From positions 145,886,001-145,950,000 of the forward strand of contig OZ024743.1 in assembly GCA_964016885.1 (NCBI GenBank): a stretch of DNA of 64,000 nucleotides. The letters are read 5' to 3'. Each line of letters starts with the position of its first letter. Position 1 is the stretch's first letter. Positions 1 through 64,000 of the stretch are shown here, piece by piece. The notes under the pieces were generated by a model. The model was not told the origin of the DNA and did not search any database. It worked only from the letters and a program-made list of their open reading frames with translations. Origin of the DNA: Eledone cirrhosa. Taxonomy: Eukaryota. A program made the position numbers and the translations under genes.

Positions 1-945
1 TTGGTCAAGGGCCAATTTTGCCACAAGTACGTCGGTCACGATGCCTTTACTAAGCGCCTTGTCTAATTTTCTAACTAGTTCTCCCTCTGCTCTATTTTTC
101 TCTATTGCTAAAGTCTTACTAAACCTAATGGACTCTATTCTAATCGCTCTTTTCAGAGTAATTAGAATAGATGGCCCCCGTCAACGCCCGCTTAACTAGT
201 TTGCCAATCCGGTCTCTGTAGGCCTTGTGCGCTGTTAATGACGCATTTAGCTTCCAGTATCCAGGTCCCTGTCTATGAAGCCTATCTAAGTCAACCCCAA
301 AGATCACAAATTTGTGGTCCGTGTAGTCGACTATTTTGAAATGTGGACAGCCTATGCTAGACCTATCTATTTCCCTACAAAATACCCTATTTAGATATGA
401 TCTGGATGACCTGATGCGGTTTGTCCATGTCCACTTTGGCACATTCGGGAAATCCAGACGGTACCTGTCAGATAGTTGAAACCATCTGAGCAGGTTTGCG
501 AGGCTTTTACACCCTCCTCCCCATCTGCTAATCCCACACAGTCTCAGCGTGCATCTAAGATCCCGTTCCAGTCGCCCACTAACACTAAAGAGCAGGACGT
601 TCCAAGAAAGGTCTCCAGACGCCAGAAGAAATCAGGCCGCCCTGCTCCGCTTGCCTGTCTCCGCTGGTCACGTCCAGCACCACCAACTTACCTTCTGGGT
701 TTAGGAAGATGGCCCATATGGCGAGATCCAAACCTCTCCGAAAAAGCACAGCAACTCCTCCCCCCGATCCAGGACGGCTGGGAGATGCGTACACATCATA
801 GCCGCCGAAGATCGGTGCGAAGGCTCGTGCTTCAGAGATTCTGGTCTCGCTGATGGCCACCACATCTATGTTTAGTGACCTGAGGTCGTTGAGCAGGTGG
901 CCCCAAGCCACACGCATTTATGCTGCCTATTCTGAGTGAGGTCAT
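1..945 (-). mobile_element. Tx1/L1-group LINE ORF2 5' part (APE endonuclease), frameshifted, runs off window
   Basis: Across frames: MTSLRIGSINACGL, NIDVVAISETRI, GSGGGVAVLF, WTWTN..SYLNRVF, TDHKFV, GPGYWKLNASL; ATG at 945. Confidence 0.85.
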
Positions 946-977
946 GTTGAAAAGGAGTGGAAAAAGATGGGAAAGAC

Positions 978-1460
978 TAATAATAATAAAATAATAATGA
1001 TTATAATAAAATGATTTCTTTATTAGCCACACAGGGCTCACATTAAGGAGACATTAAAGACATCACAGGACAATACAGTGTGAGAGGGGGGGTTAAATTA
1101 GATTTATAACAGATTAAGAAAATAAACATTTTAAAAAAAAAAAAAAAAAAATCCCCCAAATTGAGGAGACTCCAAGAGTTACTTGTGGAGAAACCCCACA
1201 AAAACCACAGTCACCCTCACCACTAGGGCAAGCGCCCTCTCCCAGTGGTCCTCCCTCAATACTACAGGCACATGCTCAGTGTAGGGCCATCTTGCCTCTC
1301 TCACCCACCTTTCAACAAACTGGCTGGAAAGCAGTACTTCCCTCTCCATCCTCATTTTCCTTTTCAGGTGAAACTTGAACAAGTTAATGAGAGCGTCACC
1401 AAAGCGGAAAGTGCCTGTTTTCAACCCTTTCAGCCGCGTCCACCAGGCAGATAAAAACTG
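978..1460 (-). mobile_element. 3' end of a Tx1-like LINE (ORF2 C-terminus, 3' UTR, ATT-type tail)
   Basis: ORF 1179-1424 (LINLFKFHLKRKMRMEREVL..FVERW) resembles a Tx1 ORF2 C-terminus; followed on minus by AATAAA and (ATT)n. Confidence 0.65.
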
Positions 1461-1544
1461 TTTATCCTTATATTCAACCTTCCATCATAATTATATTTTA
1501 GAAATATATGAAAAACTTAGTTATTTTATTAAATTTCTCCAAAC

Positions 1545-2895
1545 TTTTCGTCTTCTTCTTCGCCCACATATTCCTGAGAGGGTCATGAGGGCAAAGTCTT
1601 CAAATATTCCTTCCAGCGAGTCCTGTCAGAAGCAACCATTTCCAACTGATCCAGCTGGATCCTCATGCATGACCAGCCAAGCTCATGGATGTTCTCCAAC
1701 CATCTTGCTCAGGGTCTACTCCTGGGTCTCTTGCCGGTTGGTTTTTCCCGCAAAATCTGTCCAGTGATTCTTTCCTGAGACATTCTAACCACATGCCCAT
1801 AGTATCAAAGCTGTGATCTCTCAATTTGGAGAAGTAACAACTCTACCTGGAATGACTCTGATCTCTGAGTGACGTACTTTATCGAGTAACGTTACCCACT
1901 TCGGCCGCTTGTATTTGTGATTGTATTCTTTCAGTCATTACCCAAGATTCATGACCATAGGTAGGGGTTGGCATGAAAACCGAATTGAAGATAGTGAGTT
2001 TGGCTTTTATACCTACCTCCCTTCTTCTGATTACTGAATGCTGAAGCTGGTGCATTACTGCACCAGCTTTTGCAATTCTTGCATTTAATTCAGCCTCCTG
2101 CCTTCCATCACTCGTGAACATGGCTCCCGAGATACTTGAACTTCTCTACCTGCTTCAGGGGAACTCTATTCACATGTAGAGTGCACTGCACAGGCTTCCT
2201 TGAGAGGATCAGTGTCTCAGTTTTTACAGCATTGATTTTCATTCCAGCCATGCAACACTCAGCATCAAATCTATCAAGTGCAAGTCAAAGATCATCTTCT
2301 GTCGAGTTGAGTAAAACCATGTCATCTGCAAATTCCAGCCAACTGATTTTACACTCACCAGTCATGATACCACTTTCAACCCGGCTGTGCCTCTCAATCC
2401 TGCTCATGTAAATAATGAACAGGAGAGGTGAGAGTACACACCCTTGACAGAGTCTGACTCCTACATTAAATGGTTTCAATTTAGCACTATTTATCCGAAC
2501 ACAAATACTCGAGCATTCATATAGACACATCAGGACAGCAAGAAGCTAACCATCAATCCCATGCTCCTGCACAGCCTTCCACAGCATGTCTCAAGGAATC
2601 CAGTCATATGCCTTCTCAAGGTCAACAAAACAAGAATATACTTGTTGGCAATACTCCCACGATTTCTTGAATTCCTGCTGCACTGTGAATATTTGGTCAG
2701 CATCCGGGGCCAAAACCAGACTGTTCATCAGCTAGCTTGGACTCAACAATCTCCCTGCATCTCTTTGCCAGACACTTAGCATAGACTTTACCGGAGAGAC
2801 TTAATGAGGAGATGCCTCTGTAATTGGAACAATCTCTCTTGTCTCCCTTTTTGAAAATTGGGATTATCACTCCCGATTGCCAAACTTTTGGTAAA
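1545..2895 (-). mobile_element. RTE-clade LINE fragment (degraded RT to 3' end)
   Basis: GVRLCQGCVLSPLLFIIYM, LEFADDMVLL, ELNARIAKAG, TYGHESWVM in ORFs 2285-2530 and 1879-2121. Confidence 0.9.
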
Positions 2896-2972
2896 TTTTA
2901 AAAATAACTGAAACACATAATCAGTGTATTTCATTAGAAATACAATAATGAAAGACTTAAATCATTTCTTAC

Positions 2973-3361
2973 CTGTAGAAGGGACATAACCGCAGACCAC
3001 CAGTACAAGTGTTTATAAACAGATAAAGTGGCCAACCATACATAGCCATGGCAAATTTCATGTAGTACTTAATTGCACCCAAACCCATCCATCCTTTAGG
3101 CAATACAGTTGAAGAGGACATAGATTCAGGACATCCACCATCATTTATAGAACTCGCATGTGTTGGACTAGATTCACTACTCTCACTACCTTCACCAGAA
3201 ACAAGGATTCGTCCAGTTTCTCTATTGACTGCCTCTCTAGATTTACGACTTTTTGATGGTTGGCTTACTGTTCTGTTAAGAACTAGATTTTTTTGTTGAG
3301 CCTGTCTCCTTTGGAGCAGAAGAAGACCAGCAGCAATATCAGTTGGTACTAAATCAAGGTC
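2973..3361 (-). CDS. DAGLB: Diacylglycerol lipase beta-like, coding exon 5 (gene continues beyond window start)
   Basis: DLDLVPTDIAAGLLLL...YYMKFAMAMYGWPLYLF matches DAGL motifs; TTCCAG acceptor, GTAAG donor; 389 nt, phase 0 to 2. Confidence 0.93.
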
Positions 3362-5088
3362 CTGGAAAATATAAAATAGAAATTCAATATATTCTTTATA
3401 AAAATTTAGAGATTTTGACATGGTAAAACATGAGATTAGACTCACTGAAATAATTTGATATTTAATTCATACAACCAAAAACCACTAACCCTTTAGCATT
3501 CACATTACTCTATATTTACTATTATATTTTCATAGTAAAGGCTTTATTTCACATAATATTGAATCTATGAGATTTTGATATTATTTATTTTGAAAACAAT
3601 ACTTTATTTAACATCAGTATGAGTAGCAAGTTACAGCCGGTTTGAACAGAAGGAGGTGAGAGGATTCTGACCAAATCTGTTTGACAGAAATTTCTCTCCA
3701 CTTTCAGAGCCAAAACATATTTCATGCCTAACCATTTTTCTAATTTTATATAAGAAAGAAAAATCACTCCTTTCCCAAAATATACAACGTTTGTTCTAAA
3801 AAGGTGCTATTTCATTAACATTAGTATTTTTTTAATAACTCAAGAGCAAATTCTAAAATATTCCAAGTTTTAGAGACAATGTAAGGTTAAGAGGACCCTT
3901 AATCTTACTGAGGACATAATGCTGGTGCCACAATAAAAGTATACATTGTAAAGTGGATGGTGTTAGGAAAAACATCCAGCTGTAAAAACCATGCCAAAAA
4001 TGGAACATATGAACAAGAAGTGGTTCTGTAACCCATCAGTCTTCAACTGTGATGACCCATTCAATCTAAGCCTGCATGGAAAGCAGACAAAATCAGTTCT
4101 CTCAATGTTGTAGTTTGATTTAATCCATCTCCAATATATTATGTTAATTTTCTATCAATTCATAATTCACCTTTTATAGTTCAATCAAGACAGTTCCGAT
4201 GTTAAAAAATACATACACTGCTTTACAATGAGTGATTCAAAAAGAACGTTAAGATAAACGAAAAATTTGTCATGTATCACTGAAGTTCTGAAACCAACTC
4301 TTGATTTGGGGTTTATTATTTTCTCTTTTGAATTCTATGAAGAATTGACTGTTTAAGTAATATGAACTCTGGCATATGGCCAAAAATATGTGAGAGGTGG
4401 GCATAGACAATTAAATTTAACCTAGTACATATCTAATAAAAATAAACATAACTACATAGCGTTAAGTATTTTGTCCTGTATTCTACTATTTCTGCGATTT
4501 CACTGCTCTAGCCAGTTTAAGAAATAGAAAAACAATGATTTATAACTTTGAAATAGGAATATAGTTCATTTAATCAAGCCCAATATTGATCCTGGCAGAA
4601 AAGAAAGGAGGATCAATCTCATTAAGATTTCAATTCAGACTGTAAAGCGATGAAACTAAACAAGGTGTTCAGCTTAACACTACCACTGTCCTAATTAACT
4701 TCTAACCCTTTTAATACCAAACCACTTGAAAACACCCCTGGTTCAACAATACAAAACAGTTTATTTTAAACTGTTTATATTTATTAAAAAACCTTCCATC
4801 ATAATCATATATGATGAGAAAGTTAATTATATTTATTACATCCCTCCAAATTCTGGTTTATTTTCAAAATTATTTGAAAATCATAGGCAATGTCTGTCTT
4901 TCATTAGAAATATGATAACAGAAGAATTAAAAATAGTAATTAAATAACAAAGATCCTTTAAAATAGATATAGACAATAAAAATGCAATGCAATGACAACA
5001 TGACATAAAAACATTGCTAATTTGAAATTCATAACAAAAATCTTCCAGCATAAAATCCCCTTTTTTTCTTTAAAATAAGAAAGTTTAC

Positions 5089-5179
5089 CTGAAATATTGA
5101 AGCAAATAACTTTGCAACATCATTTAATGCTTGTTTGCTCTCCGGATTGCGTTGAGAACAACAACAAATGGCATTGCAC
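5089..5179 (-). CDS. DAGLB: DAGLB-like coding exon 4
   Basis: (R)CNAICCCSQRNPESKQALNDVAKLFASIFQ, the DAGL CCC cluster; TAG acceptor, GTAAAC donor; 91 nt, phases fit both neighbours; absent from ORF track. Confidence 0.9.
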
Positions 5180-5974
5180 CTAAAACAAAATAAAATTAAT
5201 TTACAATAAGCTTAGAAAATAAAATAAATTATTCAATCGAGTCATGATTTATATAAATGATCAAAGGATTAACAATTTGCAGTAAGGAAGTGATCAGATT
5301 AAATAAAAAAGAAAGAAAACAACAAACAAAAAAGTATGAGAAGTCATGCACACTCAATTACATATAACAACATTGGAGTTTCTCTCTAATAATATTTGAG
5401 GCAAGCCAACACATTCACAGCACTGTCATGTGTAACAACATGACTAAGGAATAACCAAGCATCATTTTGTATAAAAATAAAACAGACTAGTCAACATATA
5501 AGCAAGGGATTAATAATATTTATTTTAAAGCAAAAAAGTCTCTATTACCCAAACTAAAATCACTTCATAAAAAATAAACATCTCCCAAACCCAGTATTTA
5601 GATCCAGTTCCATAACATTATAAGATTCCCTGGATAAAAATAGCAAGTTGTTGCTGATAACTAGGTTTTAGTAGGAGATAAATCAAGGCATGCAAAATTA
5701 TCCTATAAAGATACAATCAATCATTGAATGATTTTCACTCAATGTTTATGAAGTGCGAGCTAAATACTTTATTTAAGCCATTTTACCTTTCCCATTACAC
5801 TGGTGGATATGGAAGATAAGGACTTAAGAATAAAAACTGTTGAGTTTCCTTAGCTCTATATCCATGACATTTCCATCAAATAAAATACCAAAAAACATGA
5901 CTATATAGTTATTTTAAAAGAAGAAAAATGAACATAAACAAGAATGGTTGAAATCACATAAGATATTAACTAAC

Positions 5975-6158
5975 CTTCCTTCCCAGACTTTTGATGGTGT
6001 ATATCTTCGAGTATGCCCATGTCCTATAGGATCAAACAAAAGGACAATGCCAAAACTAATGACAATACAAATACACCAGCCACAGATCACAGCACCTTTT
6101 ACAGTTAAAACCAACATGTAATTGCAGCCAGTTGATTTCCCGAAAGCCCAAAATGAAC
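5975..6158 (-). CDS. DAGLB: DAGLB-like coding exon 3 (TM4)
   Basis: (G)SFWAFGKSTGCNYMLVLTVKGAVICGW...LFDPIG...SKVWEG; CAG acceptor, GTTAGT donor; 184 nt. Confidence 0.92.
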
Positions 6159-6317
6159 CTGAAAAAATAAGAAAGACATTTTCAGAAAAGCAAAAATGGG
6201 AAATTAAAATTCATAAAGTATATATATTATTTCAAACAAGTAATAACCATATGTTCACAAAAGTATCTCTCCTAAAGATTGAGACCAGTTTCATTAGATT
6301 TTTTTTCAATAAAGTAT

Positions 6318-6697
6318 AGGCATGGCTGTGTGGTTAAGAAGTCCACTTTGCAACCACATGCTTTTGGGTTTTATTCTACTGTATGTCACTTTAATCAAGT
6401 GTCTTCAAATTGGTAAAAGGAAACTATACAAAGCCTGTCGTATGTCTTCTTTATATATGTATGTATGCAATCTTCTTTATATATATATGTGCTTGTTTGT
6501 GTCTTTGCTTCACATCACTAGTGCAAGTGATGACCTTTTTTTTTATGTGAAACATAGACAAATCTTGCAGTCCAGCATTTGCATGAGCATAGATCTGTAC
6601 TATAGGAAATGTATCTGGCCATAGAATTTTGCCTCAAAATATCTTGTCCAACTGATGTGTTCATGTAAAATGGACATTAAAATAAAGATAATGATGA
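6318..6697 (+). mobile_element. Degenerate tRNA-headed SINE with RTE-like 3' tail (family C)
   Basis: GGCATGGCTGTGTGGTTAAG A-box-like head; ends AAATGGACATTAAA..GATAATGATG like the RTE tail near 35150. Confidence 0.6.
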
Positions 6698-6814
6698 ACA
6701 CCACTTTGATTTTGAGTCCCAAAATATAGAAGTGTTTTGTTTATAGAAGTGTTAATGCTTTTGTTATTACTGCATATAACAACTACTTTTGATGAATGAT
6801 GAGCCAATGAGGGA

Positions 6815-6995
6815 GCCTGTACATAGTCACTCAACCTGCTAGAAATAACAGCAAAATCTCCCTTGAATTATACCCTACCTTTTTTGTAATGGATTCACAT
6901 ATTGGATAATGTAGGCTGAGATAAGCTATGTCTGAATGCCTTTCATCAGGTTTTAGGTCTCTTTAACCATAGCTTACCTGGGGCTAAACAACAAC
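6815..6995 (-). repeat. Dispersed repeat family B (other copies near 15003-15210, 17085-17410, 19755-20060, 31260-31400, 51055-51245, 58795-58955, 60235-60465)
   Basis: Recurring TTTAGCCCCAGGTCA...ACATTATCCAATGTG...GATTTGGCTGCTATTTCTAGCAGGTCGAG consensus. Confidence 0.7.
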
Positions 6996-7100
6996 ATTGC
7001 GTTCTGATCATTTATTCCTATTCTTAGCTAGAAAGTGAACCACAATTATTTAAGCATAGATGACTACACCAATAAATACTGTCTACCAAATAATAATAAT

Positions 7101-7282
7101 AATTGTTTCTACTTTAGGCACAAGGCCAGCAATTATCCAGTGCATTACTGGTACTTTATTTTATCGACCCCGTAAGGATGAAAGGCAAAGTCAACCTCGG
7201 CGGGATTTGAACTCGGATCGTAAAGGGACGTAACTATGCTGGAAAGCATGGTGTCCGACCCTCTACTGATACTGCCAATCCA
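7101..7282 (-). mobile_element. tRNA-derived SINE family A (Meta-domain-like)
   Basis: B-box GAGTTCAAATCCC; central GACTTTGCCTTTCATCCTTACGGGGTCGATAAAATAAAGTACC resembling the MetaSINE/Sauria domain; tail GTAGAAACAATT; about 16 copies in window. Confidence 0.9.
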
Positions 7283-7598
7283 TATAATAATAATGATGAT
7301 TTCTTACATTGATACAAGGACACAAATTTGTAGATACTGATTTTACCATACCTGGAAAGATGAAAGGCACAGCTAACCCAAGAGTATTTGATGACAGATT
7401 ATAGCTAAATACTTTCTCACAATCCCAACTTTGCTTCTCATTCCTATATTCATTGTCATCATCATCATCATTTTTACATATTTGCATATGTAGAATGAAT
7501 CTTCTCCAACAAACCTTCACTTATCTCCTTTGTAAAATTCAGCATAATGAGATTTGCTTTCGACACTTCTGCCCAAGTCTTCCTTAACCTATCTGTAC

Positions 7599-7994
7599 CA
7601 GTGGCGAAGGGTAACCTGGAAAGCAGGGCATGCAGTCCAATCGCTATGGTGGAAAGTGGGGCTGTGCAGCCTTACCCCACCACCCCCTAAATGACCCTCC
7701 CGGCCAAAGCCGCATGTAGTGTTATCTAGTGTGTGTGTGTGTGTGTTATCTTTTTATATGTTTACGATTTAGTAAGCAGCCAAAATTCTGCTTGCCCCAA
7801 AGCTGTCGTGTGTTTGTGTGTATGTGTTTGTGTGTATGTGTGTGTGTGTATGTGTTTGTGTGTATGTGTGTGTGTGTGTGTTATCTTTTTTTTTGTCTAT
7901 ACGTTTTAGTAAGCAGCCAAAATTCTGCTTGCTTCAACCGACGCAATTGATCAACTCAAGATTCTATAACGCATGCACACACCCTTCGCCCCTG
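7599..7994. mobile_element. Non-autonomous hAT-type element
   Basis: TIRs CAGTGGCGAAGGGT / ACCCTTCGCCCCTG; perfect 8-bp TSD ATCTGTAC (7591-7598, 7995-8002); internal duplicated (TG)n unit. Confidence 0.88.
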
Positions 7995-8805
7995 ATCTGT
8001 ACCACATCTTCCTTCCACTTGGAACTCTTAAAGCATCTTCCCCCAACAAATATCATCCATAAATATTACATATCTATACCAGTGAAATCTTCTCTCATGG
8101 ACACATCTGATTCCTCTTATACCCGATTTTTATCTTAACTCATTTGTACTTCATCAAATATGTATACTAGCATTACACATACAATGGAACATGTGATTCA
8201 TTTCTTTCTAGCCTTTACACAGCCTCTGCATTTAATTCCCATGTCTTACTACCATGCAGCATTGCATTCTGTAAACAGACATCAAACAATCTACCTTTCA
8301 CTTGGAGAGAGAAAGAGTGAGCGAGCATGCGTGCGTGCGTGTGCATGAATGCACCTCCTTGTAGAATCTCATGAATTCAAGTAAAGTATCTGGTGGTGGT
8401 GAATACCAATGCTTGATAAGTGTTAATGTGAGCTGGACTGTTGCACAACAGACACCACCACTAACTGTTATCAATAGCAGAGAACAGATTTAATGACAAG
8501 ATGACCAGAGACACTGGTATGAGTTTGAATACAAGGCTTTCACTTTCTCATTACATTCTCCAGCCAATCAAAGCACTTGATTTTACAATGCTGCCACTGA
8601 TTAAATCAGCAAATTAATCCAGACCCTATCAACTTAACTATATATTTTCATGAGGCATAATATATGAGGTGAAATTATATTACCTATATGGTTATATTAC
8701 TACGGCCATCATAGTAATATTATAAGAATAGCTGTAGTAATACAACTAATTCAGATTAAAAGGGTTAACTTCCTTAAACTAAAGAGTATTCAAAAGCAAA
8801 AGACT

Positions 8806-8954
8806 TACCGTATTTCCTGGTATCGATGACGCTACTTTTTTCCTAAAATAAGTCTCAAAAATCTACCATGCGTCCTGGAGGCCGAAGGTTGTTTATTATT
8901 TTTTTTTAAATTGTCCTTGAGGAGAAAGCGTCTTCGGCGCCAGGAAATACAGTA
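8806..8954. mobile_element. Tc2/pogo-like MITE
   Basis: TIRs TACCGTATTTCCTGGTATCGATGACGC / GCGTCTTCGGCGCCAGGAAATACAGTA with terminal TA. Confidence 0.8.
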
Positions 8955-11145
8955 TGTTTAAGAAGACCTCCCTTTCAAGTAATTTACAATAATATTAATA
9001 CTCCTTGTAGGAAAGATAATGAAAATAATTATATCTAATTTTGACAAAGCCACAAACTTTGCAGGAGAGGTATCTTGATTCAATCACATCCTCAATATCT
9101 TCCTTCAATACTACATCTCCTCCACTAATGATGACTTTCAAAACAATGAACAGTACCAAAGAGATACTTACAAATCCTAAAGAAACTGAACCACTACCCC
9201 TTTAGACATGAACATGCAGCTCAAAACAATACATAATTCCTATTTAACCAATGTTATGATTCTTTAATGGTCTCATGTGGAAACTGTGCACATAATTTTT
9301 AATTCTAAACACCTGATAAACCCCAAGAATTGTTTAATTGTCTCAGAATTAAGTACTGTTTCAATATTTTGGCTAGTATACCTTTTCTATGTAGATTACA
9401 TCTAAGAAATAGTTATTTACCTGATGAGTGAACTCAGACTGACCCACCATCATCATCTATCTTTTCTCTCATCTAGCTACTGTAGAGTCTGATCTATGAT
9501 ATCACCACCACTTGTTATAGCCATCTACTTTCATCTTATTTTTAGTGATTTCATACTCAACATTTAATCAATTCTTTCCTGCATTGTACTTTTTTACAAC
9601 TATTTGCTTATGCAAAGCTTTCCTCAAACTAATAGTTCTTAATAATTTTAATTAAATATTAACTGCATTAACTTCAGCTAGTCATACAGATTGTCCTGAA
9701 TATAATTACTAACAAACAATAATAGTTAATGTAAAAATACACACAAATATTTGAAATGCAATCAAGTAGACATCTGTTTAGATTTCTGCAGAGTTGTTTC
9801 TTCTCTACCTTTCATCATCCTGGAACAATTCCAAGCCTAATGCAGTTATTTTGTCCTACATTTGTTTTGCTAGAACACTAATTCACAATCAAGTGCCAGT
9901 TGTAATTCAGTAATTTGTTCTACTTAAAATATATCACATTATCATTTCAGAAATATTTACTCATACAATGAAAGGTTGACATAACTTTACTTGAAACATT
10001 ATGGTGTAATCTTTCTAGTTTGAGTGCATATTGTGAAAAGATGATTACAATCATCCTCATTTTATATCCACTTTCCATGCTGGCATGAGTTGAATGGTTG
10101 TTATAACTTGAGTCAGTTACGTTTGTCCTTGGTGGGTGATTGGGTGAGAGGACCACATCTGGCTCATTTGTTCCATATTTGGCATGATTTCTATGATTGG
10201 ATGCCTTTCCTAACGTAAACTACTTTATAGAGTGTACTGAGTGCATTTTTATGGCACCAACACTAGAAAATTTGTCATGTCCTCAACAAATCTAAAGCAT
10301 CTTCTCTATTCTAAGTGGTCTCCATTTGATTGCGAACCACTTTACAAAGTGTACATTTGTCATTGCACTATAACTAGAGAGGTTGCCTAGTCGCCTGCAT
10401 AGCTAAGAAATTCTCTCCTTTCAACAAAGTCTCTGTTCTTTGTGAGTCACCATTCTTTGAAGGCAAAACAACATAAACTTTTATTATTTATTGAAGCTCT
10501 AAATGCATAGTAGAAATACAATATTTAAAATATGTCACAATTTTTCATGGTCAACATGAGTAAAACAATAAACTTTTCTTCAACATGACAGGCTAACTTT
10601 GACAGTGTGTATAACACCAATAATCTAGGTTACATACTGTGTACAAATGTGATTGTTGTCATCTCTCAATAAAAGTCAAAGTCAGTCCCACCACCACTTG
10701 ATGATACTGGATGCAATATATTCAACCTTTGCACTGAAGTCTAATTCTGTGCAATATTACTTTGCTATGAGGTACTCTTGCTTTTCCACAATAACAAGTG
10801 GATAGCAAAATCCAACAATGTCAGACAAAATATCTTGTAATTGGTTGTTACATCTTCACTTATCTCTCTCTTTCCTTTATGTTCATAGCAAAGTGAGTGC
10901 CTGGTCTAATTTTAACGAATTTTGCCGAGAAATTTACTGAGATATACATACCATCTGGATATACAGGATATGATATTGGGAGGAGAGGGAAAAGTGAGTG
11001 CAAGTATAGAGTGGTAGATGTTAGATATGGTTGCGGAGAGATTGAAGGAGGTCTAGCCACTCAAAAGTTTGCAGTGATGGAGAGGAGAATACATTATAAA
11101 ACTGGAAGTAGAGGGAAGGATTGGATATGTGCAGGATTAAGAGTA

Positions 11146-11345
11146 NNNNNNNNNNNNNNNNNNNNNNNNNNNNNNNNNNNNNNNNNNNNNNNNNNNNNNN
11201 NNNNNNNNNNNNNNNNNNNNNNNNNNNNNNNNNNNNNNNNNNNNNNNNNNNNNNNNNNNNNNNNNNNNNNNNNNNNNNNNNNNNNNNNNNNNNNNNNNNN
11301 NNNNNNNNNNNNNNNNNNNNNNNNNNNNNNNNNNNNNNNNNNNNN
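11146..11345. other. Assembly gap (200 N)
   Basis: Run of N. Confidence 1.
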
Positions 11346-11649
11346 TAAGAGTATCCCTCTTTAAGTGGGTAGCATTGAGAAAAGCAGAATGCATGAGTGG
11401 GAGGGTGGGTACCAGAAGGCTGTGATTTACTCCGAGTCTGTGGGCAACGTGGTAAAGAGAATCTATTAGAAGAAAGTGAGTAGGAGTGATTCAGATGAGG
11501 GTGAGGGTGAGATATATCAAATAGAATAGTAGAGAGAGTAGGATGGTATGTATAACAGAGCAACATATTAATAGGAAAATTTCCTAACAGGTTTGTATAG
11601 GGTAACTGCTTGCCAGAATGGCCAGATCTTTTCCAGCACCACAAGCCGC

Positions 11650-12080
11650 TAATCATCACAGCCCTTTGTCATTTCTATTGTGAGATTCAACTCTCTGAAG
11701 TCAATATTCACTACTTTGCTCCATGCTTTCCTAGGTCTACCTCTTTCATATCAATTTCAAGACCTTAGCACTTCTTTATATAACTGCCATCCTCTATATG
11801 TATCACATGTCCAAACCAACTCAGCCTTCTATCTTGGATACAACAACTGATCCCTCTGAAACCTATTTCTCTACTGTCCTCACCCATGCTCCTTCCTTCA
11901 TGAATACTAACATTACATATCCAGCAGAGCATGTTTGTCACATTTCGTTCCAACACACCACAGATCTACATTCAAGGTCCAGGCCTCACTATCATATAGC
12001 ATAACCATTGGTTCATAAGTTAGCCTTTCATTCTGAGAGAAAAATCTGTTGTTGCCAGCAATGGTAACTGCTCTCTGGTG
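11650..12080 (-). mobile_element. RTE LINE 3' fragment
   Basis: IQDRRLSWFGHVIHIEDGSYIKKC, homologous to ORF 35130-35420. Confidence 0.75.
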
Positions 12081-12459
12081 AATGAATTAACTGTTGCCCC
12101 CATGAAACTAGAGTACCAGTCAACCAATAAATTGAATTCTCAGTAAATGTTTGTTGTTATTTTTACTTATAAATTGTGGAGCTGATGAAAAGAGACTGCC
12201 GGAAATATGGATAGGTCTTACCACAAACGAGGGACGAGTGATGTCACAGTAGGGTTCAGGTGACTATCACGGCCTCTTTTCATCAGGCCATAGCCAGATA
12301 CGGACATATTATGATTGTGTGCATGAGAGGCTCTGTAATTCTCGGTCGGATGTAAATTACATAAATCTACCTCCCAACATAAATCCATATATAAATATAT
12401 ATGTGTGTGTGCATGCGTGTATTTGTTCAAATAGTTCAATAACCAAATATAATATTTAC

Positions 12460-12707
12460 CAAGTATGTTCCAGATAAGTTCAGGCATTCCAAGGAGAACT
12501 TTTAGATAGAGGAAATATGGTAGCTTTCTTCGAGGAAACGTGTTGGTAATATTCCCTTTCATACTTATACTGATTATACCTATAGTCAAAATAATGCTGA
12601 TTGAAAGAAGAGTAATAACTCCAATGTAGTATGTCCATAACAGATGTCCATCATTGCAACTGAAGGCTTCTTTGTGGTGATTAAAAACCACAATTATAGC
12701 AATCAAC
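12460..12707 (-). CDS. DAGLB: DAGLB-like coding exon 2 (TM2-3)
   Basis: (W)LIAIIVVF...ISMKGNITNTFPRRKLPYFLYLKVLLGMPELIWNIL resembles DAGLB SMRGTI..PR..LYIRL..PE.VW; TAG acceptor, GTAAAT donor; 248 nt. Confidence 0.93.
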
Positions 12708-13615
12708 CTAAATAACAAAAAGATAATAGAAGTGATCAATTATATTTTTCATAGATATACACAAAATTATCCAAAAAAAGTAAAATAAAACCAGCCATAA
12801 TTTCTTGTGCTTTCTCTCCTGTAACAATTCCTACCATTTTTGTTATTGTTTAGTAAAGAGGAAAAACAGTAACCATGACTCTTTTCAAGGCCTCTGGAAC
12901 AAGTGGGCAGGGATAGGTATCCTCTAAATGGGGACCTGACCCGAATGTTTGCAACACTGCATTCTGCTAAAGGTATCCAAGGCCAAGGAGGTGATATCAA
13001 ACTCAATGAAAGGTTACTTCTACAACTAACATAGGCTATGGTTGTATTTGAACTTAGAACTTAAAGAACCAGAACAAATACTGCAAGCTTGATGCTCTAA
13101 CAATTCTGCTAGTTCACCACTCTAGACAGGCACTTTATTTATTGACCTTGGAAAGATGACAAGCAAAGTTAATTTCAAGTTTAATTCAAGATTAAACAAC
13201 AATCTCCATATTTTTCCAAGTATATAATGATGTCTTGGATTTTAAGGATTTGGGGGGGTGGGGGGGTTAATATCATCTCTAATTGTTTTTTAGGTAATAT
13301 TCCTGAGTTAAGATAGTTATTGAACTTGAAACCTTTATTTTACTGTCTGATCATCTAACTGGAGGACATTAGTGATATCAGAACAGACCAAATGTTCTAA
13401 AAACAATGGAGACAAATGCTTAAATATAATGCTTAAACTTTAAAAACTGTGTTTTTATAAAATATATTTCATATAATCATACAATAACACAAGCACAATT
13501 GTTTCTAATTAGTGTTTTTTAGAGGATATTCAGCAGAAAGGAAGGAATAAATTTGACATAAAAGTAAACAAATTCAACAGCACCTTAAAAGCAATTTACT
13601 TTTCCTTTACTTGTC

Positions 13616-13792
13616 TGGCAGTATCAGTAGAGAGTCGAATGCCATGCTTTCCAGCATAGTTACGTCCCTTTACGGTCTGAGTTCAAATCCCGCCGAGGTT
13701 AACTTTGCCTTTCATCCTTACGGGGTCGAAAAATAAAAGTACCAGTAATGTACTGGGTAATTGCTGGCTTTGTGCCAAAAGTAGAAACAATT
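13616..13792 (+). mobile_element. SINE family A copy
   Basis: Same B-box, central domain and tail as 7101-7282. Confidence 0.9.
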
Positions 13793-13946
13793 ATATATAA
13801 CTGTCTTCAACACAACTTTTTTAATACAATATGTTTAACTTCACTAAAGTTCACCATACAGTAAGTGCAGTCTTGGATCCAATACTACAGATTCAATAAC
13901 TGAAAAGATTATCTTACTTGGGAACTTTATTCTAAAGTCTGTCTCA

Positions 13947-14176
13947 AGTCCAGAAGCTCATCAGGCTGGTGCTTATCCCGGTTTCGACAGAATGCAAGAC
14001 TCCCCACTGGACAAGACACCAGGCCATCACAGGGTTAAACCCCAGCTACTGCTGGTACTCATTTTCAGCTGAGTATACTGGAGGAATGTAAAATGAAGTG
14101 TTTTGTTTAAGAACACAACACAGCCCAGTCCAGAAAGCAAACCCACAACATTATGATTGTAAGTATAACACCCTTT
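13947..14176 (-). mobile_element. Old tRNA-derived SINE of a different family
   Basis: GCTGGTACTCATTTTCAGCTGAGT..TGAAGTGTTTTGTTTAAGAACACAAC, a typical old SINE body next to a degenerate tRNA head. Confidence 0.55.
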
Positions 14177-14316
14177 ACTGGTTCTAGTTATTAAAACACA
14201 GAATTATAAGTGAAGCTTAAGATTTTTAATTAAACGAGTGTTTTTCTTCATTCCTAAATAAAAGTTCTAACAATGTTGCAATGCCATAGGAAATAGATTG
14301 TCCTATGACATTTTAT

Positions 14317-14557
14317 TTAACTCTTTAGCATTTAAACCGGCTGTATCCAGCCAGAATTCACTCACCTCTTTCTGTTCAAACCGGCTGTAACTGGCAATTT
14401 ATACTGATGTTAAGATATCATTCTCAAAATAAATAACATCAAAATCTCATAGATGCGATATTATGTGAGATAATTATGTAAGATAAAGCCTTTACCACAA
14501 AAATATAATAGTATATATATAGGTATATATAGAGTAATGTAAATGCTGAAGGGTTAA
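14317..14557. mobile_element. TTAA-flanked MITE (piggyBac-like ends)
   Basis: TTAACTCTTTAGCATTT ... AAATGCTGAAGGGTTAA; internally homologous to 38650-38864. Confidence 0.75.
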
Positions 14558-14802
14558 ACATAAAAATCAAGATTCAATTTCAATTGGCCTTTTTCAGCAT
14601 AATGCTTTCACTATCAGTTATAAGATTAATAAATAAAAAAGAGTAAATACTAGACAATATTGTAGTTTATATCCTGTTGCAAAGCTAAATAACATGAGCT
14701 ACAATTTTGTCTTAATCCCAAAACAAACAAATCATAGTCAAATTTCACTTATCTAATACAGGATGTTGGCTGGAATGTTTGAAATTCATTATTACTTTTA
14801 AA

Positions 14803-14906
14803 CCCGCCGAGGTTAACTTTGCCTTTCATCCTTACGGGGTCGATAAAATAAAGTACCAGTAATACACTGGGTAATTGCTGGCCTTGTGCCTAACGTAGAA
14901 ACAATT
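14803..14906 (+). mobile_element. 5'-truncated SINE family A with 17-bp TSD
   Basis: ATTATTACTTTTAAACC at 14788-14804 and 14904-14920. Confidence 0.9.
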
Positions 14907-16210
14907 ATTACTTTTAAACCAATTGAAATAAGAGAGAAAAAATGTTAAATATATATGAAACAAAATATATTAAACTACTATTCATTTCAAATGCTAAGTA
15001 TTATTGTTGTTTATCACCAGGTCACCTGTGACTGAGAAAGTATAGGATCGAATGCAGTCAAGCCATGACCATTCAATCCCTCTATTGGGCATTGCCTATC
15101 ATGGAAAACATTATCCAATGTGTATATTCCTTTTCATAACAGTAGGGTATAATTTGAGACAGATATGGCTGCTATTTCAAGCAAGTATATCAACCACATA
15201 AAGACTCCCAATACTGTCTGATTACTATTTGAGAGTAAATGACAATATACCAAGACTACTCTATGAACTAGATTCTATTTCTGGTCATTACTATAAATGC
15301 TAAGCTCTAATATCTTGAACTTTCATGGCAACCACACATTTAGGATAAACATCCTCTCCGGGACCCAAAAATATATACAGTTGTTGACTTTCAATCCGGT
15401 ACAGATGTACCCCATGTACGAATACTGTTTATATATCAGAGAAAATGCAGTTAATACAGAAAGCCAACTAATTCACAATCTGTACTATCACTCAATCCTT
15501 TCAAGTACAATGGTTTCTGTTCCAATAACTTCAAATACTGACTTTGGCAACAAATACAGCCACACATCTCGACTCACTAAGACACACACACAATTCATGT
15601 GCCATAACGTCACAAACATTCACACACCACTTATATGGAAGAGTGCAACTCAGGGAATCACCCATCAAGCCAACAATTACTACTACAAATTCAGCAACAC
15701 TACAATGACCAAGCATCATCTATTACAGACACTTTCATCTAGTCACCTCAGTAACCAAATCACAAATACAAACTACATTTGGTGACAACAAACACACTTC
15801 ATAACCACTGTCAGAGATATACCAACTTTTTATCTTACCTTCCAAAATCTAAAACATTCTATAATTATTTTCCCACCAAACTGTATCCCTCTAAACTATT
15901 GCAGAACATCAACTAGGCTGACCTTAGCAGCCTTGGAGAGCCAGTGTATGGGGAATTTCCCTTCCACCACACACTAAATAATGTTAAAAAGCTTACATTA
16001 CTTTTAAGAATAAAATACAAAGTCACCCTAACTCATTCTATCTGCCTTATAAAATTTAAGTCCTTTACATTTGTGGGAACAAATTTCTAATGAAATACAC
16101 TGTCTATGTGTTTCAATTAATGTTCAAATAACCAAGAATTTGGAGGAGACTAGTAAAATCACTAACTTTATTCAGTGTTTAGAACAACAAAAGTTTCTTA
16201 CATAAAATAA

Positions 16211-16381
16211 GTTTCTATTTTAGGCACAAGGCCAGCAATTACCCAGTACATTACCGGTACTTTATTTTATCGACCCTGTAAGGATGAAAGGCAAAGTTAA
16301 CCTTGGCCGGATTTGAACTCAGATCGTAAAGGGACGTAAGTATGCTGGAAAGCATGTCCGACCCTCTACTGATACTGCCAA
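16211..16381 (-). mobile_element. SINE family A copy
   Basis: Family consensus; flanked by ATAAAATAA on both sides. Confidence 0.9.
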
Positions 16382-17912
16382 TAAAATAATGATAGATGCC
16401 TTAGATTTAAAATAGATGATTTTGTATCACAGAACCAAGGGTGGTCTTAAACAGGTTGGTAATTAATAAAATACAAAATAACACTGTTAAAGATATAAAT
16501 TTAGAGAATAAAATATCGTTGCTATCAACCATAGAAGAACAAGCCCATGACTGAACTTTTATATGGTTGCTTGACCTGCTGGAGATAGTAGTCAAATTAC
16601 CTTCAGATCAAACCCTACCATCTTCAAAAAGGAAATAAACATTGATTAATGAAATCCTATATACACCTAAATAGTCTTGAATATATTTGATCATAGGTCT
16701 TCATGCTCATGGCTAGCCTAGAACTACACAACAATAACCACTCTGGAATAATTAAAGGCAAAGTCAAACAATAGATGGCTTGAACTCAGACTATAAAGGA
16801 AAATAATTAAATATTGTAATATATAGCATTTCATTCTATCTTTTCTGTAAAATTTCTGTCCTTCAAACTATTATACATGAAGGTACAATATTAACAATAT
16901 TTCTGGGTTCAAATCTTACTGTCATTAACTTTACTCTATATTTAGCTACAGGATAAAAAATATAAATTTTCATAATGTACTAGAATCAATTCAATTAACA
17001 TTATGGAGTGAAAGGAAGCCTTATATTAAAACAAAAGAAAATAACCATTTAACAAGCTAATTCATGGGAGAGAGAGAATCCAGATTATGCCTGTTGCTTT
17101 ATTTTTTTTCATACCAGGAACCACATTAACTGATGTACCCTTCATAAATTTAAAAGTATGATTTGAGGGAAATTTGGTAGCTATTTCCAATAGTTCAAAC
17201 AACTGCTTACATGCTCCTTCCAAATGAAATCAAAGGTATTTCAGCCATGAGCATCTTTTTTTTCTTTTTTTTTTTTTTTCAGGTATAGTGTATCTGGGGC
17301 AGCATTACCTAATGTACCCCTGCTTTCTTTTATATGATTGGGAGTTATATGAGGGAAATTTTGGCTGTTATTTCTAGAAAGTCAAACAATTATGAAGACA
17401 CTCCCTTGATGCTTGTAAACCAGTTAGTTGAATTTATTAGCTGTTCAATACTAGTTGTATTTCGTTGACACCCACCCCTCATAAGCCCAAGAGACAGAGA
17501 CAAGTTTTCACCCAAACAGAATTTGAACTAGGTAAACAGATGAGCAAGACTTAAAACTGTGAAGACATATTTAGTCCATTTTTCTGTCGTTTCCTGTTCT
17601 TAGTAACGCTCCTTTGAATCACTTTTGTCTTCTTTTCTTTTATACTATGTAGCAGTGTTTCCCGAAGATGTTTCCGTGAGATAAGGTGTTTTTTAGTAAA
17701 TTTTAATGAAAATTTATATGGGTTATGTATATATATATATATGTGTGTGTGTGTGAATAAATTTTCTCTCTGAAACAATTTTTTTTCATTTAGTATCTTA
17801 TTAAAATTAAGGAGTTGGGAGTGGCCTGAAAAATATAGGTATATTTTGGAAGATTATAAAAGGGTTTTCTACCAAATAAGTTTGGAAATCACTGATTAAT
17901 TCATTTGGTAAA

Positions 17913-18493
17913 TTTATAGAACTCCCCCACTCGATTTCAGTAGGGGTGGGGATTTCCTCGGGGATTTTTTCGTGTGCTATCAACTAATCCAGCCTCCAAG
18001 ATCTGGCAATCAACTTTTTCCCCGGAGTAGGGGGGGGGGGTTCACAGATCTACACACATCTCGCATTTGGTGGGAAGTAATTATCTTCCCGAGTTAGGGT
18101 TAATGTTAGGGTTATGGTTAGGGTTTCCGTTTTCCGGGGGAAAAAAGTCGATTGCAAGCATCTAAGAGGTCCAGATAAAACAAGGAAAGATAATTATTTT
18201 CCACCAAATGCGAGCGAGTGCCGATCTGCGAAACTCCGATGCCCTATTCGCCCCTTTCTTTTTTCTACAAATCTAGTCGTTTCCCACTGGTTTGACGGTC
18301 ATGTTAGTTTATAACACACAAAAAAAATCCGTAGAAATCTCCGAGGAGGGGATTCACCCGCCTCCTCCGTTCTCCGGGAAAAAAGTTGATTGCCAAAATC
18401 CTGTAGGTTGCATTAGTTGATAGCACAAAAAAAAAGAGGAAAAATCTTTTTTTTTTCACTGAAAGCGAGTGGGGCGTTTTTTTCTTCTATAAA
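17913..18493. mobile_element. Nested foldback/MITE: long outer inverted repeats around an inner IR element with TTAGGG-like repeats
   Basis: Outer arms about 120 bp (GTGCTATCAACTAAT..GGCAATCAACTTTTT / AAAAAGTTGATTGCC..ATTAGTTGATAGCAC); inner arms CTCGCATTTGGTGG..TAATTATCTT / AAGATAATTA..CCACCAAATGCGAG. Confidence 0.75.
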
Positions 18494-18777
18494 AATATCC
18501 TTAATTTCCTCTCACATTATTTCGAAAAGTATTTTCGATAGGGCAAACTGAAATAAACAGAAGGCTATTATTTATGTATAAATTTTAATCGAAAGTAAAT
18601 GGTATTTGTCAAGTGTGTCAAGCTTCAGTGTACACTCACACCCAACGTCATTAGAAACATTCCTCAATTAATTCTTACCTCATAAATGAAATAAAAAGAC
18701 TCATTGGTCAGTAACAAGGTTCATGACATTTTTATTTAATAGATCTGGAAAAAAAAATGAAGTATGTAATAATACTC

Positions 18778-18990
18778 TTTAGCCTCGCCATCACCCGTGG
18801 TAATGATGAGAGCGTGCTGGCTTGCCTGAAAGTGTACAATTAACCCCCAGGGTGTGAGGTGTTGCCGAATGTCGCACTTGATGGTGAATTGCCACCCCCA
18901 TCCCTTTTTTTCTTCTTCTTTCCGTTATCATTTTTGTTCATGATTTTATATTTTTGTGTCATTATACACGGTTTTGACTTTTATTAAATA
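18778..18990 (+). mobile_element. 3' tip of CRE-like retrotransposon
   Basis: Strong similarity to 48550-48720 (CGCCATCACCCGTGGTAATG..GGCTTGCCTGAAAGTGTACAATTAACCC). Confidence 0.75.
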
Positions 18991-19227
18991 ATTTAGATGC
19001 ATTGTTGTCCATTCCATTTCGGGTGGTTGGAACGGACAGATATTCTTTCAAAATACCTATATATGTCACGTTTCTCGTGTATAGAGACGCTTGGCAAGCA
19101 TTGGTTATGTATAAAACCTTTCACATTCCTATGTCATCATAAACAAAACACTACACATATGCGCACACATGTATATATATATATATATTTAAAACCCTTG
19201 CTAGCAAGGAAAACAGACGTTAAATAG

Positions 19228-19266
<39 letters not shown>

Positions 19267-19347
19267 TGTATATATAAAAAGGGAGACAGAGAAAGACAAA
19301 AGCTTATTAGTGTATAAATTTGTTTTAAGAAGATTAAAAATATTTAC

Positions 19348-19442
19348 CATGCAAGCCGAGTCAAAATTTCCAACAGTCCTGGAAATACTAAATCATCTCC
19401 ACTGATATGCCATCGACGATTAAACAAAACTAACCCAGGCAT
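19348..19442 (-). CDS. DAGLB: DAGLB-like coding exon 1 (start codon)
   Basis: [31 protein letters not shown](W), close to the vertebrate DAGLB N-terminus MPGMVLFGRRW..SDDLVFPG (recalled); 95 nt, GTAAAT donor; absent from ORF track. Confidence 0.95.
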
Positions 19443-20628
19443 TGTTGACTACAACAACACATTAAATTAGTCCCATATTAATGGGATTCTTTCCTCACAG
19501 ACGACAATTCCTCCAGACTTAAGTGGGAATTCCTTTGTTAGTTTCGTATTATACATACGCGTACATGTAAATAATTTATATAATTATATATAAGAAATAT
19601 TACTTATTTCAATTAATAAAACTAATAACATAAATGATTATAGGTTAACATTATTTTCAATAGGTTTTATTCTCGCGTTTATTTTGTAAAAAAGAAAATT
19701 ACGAAAAGCTATAATGTTTTTCTTCAACTTCAATTATGAATAAGTAATTGCTGTTGTGATTGTTTTTAGCCCTAGGTCAGTTTGACCAAAAAGCATTCTG
19801 GCCTTGACCATCTCATCTGTTTTAGCAGAATTTATTTTAGATTACATTATATAATAGCTTTTATAACAGTTGTTTGAAAAGGATTTGGCTGCTATTTCAA
19901 GCAAATCAAACGACTAATTAAAGGATTCCTCATTGACATGCCAATCCATATTATATTCAGACACAGTGTAACTAGGACTACATTATACAATGTATTTTTT
20001 AATGACAGTAGGATTTGGCTGTTATTTCTAGCAGGTCGAGTGATCATGTAGACGCTTCTTTCATATATTACAGAAGCACCACAAGGCTTCAAATTTAAGA
20101 GTTAAGGAATGTTGATTTTTAATTTAGGCACATATGTCCAGCAAATTTGTCCAAAAGACAAAGTTGATTAAATCAACCCTAATACTTGATTGGTACTTTA
20201 ATCCACCAGAAGGATAAAAGGCAAAGTTGACCATGGTGGAATTTGAATTCAGAATGTAAAGAGCCAGAACAAATACCACAATAGCATTTTATCTGATGCT
20301 CTACCAATTATGCCAATCCACCTGCTTTAGATCGTGTAATATCCATGCCTGTGTAATAGGTGATGTAAGTGAAGTGAAATTACTATAAATGAGAAAAAGA
20401 CTAAAAGCAAATTTAATTTGCTGTAATTCAGATATCTTAAATACAGAAGTTTTTCTTAAGAAATTTTGTTGATAAAAATGACTGGGTGAGTGAAGTGAAT
20501 TCTTTAAACTGGATTTTTCCATTTATGGTTCAAGCATTTGTCAATGGGCCAACTGCAACTCATTTAGTTTTCTGAATGGCATGCCTAATGAAATTTTACT
20601 GCGAACTTGTTTTAGTAATACTGACCAC

Positions 20629-21548
20629 TAGTGGCGGACTATGTCTAAAAAATATTGGTTGCCAGGAGATAAAGGGGCCCACCCACATATAGAATGCTAT
20701 CATTTAATTTTTATAATGAATAAATAACATTTTCAAAAAATACATAAGTGAAAACAAAACAGTGCAATAAAATTTTTGAGGAAAAAAAATGTACATTTTT
20801 TACTAATTATAGTGTATATATTCTGTACATATTACTGGCTGTATACAGTAATACTAAATGTTAAAACAGAATGTTATAATTTAATTTTTAAATAATTGTG
20901 AATGTATAGTATTTAGAGTAGAGTATGCAAGTGATCATTCTTACCATCACCAATAAAAAATATTAAGTATTTTGTGAAATATACACATCAAGAGACTTTC
21001 AATAATGACCTTTGGTCTTTCACTCAATATATATATCTGGGAGTGTGTATATGTGTGTACATGTACATGTGTATATAGAGATTTATATATACATGTTTTC
21101 AAATTGAAGGGACTTTAGGCTGAAGAACTGACCACTAATTGATTTTACATATGTCTTTAACCCATTAATATCAAAAGTTATTTGGCCTGCAGCTCGTGTG
21201 TATGGGTAAGTATATATATATATATATGCATGTGTGTGCGTGTCCATGTATGTATGCAAGTATGTATGAATGAATACAGTAAGCTAGACAACCAGGGATT
21301 CCAACTGTTAGCACTATCATATATTTTGGTTTCTATTAATTCCCTAGGGAATTGTTTGACTAAATGTTTTGCTTATTTGTTTATTTATTTTTTTAAATTT
21401 GTTATTCTTTCCCTTATACTTATTTTAAAACATTTTTTTGAAAGCAAAGGCCCCTAAAGTACTTACAGTGGGCTCCTGCAATGCTACCGTGGGCACCCTG
21501 GGCCCACTTGCCATTGGGTAACCTGGCAACCTGGCCAGTCCGCCACTG
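20629..21548. mobile_element. Non-autonomous hAT-type element, 920 bp
   Basis: TIRs TAGTGGCGGACT / AGTCCGCCACTG; perfect 8-bp TSD CTGACCAC (20621-20628, 21549-21556). Confidence 0.9.
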
Positions 21549-22299
21549 CTGACCACCATAAGATGAGCCATATCTCATGTGATCTGCTCAAAAAAGGTTG
21601 CCCATGCCTGCTCTATATATTCACTCACCCTTTTAGCCTTTTAGTAATAACAGCTAAATCTACCATCTAAAAGAAAAGAACAGCTCATTTTTTTTGTTTT
21701 GTTTTTTGTTATTCTTTTGAATGGGGTAATCATGATTTGGACACCTTTGATCAAATGGCTGCTTAATCAAGACTGACCTGAGTCTAAACAGTATTTGAGA
21801 ACTTAAGAAAGAAACAATAGATTTAAATGAGTAAAAATACATATAGCTATTTTGATTTTAGCATGTTGTAGAGGTGGGAAATTAACTTTTTGTATATTTT
21901 TTATAGTTGTCACAGTCTGAGATGAGAGAAGTCAGATCGATCCCTCTTGCTCATTTGGTATGGTTCCTATAATTGGATGTCCTTCCTAACACCAACCACT
22001 TTACATGGTGTGCTATGTACGTTTTTTGTAACACACCAAGTTTCTTAGGTCTAGTATGAAAAAACAAATTTTTCCACTCAAGGTGAACAGCTTCAAGTAT
22101 TCTATTGAATAAATCTTCTACAAAAGTATGTACTATCATCATTATCACCATCATCCTTCATCTTTTTTATATTCACTTTTTCTATATTGGCATGAACTGA
22201 GCAGGAGTTTCTGAGGCAGTATATTACAACTGAATGCTCTTCCTGAAGCCAACCCCTTTTGACACTTCTTAGAACATGCAGGCATGCAATGTATTTATC

Positions 22300-23230
22300 C
22301 TAAAAATCAGAATACACACAGTGTATATGTATTCATCAACAGTGGGTTCAGACAGGGTTATATGGTTGTCCCCAACCTCTTCAACTGTGTCATCGACTAT
22401 CTGATGATCAAGGTATGTGGGCAAGTTTCTTGCGTTACCTTCAGGAACTACCACCTTACTACCTTCGAGTATGCAAACAAAACCACTCTGTTCACAAACT
22501 CGATTGACCAGCTCAGGATGCATAGACAATATACCTGGAGGAATCAGCAAAGCTTAGCTTTCAAGTGAGCTGGACAAAGACAAAGCTGATGTATGTCAGC
22601 ATTAACCCAGAGCCTCTCCCAATTCATATTGGCCCCGACATTCGTCAGCTTCTTCATTTACCTGGGCTCCACAATCACCAACAACGGAGACCTCATCCCA
22701 GAGATCAACTGCAGATGTGGTCTGGCTGCTAGGGGATGCACTCCCAATGGAAATCTCTTTAGCGCCACAGCTCTATTTCCCAGAAGATGAAGATCCATAT
22801 CGGTCCTCTCCAGTCTCCTCTATGGAGCAGAAACGTGGCCCCTCATGAAGACCCTGGCAAAGAGGTTTAACAGCTTCAGTAACATAGACCTGAGTACCAT
22901 CAAGAACATCAGATATACTACATTTCCAAAGAAGAGCTGCATGCATGCACACATCAGCCTGCAGTCTCTCACCTCCTAGCCATCAACTGGTATGGGCATC
23001 CTACCAGTGTTTTACTCTAATTCAACACACCAGCTACAGGCTGGAAGAGACCCCATGGCAGACCCCACACCAGATGGCTGGATGTGATTAAGGAAGATCT
23101 CCAGAGGCTCAATGTCACCTTGGAGGATGCAGAGTGGCTGGTATGGGACTGCCAGCAATGGAGGGCACTGGTGGATCTGGTCGGCTCTGTGCACAATGAC
23201 GCTACTGGGATCACTAACCTAGGATGACCC
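22300..23230 (+). mobile_element. RTE/RTE-X LINE fragment (RT to 3' end)
   Basis: INSGFRQGYMVVPNLFN, FIYLGSTITNNGDLIPEINCRCGLA, LLYGAETWP, RPHGRPHTRWLD in shifting frames. Confidence 0.85.
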
Positions 23231-23475
23231 CAGTCCCATCGAGCAAGAGAAAGAGCATATATATAGAGAGATATAATTAGAGTGGAATAACCCACTATTA
23301 TTTTTGGTAAGGTGCATAAAGCTCAATGCATTATTAGAGTCATACAGGAATACAAGTCGAAACAAAGGTGTACTCCGATGGATTAAGACACCTGTAGTTG
23401 AAGACAGTGAAAGTCACAGAGCATAAATACTTAATACAAAATGAAAACCAAAGTTGCTATTCCAAATCTATCTTT

Positions 23476-23597
23476 AATCTCAACAATCGTTTCTATAGAG
23501 ATAAGTGTAATGCCAGTACATTTAATCAACCACTCCAACAGTTAATAATTAACAATTTAAATGGCTTTCAAACAAATCCACTTTTCATCAGAAAAAA
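23476..23597 (-). ncRNA. Degenerate hammerhead-like motif with expanded stem II
   Basis: CTGATGA (23591-23585) ... GAAA CGATTG TT with a partly paired insert of about 90 nt; downstream tail ends in TA-rich sequence near 23260-23280. Confidence 0.35.
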
Positions 23598-23920
23598 CAG
23601 TAGATGGAAGCATTGGGTTACTTAGCACATCAAGAAGAATATAGATAACAAAAATATAAAAAGGTATAAGCAAGCTTACAAAAGGCGAAGAGGACACATA
23701 AAAATAATATTGAGCAAGTGATTTACATAATCATAGAATAGTCAATTAGTGTAAGCAGTAGAAGCAAAGTCATGCAGTAGAGGCATGTTGTTATGAATAG
23801 AGGATCACCAATTAGAAATATCCAAGTGTATTCAGAATTATAATATTTTAGATTATGCGTAAACATGAGCATTAAATGTACTGCTAAGATTCATCAAAAT
23901 ATTTTACTCACACCGAATTA

Positions 23921-24120
23921 TATGAGGGTTGGCTGAAAGGTTCATAGGCTGACTATTGACTTGATGCTAGAGCTGTGAAATCTTGCACGTATTAATTTGA
24001 ACTCTTCTTATCAATAACTGCATCATTTCTTTCAAAGGACGATGTTGAAAAATAAACCTCATTTGGCCATTCCATGAGAGTATCTTGGTCAGCCTATGAA
24101 CTTTTCAGCTGACCCTTGTA
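23921..24120. mobile_element. Mariner-type MITE, 200 bp
   Basis: TIRs TATGAGGGTTGGCTGAAAGGTTCATAGGCTGAC / GTCAGCCTATGAACTTTTCAGCTGACCCTTGTA. Confidence 0.85.
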
Positions 24121-24154
24121 TGTATGTATGCATGTATATATATATATATGTATG

Positions 24155-24460
24155 TCAGGTCACCAGTTGGTGCTACTGGTAACATGTATCCCAGTACAAC
24201 CTGTCCCATGGTCGGGTCGTTGGCGACTAAACTGGCAACCCCACCAAGGTTTCTTGGTGAGGAGGGTGACTTTGGACATCCTGCAGGACTAAAAACAAAA
24301 CCTGTCAAAGGGCAAAGGAGCTCTAAAGAGTCAATGGCCATCCAAAATCACCGGGAGAGATGACACCCTTAGCCTTTGTCAAGGCAGAATTCTCGGAGAA
24401 GGAAAACTCTGGTATAACACCTGCAACCCTGATGGTATCCAATGATGTTGACTTGTTCTT
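24155..24460 (+). mobile_element. Probable 5' UTR of an RTE element
   Basis: GC-rich structured leader with CTCGGAGAAGGAAAACTCTG, recalled as typical of RTE 5' UTRs; follows (TA)n. Confidence 0.5.
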
Positions 24461-24784
24461 CTTTTTGGTAAATATCATCTTGGTTAAGAGAGTGGGACTG
24501 GCTTTGTGCAGTGCCTTTGCTCACTATAAAAGCTTCACAGCACAGGCATTGCTTTATATCTGGAGATCTCTCTGCACTTGTCGTCACATGGTACCATGGG
24601 CCCAACACTATGTGTCAATAATTGTCACAAGTGTAGTGTTTGTACCAGAGTTTTCAAGTCGCTGGCTGGACTAAAAAGTCACATTCGTTCAGCGCATCGG
24701 TAGGAGTTCTCCTACATGGATATAAAGTTGTGGCCGTACTCGAAAATGAGTTGGCAGCCACCATATATATATATATATATACAT

Positions 24785-25640
24785 ATCATCATCATCAATA
24801 TCATCACCACCATTTAACGTCTATTTTTCTACACTAGCGTGGGTTAGATGAGTTGTCCATTGTGAGGCAAGTTAGATCAGGTGACCATGCCTTGCTCAAA
24901 CAGAACTATTTCAGGCTTGGTTTCTATGGCTGGATACCCTTCCTAATGCAATCACATTTACAATGTGGACTGGGTGCTTTTTATCATGGCACCAAGACAA
25001 CTAACTGACAAGTCGGACTGGGTAGTTTTTCATCATATCACCAGCACAATCATCTTACAGGGTAGACCAGGTGCTTATGATTGTGTCACCAACATGACCA
25101 CTTTACAGGGTGGACTGGGTGCTTTTTGTCATGTCACTAACTTGACCACGTTACAGGGTGGACTGGGTTGCTTTTTGTCATATCATCAACTCGACCACCC
25201 TACAGGGTGAACTGGGTTTCTTTTGTCATGTCACCAACATGAGCACTTTACATGGCGAACTAGGGTTTTTTGTTGTGTCACCAGCATGACCACCTTAGAG
25301 AGTAGACTGGGAGCTTTTAGCCATTTCATCAGCACAGGGGGGGGGGGGGAGTATGTCCAGCTTTCCATGTTTGTATGCACGTGTTGGACAAGAGAAGTGT
25401 ATCAGACGTGGAAAGTGATGAGGTTAAGGAGTGTGTGATGCATGTATGCAGAATAGGGATTGGAGAGGTAGGTCTAAAGTGGGGTACCTATATGGTGAAA
25501 GATGGAGGGTGAAGTGTTAAAACATGGGAAGAGGGAGAGAAGTGGTGCATAATGGGGACCTCTATGCTTCATCCCATGCACATGGGAAGGCAGATCTGCT
25601 GCAGTACTGCATATCACCAGAGATCTCGATCTTGTGTCAT
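24785..25640 (-). mobile_element. RTE-tailed SINE-like element (family C) with internal 48-bp tandem array
   Basis: (CAT)n-CATTTAACGTC tail; about 8 units of CCACTTTACAGGGTGGACTGGGTGCTTTTTGTCATGTCACCAACATGA at about 24950-25335. Confidence 0.75.
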
Positions 25641-25869
25641 CGTCTTTGAGAGGTTTAATTTTGGGAGGTCAGCTTTTATCACTTCATCCCATATATATAT
25701 ATATTGTATATCTAGCAATATACGGTGTGTTTACAAATAAACATTTTGAAAGCCTTTAGCTATGAATTTGGAAACTGATGACATAGTGCTATCTAGCAGA
25801 TTCCAGCAGAAGCTAAGGGTGGGTAACTGATGAAAATGTTGTCTGATGATCCTGTGTAACAAGGCATAT

Positions 25870-26960
25870 CACCAGAGAACTCATACTTCTAACACTCTTC
25901 GCATTTTTATACACCTATCCTCTTCCATATGTATCACATGTCTATACCATTGCAATCTCCTCTCCTACACACTCTATCTTATTCATTTCGTGCCTATTTT
26001 CTCTCCCAGTTCATTGATGCTTTGTTGTCATGTACATTCAAATTACACATCTATCAGAGCATATTTGCTCTATTTATTTGAGTCTTCATAGGACCTCTGC
26101 ACACAGATCCCAAGTCTTACTTCCATGCAACATTGCTGTTTGCATTCAAACATCATACAATCTGCCTTTCATTTTGAAAGAAAAACCTTTTATAGCTAGC
26201 AGCTAATTTTTCCACCCCATTTCCATTCTGGCAACTGTACTTACAGAGCATCCACCTCCACTGCTAATTTGGTTACCCAGGTAACAGAAGCTGTCAACTA
26301 CTTCTATGGAGCCCTCTGAGCATTTAATAGAGCTTGTTTCATGTGGACTCTTGCTGTTTACTGCTCTTGTGCATCTACCATACAGAAAGCGTACATTCTT
26401 TGTTTGTCTGCCAGAGATCCTGCTACATCATTTGTGTACCTATAATTTATATTTGGAACATAAAATGGAAATTCTACCTATTCCTTTCCTGCACACTGAG
26501 CAGGGCCATTTCCCTGAGGGGATTGCTACTGTTTTCTTTTCTACTTACAAGGACTTTGCTCTTTGGAAAGTTGATTTTAAGACCTTTTGATTCCAATTTT
26601 TGCTTCCAGATTTGGAATTCCTTCTTTAATTCTGCCACAGATACAGCTGTAAGGACTCAATCATTTGCATATAAAAGTTCCCCTGGGCAACCAATTTTAA
26701 ACTCCTCTATTATGGCCTGGAGGATGATATTAAACAAGAGACGGTTGAAAACTGAGCCCTGGTGGACCCCCATTTGTACACTAAATTCCTCACTCTACTC
26801 ATTGTTAACTCTAACCTTGGTGACTGCACTCTATACATGGCTTATACTGTCTTCACAAGCCACTCATCTAACCATAGTTTACTAAGAGCTCACCAGATTA
26901 TGGAGAAGGATACTTTCTCCAAGTCAACAAATACTAAGTAGAGGGTGTTACTTTTTGCTA
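25870..26960 (-). mobile_element. Degraded RTE LINE fragment, same type as 35150-37440
   Basis: Minus strand reads GVHQGSVF, ELLYAND, IPSGKWPCSVCRKG, DSFCYLGNQIS. Confidence 0.8.
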
Positions 26961-27472
26961 GGTACTTCTCCTGCAGTTGCCTCACAAGGAAGATGGCATC
27001 ATATATATATATATATATTCTCTCACCTTCTTTCGCCCCCTCTGTCAGTTACACTTTCTCTCAACTGGCCTCTTCCTCACACTTCCACTCACTCACTCTC
27101 TGCTTCTCCCCTTCTCACTTCCTCCCATTTGGCCTGAAGTGGGGTCCTTTTTTGCTCACACCTCACTCGCGTCGGACGGTCTGTTGTCTCTCGCTCATGA
27201 AATCCACACAGCTTAAGCTGATCGGACTCGCATGTGCTTGTTTTTTCCTATCTTTGCGTTGCTATCCTTCTATGTTTGTTTACTTGTCTCACTCGCTTTA
27301 CGTGATTTACTTGTCCCAATAGCTTTATTTAGCTATTGCTCGCACCAACTGGAGGTATATGATTTTTAAAGCGATGAAATACCAATGAAGGTTGGAAAAT
27401 CACTGATGAAGGACTATTTTTATCATATGTAACCCATGTGCAACCACGCAGTATTCATTCTTCTCATGTTTT

Positions 27473-27578
<106 letters not shown>

Positions 27579-27581
27579 AAT

Positions 27582-27764
27582 AATTGTTTCTACTTTAGGC
27601 ACAAGGCCAGCAATTACCCAGTGCATTACTGGTACTTTATTTTATCGACCCTGTAAGGATGAAAGGCAAAGTCAACCTCGGCGGGATTTGAACTCAGATC
27701 GTAAAGGGAAGTAACTATGCTGGAAAGCATGGCGTCCGACCCTCTACCGATACTGCCAATCCAC
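27582..27764 (-). mobile_element. SINE family A with 10-bp TSD
   Basis: TAGTAATAAT at 27575-27584 and 27765-27774. Confidence 0.9.
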
Positions 27765-27921
27765 TAGTAATAATAATAAATGTGAAGACTAAAATCCGAA
27801 GAGGGCTCGATAAAGATAATATATAAAAAACCGTAGAGCAAATATTTATTAAAAAGATCCCATTAAGGGTGAAAGCAGCGATTCTTTGCTTAAACTTTAA
27901 TCTGTTATTTTAATAAATATA

Positions 27922-28032
<111 letters not shown>

Positions 28033-28609
28033 ATTGTATAAAAACCAATTAGACCATTACCAGAGTACTCGATACTTGGGATAGTAGAGTGGGTAATATG
28101 AAAAATTCAGGACCCCGACGACTGAGCTCCTGTCATTTCAACAGCTAGATCCAAACAGAATCACTGGTTTTCTGGCGGCGAGAATAGCTAACGCATGGAC
28201 AAAGCAGTAAAACAGTCAAAACATGAGTTTAAAACAAAGAAAACAAAAGGTGAAAATAGAAGACATATGTGGTTGATAAAAAGTATGCACAAAAACATAA
28301 ACAATGTGTGTACAGTAGAAATATTTATAGCAAATACAAAGACAAGAAATGATCTGGTACTTTAGGTTAAACATTTTATCAAAGTAGAGACAGAAAAGAA
28401 TAAGAAGTAAGAAAAATGTTTGAAACAATACTCTTATGTGTGTGTGCGTGCGTGTGTGTGTATGCGCGCGTGTGTGTCTGCGTGCGTGTGTGTGCGCGAG
28501 CGCGCGTATGTGTGTGTGTAGGATGCTTGTCTCATATTTGTAGTTGTCCACAAAATAGGAAGACCTCAATATTCAAAATAGAGTTTTAATAATATCGAAA
28601 ATGATTGTC

Positions 28610-29330
28610 TACAGTGCTCATGTGCACTACAACTCATCAAAGATAAATGTATAGCACATAGAATAACTGTTTCTACTTTAGGCACAAGGCCAGCAATCAC
28701 CCAGTGCATTACTGGTACTTTATTTTATCGACCCCGTAAGGATGAAAGGCAAAGTCAACCTCGGCGGGATTTGAACTCAGATCGTAAAGGGACGTAACTA
28801 TGCTGGAAAGCATGGTGTCTGACCCTCTACCGATACTGCCAATCCACCACCCTCTAGCACATAGAATAACGTACAACAGTTACGAAAGTAAACAGTGTAT
28901 GAGTCATGATACACACACAGATACATGCGTGTGTGTGCATGGAGGAGGAATATCAGGTGTAGTGTTGGCGAATTTCGGAAAGCATGGAAGTTTTGAAATA
29001 TGCAGTGTTTTGACAGCTAACAACTGATGCAGGTAGTTTGTTCCATGCTTCAGCAACTCTGAGCATGAAAAAATGTTTCCGAAAATCATGGGAGCTGTGC
29101 TGTTTTCTGACTTTCTAGGCATGCCATGGGTGTTAGACATATGGAATTCAAAAAGGTGCTGAGGGTTGTTGTTGGAAAGATGGTTAATAACCTTGTGGGT
29201 GTCTACTAAGTCAGTTGCCAGATGTCGGAGTTTTAATATATCCATGCCCAGAGAAGCAAGACATTCAGAGTATGGTAGATGCCTGAGGGAGGGTATTCGC
29301 TTGGTCGCACATCTCTGAACAATTTCCAAT
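28610..29330 (-). mobile_element. CR1 LINE 3' fragment (family of 41866-45050) interrupted by a SINE
   Basis: VQRCATKRIPSLRHLPYSECLASLGMD matches ORF 41974-43266; shared 3' UTR GTGCTCA.GTGCACTACAACTC. Confidence 0.9.
28668..28854 (-). mobile_element. SINE family A inserted in the CR1 3' UTR, 16-bp TSD
   Basis: TAGCACATAGAATAAC at 28652-28667 and 28855-28870. Confidence 0.92.
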
Positions 29331-29773
29331 TGTATAAGTAGATTTATTCATATCCTTGCAACATGGCCAAAATGTTTCACCAGAGAAGAAATGAGGTGCT
29401 GTGAACTCACTCTCTATATTATATTGGTTAGGTTAGAGGATGAAGAGAGTCAAATGAACACCTACACTTTTACACTCCTTTAATTTTTCTACACCGACAA
29501 CCACCCTATCTCCAGTTTTTCACACTCCTATTAAATTGATTTCCCCAAAACACTATTATTCACTAAACCTAGTCTCCATTGTTCTAACTTTTTGCAGTTG
29601 TTCATTCATCTTCTACTTGTGCACATTATTATTCATGTCTAAGTGCATTGTTATTTTCTGCATTGACTGAATAATTGCAAATAAAATTATAGGCTAGTGT
29701 GGGAAATTCCACAAAAATTTTAATTGAGTCAGGCCAACACAATCACGATTGCATCATCTTATCACTCTAAATA

Positions 29774-29995
29774 ATGGTTTCTAATTTAGGCACAAGGCCA
29801 GCAATTTTAGGGGGAGGGGGGAAAGTCAATTAAATCAACCCCAGTGCGTGACTGGTACTTTATTTTATCAACCCTGTAAGGATGAAAGGCAAGGCTAACC
29901 TAAGCAGAATTTGCACTCAGAATGTAAAGTCCTGTAACTCTATGCTGCAAAGCAGGGTGTCTGATGCTCTACTGATACTTCCAATCCACCACCCT
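29774..29995 (-). mobile_element. SINE family A, longer and more diverged variant
   Basis: Family consensus with an extra G-rich segment; flanking ACTCTAAATAAT duplicated. Confidence 0.85.
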
Positions 29996-30388
29996 AAAAA
30001 ATACTCTAAATAATACACTCATGATTTACTAAAAGAAAAAGAAAGAAAGGAAGAATATGAACACATAATTATTCATTACAATTGTCTTACTCTCCAACAT
30101 TCCTGTTACAATTTTCCCCCAACATAAAACTCATAACTTTCTTTATTAACAGAGGATCAGTGAAGACAAATGCTGTTATTTTTTTTATTTTTCTTCCTCC
30201 AAACTTTAGATATACCTCTCCTGGAGTACTTTATTCAATTTTCTCAATTATAATTTATAGTAATCAATTATTGTTACAATGGGACGACTACGTTTCAGAT
30301 TTCAAATGTTCTCAATGTTTAACCATATGTTCATATATATATATATATAAAATGACAATAAGAATTACAGCTTTTTGTAAACTTTATT

Positions 30389-30476
30389 TCATATTACAAT
30401 TGTTTCTATATCAATCAGCTCAGGTTTGATTATGGGATCAGATCCCGACTCTTAATTGACACTTCTTCAGATATGA
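30389..30476 (-). ncRNA. Type I hammerhead ribozyme motif with long stem II
   Basis: Minus: TCATAT CTGAAGA A GTGTCAATTA...TGATTGATAT A GAAA CAATTG TA ATATGA; 6-bp stem I, palindromic stem III, GUA site; then AATAAA and (TA)n. Confidence 0.75.
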
Positions 30477-30830
30477 GAGTTTACATGGGTGGCCCTATCC
30501 AAACTGTTGACATATGTCTCGTTTTATATATACATGTTATTGGGTTATTGTGGGTGGTTTAGAGACGTGAGTGGGTAGATGGAGAATAAATTTCAATATC
30601 ACAGAAGTGATGAATTGCAAAGAATTGTAAGTGGGATTGGTATAGAATGTTTTTAGATGATATATATATATATGATGATGATTATATTGATGATGATGAT
30701 GATGATGATATATTGCTTTAGTAATTTTCTTTAATGGATACTCAATGCTATATGAAAAAATCGAAACTAGGGACAAACAAATTATACATAGAATCAAACA
30801 TATGTCATTTTCCAAAGTTCACTTTTAAAT

Positions 30831-31135
30831 AATTGTTTCTACTTTTGGCACAAGGCCAGCAATTACTCAGTGTATTACTGGTACTTTATTTTATCGACCC
30901 CATAAGGATGAAAGGCAAATCTAACCTCGGTGGGATTTGAACTCACTTTTAAATAATTGTTTCTAGTTTAGGCACAAGGCCAGCAATTACCCAGTGCATT
31001 ACTGGTACTTTATTTTATCGACCCCGTAAGGATGAAAGGCAAAGTCAACCTCAGCGGGATTTGAACTCAGATCGTAAAGGGACATAACTATGCTGGAAAG
31101 CATGGCGTCCGACCCTCTACTGATACTGCCAATCC
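30831..31135 (-). mobile_element. Tandem SINE family A (truncated plus full) with triplicated target sequence
   Basis: CACTTTTAAATAAT at 30820, 30944 and 31135. Confidence 0.9.
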
Positions 31136-33654
31136 ACTTTTAAATAATATTGCTTACTTGGAGAAGTGTGTATTTGTCTATCTTTATGTAACATTCTGTT
31201 AGTCTGTCTACCTATCTTTATGTATTCTTACTGTTATTGTATTATAAGACAGTGGAAACAGGCATACATACAAAAGTGAAACCTGTATATAGTCACTGAA
31301 CCTGTTATAAATAGCAACAAAATCACACCCTATCATCTTAAAGAAATCTTGAATAATGTAATCCTAGATATACTCTTAAAAACACAAGAAGCTAATGGTC
31401 AAAATAATTCTTATCAAAGATACTTTAGTTATGCTAGCTATGCATGCAGATAAAACATTGATTAAGGATCTATTACTCACAAAACACTGTCTTATTGAAG
31501 GCATGAATTATTTTTTGAAGTAGAAGCAGTTGGTTGCTGATTTGGTATGGGGATGGACAAAATACCTTGCAGTAGGTTCAAATCCTGCTAGTATTAACTT
31601 TGTCTTTCATTCTTCCCCAAAAATATTGAGCCAATTTAATGAACTGCGCCATCACACAAAGTATATTATGAATTTATCTTTTTATTATGCTTAATAGTAG
31701 AATAAAAAATATAATCCATAAAATCAACAAATTTAAACTCAAAATATTTTACAGAAAATGACACTCGTGAGATTACACACTTTATAGGATGGTAGAAAAA
31801 TTGTTCTAAAGCTTTTATTTCTCACTCAATCTCAAAACTAATTATTGATGAAGATACCAACCCATCCAAAACCACCTCTGGTCCCATAGATCAAAACATT
31901 ACCTGTGTAAATTAAAATCTTCCTACATAATTTTATATAGCAATCATACATTATGTTGCAAACACCATCTTAATAATTATATAATTTTAGTAAAACCCTC
32001 CAAATTCTTCATTAATCAATTCAAATACAGTGTACATTATTTGAGCTATGGTAATGAAAGGGTTAATGTAAATGTCCTCTGTTTACTTGATTTTAATGTT
32101 TACCACAATTTTATTTCTCCTGATGATATTTGACATTACACTCAAATTACAAATTGACATCATTCATGATGTTATTAATGTTGTAAAGTTCCAGCTTCCA
32201 TTTTTGTTAGTTGCTTGTCCATTTAAGACAAAGGTTTGTTTGTTTTTAATCAAGATGGCTCCTACTACCTCCTCATGCTGCATATTTTTACTTTTGGGGA
32301 AGATTTTGTATTTCTTTCTATTTTCCTTTGTATAGAATATATTCCTATGCATTCAAAAATATTTGCCTCTACATTCTGTTAGGATTTGAGACATGAAAAA
32401 GGGGACTGATGTTGCCCCAATGGTAGATGGAGAGAACAGATCCTAAAATGGTCTCCATGTTAATTATGGGAAGAATTCAATGCAATGACTACAAACAGGA
32501 ATAAAGTGAGGAAACACATTTCATACTCTGCTGTAAGCCGAAACAACAATTAGCTGATATAGAGTGTTTGAAATATGCAGTGACTGTTACCCTACTTTAT
32601 AGTTTGAGCAGAGGCACTTATAGCATCTATTCGTCCTTCACAACCTCAGCCTTATGGAACTTAGCATGGCCATAGTTTCTAAAACGCATTTCCAGCTCTG
32701 ATTATATAGTTTTTTGTTGTTGTTGTTGTTGTTTGTTTTGTTTTTTTGTTGTTTTTTTGTTATCTTTTATGCATACAACTTTGGCAGTATGCTTTATCAA
32801 AGGAAATTATTGGAAATGAGAAATTACTTCCCTTTAACTGAAAATAAGAATAAAGTTAATTGAGATAGTTCACTATAAATTGAGTATTGAGATATTATAG
32901 AAATGCATATGGAATAAATAACTGATATTTATTTGTAATTTAACAAAAGCAAAAAACAGAAGATAAAAATAAATATATTTATTTGCAAATATTGATTTCC
33001 AAATGACGTTTTAGAAAGTATAGTTACATGCATATATATTTACAAATTAATTTTATTTTAAAATGCAGTATTGAGTTTTAGTAAAGTAGTGTTCAGTTTT
33101 GAAACATATTTTCTAATTGATCATTGAAAATAAGATTGATAATCATATAATGACTTTTGTTCTGATTTATAAAATGCTCTTTTAATATGATAAATGCTAA
33201 AACAATCTTTCGGGCACATATTAACCATATATGAGCACCATGTTGTTATGTGTGAACATTTTTCTTACTATCATACTTTTATTTAGACATGTAAAACATC
33301 TGCAATGTCCCCCTTTTTTTAGTTCCTGTTGATAACATGCAGTCTTTCCTAGAAATTTACAGCCCAAAACCTATCAATATTGCTTTTAGCAACAAGCTGC
33401 CAAATAACATCTCTATTGAAATCTATAAATTTGATAAAAACTATTCCTTTTCCTTGATAAGTACCTATTGTACTTGTTCAGCATTGTTGACTTATTATGT
33501 TGAGAAAGAGTGTTGACTGATTTTCTAAAACATCTCATTCCAGGTCGACATGCATTTAGGCTTTTGCAAGTTTTCAATGACTCAATATGTTTTGTTTTGT
33601 TTTGTTTTTTCTTATTTCTAAGTATTTCATTTGTTCAAGGAGTTATTTTGTCCC

Positions 33655-34100
33655 TATCATGATCATCATCATCATCATCATCACCATTTTACGTCCATTT
33701 TTCCACCCTAGCATGGGTTAGACGAGTTGCTCTGTTGTGGGCAATGCTAGGTCAAGTGACCATGTCTTGCTCATACAGAACTGATTTTGGCTTGGTTGCT
33801 ACAGCTGGATGCCCTTCCTAACACCAACCTCATTTACAGTGAGTACTGGGTGCTTTTTGTTATGTCGCCTACACAACCTCTTTAGAGTAGACTGGGTGTT
33901 TTTTGTCATGACACCAACACATCCACTTTACAGTGTGGGCTGGGTGCTTTTTGTCATGACACCTACATGACCACTTTACAGTGGGAGGAAGGGGCTGGGT
34001 GGGAGGACATACTGTGTATATGCTTCGGCTTTGGCCTGTGCCCATGGGAAGTCAGGTTTTCTGTATTACTGCATAACGCCAGAGATCTCAGTCCTGTGTC
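33655..34100 (-). mobile_element. RTE-tailed SINE-like element (family C) with about 3 internal repeat units
   Basis: Homologous to 24785-25640 and 63921-64000. Confidence 0.78.
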
Positions 34101-35147
34101 CCTATATATAATGTATATATAATGATTTCTTTATGGAATGTTTCAAACATTCTTACATTATGTTTTCCAAATAAAACAAATTATGACATTGTCTCTGCAA
34201 TCACCAGATTTTAGCTTAGAAAATTCTGGGACATTTTTTCCTGCTTCCTTAAGAGCCAATATCTTATTTAAAAAGCAAATTAAGACTGGAGTAACAACAG
34301 TAGGTATAGAAAAAGTGGCCTTTTCCTTCATACTTTGGTACTTTTTCATTTATAATGTATCCATAATTTTCAAAAGGATTAATTTTGGAAATATCAACAT
34401 CTGCACTTATTTACAAAATTATGTCTAAGGCTATACCTGTTTCACAATCACAAAAAAATTTTGATTCTATATTGCAAAATAATAACTTTGATGACTTGCA
34501 AATTTATAGAATAACATTTATCTCTTTAATCAAGAATTTCACAATTGAATTTTTTTTTTATGTGTAGGAAATATTTTCTTTTCAATGTTAAAGATTTCAT
34601 TTGTTTATCACAATCACTCATTTTCACTAAAAAATTCAATGTTATCAAATGATAACAAGCAATCATGGAATCATGACCAGTGTTTATTTTATTGATGTTC
34701 TATTTACATGTGTCATGAGAAGAATGAGTATTTAAAAGAAGTACATTTCGGTACATTGATGGCTTTTGGACAGATTTTAGTGAACACCACAAAAAAAAAT
34801 TCTGTTGCCTTTTGGTATTTTCCATGATCATCTGTTTCCATTTTCTACAGTTTAGTTTCCTGTTGTAGAATATATTCTAGTATATTTTGACAATGAGCTC
34901 ATGGAAATGGGTCTAAGATTCCAGACTTCTTTTCGGAAAATAAATCATCAGATGAAACAAATAAATCTGCATTTGTTCTCAAAACTATACAACTTTTCAC
35001 TCACCTAGTTATGTACAGACTAATATACTGAATGAAGTAAGATAAAAGAAATATTTAAATAAAATGATTACCATTAACGACAATTCTTGTAAAAAGGAAC
35101 AAGGGAGAGAACTCTTAAATTTATATTGATTAAAAATAGAGGTATCT

Positions 35148-37440
35148 TATCATCATCATCATCACCATTTTACGTCCGCTTTTCCCTGCTTGCAAGGTGG
35201 GATGGGTCCTATTTAGCACAGCATCTCTCCACTTCATCATATCCTCGGTGAGTTTCAGTGATCTGAGGTCTGCTCTCACCACCTCCACCCATGTTTTTCG
35301 TGGTCTTCCTCTACTGCGTCTTTCTTCAACTGGCATTTCTTGGCACTTCTTTACCCAGCAGTCATCCTCCATGCACATCACATGTCCATACCATCTCAGT
35401 CTTCTCTCCTGCACACACAACTTATCCCTCCTATACCCAGTTTCTCTCTCAACTCATCTATGCTTGGTCGTTCACGTACATTGACATTGCACATCCAACG
35501 GAGCATGCTTGCTTCATTTCTCTCCAGCCGTCACATATCCTCTACAGTTGCTGCCTATGTCTCACTACCATGCAGCATCGCGCATCTCACATAGGCATCA
35601 TATAACCAGCCTTTCGTGCGCAGGGAGAAACCCTTCTTTGTCAACAGAGGAAGCAGCTCCTTAAACTTCTTTCAACCCGTCCTTATTCTAGATACTATGG
35701 TCTCGGAACACCCCCCACCGCCTCCCATGCTAATCTGATCACCTAGGTACCGGAAGCTATCACCCACTTTTATAGAACCCACCTGCATTTGAAAAATGTG
35801 TCTATCACTGCGATTACTACTGCCAAATTTCCCTGCACATCTACTGCATACGTAGTTTTCCCTACCTGTTAGTTTGCCTGCTATCCCACTACATCTCTTA
35901 TGTACCCAAGATCTGCATTGCATACATTTTATAGAATTTATGCCAGTTCCGTTTCTATATATCGGACATGGCCATTTCCCTGATGGAATCAGAGTTTAGT
36001 CCTCTCTTCTACTTATCAACACTTTTGTCTTAGCTATGTTCACTCTGTCCTCTTGATTTCAACTGCTGTTTCCAAAGCCAGAATTTATTCTCTAGCTCCT
36101 CTACTGATTCTGGTATAAGAACCAGATCATCAGCATAGAGAAGTTCCCATGGGCATCCAGTCTTAAACTTCTGTTATGTCTTGGAGGACTATAATGAACA
36201 AGAGCAGGCTGAGGACCTACTTGTATCTGGAATTCCTCACTAAACTCCATTCCTACCCTCACTTTACTGACAGCACCTCTGTACATAGCTTGCACTGTCC
36301 TCACATGCCATTCCTCTACACCTAGTTTCCTTAGGGATCACCAGATGACAGATCGGGTTACCCTATCAAAGGCCTTCTCTAGGTCAACAAAAGCGAAGTA
36401 TAGTGGCTTATTCTTCTCTAAGAACTTCTCTTGTAGTTGTCTCACTAAGAAGAGGGCATCTGTTGTACTTTTCTGAGGCACAAAACCAAACTGCATCTCA
36501 TCTAATTTGACCCTTTCTCTAATCAGTTGCGTTAATATTCTCTGTGCCACTTTCATAACCAAATCCATCAGTTTTATGCCCCTATAATTGCTCCTCTCCA
36601 GAGCATTCCCTTTACCTTTGTAGCAATTTATGAGAATACTGCTGCGCCAGTCTTTGGGTATGACACCACCATATATAACTTGATTGACAATGCGTACAAC
36701 CAGTTTAGTGCCTACTTCTCCTGATGCCTTCAGCATCTCAGCAACTATCCCCGATGGTCTGGCAGCCTTACCATTTTTCATTTCCTTAATTGCCTCTTGA
36801 ACCCTATATTCGTCAATCTCAATAGCTGGTCCCTCTGTCGGGTCTACTGGGGGTAATTTCTCTCTCCCATTCGTTCTCCACATTCATCAGTCTCTCATAA
36901 TGACATTCCCAGGCCTCCTTTTTTTATCATTCATGACACTAAGTACACCGGCATCATTCGGGACACACTTATCTCCAACAACATCCTGATTTGCACTGAC
37001 ACACTCCCTTGCAATGCGGAACACCACACATCTCTGATCTTCCCGTCGCAGAACATTGGCAAACCTACTACTCTAAGTACACCTGACGTCTAGCTTCTCT
37101 CTTAGCAGCTGTGTATCCTTCTCTACTCCCACCATTTTTCCAAGCGTTCCATGCTAGTCTTTTGTCTCTAATGGCCCTATCTACCATGCTGTTCCACCAC
37201 CAGGTCACTCTCTGTCTGGTTGGAGCTCTGCTCCAGCCACAAGTTTCTTCAGTAGCCTGCAGTAAGTTGTCACGTAAGAAATTCCAGTTATCATCTATGT
37301 CATACGACTCTAAATTGTCTTCTTTTTCGTCATACACATCTTGAAGGCTTTCCTAAATTTATATTTTAGTGAAAGGTCTTTTAGCTTCCAGACCTTTCTT
37401 TTCCACACCTTCCTGTATGTCTCATTCCGTCTCTTGCTTA
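35148..37440 (-). mobile_element. RTE-clade LINE, 5'-truncated and frameshifted, with a PHD-like Cys/His insert
   Basis: NYRGIKLM, QFGFVP..STTDALF, FVDLEKAFDRV, QERRLRWYGHV, RGRPRKTW; CMQCRSWVHKRC..VCSRC; (GAT)n tail. Confidence 0.93.
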
Positions 37441-37451
37441 CTGAGAAAATT

Positions 37452-37713
37452 ATTATATACAGTGCTCAAGTGCACTACAACTCATCAAAGGTGCATGTAT
37501 AGTACATAGAATAATGTACAAATGTCAGGAAAGTGAACAGTGTATGAGTCATGATATACACACAGATACATGCGTGTGTGTGTATGGAAGAGGAATATCA
37601 GGTGTAGTGTTGGCGAATTTCAGAAAGCATACAAGTTTTGAAGGATGCAGTGTTCCAACAGCTAACAACTGATGCAGATAGTTTGTTCCGTGCTTCAGCA
37701 ACTATGAGTGTGT
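37452..37713 (-). mobile_element. CR1 3' end fragment
   Basis: Homologous to 41885-42090 and 28610-29060. Confidence 0.85.
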
Positions 37714-37780
37714 AAAGAAAGCAAGATTTTAGGTTTTGCATGAAAATTATTTACTGATTTGGCAATTAAAAATAATGACA

Positions 37781-37975
37781 TTGGAAATTTTCCTATGGAT
37801 ACCTTCTGCATGTAGAACATATAATTAAGTGCAGGCTAACATACTGCAGGTAATAAGTCAATTGAAATCATGCCCATAATGAGAAGAAAGGTCAATTTCA
37901 ATTGATTAAAAATTATTTTGGCTCACTACATTCTGTAAGTTCTTCATGCAGAAGGCACCTCTTGGAAATTTCCCA
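37781..37975. repeat. Degenerate foldback, MITE-like
   Basis: GGAAATTTTCC..CCTTCTGCATGTAGAAC / GTTCTTCATGCAGAAGG..GGAAATTTCC; inner TCAATTGAAAT / ATTTCAATTGA. Confidence 0.65.
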
Positions 37976-38649
37976 GTAATCAATACACTTGCTTGTTGAT
38001 CACTTTCAGTACTTCACTGTCTAATGAAACATCACTCAAATTAACAAATTATTTTTCCTTATAAATTCTTAGCATAATTTATCTCTTCTGTAACTGCAAA
38101 AGCATTAAGTGAATTTGTTTACTTCAAAGAAAGGAAGTGAAATAAAAGAAATAATTATTTCTAATCATGTAGATATTTTCATCCAATGAAAACAAATTTC
38201 AAGTCTAAAGTTTGTTGTTGTTGCTATTACTGCTGCTGCTGTTGGTGTTGTTGTTGTTCTTGTTGCTGCTGCTGTTGCTGTTGTTGTTTCCCAATAGCAT
38301 TCCAATATCAGCTAATAAAATATATATGATTAAGGCTGAGATTAAGTAACATAAATATTATTTCTAGCTGCAAATACTTAAAGAATGTGTACAAGAACTG
38401 TAGCTTGCATCTCTGTGAAATGAGTAAATTAACAACTTATTTGTTTTCTATGACATGCCTCTTATATTTTTATAGATGTGTGTAGCATTTAAATTATTGA
38501 AAGAATCTAAAGTAAATAATCAACGAATAAAGTCAAGTATTTACTTTCAATTTTTTTTCCCTTATACTCACTTTTCTTTAAAGTGCACTACTCATCTTTA
38601 AAGTATTTTTAATCTAGATAAATATTCTACTTTAGTCAATGCCCTCAGA

Positions 38650-38864
38650 TTAACCCTTTAGCATTTAAACCAGCTGTGTCCGGCCAGAATTCTCTCACCT
38701 CCTTCTGTTCAAACTGGCCATAACCGGCTGCTCATACAGATGTTAAGGTATTGTTCCCAAAATAAATAACATCAAAATCTCATAGATCTGATATTATGTG
38801 AGATAAAGCTTTTACCACAAAAATACAATAGTAAATATAGAGTATTGTAAATGCTAAAGGGTTG
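38650..38864. mobile_element. TTAA-type MITE, second copy
   Basis: TTAACCCTTTAGCATTT..AATGCTAAAGGGTT; homologous to 14317-14557. Confidence 0.75.
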
Positions 38865-39714
38865 GATGGATATTACATGCAAACACTGACACCTTTTGAT
38901 TTATATATCTTAATTAGTTCTGCAAGCTACTATAATTCTTCATGTTCTTACACATACATTTGAAAGAAGAATTCTGTTCTTTTGCAATTATAATACAATT
39001 TTAAGATTAACGTAATAATGTTGATATGGTGAAACATGGGGCCTATAAGTGTTAGGGTTTAGTTAGTATATTGGTCTGGGGCACAGAAAGCCAAAGAAAA
39101 GTTTGTGCCATGTCTAACACTCCGCTCTCTTTGAATTTTTAAAGTGGCTCCCCAAACCTGGGACCCCAAAAACCTAGTTTTCACATATTAATGGATGCCA
39201 TATAGGAGAATAACCCAAAGTGATGGCAGCTCAGAAAGGACAATCAAGAAAACATGAAACATGGAAGTATGTTTTGATCAGCCATGTTGTATCTATGGGA
39301 TGAGCAAAATTGTTTTTAAAAAGTAATTCTACAGCTCATTCAACTTTTACAATAACAAACTGATAAAAATAATTTGTGATGCTGGTTTCATTTGTTGGAG
39401 TGAAGTGCCACAAATATTGAGGTATGTGTATGAAGCTGATGGTCATACATTTCATGATCTTTTGAAAATAATGTGTTATTTGGTGGCAAGATGCAGATAT
39501 TTTTCATTAATTTTCAACAAACACTTCCTATCTTAAAGAAAAGTGGCAGAGCTGATATCAGAAACATGGTTGACTCATTCTTCCTTTTGACAGAATGATG
39601 AAACTGAAGCTTAACCAGGAATATACAACTACAAAATGAAAAGAATCATGACTATACTGATGATTTTTTCCTTTGTATTATAAGAGGATCACTACCACCA
39701 GTCACAAAAAAAGT

Positions 39715-39955
39715 TGCCAGCAGACAAATGAAACTGGCTGGGCACTGCATGCGTTATCCAGAAGAGATGGCATCACAACTTGTGCTCTGGAAACCGGTGG
39801 TCGGACGAAGAAGCATGAGAAGACAGGTCGTCTCATTCATTGATACTCTGCTGTGAGATGCCAACATTGATAACATCGATGAACTGAGAAATGTCATGCT
39901 CGACCAGGACGTTTGGAGAAAGCGTACTGAGTCTTTGCGAGTGTAAACTCAGCCG
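39715..39955 (+). mobile_element. RTE-X-like LINE 3' tip
   Basis: KLAGHCMRYPEEMASQLVLWKP...LRNVMLDQDVWRK. Confidence 0.7.
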
Positions 39956-40215
39956 AAGAAGAAGTATAAGAGGAGGAACAACTGAACTCTCATGGAATTG
40001 ATTGAGATTCCAAATGATATTGAGAGTGCATGAAATGGTTTATGTGGCCCATTGGATCCTGCAAACTTTGCAGACCTAGCAATAGTGCTGTCAAGTTTAT
40101 AAATGAGGAAATTATCAATATATTGGATGAAGGAACAAGTCACTTGGTGACTGTTTCTTCATGGTGAAAATCTATACAATTTTCCAGAGTTCCTAAAAAG
40201 CTGTAACTTTGATGG

Positions 40216-40399
40216 AGAGCCACACACACACCCTTCCATACTTTGATATTTGAAAAGGGATGTGTTGGCAAGCTCTGGTAAAATCTAAATATGATTAACA
40301 AGCTTTGAGAGTCACACACACACACCTCCATACTTTGATATTGGAAAAGGGACGTGTTCGCAAGTTCTGGTGAAATCTAAACATGTTTAATAAGCTTTG
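40216..40399 (+). repeat. Direct tandem duplication, 2 x about 92 bp
   Basis: CCATACTTTGATATT.GAAAAGGGA.GTGTT.GCAAG.TCTGGT.AAATCTAAA at 40236 and 40328. Confidence 0.9.
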
Positions 40400-40447
40400 C
40401 AAGAATTTGAATAACTAATTTACATGAACACATGACTGGAGATGACA

Positions 40448-40854
40448 TCTATACATAATATAAAAGAGAGAAGTTTATTCGTTGGTTGGTTCCTTCGCGC
40501 ATCACACAAAAATAAAAAGTGACAATCGAAAAGTAAGTATAGTAATGGAATAAGGGTATATCCAGAAAGGTTTATTGGTATTAATTTTATAACATCAAAG
40601 AAGAAGAAAAACATCTCAAGTATGCTAACCAACCTGACTGCTATTTCTATCAGGTTGGGTATCAACCATAAGTGATGGTCGTGTTTCATGGCCAGCGTTT
40701 TTGATTGGTTTACACACACATACACATACACACACGCACTTACACATGCACACACACACATTTATATATAATTATCTATATACTGGACCGAGACCTTTGG
40801 CGGTACTCAGTAATAGAGAAGACCCGCCTTACCTTACAAAGTAAAACCTACTAG
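40448..40854 (+). mobile_element. Non-autonomous Helitron-like element (3' end uncertain)
   Basis: Starts A|TCTATACATAATATAAAA; 40450-40680 homologous to 48080-47890 on minus; CTAG|T at 40851-40855. Confidence 0.5.
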
Positions 40855-41865
40855 TCAGTAGGCATCTCTAACAAAATACACCCCCACCCCATCCATACCG
40901 CCCCTTTCAATGTAAAGTTATGTTGGTGCCACAACATCCAGGCCGAAACAAATGAGATCGTGTAGGTGTCACGTCAAAAAAACACACAGTTCACGCTGTA
41001 ATGTGGCCATGTAGGCAACACGGTAAAAACCTCCCAGACCCACACTGTAAATGTGGTTGGTGTTAGGAAGGGCATCCAGCTGTAGAAAACCCGCCAGATA
41101 GTCCTATGCGAGCAAGATAATCACTCTTGCCTCAAGTGGGAAAACCCCCATCCAAACCCATGCAAGCATGGAACACGGACGTTAAACGTTGATGATGATG
41201 ATGATGATCTATATATAATATAAAAGATTGGAATTTCCATTATCCTTTTGAGAAATGTGGACCAACCACGTCTATGCAATGACATGCACTTTACAGTCAG
41301 GCGGAAGATGAGCCATCTTCTATAGGCCACTATTCTTGGAGGCAATTATCAAGGAGAAAATGCATTTATTCCCAAGATTGCTCTTATCTTCTACCAAGTG
41401 GCCATTCAAATTCTCAAAACTTCAGTCCCCTCTTAGAGCCAGTTTTGCTATGACCACACATAAAGCTCAGACTCAGAGTTTCAAAGTTCTAGAATTGAAT
41501 ACAAGAGAATCACTTTTTACCCATGGATAGTTATATGCAGGTTGTTCACAGGTGGCAACACCTAGAAATCTCCATATACAATGCATGAACGGTGAAACAA
41601 AGAAGCTGGTGTATCTGGAAGATTTTTTACTGCTTTTTTATTTCTTTTGTGATACACACACACCACGGTCTCACCTCATACTTTAAACCAGACAATGCAT
41701 CCAATACAGTCGTTTTCTTTTCAACCAGTCTTCTCCAGGTGAAGCTGGGTATATCAGCTAGTTGTTACATAAAATGAGCATTATGGAAAACATGTCATTG
41801 TATCAAGAATTAAACTAAGAGTTTCTCACACCAATTTGCCATTCACCTTCATGTATTACAGTTTA

Positions 41866-44800
41866 TAATAATAATAATGAAATTATTGTGTAAAGTGCTC
41901 AGGTGCACTACAACTCGTCAATATAGTACATAGAATAATACACAAATGCCAGGGAAGTACATGTTTGTATGTGTTAGCTGTAGTGTTGGCGGATCTCGGG
42001 AAGCATGGAGGCCTTAAAGGATGCAGCGTCTCGACAGCTAACAACTGATGCAGGTAGTTTGTTCCATGCTTCAGCAACTCTGAGCGTGAAAAAATGTTTC
42101 CGAAAGTCATGGGAACTGTGCTGTTTTCTTACTTTGTGGGCATGTCCACGTGTGTTAGACACATGGAAATCGAAAAGGCACTCAGGGTTGTTGTTGGCAA
42201 CATGGTTAACAATTTTGTGGGTGTTTACCAAGTCAGTTGCCAGGCGTCGGAGCTTCAATGAATCCATGCCCAGGGAAGCAAGGCGATCAGAGTATGGTAG
42301 ATGCCTGATGGAGGGTATTCGCTTGGTTGCACGTCTCTGAACAGTTTCCAGGCGGTCAATGTCCTGAGCAAGATAGGGGTTCCAGACTGGTGATGCAAAT
42401 TCTAAGTGTGGTCGCACCATAGCTGTATACAGCCTTAAATAGATATCTGGAGAGCGGCTGACAAAGGTCTTGCTGAGTGATGCTAAGACACCCTCGGCCC
42501 TCTTGACAATTTTAGAGACGTGCCTCGTCCAACGCAAATCGCTGCTGACCGTAATGCCCAGGTCACGTTCACAGGAAGACTTCTTGATATTAGTGCTGTG
42601 GAGGGAATATGTGGACGCTGGGTTTTTACTCCCAAAATGCATGGTGGTGCACTTGTCCACAGCTAGCTTGAGTTGCCAGTCTGAGATCCACTGTTGCATT
42701 GTGTCCAGGTCAGACTGCAAGCAAGATCTATAGTGTTCAGGATCTGTCCTTTTTATCTCAAGGTACAGCTTGATGTCGTCTGCGTACTTTAGTACTGTGG
42801 CATTCCTTAAGTTGGCATCTATGTCATTAATATATGCCACAAACAAAAGGGGGCCAAGAACAGATCCCTGAGGTACACCAGATGACATCTCATATGGTGA
42901 GGAATGCTGTCCCAGAACCGTGACTACCTCTCTTCGACTGAGAATGAAGGACTTCAACCAGTTAAAAAGATCATCCTTCACACCCATTGCAGAGAGTTTT
43001 GCCATAAGCCTTTTGTGCGGCACAGAATTGAAGGCCTTCGCAAAGTCAAGGTAAACAACATCCACCCATGAGCCGCCATCAGTGATCCGGGTGATGTCCT
43101 CAAGAAACTCTATAAGTTGATCACAGCAGCTGGAGTTGGGGATAAATCCAAATTGCGAAGGCCGGATAAGACTGTGAGAGCTCCAGAAGTTCCAAAGTGT
43201 TTCTCTGACACAGGATTCCATCAGTTTGGCGATGCAACTAGTAAGACTGACTGGACGATAGTTCACAGGTGATGTGCGGTCACCCTTTTTGAACAGAGGA
43301 ATTACACTGGCAGTTTTCTACTGTTCTGGAGTAGCACTGTTGTTCAGACAGAATTGGAAGAAGCGTGATAACTGGTGTAGAAGGAAGTACCCACCACATT
43401 TAAGAAGCAGGTACGTAACACCATCAAGACCAGGAGAGGCATGGTTGCGTTTATTTTTTAGGTGACGTCGCAGCATTGCAGGTGTAAATTCCATGGTTGT
43501 AATAGAGTCCGGTGTCATAGGTGGTGGAGATGGTACACTCTGGTCTTCAATGGTGAAAATGCCTGCATAGCATTCAGCAATGAGCTCTGCGCATTCCTTG
43601 GGGTCGTCAGTAACCTGGCTTGTGTGGGGATTGCGAAGAGGACCAACTGGAGAGTGAGGCCTCTGCTTTGAGTGAACATACTTCCAGAACACCTTACTGT
43701 CAGGGCTGGTTGCTATGCGCTGCTCAAATTGAAGCACTGCCTTTTTTGTCACCTGTTTGAGGTGGTTGGACGATCTATTTCGCCTCTTCCTATTAATGTC
43801 TGATTTGTGAAGTTTGTACTCACGTTCAGCATTGCGCCGTTCTTTTCTGGCAAGACGGACTGCTGCAGTCTCCCAAATTGCGCTTTTAGGATGTTTTTTC
43901 CGCTTACGTGGCACCGATGCTGCACATGCTGTCCATATTGAGCTCAGGATGTTCTGGAGTACAGTGTTGACATCTCCAGAGTCATAGAACTCAAGCCAGT
44001 TTGGCCGTTGCAACTCGGTGCAGTAACAGTTCCAGTCTGCTCTATTCCAGTCAAAGTGAGCAGTTTGGAGATGGTTGTGGTTTTTGTTACTGCCCATGAG
44101 GGATAGATTGGCAATGATCATAGCATGATCAGAGTCACCTAAAGGTTCCTCAGCAGTAACACTAATGACCGTTTCAGGAGTAGTGGTGAAGAGTAGGTCC
44201 AAAGTGTTGTCACCTCTCGTTGGGGAGGTGACCACCTGGGACCAACTCGAGTCCAGCACCAGCTCAAGGAAGTCATTTGCACTTGGCGGCCAACGAAAGG
44301 TCTCCCAGTCAATCTCAGGGTGATTGAAGTCACCTGCAATGAAAACATAAGTGGCTGTCTTCCTGGCAGCAGCTCTGAGGATATCACAAAGTTGAGTGTC
44401 CTGATGGTAATTTGGGGGACGGTAAACGACTCCAAGTAGCAGTGTTGACATGGTCATACGTATATCGCAGAAAAAAACTTCCTGCTGTGATTGGTTCAAA
44501 TCAGCACAAGGAATTGCCGACAGATTTGACCGAACGTAGACCATTACACCACCACCACGACGATCAATACGGTCTTTACGAAACAGGTTGTAGCCAGTCA
44601 TGCTGAAAACCCCATCACAGAGTAAGGGATGTGCCCAAGTTTCCGTGACTGTAATGAAGTCCGGGTTGATACTTTTGACGTAGGAGTCAAAAAGATGAAT
44701 CTTATTGCATAGACTACGTGCATTCAAGGACAACAGTTTGTACTTTGATTCCAGTCTATGATTATGTGCAGGGGATGGCAGGTTGTTCTGATTTAGTTTC

Positions 44801-45050
44801 CCAGAGTTTTTTCAGTTTCTTTATTGTCAGTTGTTGTGGGTACACTGTTTTCAGACCAGCTGGTGTCTCTTTTCCATGATTCGCCAGCCTTAACAAACCT
44901 CCATATCTGCCCATCATCTCGTAGGCTGAAGCTTTCATGTTCTGCCGAGCTGCGGTTTAGGGAAGCTGCAGCATGCAACTTTGGGCGGACATCAGGTGGA
45001 AGACCAGGACGTGTTCGGAAAGCAATTCCAGATTGTATGGCTTTCTAACG
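41866..45050 (-). mobile_element. CR1-clade LINE: ORF1 C-terminal remnant, near-complete ORF2, 3' UTR and (ATT)n tail
   Basis: APE motifs SLNARSL, ITVTETW, RKDR..RRGGGV, YRPP, GDFN, LDL, SDH; RT motifs NYRPVSLTS, YLDFAKAF, GVPQGSVLGP, YADD; CR1-type C-terminus. Confidence 0.96.
41974..44796 (-). pseudogene. CR1 ORF2 (EN+RT) with one in-frame TAG at 43318-43320
   Basis: ORFs 43318-44733 and 41974-43266 share a frame, linked by PEQ*KTASVIPLFKKGDRTSPVNYRP. Confidence 0.92.
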
Positions 45051-45238
45051 TCAGTTAATTATTGAGTGAAATGTTGAATGCAAAAAATTCTTATTTAAAT
45101 AAAATTTATCTCTTAACAATGCAAACAGAAACCTAGAGGCAATTATTAGCAACTCTCAAAGAAATATGGAGATAATTTCTAAAAATTAAGGATTAATGTT
45201 TCAAAGGTCTGATCCTTGCTTGCATGCATCAGACAACA

Positions 45239-45274
45239 ATGGGCATGTTTCAGCCTATTAGACCTCATCAGCAT
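45239..45274 (-). ncRNA. Degenerate minimal hammerhead (cleavage UH mutated to CC)
   Basis: Minus: ATG CTGATGA GGTCT AAT AGGCT GAAA CATG CC CAT. Confidence 0.6.
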
Positions 45275-45722
45275 AGAATGAACTACATATAGCAAAAAAG
45301 ATCAGATTTTCTCCTAAGCATCTAAATTAACTTTGTGAGATTAATTAATTTCTGGAAATTATATACACTTTGCCACTAGAATTTTTCTTTTTCTAAGAAA
45401 AAAATTTCAAATAATTAAATTTTTTTGCATACATCATTCATTAATGAATTTATATCCAGCATCATACATTTGACCCATTTTTATTGTTTCCTTTGTATTT
45501 TTAAGAGTGCTAATTATACAAGTCAAAATTATTTGTAACTCTAAAACTCTTTGTCAATTGATTAAGAAGGCTTAAATGGATTATAGCATGCTAATGTTGT
45601 CTAGTAGACTGGAACATGTCCATAGTTGTCTCTTGCTTCTAAACAATGATCAGACTAGACTGTCCATTTAAACCTTCTTGATCATTTGACAAAAAGTTTT
45701 ACAGATGCAAATAATTTTGGCC

Positions 45723-47010
45723 TACGAGGTGTTTCAGAAAAAGAACAGGACTGGGGTCGCAAAAAAAATATATTTCAAATCCAAACTACAAACTACAAGT
45801 TTTCCCCTTCGAAATAATCCCTCCTCAATTCTAACATCCTTCTCTGCCATGCCGCCATGCACTCCTAGAAGGATTCTCCCAGGATTCTCTGCAGTTCTGT
45901 CATCACAGCCTTCTTGATGGCTTTCACATCCGGAAAACGGGTCACCATGTTGACCATCTTGATCTTGGAGAAAAGCAAAAAATCACATGGGCCCAGGTCG
46001 GATGAGTAAGGAAATTGCTCCAGCTCCAGGAGCTGCCGGATGCTCAGTGTGTTGTGAACTGGTGTGTTGTCATGGTCAAGCAGCCACAAGTTGTCCTGCC
46101 ACAACTCTCACCTCTTCTCATGCACTTAAAGTAAACGCTGCAGGATCTCTTTGTAGGCTTGCTGATTGATCGTCTGGACCTGTGGCAAGAACTCTTTGTA
46201 GATGATGCCCCTCACATCGAAAAACATGATCAACATGAATTTGACTTTGAACTTTGAAAGTCTTGCTTTCTTCAGCCTCAGCAATTCCAGACTCATCTAC
46301 TGAAAGCTCTGGCACTTGATCTCCAAATTGTATTTAAAGATCTATAACTCATCAACAGTGATAACTCTCCTCAGCAAATCTGGTTTGGTTTCAAGAAGCT
46401 CAAGAATGTCCTGACACACCTGCATGCACCACTCCTTCTGGTCATCATTCAGTAACTTCAGCACTATCTTCATGCAGATTTTCCACATGCCCAAATTGTC
46501 AATGATAATCTTCTAAATGCTGTTGCAGCCCATACTCAGCTCGCTTAAGATCAGTCAAACAGTTAGCCAACAATTGCCACACACAACTTGCCTCACATGC
46601 TCAAAGTTGGCCTCAGTCCTGCTCATTGAAGGCCTCCGCTCCCTGGGTCATCTTCCACATCCTCGCATCCCTCTTTGAACTTTTTGTGCCACTCAAAAAT
46701 CCATGAGCTCGACATCCTCTCATCTCCATACACATGCTGCAGTATTCCGAGTGCTTCTGATGAAGTTTTCTCCAGGTGGACCAGAAACTTCAAGTTGATT
46801 CATTGGTCTGTGCCCATCGCTTGATGACATAAAATTGAAGAGCTGTTAACAAAAGCATGTGCAAAAACATACAATGGCTAAAGAGAGCTGAGATCGCAAT
46901 TATATAGTCCCCAGAAATTATGTTATACAGTGACACAACCCGCTAATCACTATCCCACTCATTGCTCTCACAGCACACAAAGTCCTGTTACTTTTCTGAC
47001 ACAACTCGTA
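45723..47010 (-). mobile_element. Full-length degraded mariner transposon (about 1.29 kb)
   Basis: TIRs TACGAGGTGTTTCAGAAAAAGAACAGGACT / AGTCCTGTTACTTTTCTGACACAACTCGTA; transposase WLLDHDNTPVH and PYSSDLGPCDFLLF (YSPDLAPxD motif). Confidence 0.93.
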
Positions 47011-47733
47011 ATTTGCACTTTTAAAAAACACAAGGAAAACAACAAAAATGGATTGAATGCAAGAAGTTGGATAAATACATTAATGAATGATATAAATTAA
47101 CTTTGAGAGATTAATTCTGAATTCCTTGAAATTATCTCTCCTTTTCTTTGACACTTACTGACAACTAAGTTTTTGTTTTCATTCTCCAACTAAGAGAGGA
47201 ATTTCAATTAAGAATTTTTTAACTTATGTTCTTTAGTACCTCTTAATTTATTTATCCAAATTCATGCCATTAGTCAATTTTACTTATTGCCCTTAGCTCA
47301 TTTTACTCTGTTAAGAATTACAGAGTGGTATAAGTATTGTCACAATGTCTAAAAACAATTACCAACATTGGGGACACGTTTTTCAAAAATGTAATATCAT
47401 CTGAATAGCCAATTCAGATAAAGCAATATAAATTTGGATCACGAAATAACTATCACAATTCCTTTTTTTGTCTCGTTCTTGTACCATGATACTGAACGTC
47501 AGTCAGTCATTTCGGACACGGATTTCTTTATATTTTATCTAATTGATTTTAAAATATTCAAAAGTGTGTATGGGTATTTGGCTGGTAAGGGAGATGTTAG
47601 AATTGTAAATAGTTCAAAAATAGATCTCTCTGAAAATGTTTCTTTTTTAGAGAGAATCCTTGAAGTATCGTTGTAACAGAATTCCAGTTGCATTATGCCA
47701 TTATGCGTACTCTCATTTCTGTTATATATGCAA

Positions 47734-48080
47734 CTAGCTGAGGTACCCAGCTTGGATAGGGTAAACAGATGATAAGAGAAGACCTGTAGAAGAGAACACG
47801 ACTGTATATATATGTATACGTATCAGCGTTCGAATCGTTATAGACGCTGGCCACGAAACACGAGCATCGTTAACAACGCAGAGAGACTCCTTTATGATTG
47901 ATTCCCAGCCTGCTAGAAATGGCAGTCATGTTGGCTAGCATACCCGGGATGTTTTTGTTCTTCTGTGGTGTTATAAAGGAAATATCAATAAACCTTTCTG
48001 GTGTGATTACTTTTCGGTTGTTAGCTTTCGTTTTTATGTGATGCACGGAGACACCAACTAAAAATTATATTATATATAAA
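47734..48080 (-). mobile_element. Non-autonomous Helitron-like element
   Basis: Minus 3' end: ACCC..GGGT hairpin then CTAG|T; 5' half homologous to 40450-40680. Confidence 0.55.
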
Positions 48081-48129
48081 TACGGTCCGAGTTCAAATCT
48101 CGCCGAGGTTAACTTTGCCTTTATCCTTG

Positions 48130-48790
48130 CTCATCACTCCGAGCTAAACTTGATCATGAAACGGGTCCTGGCTCGGGTTAATATCCCCACAGTTCTGGAG
48201 CCGACTGGTTTATCCAGAAGTGGTGGGAAGAGACCAGACGGTCTTACCCTTTGTCCCTGGGTGAGAGGTAGATGTCTCATCTGAGACGTCACAGTCAGTG
48301 ACTCTTTTTCCCCCACCCACATCATGGACGCCGCGGTGAATGCGGGGGGGGGGGTCACTGCTTCCGCTGCCGAACGAAATAAAATTCGGAAATACCAAGA
48401 CTTATCAAATAATTGTTTTTTGCAGCCTGTGGCGTTCGAGACGTTCGGTGGAGTGGAGCCGCTGACAACGAAGTTCTTGTCTTCACTGGCAGCTCGCCAT
48501 ACTGAGGTATCAGGTGATACCTGTGAGGATGCCTGGTTATTTCAGCGTCTTAACTTCGCCATTACCTGTGGCAATGTTGGCTTGCCTGAAAGTGTACAAT
48601 TAACCCGCCAAGGTGTGAGGTGTTGCCGATTGTCGCACTTGGAGGTGAACTGCGCCCTCTCCCCTTTTTTTTTCTTTTTCCTTCTTTCTTTCCTTTATCA
48701 TTTTTGTTCATGATTTATATTTGTTATGTTATTTATGCATATATTTAAAATATATTTGCTACTGTAAATTTATACAACTGTAATAAAATA
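48130..48790 (+). mobile_element. CRE-clade non-LTR retrotransposon 3' fragment (restriction-like endonuclease)
   Basis: LEPTGLSRSGGKRPDGLTLCPW.RGRCLI*DVT...AERNKIRKY..PVAFETFG..WLFQRLNFAI..GN; preceded by a partial SINE A (48082-48128). Confidence 0.85.
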
Positions 48791-49329
48791 TTCAAACAAT
48801 TATAGATATAGTCAATGAAATGTTTACACGTGGATTCAATATAGAATTTTTGGAATGCATAAGCAATAATGAGCTGGACAGGTTATATCATTGATGTGTG
48901 TGTGTATGTGTGTGTTGCAAAACAGTTTGTTTCGTGGAACTTGTATGGACAATTTTCAATGCTTATGTGAAGGATATTGCCAGTTCAGGATAAGTTATGT
49001 AGACAATATACTCAGGTGTGCATGTGATGCAGTAGGTTAGAATAAAAAAACGGTTTGTTTTCTTTTCTTTAATTTCATATTCAGATTTCAAAGAGCAGCA
49101 TCCATGACCTTTACACTCAACAGGACTGAAAAGAGAATGGAGGGAAACACGACTTATAGGTTGTTGCAATAGAAAGCAGTATATCAATATATCCAATTAT
49201 CATCAGACATTAAACATGGTCTTTCGTTAAAGTACACAAGGGTCGAGGTGAGGGGAGAGAGTAATCTGCACAACGAAATGAATCTACCACTCAAATGTAT
49301 ATTATATGTGTCTCGCAGCGGAGATGGTC

Positions 49330-49517
49330 CGGGGGATTGGCAGTATCAGTACAGGGTCGGACGCCATGCTTTGCAGCATAGAGTTACGTCCCTTTATGGT
49401 CTGAGTTCAAATCCTACCGAGGTTTACTTTGCCTTTCATCCTTACAAGGTCTATAAAATAAAGTACCAGTAATGCGATGGGATAATTGCTGGCCTTGTGC
49501 CAAATATAAAAACAATT
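49330..49517 (+). mobile_element. SINE family A copy
   Basis: Family consensus. Confidence 0.88.
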
Positions 49518-50844
49518 ATATGCTATGATAAAAAAGTTATACAGTGAATAAGGACGAAATGATTATAGTCAGATCTCCTCTCTAATTAATCCCTACTCGG
49601 GTAGAGAAGGGTGTGTATTGAGAGAAAAGATGAGTCTTGTGTACAGTTTAACAAACAAAAAAGACTAGGACGGCTAAAAAAAAACATTTGTTTGGAATTT
49701 AAAGTTATCGAGATTTTAGTATTTTCTGAAGTCGCTAGTATTTTTTCTAGAAAATATCCCAGCTATGAAAAGTTGCTGATCCTATACATGGCACAAAAGT
49801 ACCGATCATACATTTGACACGATTCATGTTTCCACACATTGTTGATTATATCCCCAAATATTAGCTATCTATTTGTTTAGAAAGCTTTAATCATTAACGC
49901 TCTAAATCAATGGTTCGCAACCAATGATCCTGGGGTTCAATCACGTCTGAAGAAAGGTGCTGCAAAATTTTTTTTATATTCTGAACTAAAAGAAAACTTC
50001 TACATAGGCGGAAAAGTGAAGAGGTGTGAAAGCAATAAATATTTTTTCTGTAAAATATAGTTTTTAACTCTTGATTAAAATGATTCAGAGTAAAAGTTAC
50101 CTCCCTTACACTACAATTGCTGTGTAATTCCGTTTATATTTTGAAGCAGCCGATTTAATTTTGCCACACTTAACTTCAATCAAAATGCATATATATTTGT
50201 TGTAAAAAGAAACACGATTTGCATGCGACGACGGGGCGGACAGTGAAAGTGTGCCAATAGACGTATATATCACAAGCTATCTTTGTGAAACTCAATAAAA
50301 CTGAATGCATACCTGCATTTAACAAAGAAAGCAATTTCTGTTTTGCTTCAGTTGTCAAAAAGAAGGCAAAACTGCCAACCAACAACACTGAAGATTGGGT
50401 AAGAGTGTGTCATTAAACATTCGAAATCGAATTGTCGAAATTCGGCAGGAAAACTTAACGGACAATTTTTCCACCAAAAATATCTCTTGTCGACAAATTC
50501 TTTTGTCGTGTTGTTCTTTAAATTTACCATAATACAACAGTCATAATGTAATTAAGTTTATTTTGTTGTAATAAATATCAGCTGTATGCAGAAACTTTAA
50601 TTTTCATTTTTGCAATGTTGTATTATTATTCTCTCCAATCACTAACGCACAGTGGTTTGAATTTAGACATTCACTGCATTAGGCCTGTGTACCTCCTCGT
50701 GGAGACTCTCTCTTACTCTGCCTCCTATTTTTTTAAAATATCAATAGGATTCAGTATCGGTAATATATTGTTTCAATAAATTGGACACTTGAAAAATCAA
50801 AATGAGCCTAGTAAAACGAAATTATTAAAAAATACTTGGTTATC

Positions 50845-51027
50845 GGTGAATTGCCAGTATCGGTAGGCGGTTGGACGCCATGCTTTCTAGCATAGTTACA
50901 TCCCTTTACAGTCTGAGTTCAAATCCCGTCGAGGTTAACTTTGCCTTTCATCCTTACGGAGTCGACAAATAAAGTACCAGTAATGTACTGTTTATTTGCT
51001 GGCCTTGTACCAAAAGTAGAAACAATT
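50845..51027 (+). mobile_element. SINE family A copy
   Basis: Family consensus; degenerate TSD ATTATTAAA..ACTT.GTTAT. Confidence 0.88.
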
Positions 51028-51473
51028 ATTAAATAACTTAGTTATAAAGGGAGGCAATTCAGGTTGCCTTGAAATTTTAAGTTTGGGTCGGCCTTGATCG
51101 AGCTGACCTATAAATTAAAGACAATCTAGGTGTTCTATACAATCCGTATTTTTAAAGACATATTAGTCCATCATTTTTAACATGGTAGTTTGAAGTAAAT
51201 TTGACTGTTTTTCTTGAAAGACGAGCGACCAAATAGACGCTTTCCAGTATATATGTATGATATTCAGTCATTGGTCGATTATATCTATCTCAGTATATAT
51301 TTTATCAATCTCTATGTCGAACCGCTAAAGAGTCAAAATGTATTTTTTAGTTCTACAAGATCAATACTGACCTAAAGCTACAAACAGAAATACTTATTAA
51401 AACTCTTCTCAGAAATTTTAAGACAACTGAAATTACCTCCCTTGTTCCGTAAAACTTTTTAATCAGTTGTAAA

Positions 51474-51846
51474 TATAATAATAATATACTTTTACCAACA
51501 TTAAAATTCCAAATTAAAAATCAAAAGGTACAATATATACATGTATATATGTGCGCACACACACACACACACATATAACAACACACATATCTATGTTCGA
51601 CTACACAGAAATTAAGCCCTATTAGAAGTTTGAATATTAAAAATAAGCATGGTAATAGTGAAAATAATACTAATACATCTACCCAATATACATGAGGCAA
51701 TAATATGATATAATTACAAGAAACACATATAACAAATAATAAACAACAAAATTATATAATTCAATATAATATAATACATGTATATATTGTACCTTTTGAT
51801 TTTTAATTTGGAATTTTAATGTTGGTAAAAGTATATTATTATTATA
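51474..51846. repeat. 73-bp perfect inverted repeat (51474-51546 / 51774-51846)
   Basis: TATAATAATAATATACTTTTACCAACATTAAAATTCCAAATTAAAAATCAAAAGGTACAATATATACATGTAT and its reverse complement. Confidence 0.93.
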
Positions 51847-52111
51847 ATGTATTATATTGTGTTATATATAATTCCTGCTCTATATAACCAAATTTGTTTA
51901 GATTTAGGTTGGTTGCTTTGGACTATATTTGTAATATGGTTCTTAATGTTATCTACATCCTTAGTTATTCTTATTATATATTTTTATTATTTTTATCTTT
52001 ATTTTCATTTTTATTATCGTATATCTTTGTAAGACATTAGTGTATGTACACTCCATATTCTTCAGAGTTTCTGGCTTGTATCTGCCGATATTACCTCTTG
52101 TTGTTTTGATT

Positions 52112-52149
52112 GCCCTGATGAGTCCTTAATAGGACGAAACATTGTCGGC
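52112..52149 (+). ncRNA. Minimal type I hammerhead ribozyme (HHR1)
   Basis: GCC CTGATGA GTCCT TAAT AGGAC GAAA CATTG TC GGC: intact core, GUC site (cleavage after 52146); followed by AATAAA. Confidence 0.88.
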
Positions 52150-52197
52150 TAATAAAAACTTTTGATGTATTAAAGGATTCTTTGTTTTACTCTCTTA

Positions 52198-52239
<42 letters not shown>

Positions 52240-52386
52240 TTTGAGTATATGTTGGTTGTATACCAACACCTCGATATGCAGATTGGAGCACTCGACGAAG
52301 TGCGCAGGTTGGTTTGGTTACTCCGGAGTAATGTAAAATAAAATAAAATAAATAAGTCAAATGTTTAAAATTTGGCTTCGTTTATT

Positions 52387-52441
52387 ACTGCTATATATAT
52401 TTCGGTGACAGCCATCTTTGGCTGTCACCTCTTCAGGCAGT
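52387..52441 (-). ncRNA. Minimal type I hammerhead ribozyme (HHR2, left arm of palindrome)
   Basis: Exact reverse complement of 52629-52683. Confidence 0.85.
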
Positions 52442-52628
52442 CCGAATTAGTGTGGTAGAGACGAGTACACATGTTGTTGAGGTGTTTAACTTTGTCAATA
52501 CTCTGATATTCCCAGTTCCTGGTTGGGTTGTTGTTTCACTAACCCAACTAGAAACTGGGCATATCAGAGTATTGACAAAGTTAAACACCTCAACAACATG
52601 TGTACTCGTCTCTACCACACTAATTCGG

Positions 52629-52683
52629 ACTGCCTGAAGAGGTGACAGCCAAAGATGGCTGTCACCGAAATATATATAGCAGT
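52629..52683 (+). ncRNA. Minimal type I hammerhead ribozyme (HHR3, right arm)
   Basis: ACTGC CTGAAGA GGTGACAGCC AAAGAT GGCTGTCACC GAAA TATATA TA GCAGT: 5-bp stem I, 10-bp stem II, palindromic stem III; cleavage predicted after 52678. Confidence 0.85.
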
Positions 52684-52720
52684 AATAAACGAAGCCAAAT
52701 TTTAAACATTTGACTTATTT

Positions 52721-52771
<51 letters not shown>

Positions 52772-52822
52772 TACAATTCAATGATATTAAATAAATGGAA
52801 ACTATATTTATAAAAGCATATT

Positions 52823-52883
52823 TATTTTATTATATATATTTCAAGGGTACCAAGACATTGGGATGCTTTCATCAGATAAAATA
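52823..52883 (-). ncRNA. Minimal type I hammerhead (HHR4), stem II partly decayed
   Basis: Minus: TATTTTAT CTGATGA AAGCATCCCAA TGTC TTGGTACCCTT GAAA TATATA TA ATAAAATA; 8-bp stem I. Confidence 0.72.
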
Positions 52884-53299
52884 CAAAGTTTGTTTTATAA
52901 ATAGAGACATACCCATGAAAATCATATCTTATCGGTTGGATATTCACTATATATATATATTAGGGATATCTAACATGCTCTACATATCATGACACACCTA
53001 CACTCCTGAGCTTGCGCCTGTTTTTAACACCAAACATCTTGTCTTTGTATCATGCCAATAGGGTGGAGAGGCTTATATAAAGTGTTATGCAAATTTTGTT
53101 AGGCCTAAAAATTTTGCACTGGAATTATTGTCTTAACTCTACCTGACAATTAGGTGGCAACACATGCAGATCTGATGGGTTGGAAGCATGTTGTCACCAA
53201 CTTACAACTAATTTTAGGCATAAAGTTTTCTTCCAATGATGAGAATTGGTAGCTGGTTAGGTATCTAAGCATGTCTAGTTGGGGAGGGAATTGTTCACA

Positions 53300-53900
53300 A
53301 GATTTTCCAATGTGCTGCAAAATACTGGGATATGTTACAGCCAGTTATAAACTCTACTTTGTTCACTAAATCAATAAAGATCACAATTCACTAGATTGAA
53401 ATTTTTCTGAGCTGCTAAACCATAAGTATGTTGTAGATGATATAGTAATTGACTCCATTAAATAAAGGCTAGTTGCAACCTCCTGGCATATTGCATCCTC
53501 AGTAGATGAAATAACAAGAGCAATAAGTAAACTGAATCTTTGTAAGGCTCCTAGTAAAGTGGAATTTGTGCTGAGGTCTTACACTTAAGTGGCAATCATA
53601 TCACACAGAATCTCCTCAAGTTTGTTAGTCTGAAGAGAGAGACAGTACTGTTTCCATGGATTGCTATCATGCTTCTTTAAAAAGGTGTATTAGAATAAAA
53701 TGTATCAACCACAGAGGCATTGCTCTAGTCAGCTGTTGGTAAAGCTCTAGCAAGTATTCTTACTCAGCTGAATAATTCTATTGTACTTGATGTCCTTCTG
53801 GAATTTCAATGTAATGTTCATTCTGCTAAAGAACTAATGGATATTATTTTCACAGCAACACTGATGCAAAAGTGTTATAAGCTGCACATGGATCTTGTCA
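53300..53900 (+). mobile_element. Highly degraded RTE-type LINE fragment
   Basis: VDEITRAISKLNLCKAP, CINHRGIAL, VGKALASIL; boundaries approximate. Confidence 0.65.
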
Positions 53901-54871
53901 ATTAAGTGAGCTGCAATTTGTGAGGTGGATTGAGGAAACTTGGTCTGCAGTATTTGTAGTGATATGTCTTTCCAAGCCTGGCTTGATTAATATGTAATGA
54001 ATTCATAAGATTAGACAAAATGTTGGCTATATTTAGTGTAACATACAGTTCATGTGGGCCTATTGGTATATTAAAAAGAGGCAGTGCTTGCTATACATCA
54101 GAATACACTTCTGCATACTGGTGCACACATATGCAGCTTTGTTTGCAAGGCCAAACAAAAGACATGTAGGAGTTTAACAGGATTAAGAGTTGCAGTCGAA
54201 AACGCAATTATTTCAAATGATCAGAATCATCACTGACATTTCACAGATCTCATATTTGATGGAAACAATCACCTGCAGCATGTTGAGTATCTTCCCCTTC
54301 TAAGTGACCACTGATACAACCTTCAGATCAACTAGAATATAGTGGTTATATATATATAACCACTAGACCTACATTCTTGTGAGTAGTTTGGTGATAACAA
54401 TGTTGTTGTATTTGTTTTTGTGTATGCGTAATGGGATAATTGAGCTTAAGTTAGCCTTGGGCAATAATCCTTGCAAATGCTCTATAAGCTGGGCTTGCAG
54501 AGTAACAGAAAGGCTATTTTAATGAGGTCCTCCTGCAAACTACCTTGATGACAAATGACGGTAACCTCACTATCACAGCTGGCTACTTCAATAGTCATGT
54601 TGTGAAACGCTGTGACAGCTTTCCTTGTGTGTATGGATGATGTGGGTACAGTACAAAAAAAATAAGGAAATGACCGGAAGTATCATTTTTCTCCAGCAAA
54701 CAATAATGATAATGACCGGAAGTTGTTTGTGATCTTAGTACATTTACCCTCTACAATGTTATTGAAAGATTTCTGCTCAAGTATGATAGTGACAGAAGAA
54801 ACTGTGGTTACATTTTTACGAGAAAACAACCTTCTGGATGCAGAACATCGTCATCAGTGCGGTACTATTAT

Positions 54872-55450
54872 CAGACCTGCCAACCTCTAAAAACCCAAAC
54901 GGGCAGTACCATGAAAAAAAGTGACCCAAAACGTTGAGAAATGAGGCTAAATGGGGAGATTTTACATAATTGTTTCTACTTTAGGCACAAGGCCAGCAAA
55001 TACCCAGTACATTACTGGTACTTTATTTTATCGACCCCGTAAGGATGAAAGGCAAAGTTAACCTCGGCGGGATTTGAACTCAAACTGTAAAGGGACGTAA
55101 CTATGCTAGAAAGCAGTGCGTACAACCCTCTACTGATACTGCCAATTCACCGCCCTAGAGGGGAGATTTTACATAATTGTTTCTACTTTTGGCACAAGGC
55201 CAGCAATAATCCAGTACATTACTGGTACTTTATTTTATCGACCCCCGTAAGGATGAAAGGCAAAGTTAACCTCGGCGGGATTTGAACTCAGACCGTAAAG
55301 GGACGTAACTATGCTAGAAAGCATGGCAGCCAACCCTCTACCGATACGGCCAAATGAAAGCTATACCCATTTTCACAAGAAATCCATCTCTCATCCACCC
55401 AAAAGTGGGTGGGAGATTTCCCCGTCGGACGGGGAGAGTTGACGGGTCTG
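54872..55450. mobile_element. hAT-like MITE inside the Merlin relic, carrying two SINEs
   Basis: TIRs CAGACCTGCCAAC / GTTGACGGGTCTG; no TSD seen. Confidence 0.55.
54968..55353 (-). mobile_element. Two tandem SINE family A copies
   Basis: Left copy flanked by 18-bp TSD GGGGAGATTTTACATAAT (54953-54970, 55160-55177). Confidence 0.92.
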
Positions 55451-55935
55451 ATAAAGGTGGGAAATGCAAGCCTGTACTTCGCTGTCCTCGTAAAGAGTGC
55501 CAAACTTCATGTTCTGTTCGGAAGGGAAATGAATTCTTCCATTATATGAATATTAACAACAAATTATACTGCAATCTGAATTTGTGCGAAATTTTAGAAC
55601 TGGTATTCTTTTTTTTTTTGTAATGAGAATACCCATAAGTGCAGCAATGACTCTTTCACTACTGTTAATTACTGGTACATGTGCCGAGGGGTGAGACCAT
55701 CGTTTCCCATTGTGCATTTGGCACAGGAGGAAATGCTAAATAGCAACCAGACACCTTTCTCCGAAGATAATGAGATGTTTCGATCACATCCCGATCATAT
55801 TTTACTGGAATGTGTTGAGAAAAGGTGCATGATATATTTCTGGCATTCTAAATGATATATGAAGTGTATATCAAAGAAATTAAATGCAAATAATAAATTA
55901 TGTAATATGAAGTGTCATTAATATTAATCATGTAA

Positions 55936-56074
55936 TGGAGTTACGGCCCTTGCCATTCTGAGTTCAAATCCCGCCGAGGTTAATTTTGCCTTTCATCCTT
56001 ACAGGGTCGATAAAATAAAGTACCAGTAATGCACTGAGATAATTGCTGGCCTTGTGCCAAACGTAGAAACAATT
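55936..56074 (+). mobile_element. 5'-truncated SINE family A with 19-bp TSD (1 mismatch)
   Basis: ATTAATATTAATCATGTAA 55917-55935 vs ATTAATATTATTCATGTAA 56072-56090. Confidence 0.88.
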
Positions 56075-56832
56075 AATATTATTCATGTAACATAATATTG
56101 TTTTTTATTGTATTAAAGAATGTGATCATTAATAAATTCTATAATACAATTTTAAAATCATTCTGCAATATAAATAAATAATCCCAGATCGCTCGGTAGA
56201 CCACAAGCTATATATTGACGGTTAATTTCTCTTTTCTTTTGTATCGAATAATTGTTTGTTCCTTCCTTTCCTTATCAATTATTCATTAACGCTGCCACAT
56301 GAGCTACCAAAATCACGCCATCGAGAACTTTCATAAAATGAATATTTCTCTAGTAATACTTATATATGGATGGGGGGGGGGGGTATAAAAGGAAAACTTC
56401 AATAAATGGCTTATTTAACTTGATCTTTTGAATGAAGAAGTATTGTTTTATTTGTAATATTGAATAAAACGTGGGTTTTCTTTTTCATAAACACCAATCT
56501 CATGAATATTGACTTGGATACATTTAAACACCTTTTAGTTGGACTTATGTTACATTTAACATTTCGTTAATTATAACTTTAATTCAATTAATCAAATGGA
56601 TTCGAAAAAAGTAAATGATTGGTAATAAAATAGATTGTTAATAAAAATTAAATAGGGTTACTCCGCCATTAGTGTGTTATAAAAGAAAATATCAACTTAG
56701 CGAATCGATTTTTAGTTAAAGAATTTGCTAGGATGAAGTGTTATACTATTCATTAAGATAATATTCGTGCAAATAAACATGTTCACACATGTGTATATAT
56801 ATATATAAAGGTAAAACTAGTCTTTTAACGCG

Positions 56833-56899
56833 GGTGGTTTTTCTGTATATCCACTTGATCGTCAGTCTGACGATCAAGTGAGTACACAAGAAAAACTCC
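56833..56899. repeat. Short hairpin/palindrome
   Basis: CACTTGATCGTCAG T CTGACGATCAAGTG (52852-type 14-bp arms at 56852-56880) with imperfect extension. Confidence 0.85.
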
Positions 56900-59800
56900 A
56901 GTAACGAGACAATAATAACTACCTTAATCTCTATTGTTAATAGTGTATTTTATTCACAGTTGTATATTGTTGTATTGAGTACTCATTATTAAACGTGTAT
57001 GTATATGTGTGTGTGTGTGCTCAATACATACGTGTGTAAACACCTATTTGCATGAATTAGTATAGAATTCAAATTTCGACATCTGTTGGAACATGTCATT
57101 TTAGCAAATTAAATGTTTATGCGTGTATTCACACACACAAACATGTTCATTTATTGTAGTAGTACGTAGCTGTATATTCTTTTTACATGTCAGATTTGAA
57201 ATGCTTTAATGAATCTATTTCTTTTTATTAATCAGTGATATGACGAATGTTGATAAATTTCATTACAAATGATTAAAATCTAGATAATTTGGGATGTTAA
57301 TTTAATACCAAAAATCAAGAAATATATGTTTATACATATATATGTATGATTTGGTGTGTGTGTGTTCGTGTTCGACCGTCCACCATTGTGTACTATGATT
57401 TGGAAGTTGCCTCATTAATAAAAATAGAATGCCTGTAAAGAAAAAGTAATGACGCAATAAGATTATAGAATATATGAGATACAGGAATGAAATTTGTTTA
57501 TAAAAATAAGAGGAAAATGTGTCTACAGTTATTGTTGTTTAGATCTTTTATATATAATGTTATAAATTTAATAAGGTTTGTATGTGTATGAAGAAGAAAA
57601 CGGTTTAACACGATCTCTTAGTTGATCGACTAAAGTGCAAATATTAAAACAGAAGCAGTGCAGAAATTTAACAACTTAGAATTGTTTGAAGGCATTTAAT
57701 CGGATAATGATATAACTTTTATTGTACAAAAGAAAGTAGCAGAATAACTAACAACCCTTGGTACATTATACCTTTTAAACTGACATTTTAAGACGATTCT
57801 AAGCCGAGGTTAAAATTTGAGAATATTAAAATATAATTTCCGACACAGGGCCATAAATTTATAGGTAAAAAAAGAATGAAATCCCAACTGGTCATGAGAA
57901 CACAGCTGTTGATGTAAGTGAAGTGAAATGGTGTCTATCAGAAATTGAAATATGAGCTTCAGATGCTTACTTCTACAATACGCTGCTGAAATTGATAAAA
58001 AGCGTGATTGTATCACAGATTAAAATAGCTCTCGGCTTCAATTTTTCGGAATGTTATTTAACTATTTCCCCGGGAGATAATGTAAAGGAAATTGTTAAAC
58101 TGATGTTTAGTGTGGAAAGTTTGAAACGCAAGATTATATTTGATGTAAATGGTTATAAATGCGGTTTCTATTCCTAATCGGAATTCATTTCAATATAACA
58201 TTTGTGAAAAAAGTGTCATCTCATTCTCCCAGTCAATTTTAAAGCCTTTTAAGTAGTAAAAACGAAATCTATTTAGCTATCATTACATACTAAAAATATT
58301 CAGGTTGAATTGTTTGTGTGTGTGTGTGTGAACGATCATGTTGATTCATATACTCGTTGAATAGTACGGGAGAAAGTAACAAAGTATATATATTTTTATT
58401 AGCTGAAAATACTATTTGAATGACTGTCATAGAATGTCATGCCAAAGCACTTTTCAAACTTTTTTCCACCAGTTGAATATTCTTTAGTTTCAAATAAAGT
58501 ATATTTTTAAGTGATCAATATTTCGCGACATTTATCACACGTATTCTTGATTTAAATGTAGTTGATAATTTATTATATATCATATTGGCTTATCCGAATA
58601 TGACATTTAATTTTAAACTCTTTGTGGAAAAAGATCGTTCCTCATTTACTTTATTCAACTGTGTAAACATTTGAATCCGTGTGCCTATTTGATGTATGAG
58701 GTGTATGCTTATGTATATTTGAATCGGGTATGTGTATGCATTTAGTGTACTCAGTGTATGTACATATATGATTGTGAACAAGCAATGATTATACTTGTGT
58801 AGCCCTGATCAAATAAGTTCCATTCATACTTCTCCTGTATTTTAGGAGTATCTAGGGATAGGTTATTCAATGTGTGCTTCCTTATTTCAAAAAGTTAAAA
58901 GATGGTGTGAAGGATGTTCGACTGCTATTTCTAACAGTTCCAGCAACCTTGTGTAGGTGGGAATTGTTAAACGTGTTGAGTATTTATTCATATGTGAATC
59001 GGAAATCATATTATGTTAAGTGTGTTTTGCATGTTTACATTCACTAACATACAAAGAACGCTGCTGTTAGTATATCACCACTCAAGTTAAAGTAGGTAAA
59101 TTAGTGAAAAATAACATTACTTTATGTATCAATGCGGTTACTACTGATATAAATTATAATCTTACTAAGATAATAAAAATTATATATTTTTTCAATATTT
59201 CCTGCACAGACACAATTCAATATGGCTGTAGGTATAAATTACAAATGTATGAGACCGTTCCAATTTATGATATAGGCACGACTCTTCAGATTTACACAGA
59301 AAACGATATGACTTTATTTTCAATTTTACATTATTTCTCCCCACGTACATCTAACTATATGACTAATTAAATATTCAAACTTGCAAACATTTTTATTTAA
59401 GAAAAATTTAATGTATGACACGGAAAAAATGTTATATTTCTACAACTATATTAGGGTTTGTAATGGTTAAATGATAGTCCATAATTTTCGACATCAAATC
59501 TTAAATATTCTCAAGCTCGTAAATCTAAAGAAATAATGAGTTAAATCCTTAGATTTATCTATTTCGTTATGATAACATTCTCTGCATTTTTTTTAGTCAA
59601 GTAATTAAATAATTTTCAAGTAATTAATATAATTTTATTGTTTTGTAAATGTAATTATATTTTGTATATTTAACAGAGTCTGTGAGAACCTAGTGGTGGC
59701 CTACGACTATTCTTAAAATAATAGTGTGACAGGAGGGAGTGACTAATTTAATTGTCTATTTTTATATAAGTATATATTAAAAGATGTTTCATTGCTTAGT

Positions 59801-60949
59801 TAGCCCAGACGAGATGTTCTTTATTAGCATTTAGAATTCGTTTTCCTTTCGTGATTGATGAAATATAAGCCAGTTTGTCTCAATCTAAATAAATTGTTAA
59901 TTTTCTTTTATACCTGACCGACTACAATGCGGAAAAAATGCGATTCTACAGGCAGAAATAATAAAATAATGGGAAATAGCGACTGCTAAAACTATCAATA
60001 GACAAGAGACGTATGAATCATAAGGTGTATTTAATGTAAAAAGAAAAAAAGTCAGTTGGTAAACTCAACCAACCTGCATTTCAACGTGCCTTGGTTTTTT
60101 TATTTCCTATGAGTCATACTGCTTAATGTATTATTTTCTTGTCTTGTAATTAAAGAAAGGAAGACACGAACAAAATAATTCGATAGAAAAGGAAATGAAG
60201 AAAAAGTATATTAAAACAAAAACAAATGCGACGGTGATATTTAGCCCCAGGTCAAAGATATTCCAGTTGATTCTATCATGTCTTTTGTAAATCTACACTA
60301 TGATCAAAGGTAGTCAAGCTGTCATCTTCCCATGGTTTTGTATATCTGGGACTACATTATCCAATGTGTCCTTCCCTTTTATGACAGTAGGGTAGGTATA
60401 AGATGATAGAATTTGGCTGCTATTTACCGCGGTCGAATATTTGCTTAAAAGGTGCTTCGTTGGCTTAAAGATATATATTTATGATAGTTTGAAAAAAAAA
60501 TTGTTTATTATATTTGTTTTTTGTTTATCGAGTAAGTATATATTTATTTGCTGTTTAACCCAAGGTCAGTCCTGTTGTTTATTTAATAAACATGTTTTAA
60601 TGTGGCCTTAAACTAAGAAATAAAACAATGCGGGATTGAAAACTTTGAATGGCATAATAGTAGTATATATATATATATATATACTTTGTTACATAATGCG
60701 TATAGTATTTATATCCATCCATTTTAATGACTGAAACCAATAAATATTGTGTTTCGCGAGAAGATACGAGCACTTAGTTGTATATGCAATTAGATTTGAC
60801 CTAGATCCTTTACCATAATAGTACTACTAGAACAAATCAGACCATATTGGTTTGCTGCTTCGAATGAAAAACTGTTTTAGTGATACGTGTTTGGTTGTTT
60901 ATTAAAAGGAAACTAGATCAATTATTATTATGTTTACTGAGAATGAGCA

Positions 60950-62340
60950 TGCACTCATTCACACAACTACAACCCCACCTCCCGCTCCAGATATTCCATT
61001 CTGTTCAACATACCTAGCAACTATATCACTTGGCAGCCAATTCCGCACCCCACCCTACTGACTTTCCTTGGACTTCTACAATACCCTCATACATCGACGA
61101 AAGAAGCAAAAACATTTTTACAGACTTCACACTAATACTTGGGGAAAATTTCCCCAGAAACAGTATCAAAGTATTAAAAATTCAACAACACCACAATCGC
61201 TAATTATAGATAGACCCACACATACACGCATAAAAGCAACATAAAATTGCAATCCCAATTACACACCAGGAATAGCCAACCTCATAAAAAAAAACAGACA
61301 ACCTGAAACACCCAAACAACACAGTCTAAATAAAACTCAATATCAAACAAATAAACAATGAAATAATAAAACAAAAAATAAACCACAGAAAACTGGCAAA
61401 TATTTTATCCAGCATAAACCACAAAGCTTTAGTAAAACATAGATTAATTCTCAACATCATTGGTCACAATAAGAATATCAAATGATGCCTCCATCGGTTT
61501 CAATGATGAACATTCAGTTGTTCAATTAACTGAACATCCTCCATTGACACATGTACCTTTAATGTAATTCACAAGCCAAATCTGTGGGACAATATGCGAT
61601 ATGGCTGGACCTTTGAATTACAGGTATAATCCATCTGACAGGCTTCCACACACTTTCCATCTACCCAATTTCACTTATGACTTAGGTCAAATAAAGACTA
61701 TGGTAAAGACACTTGCCCAAGATGCCACACAATGGGATCAAACCCAGTGTCTACTCAGCCATACATGTGCCCACATTAAATAATATATTTACACTGCAAT
61801 ACCTAACAAACATCCTTATTAGATATTTCTTAAAAATCAATCCTCAAAGATTACACAACGAAGACAAAAACAAAAAAATACACATCTTCCACATAGACCC
61901 TGGTTTTGACTTTTTCCTTCCAATAGACACCTAGAAACTAATAGGGAAATCTAAAAGCTAAAAAGTGTCAGGGCCAATCAAAATCACAAACATACATAAC
62001 ACCTTAAATTATAAAACACCTATGACCTGAAGAAATCACTATAGTCATTAACATCTATTACTCATACCAACGCTGTCAAATTTTCAGAATCTGGAAGCTG
62101 AGCTAAATTGTAACAATTCTAAAACCCAACAAAAATTTCAAATGAAGTGACATCATAAACTCCTATGCAATCACTCAAAACATCTAGAAAGACTAATCTT
62201 TTACGATACTAATCCACGTCCCCCTCTCCTAATCACAACGTAAATTCTGGTGACTACAGTCAAACATCACACAACTTATAAACCTAATAGAAAATACATG
62301 ATAACTTCAACAACAAAAATTCTCCCGAGAGTACCTGAGT
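60950..62340 (+). mobile_element. Very degraded Jockey/I-group LINE fragment with an old SINE inserted at about 61490-61770
   Basis: A/C-rich strand; WKLS*IVTILKPNK and KHLERLI resemble the region just before RT. Confidence 0.5.
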
Positions 62341-63874
62341 GATGATGGTACAAGATCAGCCAGTGCTGACGTTCAGAGATCACAGCAGTAGCAGTAGGAA
62401 AGAAAACAAGTACATTAGGCAGAGGCTAGAATGTGTTGGTGAGCAACTCTATACTAATCATTTGATGGTCTTTTTTTAATGCAGTCTAAGATATCTCTAT
62501 ATATAGTAGCAACACTGTTTCAGATATGGGAGCAATAAACCATTGTAGGTCTCACCTGAAATTTGTAGAGGATTAATAGTTAAGAGGGTGGGGTTAAAAT
62601 ATTAGTTTGGACACTATCAAATATCTTGCAGTTTCAAGCAACAGATCTGGGGTCAACTTAATTTATACATGTCTTAGCATATTATATACATCTCAAAACA
62701 CATTGCTTCTGTCGCTAAAGTTGTACATTAATCTGTAAAAACTAAAAACATATCTATAATTTCTTTAGAAATTTCGTGTTCAACTAATCATGAACAGCAT
62801 GGTAAAGTAATTGACTAACTGCAATAGCAATATTATGTGGTTGATCAATGTGTTTGCATTTCTAAATAACAATATATACTGTATATACTCATATATAAGC
62901 TGAGAAATATGTGACAAAAAATCGATGGTAAAATGGGATGTCCACTTACATTCAAGGTCAATATTTTACCAATTTCACCAACTTCAAACTATATGTAAAT
63001 AAGTTGCTAAAATATCTGAAGTGATTATTTTACAATGAAACACTTTCTACATTTACTACATTGTCATTAGTTTTATCTATGCATTCCCTTGAAAATATTT
63101 CCCAAAACTTTTTATCATTTGAACTTTTTAATACATAAATATCTCATACACATACATGCATACACATACATGCATATACATGTACACATACACATGCACA
63201 AACATGCATACACTCACATGCCAACTATTTTTCTCTGACTTCATAATACATTTTCTTTCAATCTTACGTAAGATTGAAATCTTCTGACTTTTATTTTATT
63301 GTTCTCGCTAACCCCCCCCCCCCCCCCCCACATTTCTCTCAGTCTCTCACACTTGTTGTTCCTCCCTCCCTCTTCTTCTGTATGAATCCCTCTACAATGT
63401 TCTCTTATATGATCTCTTGCTTTCAACTATTCCCAGGATGTGAGTGGTCGGAAGAAAACAAAAATTCGAGAAACTTATTGAAATGAGGGTAGAAAAATCA
63501 AAACAAAAACTCTATTCAAAATAACACTGAAAACATTTTAAATATCAAAACTCCATAAATATATTTTATATTCATGAGAATTTCAAAACCAAGTCATCTA
63601 AACGTAAATATGTTAATTAACTGCCTTGGCTTATAAACGGGATTTGGATTTTTGCCCATTTCACGGACATAAAATAGAGGTGGTAGTGGCTTATTCTTGA
63701 GTATATATGGTATATATATTAATAAAAACAATGAAGTTTCGTTTACATGTATTTAGTTTTTTATTATGTATCAATCTGTTACATGCATTTCACAGAGGAT
63801 TGCCTCAGGGTCACCCATAGAAGTTATGGAGATGACTCCATTATCAATCTGCTGTTCAGACATATATCTGTTCA

Positions 63875-63921
<47 letters not shown>

Positions 63922-64000
63922 TCATCATCATCATTTAACATCTATTTTTCCATGTTATGAAACAAGCCAGCTTAGGTGACCACATCTTGCTCATGCAGAT

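What the first reader, a model, noticed from the sequence alone, without database searches (positions are those of the whole stretch)
52112..52883. Four hammerhead ribozyme motifs in about 770 bp, as two convergent pairs aimed at (TA)n tracts
Seen: HHR1(+,52112) and HHR2(-,52387) flank (TA)n 52199-52236; HHR3(+,52629) and HHR4(-,52823) flank (TA)n 52727-52772. Each has CTGAnGA-stem II-GAAA-tiny stem III-UH closed by stem I, then an AATAAA-like hexamer and a short tail running into TA repeats. The three distinct sequences differ in stems I and II yet keep pairing, so they look like separate families. Established: Penelope-like elements (PLEs) carry minimal type I HHRs with palindromic stem III in their pLTRs, thought to cleave as dimers; retrozymes are non-autonomous HHR-bearing retroelements. 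Inference: a system of short non-coding ribozyme retroelements that target (TA)n in either orientation and pile up at one site. No PLE RT or GIY-YIG ORF is in the window.
Basis: partly seen in the sequence, partly recalled or inferred. Interest (0 to 1): 0.9.

Follow-up and report, generated by a model that had tools for sequence, protein, structure and literature searches.

The report
Stacked Penelope retrotransposon ends with hammerheads
The four hammerhead ribozyme motifs are real, but they belong to three stump copies of Penelope-like jumping genes that sit side by side in TA repeats, a known kind of element with over 100,000 such motifs in this genome, and many of the short stumps are likely copies of just the capped front end of the element's RNA.

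Summary
All four type I hammerhead motifs (HHRs), both (TA)n tracts and the predicted cut sites are present as described. They are three insertions, not four elements. HHR2 and HHR3 are the two arms of one 192-bp head-to-head fold-back. Each of the three families links to an RT + GIY-YIG frame elsewhere in the genome that bears the motifs of the Hydra clade of Penelope-like elements (PLEs). Family A has 9 open frames of 913-954 aa among 150 scored. Hydra PLEs with HHRs and (TA)n targeting are published, including an octopus family. The convergent pairs arise because fold-back insertions point a 3' end outwards on both sides. Not found in my literature searches: at least 105,000 HHR cores in 3.0 Gb; two fixed 3' ends about 100 nt apart, one of each in 39 of 42 classifiable inverted pairs; and 5' ends piling up at one site upstream of the HHR with an extra G (2,557 G against 783 A, family D). 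This suggests short copies are cDNAs of the capped, uncleaved RNA leader, primed twice and joined head to head. Short and long copies mix on one tree, so a separate non-autonomous lineage is not supported. Ribozyme cleavage is untested.

The parts
51474..51776 (-). Family A insertion, inverted 5' piece (3' UTR sequence in antisense; 73 nt duplicated with the sense piece)
   Evidence: blastn to full-length L071/L072; perfect 73-nt inverted repeat 51474-51546 / 51774-51846
51769..52198 (+). Family A insertion, sense piece: end of 3' UTR / pLTR, ending at the short (tail-less) 3' end, +51 from the cut site
   Evidence: 95-99.5% to L071-L078; 40 of 40 scored copies 100% identical over 52040-52198; ends
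52112..52149 (+). HHR1: 3-bp stem I (extendable to 52103-52159), core 52115-52121, stem II 52122-52135, palindromic stem III 52139-52145, predicted cut after 52146
   Evidence: scan, fold; 583 exact copies of a 47-mer across the core
52198..52236 (.). (TA)n tract between insertions A and B
52237..52540 (-). Family B insertion, left arm with the long 3' end (about 100-nt tail, 52237-52340); 5' end 104 nt upstream of the core
52286..52329 (-). Tail hairpin motif (ACTC...GAGTGCT) shared by families B, C, C2, D and F, between the two 3' end sites
   Evidence: alignment A2, consensus fold, coordinates
52387..52441 (-). HHR2, same sequence as HHR3; predicted cut after 52392
52541..52727 (+). Family B insertion, right (inverted) arm with the short 3' end; 5' end 93 nt upstream of the core
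52629..52683 (+). HHR3: 5-bp stem I, 11-bp stem II, palindromic 8-nt stem III, predicted cut after 52678
52726..52773 (.). (TA)n tract between insertions B and C
52774..52947 (-). Family C insertion, solo 174-bp copy with the short 3' end; 5' end about 73 nt upstream of the core, then a short TA run (52948-52960)
52823..52883 (-). HHR4: 8-bp stem I, partly decayed stem II, palindromic 8-nt stem III, predicted cut after 52831

Best explanation
The cluster is three truncated insertions of Penelope-like retrotransposons with Hydra-clade features, side by side in (TA)n repeats, and short fold-back copies like the middle one likely arise when the element's enzyme primes reverse transcription twice on the RNA's capped leader and joins the two cDNAs head to head. 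Shown: three insertions; three families, each linked to an RT + GIY-YIG frame; two fixed 3' ends about 100 nt apart; one of each end in most inverted pairs; 5' ends piling up at one site in families D and B (a broader pile-up in C, none in A); an excess of G before that site; and copies that read through the HHR cut site. Inferred: (1) the pile-up site is the transcription start in the pLTR and the G is a copy of the cap; (2) the endonuclease nicks both strands of (TA)n and each nick primes at one of two internal RNA sites, as shown in vitro for a lizard PLE (PMC11167929); (3) the two cDNAs are joined through short ATAT or cap-C matches; (4) the HHRs are silent as monomers, would cut only as dimers or with protein help, and were uncut in the copied templates. 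Identity as Hydra-type PLE ends: about 0.95. Leader-copy mechanism: about 0.65. For the window's own B copy (5' ends 18 and 29 nt short of the pile-up site) a leader copy cannot be told from an ordinary 3'-end truncation.
For: Full-length family A elements with 915-916 aa open frames between direct pLTRs, 9 frames of 913-954 aa among 150 scored. RWR, DKT, YRDD, CxCx5C, CxxC and CxH motifs match the Hydra definition; the C-terminal part matches GIY-YIG clusters at 0.95-0.96. Family B frame pieces lie upstream in L076; family C pieces in L053 and L069. 3' ends are bimodal in all well-sampled families except E. Inverted pairs: 39 long+short, 3 short+short, 0 long+long, 6 with one arm unclassified, of 48. 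Family D 5' ends: 24 of 55 at 67-71 nt upstream of the core. Family B: 15 of 42 at 117-124 nt, at the same TCATATG word. Whole genome, base before the family D site: G 2,557, A 783, with background G 17.7% and A 32.3%. In 13 of the first 30 G loci the G is not templated by either arm, and in 5 more it is a single base between two arms that both start at the site. Some partner arms hold only tail sequence absent from the G arm (L263, L271), so the second arm is not a fold-back copy of the first. 0 of 30 unbiased family A copies start at the cut site. Short and long D copies mix: 14 label changes against 14.4 shuffled.
Against: No RNA data place a transcription start or a cap at the pile-up site. 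Family A, the youngest, shows no 5' pile-up (13 of 30 extend over 480 nt). In 9 of 30 G loci the partner arm could supply the G, and 3 are restart duplications. The site begins with ATAT, which can also anneal to the (TA)n target; T precedes it in about 44 of the first 100 D places and 53 of the first 100 B places (counted by eye). The B and C samples were selected to have at least 85 and 55 nt upstream, and the C2 test failed on a poor reference. Pfam gave no RT or GIY-YIG hit for the family A protein itself; only 3 and 1 of 17 aligned members hit GIY-YIG and RVT_1, weakly. Clade placement rests on motifs and by-eye comparison with printed sequences, not on a tree.
Confidence: 0.8

Rival explanations
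1. The short copies are ordinary 5' truncations of cDNA primed at the 3' copy of the pLTR, and the pile-up reflects annealing of an ATAT word to the (TA)n target or to the other arm, not a transcription start.
For: Many ends at the site join (TA)n directly or form perfect palindromes. Family A shows broad truncation. 5' truncation with an inverted copy is the textbook PLE form (PMC8557442).
Against: Other ATAT-like words in the same reference are not hot spots (1 of 55 copies ends at -23). Microhomology to (TA)n does not predict G, which is 3.3 times as common as A and untemplated in 13 of 30 loci.
Confidence: 0.25
2. The short HHR elements are a self-propagating non-autonomous family (SINE- or retrozyme-like) that borrows PLE enzymes.
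For: Short copies are very numerous and non-coding; long-ended leader copies would hold the start site and both RT start sites; retrozymes are argued to derive from PLE pLTRs (bioRxiv 2026.07.22.740005).
Against: Short and long D copies share identical sequences and do not cluster. Junctions differ from copy to copy. Head-to-tail arrays of 150-450 nt, which define non-LTR retrozymes (PMC7229834), are absent at this locus. Only family D was tested on a tree.
Confidence: 0.1
3. Head-to-head copies form by self-priming on an antisense template, as proposed for rotifer Penelope elements.
For: Palindromic junctions are common; arms within a pair are more alike than arms of different pairs (97.0% against 93.3%, 18 pairs); PMC3846280.
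Against: It does not predict one long and one short end per pair (39 of 42), a G on the sense strand at a fixed site, or partner arms with no overlap. Arm likeness is also expected if both templates come from one source locus.
Confidence: 0.1

Closest known systems
Hydra clade of C-terminal EN+ Penelope-like elements (Craig et al. 2021, PMC8557442), including Hydra-1_Obim of Octopus bimaculoides
   Same: Single RT + C-terminal GIY-YIG frame; RWK-type, DKT, CxCx5C, CxxC and CxH motifs; HHR near the 3' end with palindromic stem III; (TA)n insertion; inverted 5' copy and optional tail.
   Different: Described there as a small number of families, generally under 3 kb, with 30-40 bp tails for PLEs in general. 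Here at least 8 HHR families, over 105,000 HHR cores, a family A unit of about 4.85 kb with a longer frame, and tails of about 90-105 nt.
Poseidon PAc of Anolis carolinensis (Frangieh et al. 2024, PMC11167929)
   Same: Two internal RT start sites that bound the tail; both strands nicked in AT-rich DNA; HHR cleavage not needed for insertion.
   Different: PAc is Penelope/Poseidon clade; its HHR overlaps the start codon and the RT starts lie inside the ORF. Here both sites lie in the 5' UTR, about 100 nt apart. In the parts I read, that paper reports no cap-like G or pairing rule for inverted arms.
Minimal type I HHRs of metazoan PLEs (Cervera and De la Pena 2014, PMC4209133)
   Same: Minimal core, small palindromic helix III, predicted dimer activity; dual HHRs 100-700 bp apart on opposite strands were already noted in Schistosoma.
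   Different: Counts there are thousands per genome (about 9,000 in Xenopus tropicalis). Families C and D here have A-U rather than G-C at the base of stem II.
Non-LTR retrozymes (Cervera and De la Pena 2020, PMC7229834)
   Same: Short, non-coding, type I HHR, very high copy number (up to 120,000 in axolotl).
   Different: Retrozymes are head-to-tail arrays of 150-450 nt monomers with canonical HHRs and circular RNAs; these are solo or head-to-head copies continuous with ORF-bearing elements.

Membership tests
Hydra-clade PLE | Single ORF with RT and C-terminal GIY-YIG endonuclease | tested here: met
   915-aa frame with YRDD; residues 755-905 match GIY-YIG clusters at 0.95-0.96; Pfam weak or absent
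Hydra-clade PLE | RWK motif and DKG changed to DKT | tested here: met
   RWR and DKT in family A; RWK/RWR and DKT/DKS in homologues; definition
Hydra-clade PLE | CxCx5C linker, CxxC and CxH around conserved E and N | tested here: met
   Present in families A and B and in aligned homologues
Hydra-clade PLE | Absence of the CCHH zinc finger in the endonuclease | tested here: inconclusive
   No such conserved pattern seen by eye in alignment A1; no reference CCHH sequences were aligned
Hydra-clade PLE | Insertion into (TA)n | tested here: met
   21 of 27 background HHRs have the first (TA)4 at +35-60 or +128-165, against 6.5% of control positions
Hydra-clade PLE | HHR in the pLTR, direct and inverted pLTRs, optional tail | tested here: met
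   L071/L072 direct pLTRs, L073-L075 and L078 inverted; tail about 100 nt
Hydra-clade PLE | Phylogenetic placement within Hydra | not tested
   No reference clade sequences were held as tool data; compared by eye with Hydra-1_Obim as printed in the supplement
Type I minimal hammerhead ribozyme | CUGANGA and GAAA core with stems I and II and covariation | tested here: met
   33 C-like sequences: 96.0% paired, 9 pairs with both sides changed, 8 of 10 in stem II; rows had been selected for at least 3 bp in stems I and II
Type I minimal hammerhead ribozyme | Self-cleavage as monomer or dimer | not testable with these tools
   Stem III does not fold as a monomer; dimer duplex -2.3 and -3.2 kcal/mol for the window's two stem III types
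Non-LTR retrozyme | Head-to-tail tandem monomers of 150-450 nt, each with an HHR | tested here: not met
   No such array at the locus; close family A pairs are divergent 17, direct 2 (4.8 kb apart), convergent 0
Non-LTR retrozyme | Non-autonomous lineage separate from coding elements | tested here: not met
   Family D short and long copies intermix; families A, B and C link to ORFs
Non-LTR retrozyme | Expressed circular RNA | not testable with these tools
   No run on record as RNA holds the sequence

The most novel reading that the evidence does not exclude
Thousands of genomic fossils record how Penelope-like elements make head-to-head copies: both nicked strands of a (TA)n target prime on the capped, ribozyme-uncut 5' leader at two fixed sites set by conserved hairpins, each cDNA can run to the cap and copy it as a G, and the two are joined end to end. 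This would answer the open question of inverted pLTR formation without an antisense template, and it has filled this genome with 100,000-200,000 hammerhead motifs.
Probability: 0.55. Interest if true: 0.72.

Novelty: new member of a known kind. Interest (0 to 1): 0.48.

Why it matters
The locus itself is ordinary for this genome: one 10-kb stretch among 40 picked at round coordinates holds a similar four-HHR stack. Its value is as an entry point. How PLEs form head-to-head inverted ends was left open in 2013 (PMC3846280) and later steps remain unvalidated in the 2024 in vitro work (PMC11167929). The fixed 5' site with an extra G and the one-long-one-short rule give exact, testable predictions for RNA mapping and for an in vitro reaction, and a very young family with open frames is at hand. 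The HHR load (at least 105,000; sample estimate 200,000) rivals the 120,000 reported for axolotl, whose genome is much larger (size recalled). The many fold-back copies would give long double-stranded RNA if read through (inference).

Tried and rejected
Rfam gathering scan: 0 hits. Pfam on the family A and B proteins: no RT or GIY-YIG hit. PDB sequence searches with two profiles: 0 hits. No structure model was obtained, so the RT fold was not checked by structure. No RNA holder listed; three guessed-RNA runs laid nothing and one run of unknown kind covered the stretch as contigs; no evidence either way. A truncation hot spot at the HHR cut site as a fossil of cleavage in vivo: rejected, 0 of 30 start there, nearest 5 and 7 nt upstream. 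Naiad membership: rejected, the endonuclease is C-terminal and the HHR is complete. All-against-all 5' extent mapping was confounded by fold-back arms and was replaced by mapping to one long reference. The C2 test failed because 6 of 21 copies left the reference after 10 nt. Excess stacking of different families: 2 of 30 against 0.6 expected, not significant. Covariation in the tail hairpin is weak: the four core pairs barely vary, 2 of 7 pairs show a double change. Dimerisation between HHR2 and HHR3 in one transcript: rejected, they are on opposite strands and read-through would form a 188-bp hairpin. The host gene near the locus was not identified. Look-ups of earlier findings by place and by a first word set returned nothing.

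Full report
Observation. The window is G000:C4:145886001-145950000 of a 3.0-Gb animal genome. A structural scan (core, stem II of at least 3 bp, stem III, stem I of at least 3 bp) finds the four motifs at CTGA positions 52115 (+), 52436 (-), 52634 (+) and 52875 (-), plus one weak hit at 23591; 30 shuffles gave none. The (TA)n tracts are at 52198-52236 and 52726-52773. Rfam finds nothing.

Three insertions. HHR2 and HHR3 are the arms of one inverted duplication, 192 nt at 96%. The left arm carries about 100 nt more at its 3' end, as do many other copies. The cluster is therefore A (51474-52198, itself with a 5' inversion and a 73-nt duplication), B (52237-52727) and C (52774-52947). The order of arrival is not known.

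Each family has a coding parent. Family A: all 40 scored copies are 100% identical over 159 nt; a 22-mer after the cut site has 790 exact copies and a 47-mer across the core 583, controls 0. L071 and L072 hold 915- and 916-aa open frames between direct pLTRs 4.85 kb apart; 9 of 150 scored endonuclease matches lie in frames of 913-954 aa. Family B: L010/L076 continues upstream into a broken RT and endonuclease frame. Family C: L053 and L069 hold inverted RT and endonuclease pieces. No such frame is in the window. The family A protein has RWR, DKT, YRDD, CxCx5C, CxxC and CxH, the features by which PMC8557442 defines the Hydra clade (section 11 read whole). Its supplement lists Hydra-1_Obim from Octopus bimaculoides with an HHR and (TA)n preference. 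The C-terminal part matches GIY-YIG clusters; Pfam support is weak. A homologue search returned 801 proteins, the best named ones from Solemya velum and Argonauta hians (44%). I infer an octopod host from that and from a SINE I recall; this was not tested.

Why the pairs look convergent. Among the first 100 of 790 family A places, pairs within 6 kb are 17 divergent, 2 direct and 0 convergent. A fold-back insertion presents a 3' end at both borders, so any neighbour across a TA tract faces it. The pattern recurs: L147, one of 40 stretches of 10 kb taken at round coordinates, holds four HHRs in about 500 bp. Excess stacking was not significant (2 of 30 against 0.6).

Abundance and targeting. The 400-kb sample holds 27 HHRs, against 1 in 10 Mb of shuffles, which gives 2.0e5 for the genome (bootstrap 0.9-3.4e5). 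Whole-genome counts of two core patterns give 81,670 and 22,805 (reversed controls 193 and 1); with family A this is at least 105,058. These are pattern matches, not tested ribozymes. In 21 of 27 background HHRs the first (TA)4 lies at +35-60 or +128-165 from the cut site, against 6.5% of control positions; the windows were chosen after seeing the data.

The ribozymes. 172 motifs from the loci then held fall into at least 8 families; stem III is palindromic or nearly so and covaries between families (ATATATAT, ATGCGCAT, ACATTGT, ACCACTGGT), family E being the exception. In 33 C-like sequences (33 of 37 candidates; three with an insertion in stem II and one from another family were left out) 96.0% of cells pair and 9 pairs change on both sides. 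Stem III cannot fold in a monomer and gives weak dimer duplexes, in line with PMC4209133 (parts 1-2 of 4 read). None of 30 unbiased family A copies starts at the cut site, so those templates were uncut or re-joined there. PMC11167929 (parts 1-2 of 4 read) found likewise that HHR cleavage is protein-assisted and not needed for insertion.

Two 3' ends. All well-sampled families except E end at about +38-60 or +130-160. For family A: 17 of 30 at +51-55, 8 at +154, 5 broken by indels. In direct tandems the long end runs on into the 5' UTR and start codon. This matches the two internal RT starts that bound the tail in PMC11167929. Of 48 inverted pairs, 39 have one long and one short arm, 3 two short, 0 two long, 6 one unclassified arm. 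Between the two sites, five families share an ACTC...GAGTGCT hairpin, and a second hairpin with an AC-rich 3' arm precedes the long end in A, B, C, C2 and D (not captured by the consensus fold).

A fixed 5' end with an extra G. In family D, abundant here though not in the window, 24 of 55 unbiased copies start 67-71 nt upstream of the core. In family B, 15 of 42 start at 117-124 nt, at the same TCATATG word; in family C, 18 of 25 start at 65-90 nt; both samples were biased towards a minimum length and B holds a few duplicate rows. Family A shows no pile-up. Long copies have C before the D site. Genome-wide, G precedes it 2,557 times and A 783 times, where composition predicts 35% G of the two. 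Of the first 30 G loci, 13 have a G templated by neither arm, 5 a single G between two arms that start at the site, 9 a G the partner arm could supply, and 3 a restart duplication; 26 have an HHR 66-70 nt downstream. By eye, the first 100 B places give G 32, A 15, T 53. An extra 5' G as a copy of the cap is known from L1 insertions (recalled). The Penelope promoter and start site lie in the pLTR (PMC2377424, passages). I infer that the short copies are cDNAs of the capped leader.

Against a separate non-autonomous family. 48 short and 20 long D copies need 14 label changes on a tree against 14.4 shuffled, and four sets of identical rows span both groups. Junctions vary between copies. Arms of a pair are 97.0% alike against 93.3% between pairs (18 pairs), which fits one source per insertion.

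Comparison with what is known. Structure, HHR, tail and (TA)n targeting are all described for Hydra PLEs (PMC8557442: passages, section 11, supplement part 2 and search hits). Opposite-strand HHR pairs 100-700 bp apart were noted in 2014. Retrozymes differ in being head-to-tail arrays (PMC7229834, passages; bioRxiv 2026.07.22.740005, part 1 of 5). PMC3846280 (passages) attributes head-to-head junctions to self-priming on an antisense template and leaves the matter open. Eight searches found no paper on HHR numbers in cephalopods (0 papers) and no use of 'non-templated G' in the 20 papers listed. An Octopus vulgaris repeat annotation lists 31 recently active PLE families and does not use the word ribozyme (PMC13282606, passages); the giant squid paper counts 235 Rfam hammerheads (PMC6962438, passages). 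Subscription papers and bioRxiv supplements were not searchable and may bear on novelty. Three earlier AI notes from other genomes report short PLE copies that start or fold next to the HHR and mirror arms built anew; they are leads, not support.

Verdict. The thing is a new set of members of a known kind. Interest 0.48 rests on the scale and on the testable leader-copy mechanism, which I put at about 0.55-0.65.

Noticed in passing
genome-wide: At least 105,000 exact HHR core patterns and about 200,000 by sampling, in at least 8 families.
   Followed up: yes
L147:4338-4841: A second four-HHR stack (family D pair next to a family B pair) in about 500 bp, found in a stretch picked at round coordinates.
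   Followed up: partly
families B, C, C2, F stem II (window 52634-52669 and 52839-52875): A C-C mismatch after the third pair of stem II recurs across families; the window's B arms both close it with a G. Possible tertiary contact.
   Followed up: no
tails of families A-F; window 52286-52329 (-): Conserved hairpin just after the short 3' end; family A has a G-C in place of the outer A-U pair, as does the printed coral Hydra-2_Amil sequence (by eye).
   Followed up: partly
L058, L068, L075, L143, L153, L155: HHR family E with a non-palindromic stem III and no short 3' end class; parent element not looked for.
   Followed up: no
window 45271 (-) and 23591 (-): One decayed HHR-like core resembling family A and one weak, probably chance, hit.
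   Followed up: no
window 41974-44811 (-): LINE with AP endonuclease and RT frames (Pfam Exo_endo_phos, RVT_1), split by one stop.
   Followed up: partly
window 12218-12739 and 2969-3466 (-): Frames that look like exons of a membrane lipase gene (diacylglycerol lipase alpha-like, recalled); Pfam and the Atlas gave no name, and no exon was found near the HHR cluster.
   Followed up: partly
window 30819-31069 and 54953-55353: Tandem copies of a SINE-like repeat that I recall from octopus genomes.
   Followed up: no
window about 11140-11350: A run of N, seen as X in translations.
   Followed up: no
L030 and other family B long ends: Variable A-runs (23 A in L030) between the long 3' end and the TA target.
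   Followed up: no

What the first reader, a model, noticed from the sequence alone, without database searches (positions are those of the whole stretch)
52237..52727. 371-bp palindrome with an identical hammerhead on both strands (ambisense rod-like unit)
Seen: the 180-bp arms are perfect except at three positions within 20 bp of the loop. The minus copy keeps a roughly 110-nt longer 3' tail (to 52237), while the plus copy stops in (TTTTA)n before (TA)n. A transcript of either strand has an antisense ribozyme first and a sense ribozyme second, and folds into a viroid-sized rod. Inference: most likely an inverted pLTR made by fold-back self-priming or template switching, as known for PLE insertions. 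The three loop-proximal mismatches could be the original imperfect priming hairpin, with the perfect part newly copied. The fold would sequester the ribozyme and give long dsRNA for ADAR or Dicer.
Basis: partly seen in the sequence, partly recalled or inferred. Interest (0 to 1): 0.85.

Follow-up and report, generated by a model that had tools for sequence, protein, structure and literature searches.

The report
Stub of a Penelope-like retrotransposon insertion
This palindrome is the short, head-to-head stub of a common Penelope-like jumping gene sitting in a TA repeat, a shape shared by dozens of sister insertions sampled from the same genome and likely made by copying one RNA from both sides of the cut target, so it is an ordinary mobile-element footprint rather than a viroid-like unit.

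Summary
In detail: 180-bp arms with three mismatches, an 11-nt loop, an identical type I hammerhead on each strand, and a tail on one arm. It is a 5'-truncated insertion into (TA)n of a Hydra-clade Penelope-like element (PLE). Longer copies carry an 892-aa RT plus GIY-YIG ORF with all Hydra motifs. Its 37-nt hammerhead stretch occurs 1,485 times in the genome. Of 83 sampled loci, 37 are head-to-head and 25 have the hammerhead on both strands; the same layout is published for Penelope-13_HM. The window's junction is unique, so the rod does not spread as a unit. The three mismatches are rare substitutions, not a retained priming hairpin. All 38 sampled pairs join a tailed arm to a tail-less arm, both arms usually share a haplotype (26 of 28), and in 19 of 38 the tail-less arm reaches further 5'. 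This favours twin priming at two fixed sites on one RNA (about 0.6) over fold-back self-priming (about 0.3). Ordinary as a feature; useful as a test set for the open question of how PLE inversions form.

The parts
52198..52236 (.). left (TA)n tract, insertion target, shared with the neighbouring element
52237..52540 (-). tailed arm (A): last 303 nt of the PLE, from family position -302 to the fixed 3' end A (position 0)
   Evidence: 95-98% identical to the 39 best other copies; the 30 fetched all end at this site in (TA)n
52237..52333 (-). the 'tail' between fixed end B and fixed end A, about 97 nt; in tandem copies end A runs on into a 54-nt leader and the ORF start
52387..52441 (-). type I hammerhead in the tailed arm, predicted cut between 52392 and 52391
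52350..52529 (-). left 180-bp arm of the palindrome
52530..52540 (.). 11-nt loop: bases present only in the tailed arm; blunt junction at 52540/52541, unique in the genome
52541..52727 (+). tail-less inverted arm (B): family position -291 to about -100, ending in (TTTTA)n at fixed end B
52629..52683 (+). type I hammerhead in the tail-less arm, predicted cut after 52678
52726..52773 (.). right (TA)n tract, insertion target

Best explanation
The palindrome is a short, 5'-truncated insertion of a Hydra-clade Penelope-like retrotransposon into a (TA)n tract, with one tailed and one tail-less arm head to head, and it was likely made by twin priming: the element's protein would cut both target strands and copy one RNA from two fixed sites about 95 nt apart, and the two short cDNA ends would then be joined. 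Shown: family membership, the two fixed ends, the TA target, the tailed-plus-tail-less rule, and shared haplotypes of the two arms. Inferred: that the two ends are reverse-transcription start sites (by analogy with the anole PLE in vitro), that one RNA serves both, and that cDNA ends are joined with 0-8 nt of microhomology. The double hammerhead is a by-product, because the ribozyme lies 55-110 nt upstream of end B and is copied into any arm long enough. In a read-through transcript the rod is predicted to keep it unfolded, so the copy is most likely inert. Identity as a PLE stub about 0.97; twin priming about 0.6.
For: Copies 97% identical at the 3' end run on into a GIY-YIG endonuclease and RT (L031, L034; Pfam GIY-YIG E=0.004, below cut-off). 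A sister subfamily, 88-90% identical in this region, has an intact 892-aa ORF with RWK, DKT, YRDD, CxCX5C, CxxC and CxH, the Hydra diagnostics of PMC8557442. In 83 loci from contig C1, 121 of 137 arm ends fall at end A (64) or end B (57). 37 loci are head-to-head, and 38 of 38 pairs are A+B with none A+A or B+B; random pairing would give about half. In 19 of 38 pairs the tail-less arm reaches more than 10 nt further 5' than the tailed arm, so neither arm is a plain copy of the other. In L084 the arms share no sequence, and L090 has a tailed arm of about 30 nt. Long examples agree: L031, L063, L068. Arms of one insertion share the three-site haplotype in 26 of 28 pairs against about 11 discordant expected; mismatch at polymorphic columns is 0.0029 within against 0.016 between insertions. 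Of 36 junctions resolved, 24 show 0-8 nt overlap and 12 show inserted or unassigned letters (3 skipped). PMC11167929 shows in vitro that a PLE cuts and extends both strands and starts at two internal sites that bound the tail, with a predicted dimer.
Against: The window's own copy is nearly symmetric (-302 against -291) and cannot tell the models apart. 12 of 38 pairs have 5' ends within 10 nt of each other, several centred on a CATATG palindrome, as self-priming predicts. Shared haplotype is also what fold-back or later arm-to-arm conversion predicts. The excess of longer tail-less arms (19 against 7, p=0.03) fades to 20 against 10 (p=0.10) when four loci left unpaired by the script are added by hand. 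One-sided deletions at palindrome centres (recalled) could make unequal arms later. PMC11167929 saw no difference in start site between strands, so the A+B rule needs the extra one-RNA assumption. Two pairs (L002, L119) have discordant haplotypes, which fits two RNAs or later conversion, not one RNA. The pile-up of 5' ends at -326..-317 (37 of 118) is unexplained.
Confidence: 0.6

Rival explanations
1. Fold-back or self-priming (the first reader's model; PMC3846280 proposes self-priming on an antisense template). One cDNA or RNA end folds back and is extended into a hairpin, which the endonuclease resolves at sites A and B; unequal arms come from long-range fold-back or later central deletion.
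For: Arms share haplotypes and private variants. 12 of 38 pairs are nearly symmetric and several are centred on a CATATG palindrome at the base of the native hairpin. PMC3846280 reads junction palindromes this way. PMC8557442 ascribes the tail to endonuclease resolution. The window's copy is nearly symmetric.
Against: 19 of 38 pairs have a tail-less arm with 5' sequence that the tailed arm lacks, by up to 880 nt, and L084 has no shared sequence. Many junctions have 0-1 nt of microhomology (11 of 36). In the window the junction is blunt and the last 13 nt of the would-be primer are unpaired. The three mismatches are rare substitutions. Tail-less arms also occur without an adjacent tailed arm.
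Confidence: 0.3
2. The palindrome arose after insertion, by inverted duplication during replication or repair, or from two separate insertions in one (TA)n tract, and the arms were later evened out by conversion.
For: (TA)n tracts collect several PLEs (a second family sits in the left tract). The distal 160 bp are perfect and both arms share a rare G (6 of 159 arms), which conversion could explain.
Against: No (TA)n at the centre. The inverted arm ends at the family's fixed site B. 37 of 83 loci have the same layout and none is A+A or B+B.
Confidence: 0.06
3. A self-propagating ambisense, viroid-like or retrozyme-like rod RNA that is cut by its ribozymes and circularised.
For: Viroid-like size and a rod fold; a hammerhead in each polarity.
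Against: The junction occurs once in 3.0 Gb and sister junctions differ. The unit is not in head-to-tail tandem. Each strand has only one sense ribozyme, so no unit-length excision. The rod removes stems I and II. The short palindromic stem III is of the kind that needs a dimer (PMC4209133).
Confidence: 0.02
4. Fold-back chimeric read or assembly artefact.
For: No spanning read or contig was obtained; contigs of four runs break into short pieces over the repeat.
Against: The flanks differ on the two sides, the arms differ at three sites, one arm has a tail, both ends are the family's fixed ends, and the layout recurs in 37 of 83 loci with different centres.
Confidence: 0.02

Closest known systems
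Hydra-clade Penelope-like elements (Craig et al. 2021, PMC8557442), especially Penelope-13_HM and Hydra-1_Obim
   Same: C-terminal GIY-YIG, RWK, DKT, CxCX5C linker, CxxC and CxH, (TA)n target, 3' type I hammerhead. Supplement files S1 and S2 list Penelope-13_HM with a 5'-truncated inverted copy and the same hammerhead on both strands.
   Different: Longer: about 4.2 kb and 892 aa with two low-complexity inserts, against generally under 3 kb. Tail about 95 nt against 30-40. Its hammerhead differs from the one listed for Hydra-1_oBim, so it is another family; the proteins were not compared.
Adineta vaga Pen2a/Pen2/Pen3a and D. virilis-type inverted pLTR with tail (Arkhipova et al. 2013, PMC3846280)
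   Same: Inverted 5' pLTR head to head, tail on one arm only, palindrome at the pLTR 5' end, low-complexity insert between RT core and thumb in Pen3 and Pen4.
   Different: Those have target-site duplications and 31-nt tails and include ORF codons in the pLTR. Here both ends lie upstream of the ATG and any duplication is hidden in (TA)n. That paper favours self-priming.
PAc (Poseidon, Anolis) in vitro system (Frangieh et al. 2024, PMC11167929)
   Same: Two internal start sites bound the tail; both strands are cut and extended; AT-rich target; ribozyme cleavage is not needed (here 2 of 118 5' ends lie at the cut site).
   Different: Other clade; start sites inside the ORF; the sections read do not explain inverted arms or an A+B rule.
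Metazoan non-LTR retrozymes (PMC7229834; bioRxiv 10.64898/2026.07.22.740005)
   Same: Size of about 300 nt, type I hammerhead, PLE link.
   Different: Retrozymes are head-to-tail tandem units that give circular RNAs. This is a head-to-head stub with a unique junction.

Membership tests
Penelope-like elements (EN+) | single ORF with RT and GIY-YIG endonuclease | tested here: met
   892-aa ORF in L062; 36% identity over 511 aa to P0024, which has Pfam RVT_1; GIY-YIG E=0.004, below cut-off. Pfam gave no hit on the whole 892-aa protein. The window's stub has no ORF; the link is by continuous longer copies L031 and L034.
Penelope-like elements (EN+) | 5' truncation, partial tandems (pLTR), inverted 5' copy, tail at one end | tested here: met
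   60 exact tandem junctions in the sister subfamily
Penelope-like elements (EN+) | type I hammerhead in the pLTR | tested here: met
   motif and fold; not matched by Rfam Hammerhead_1
Penelope-like elements (EN+) | self-cleavage activity of the hammerhead | not testable with these tools
   needs an in vitro assay
Hydra clade | C-terminal EN; RWK and DKT motifs | tested here: met
   RWK at aa 37, DKT at 120, GIY-YIG-like motif at 772; criteria from PMC8557442
Hydra clade | CxCX5C linker; CxxC and CxH around the conserved E and N | tested here: met
   aa 752, 850, 878
Hydra clade | absence of CCHH, of the Naiad CxC domain and of IFD | tested here: inconclusive
   not seen on reading the protein; no alignment to reference PLEs was made
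Hydra clade | insertion into (TA)n | tested here: met
Hydra clade | placement in the RT phylogeny with reference Hydra elements | not tested
   reference proteins were not available as tool sequences
Non-LTR retrozyme | head-to-tail tandem units, each with a sense hammerhead | tested here: not met
   one sense hammerhead per strand, head-to-head
Non-LTR retrozyme | expressed as circular RNA | not testable with these tools
   no RNA reads were laid
Viroid-like ambisense ribozyme RNA | ribozymes in both polarities on a rod | tested here: met
   formally met, but only because the DNA is a palindrome
Viroid-like ambisense ribozyme RNA | unit replicated as a whole, with foldable ribozymes bounding a monomer | tested here: not met
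   junction unique; stems absent in the rod

The most novel reading that the evidence does not exclude
This family gives genomic evidence for a strict rule of PLE integration: one RNA, two fixed start sites, one per target strand, so that every inverted insertion pairs a tailed with a tail-less arm (38 of 38) of the same haplotype (26 of 28). That would replace self-priming as the source of PLE inverted repeats and tie the tail and the inversion to one twin-priming step. With intact 892-aa ORFs in the genome it could be tested directly. It would also seed an estimated several hundred near-perfect hairpins that could feed ADAR or Dicer if transcribed.
Probability: 0.45. Interest if true: 0.55.

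Novelty: new member of a known kind. Interest (0 to 1): 0.27.

Why it matters
As a single locus it matters little: it is one of an estimated 600 head-to-head stubs (45% of about 1,340 loci, extrapolated), and a hammerhead on both strands of an inverted PLE copy is already in print. The family matters somewhat more. PMC8557442 names the formation of tandem and inverted PLE structures as unresolved. Here a young, high-copy family with a long tail, two clean ends and intact ORFs lets the competing models be scored on dozens of insertions and tested in vitro. It also warns scans for viroid-like RNAs that 'rod with ribozymes in both polarities' can be a plain PLE footprint.

Tried and rejected
Rfam at gathering score: nothing; at E up to 5 only the neighbouring hammerhead and chance microRNA-hairpin matches. 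Homologue search with the endonuclease piece among longer proteins: none. Pfam and PDB sequence searches with the full ORF: none. Sequencing runs: no RNA holder listed; contigs of four runs cover the repeat in short pieces and none listed spans the junction, so read support stays open. Idea that the 5'-end pile-up at -320 is a transcription start: in the sister subfamily 0 of 30 pLTRs upstream of the ORF begin at -326..-317 (one at -329), so not supported. Idea that it reflects one short master copy: both haplotypes have such ends (14 and 19 of 38), so rejected. Idea that ribozyme-cut RNA is the usual template: 2 of 118 5' ends at the cut, so rejected. Loop-proximal mismatch gradient: none; the window's cluster (p about 0.0015 alone, chosen after the fact) is left as chance or partial conversion of the distal arms. 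Earlier findings by sequence and by place: none. Host-gene exons were not confirmed by Pfam or PDB.

Full report
Observation. The palindrome is as described. Arms 52350-52529 and 52541-52720 pair except at 52510/52560, 52518/52552 and 52521/52549, around an 11-nt loop. Each arm holds the same type I hammerhead (52629-52683 on +, 52441-52387 on -). The minus arm continues to 52237, and both ends meet (TA)n. Folded whole, either strand is a rod of about -350 kcal/mol with no hammerhead stems; the right arm alone forms stems I and II with probability 0.77 and 0.98. Rfam does not score this hammerhead. Its short palindromic stem III is the type that PMC4209133 (passages seen) describes as needing a dimer and cleaving weakly.

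What it is. The minus arm found 1,232 candidates in the 3.0-Gb genome; the 40 scored were 95-100% identical, and the 30 fetched all end at the same base in (TA)n. A 37-nt hammerhead stretch occurs 1,485 times, its reversed control never. Longer copies of the same subfamily run on into a GIY-YIG endonuclease and an RT, broken in the copies read (L031, L034). The RT piece found a sister subfamily, 88-90% identical to the window in the 3' region, with open frames up to 896 aa. L062 encodes 892 aa with RWK, DKT, YRDD, a CxCX5C linker, the GIY-YIG motif, CxxC and CxH. These are the diagnostics of the Hydra clade in PMC8557442 (passages, outline, section 15 and supplement part 2 of 59 seen). That supplement lists Penelope-13_HM with a 5'-truncated inverted copy and the same hammerhead on both strands, so the headline feature is known. 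The host is an animal, probably an octopod; this is inferred from a weak named hit (41% identity, Argonauta) and recalled genome features, and was not tested.

Anatomy of insertions. I numbered positions from the 3' end (A = 0). I took 95 of the first 100 listed hammerhead matches on contig C1 (five not fetched, and the last stretch, L162, was picked out of order because it was a visible pair). Removing four overlapping fetches, two duplicates and one second half of an insertion left 83 loci. Of 137 arm ends, 64 are at A and 57 at a second site B (about -93 to -110); both end in T/A-rich letters and join (TA)n. 37 loci (36 of 82 without L162) are head-to-head, giving 38 pairs, all A+B. By hand count, 25 of 83 loci carry the whole hammerhead on both strands, as the window does. 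In tandem copies A runs on into a 54-nt leader and the ATG, so A and B are internal to the RNA. The window's copy is an A arm from -302 joined bluntly to a B arm from -291 (the latter read by eye because two substitutions stopped the script early). This junction occurs once in the genome.

The three mismatches. Non-palindromic copies have a native hairpin at about -320 to -272, but in another register, and the window lacks its 5' strand. The three variants are rare among 126-129 arms; one is in the left arm and two in the right. Three in 175 columns is below the family mean of 3.5%, and across the pairs with 40 or more shared columns (sample loci plus the first 30 best hits, duplicates removed; 9 of 48 pairs had too little overlap) mismatches are not enriched near the centre. 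The would-be primer end is unpaired. The priming-hairpin reading therefore fails. The clustering in this one copy is chance or partial conversion of the distal arms.

How it likely forms. PMC11167929 (parts 1 and 2 of 4 read; supplementary figures not seen) shows a PLE protein cutting and extending both target strands and starting at two internal sites that bound the tail. The A+B rule, the 19 of 38 pairs whose tail-less arm reaches further 5', a pair with no shared sequence (L084) and a tailed arm of about 30 nt (L090) fit two primings. Haplotype agreement in 26 of 28 pairs points to one RNA, which would also explain why A+A and B+B are missing. Against this: 12 of 38 pairs are nearly symmetric, several at a CATATG palindrome; PMC3846280 (passages seen) reads such junctions as self-priming; shared haplotypes fit fold-back too; the length bias is not significant once four hand-added loci are counted; two pairs are discordant; and the window's own copy cannot decide. 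I put twin priming at 0.6 and self-priming with endonuclease resolution at 0.3. The pile-up of 5' ends at -326..-317 (37 of 118) is unexplained: it is not a start seen in tandem copies of the sister subfamily and not one master.

Function. Most likely none. The unit is not copied as a whole, has one sense ribozyme per strand, and is predicted to bury it. It differs from retrozymes, which are head-to-tail tandems giving circles (PMC7229834, passages seen; bioRxiv 10.64898/2026.07.22.740005, part 1 of 5 read, supplements closed). If transcribed it would be a 180-bp duplex suited to ADAR or Dicer (established knowledge), but transcription is untested. Read support for the junction is also open, though an artefact is unlikely given unequal flanks and family-typical ends.

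Novelty. A new family of a known clade showing a known structure. Searches for a twin-priming account of PLE inversions (listings only, except the papers named above) showed none. Older papers on D. virilis Penelope cited in these works were not seen and may hold one, as may supplements I could not read. An earlier AI finding in a shark genome (e1-7858806) reports similar stubs; it is a lead, not support. Interest 0.27.

Noticed in passing
window 51474-52197: A second, very young Hydra-type PLE family (1,709 candidates, best copies 99-100% identical) sits in the same (TA)n tract. It has a canonical hammerhead at 52109-52153 (+; Rfam Hammerhead_1 E=7e-6), its own tail of about 100 nt and tail-less end, and an inverted 5' piece. 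Its ORF is about 34% identical to L062's in the C-terminal part.
   Followed up: partly
family positions -326..-317 (e.g. L075, L098, L136, L150): Strong pile-up of 5' ends (37 of 118) at a CATATG palindrome at the base of a native hairpin, in both arm types and in solo copies; cause unknown.
   Followed up: partly
window 52646 and 52424 (family position -188): Most copies have a C-C mismatch in hammerhead stem II; the window has a G in both arms that perfects the stem, a variant seen in 6 of 159 arms, possibly recurrent hairpin correction.
   Followed up: partly
L002/L003 and L119: The two arms of one insertion carry different subfamily haplotypes, suggesting two template RNAs or later conversion.
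   Followed up: partly
L062:3119-5794: The intact ORF has two low-complexity inserts absent from homologue P0024, one between RT core and thumb region and one before the linker, like the N-rich inserts of Adineta Pen3/Pen4.
   Followed up: no
L037: Short pieces of the element interleaved with long degenerate (TA)n, repeated in tandem.
   Followed up: no
window 19442 (-), 12218-12739 (-), 2969-3466 (-): Exon-like frames that resemble a diacylglycerol lipase (name recalled, not confirmed); the likely start codon is 33 kb from the palindrome.
   Followed up: partly
window 45271 (-): A third, degenerate hammerhead-like motif.
   Followed up: no
window 7098-7305, 13616-13810, 27579-27786, 28662-28869, 30952-31159, 54965-55380 and others: A dispersed family of about 200 bp in both orientations, SINE-like (label recalled).
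   Followed up: no
window 41974-44811 (-), 36338-36883 (-): LINE-like endonuclease and RT frames (labels from reading the translation).
   Followed up: no
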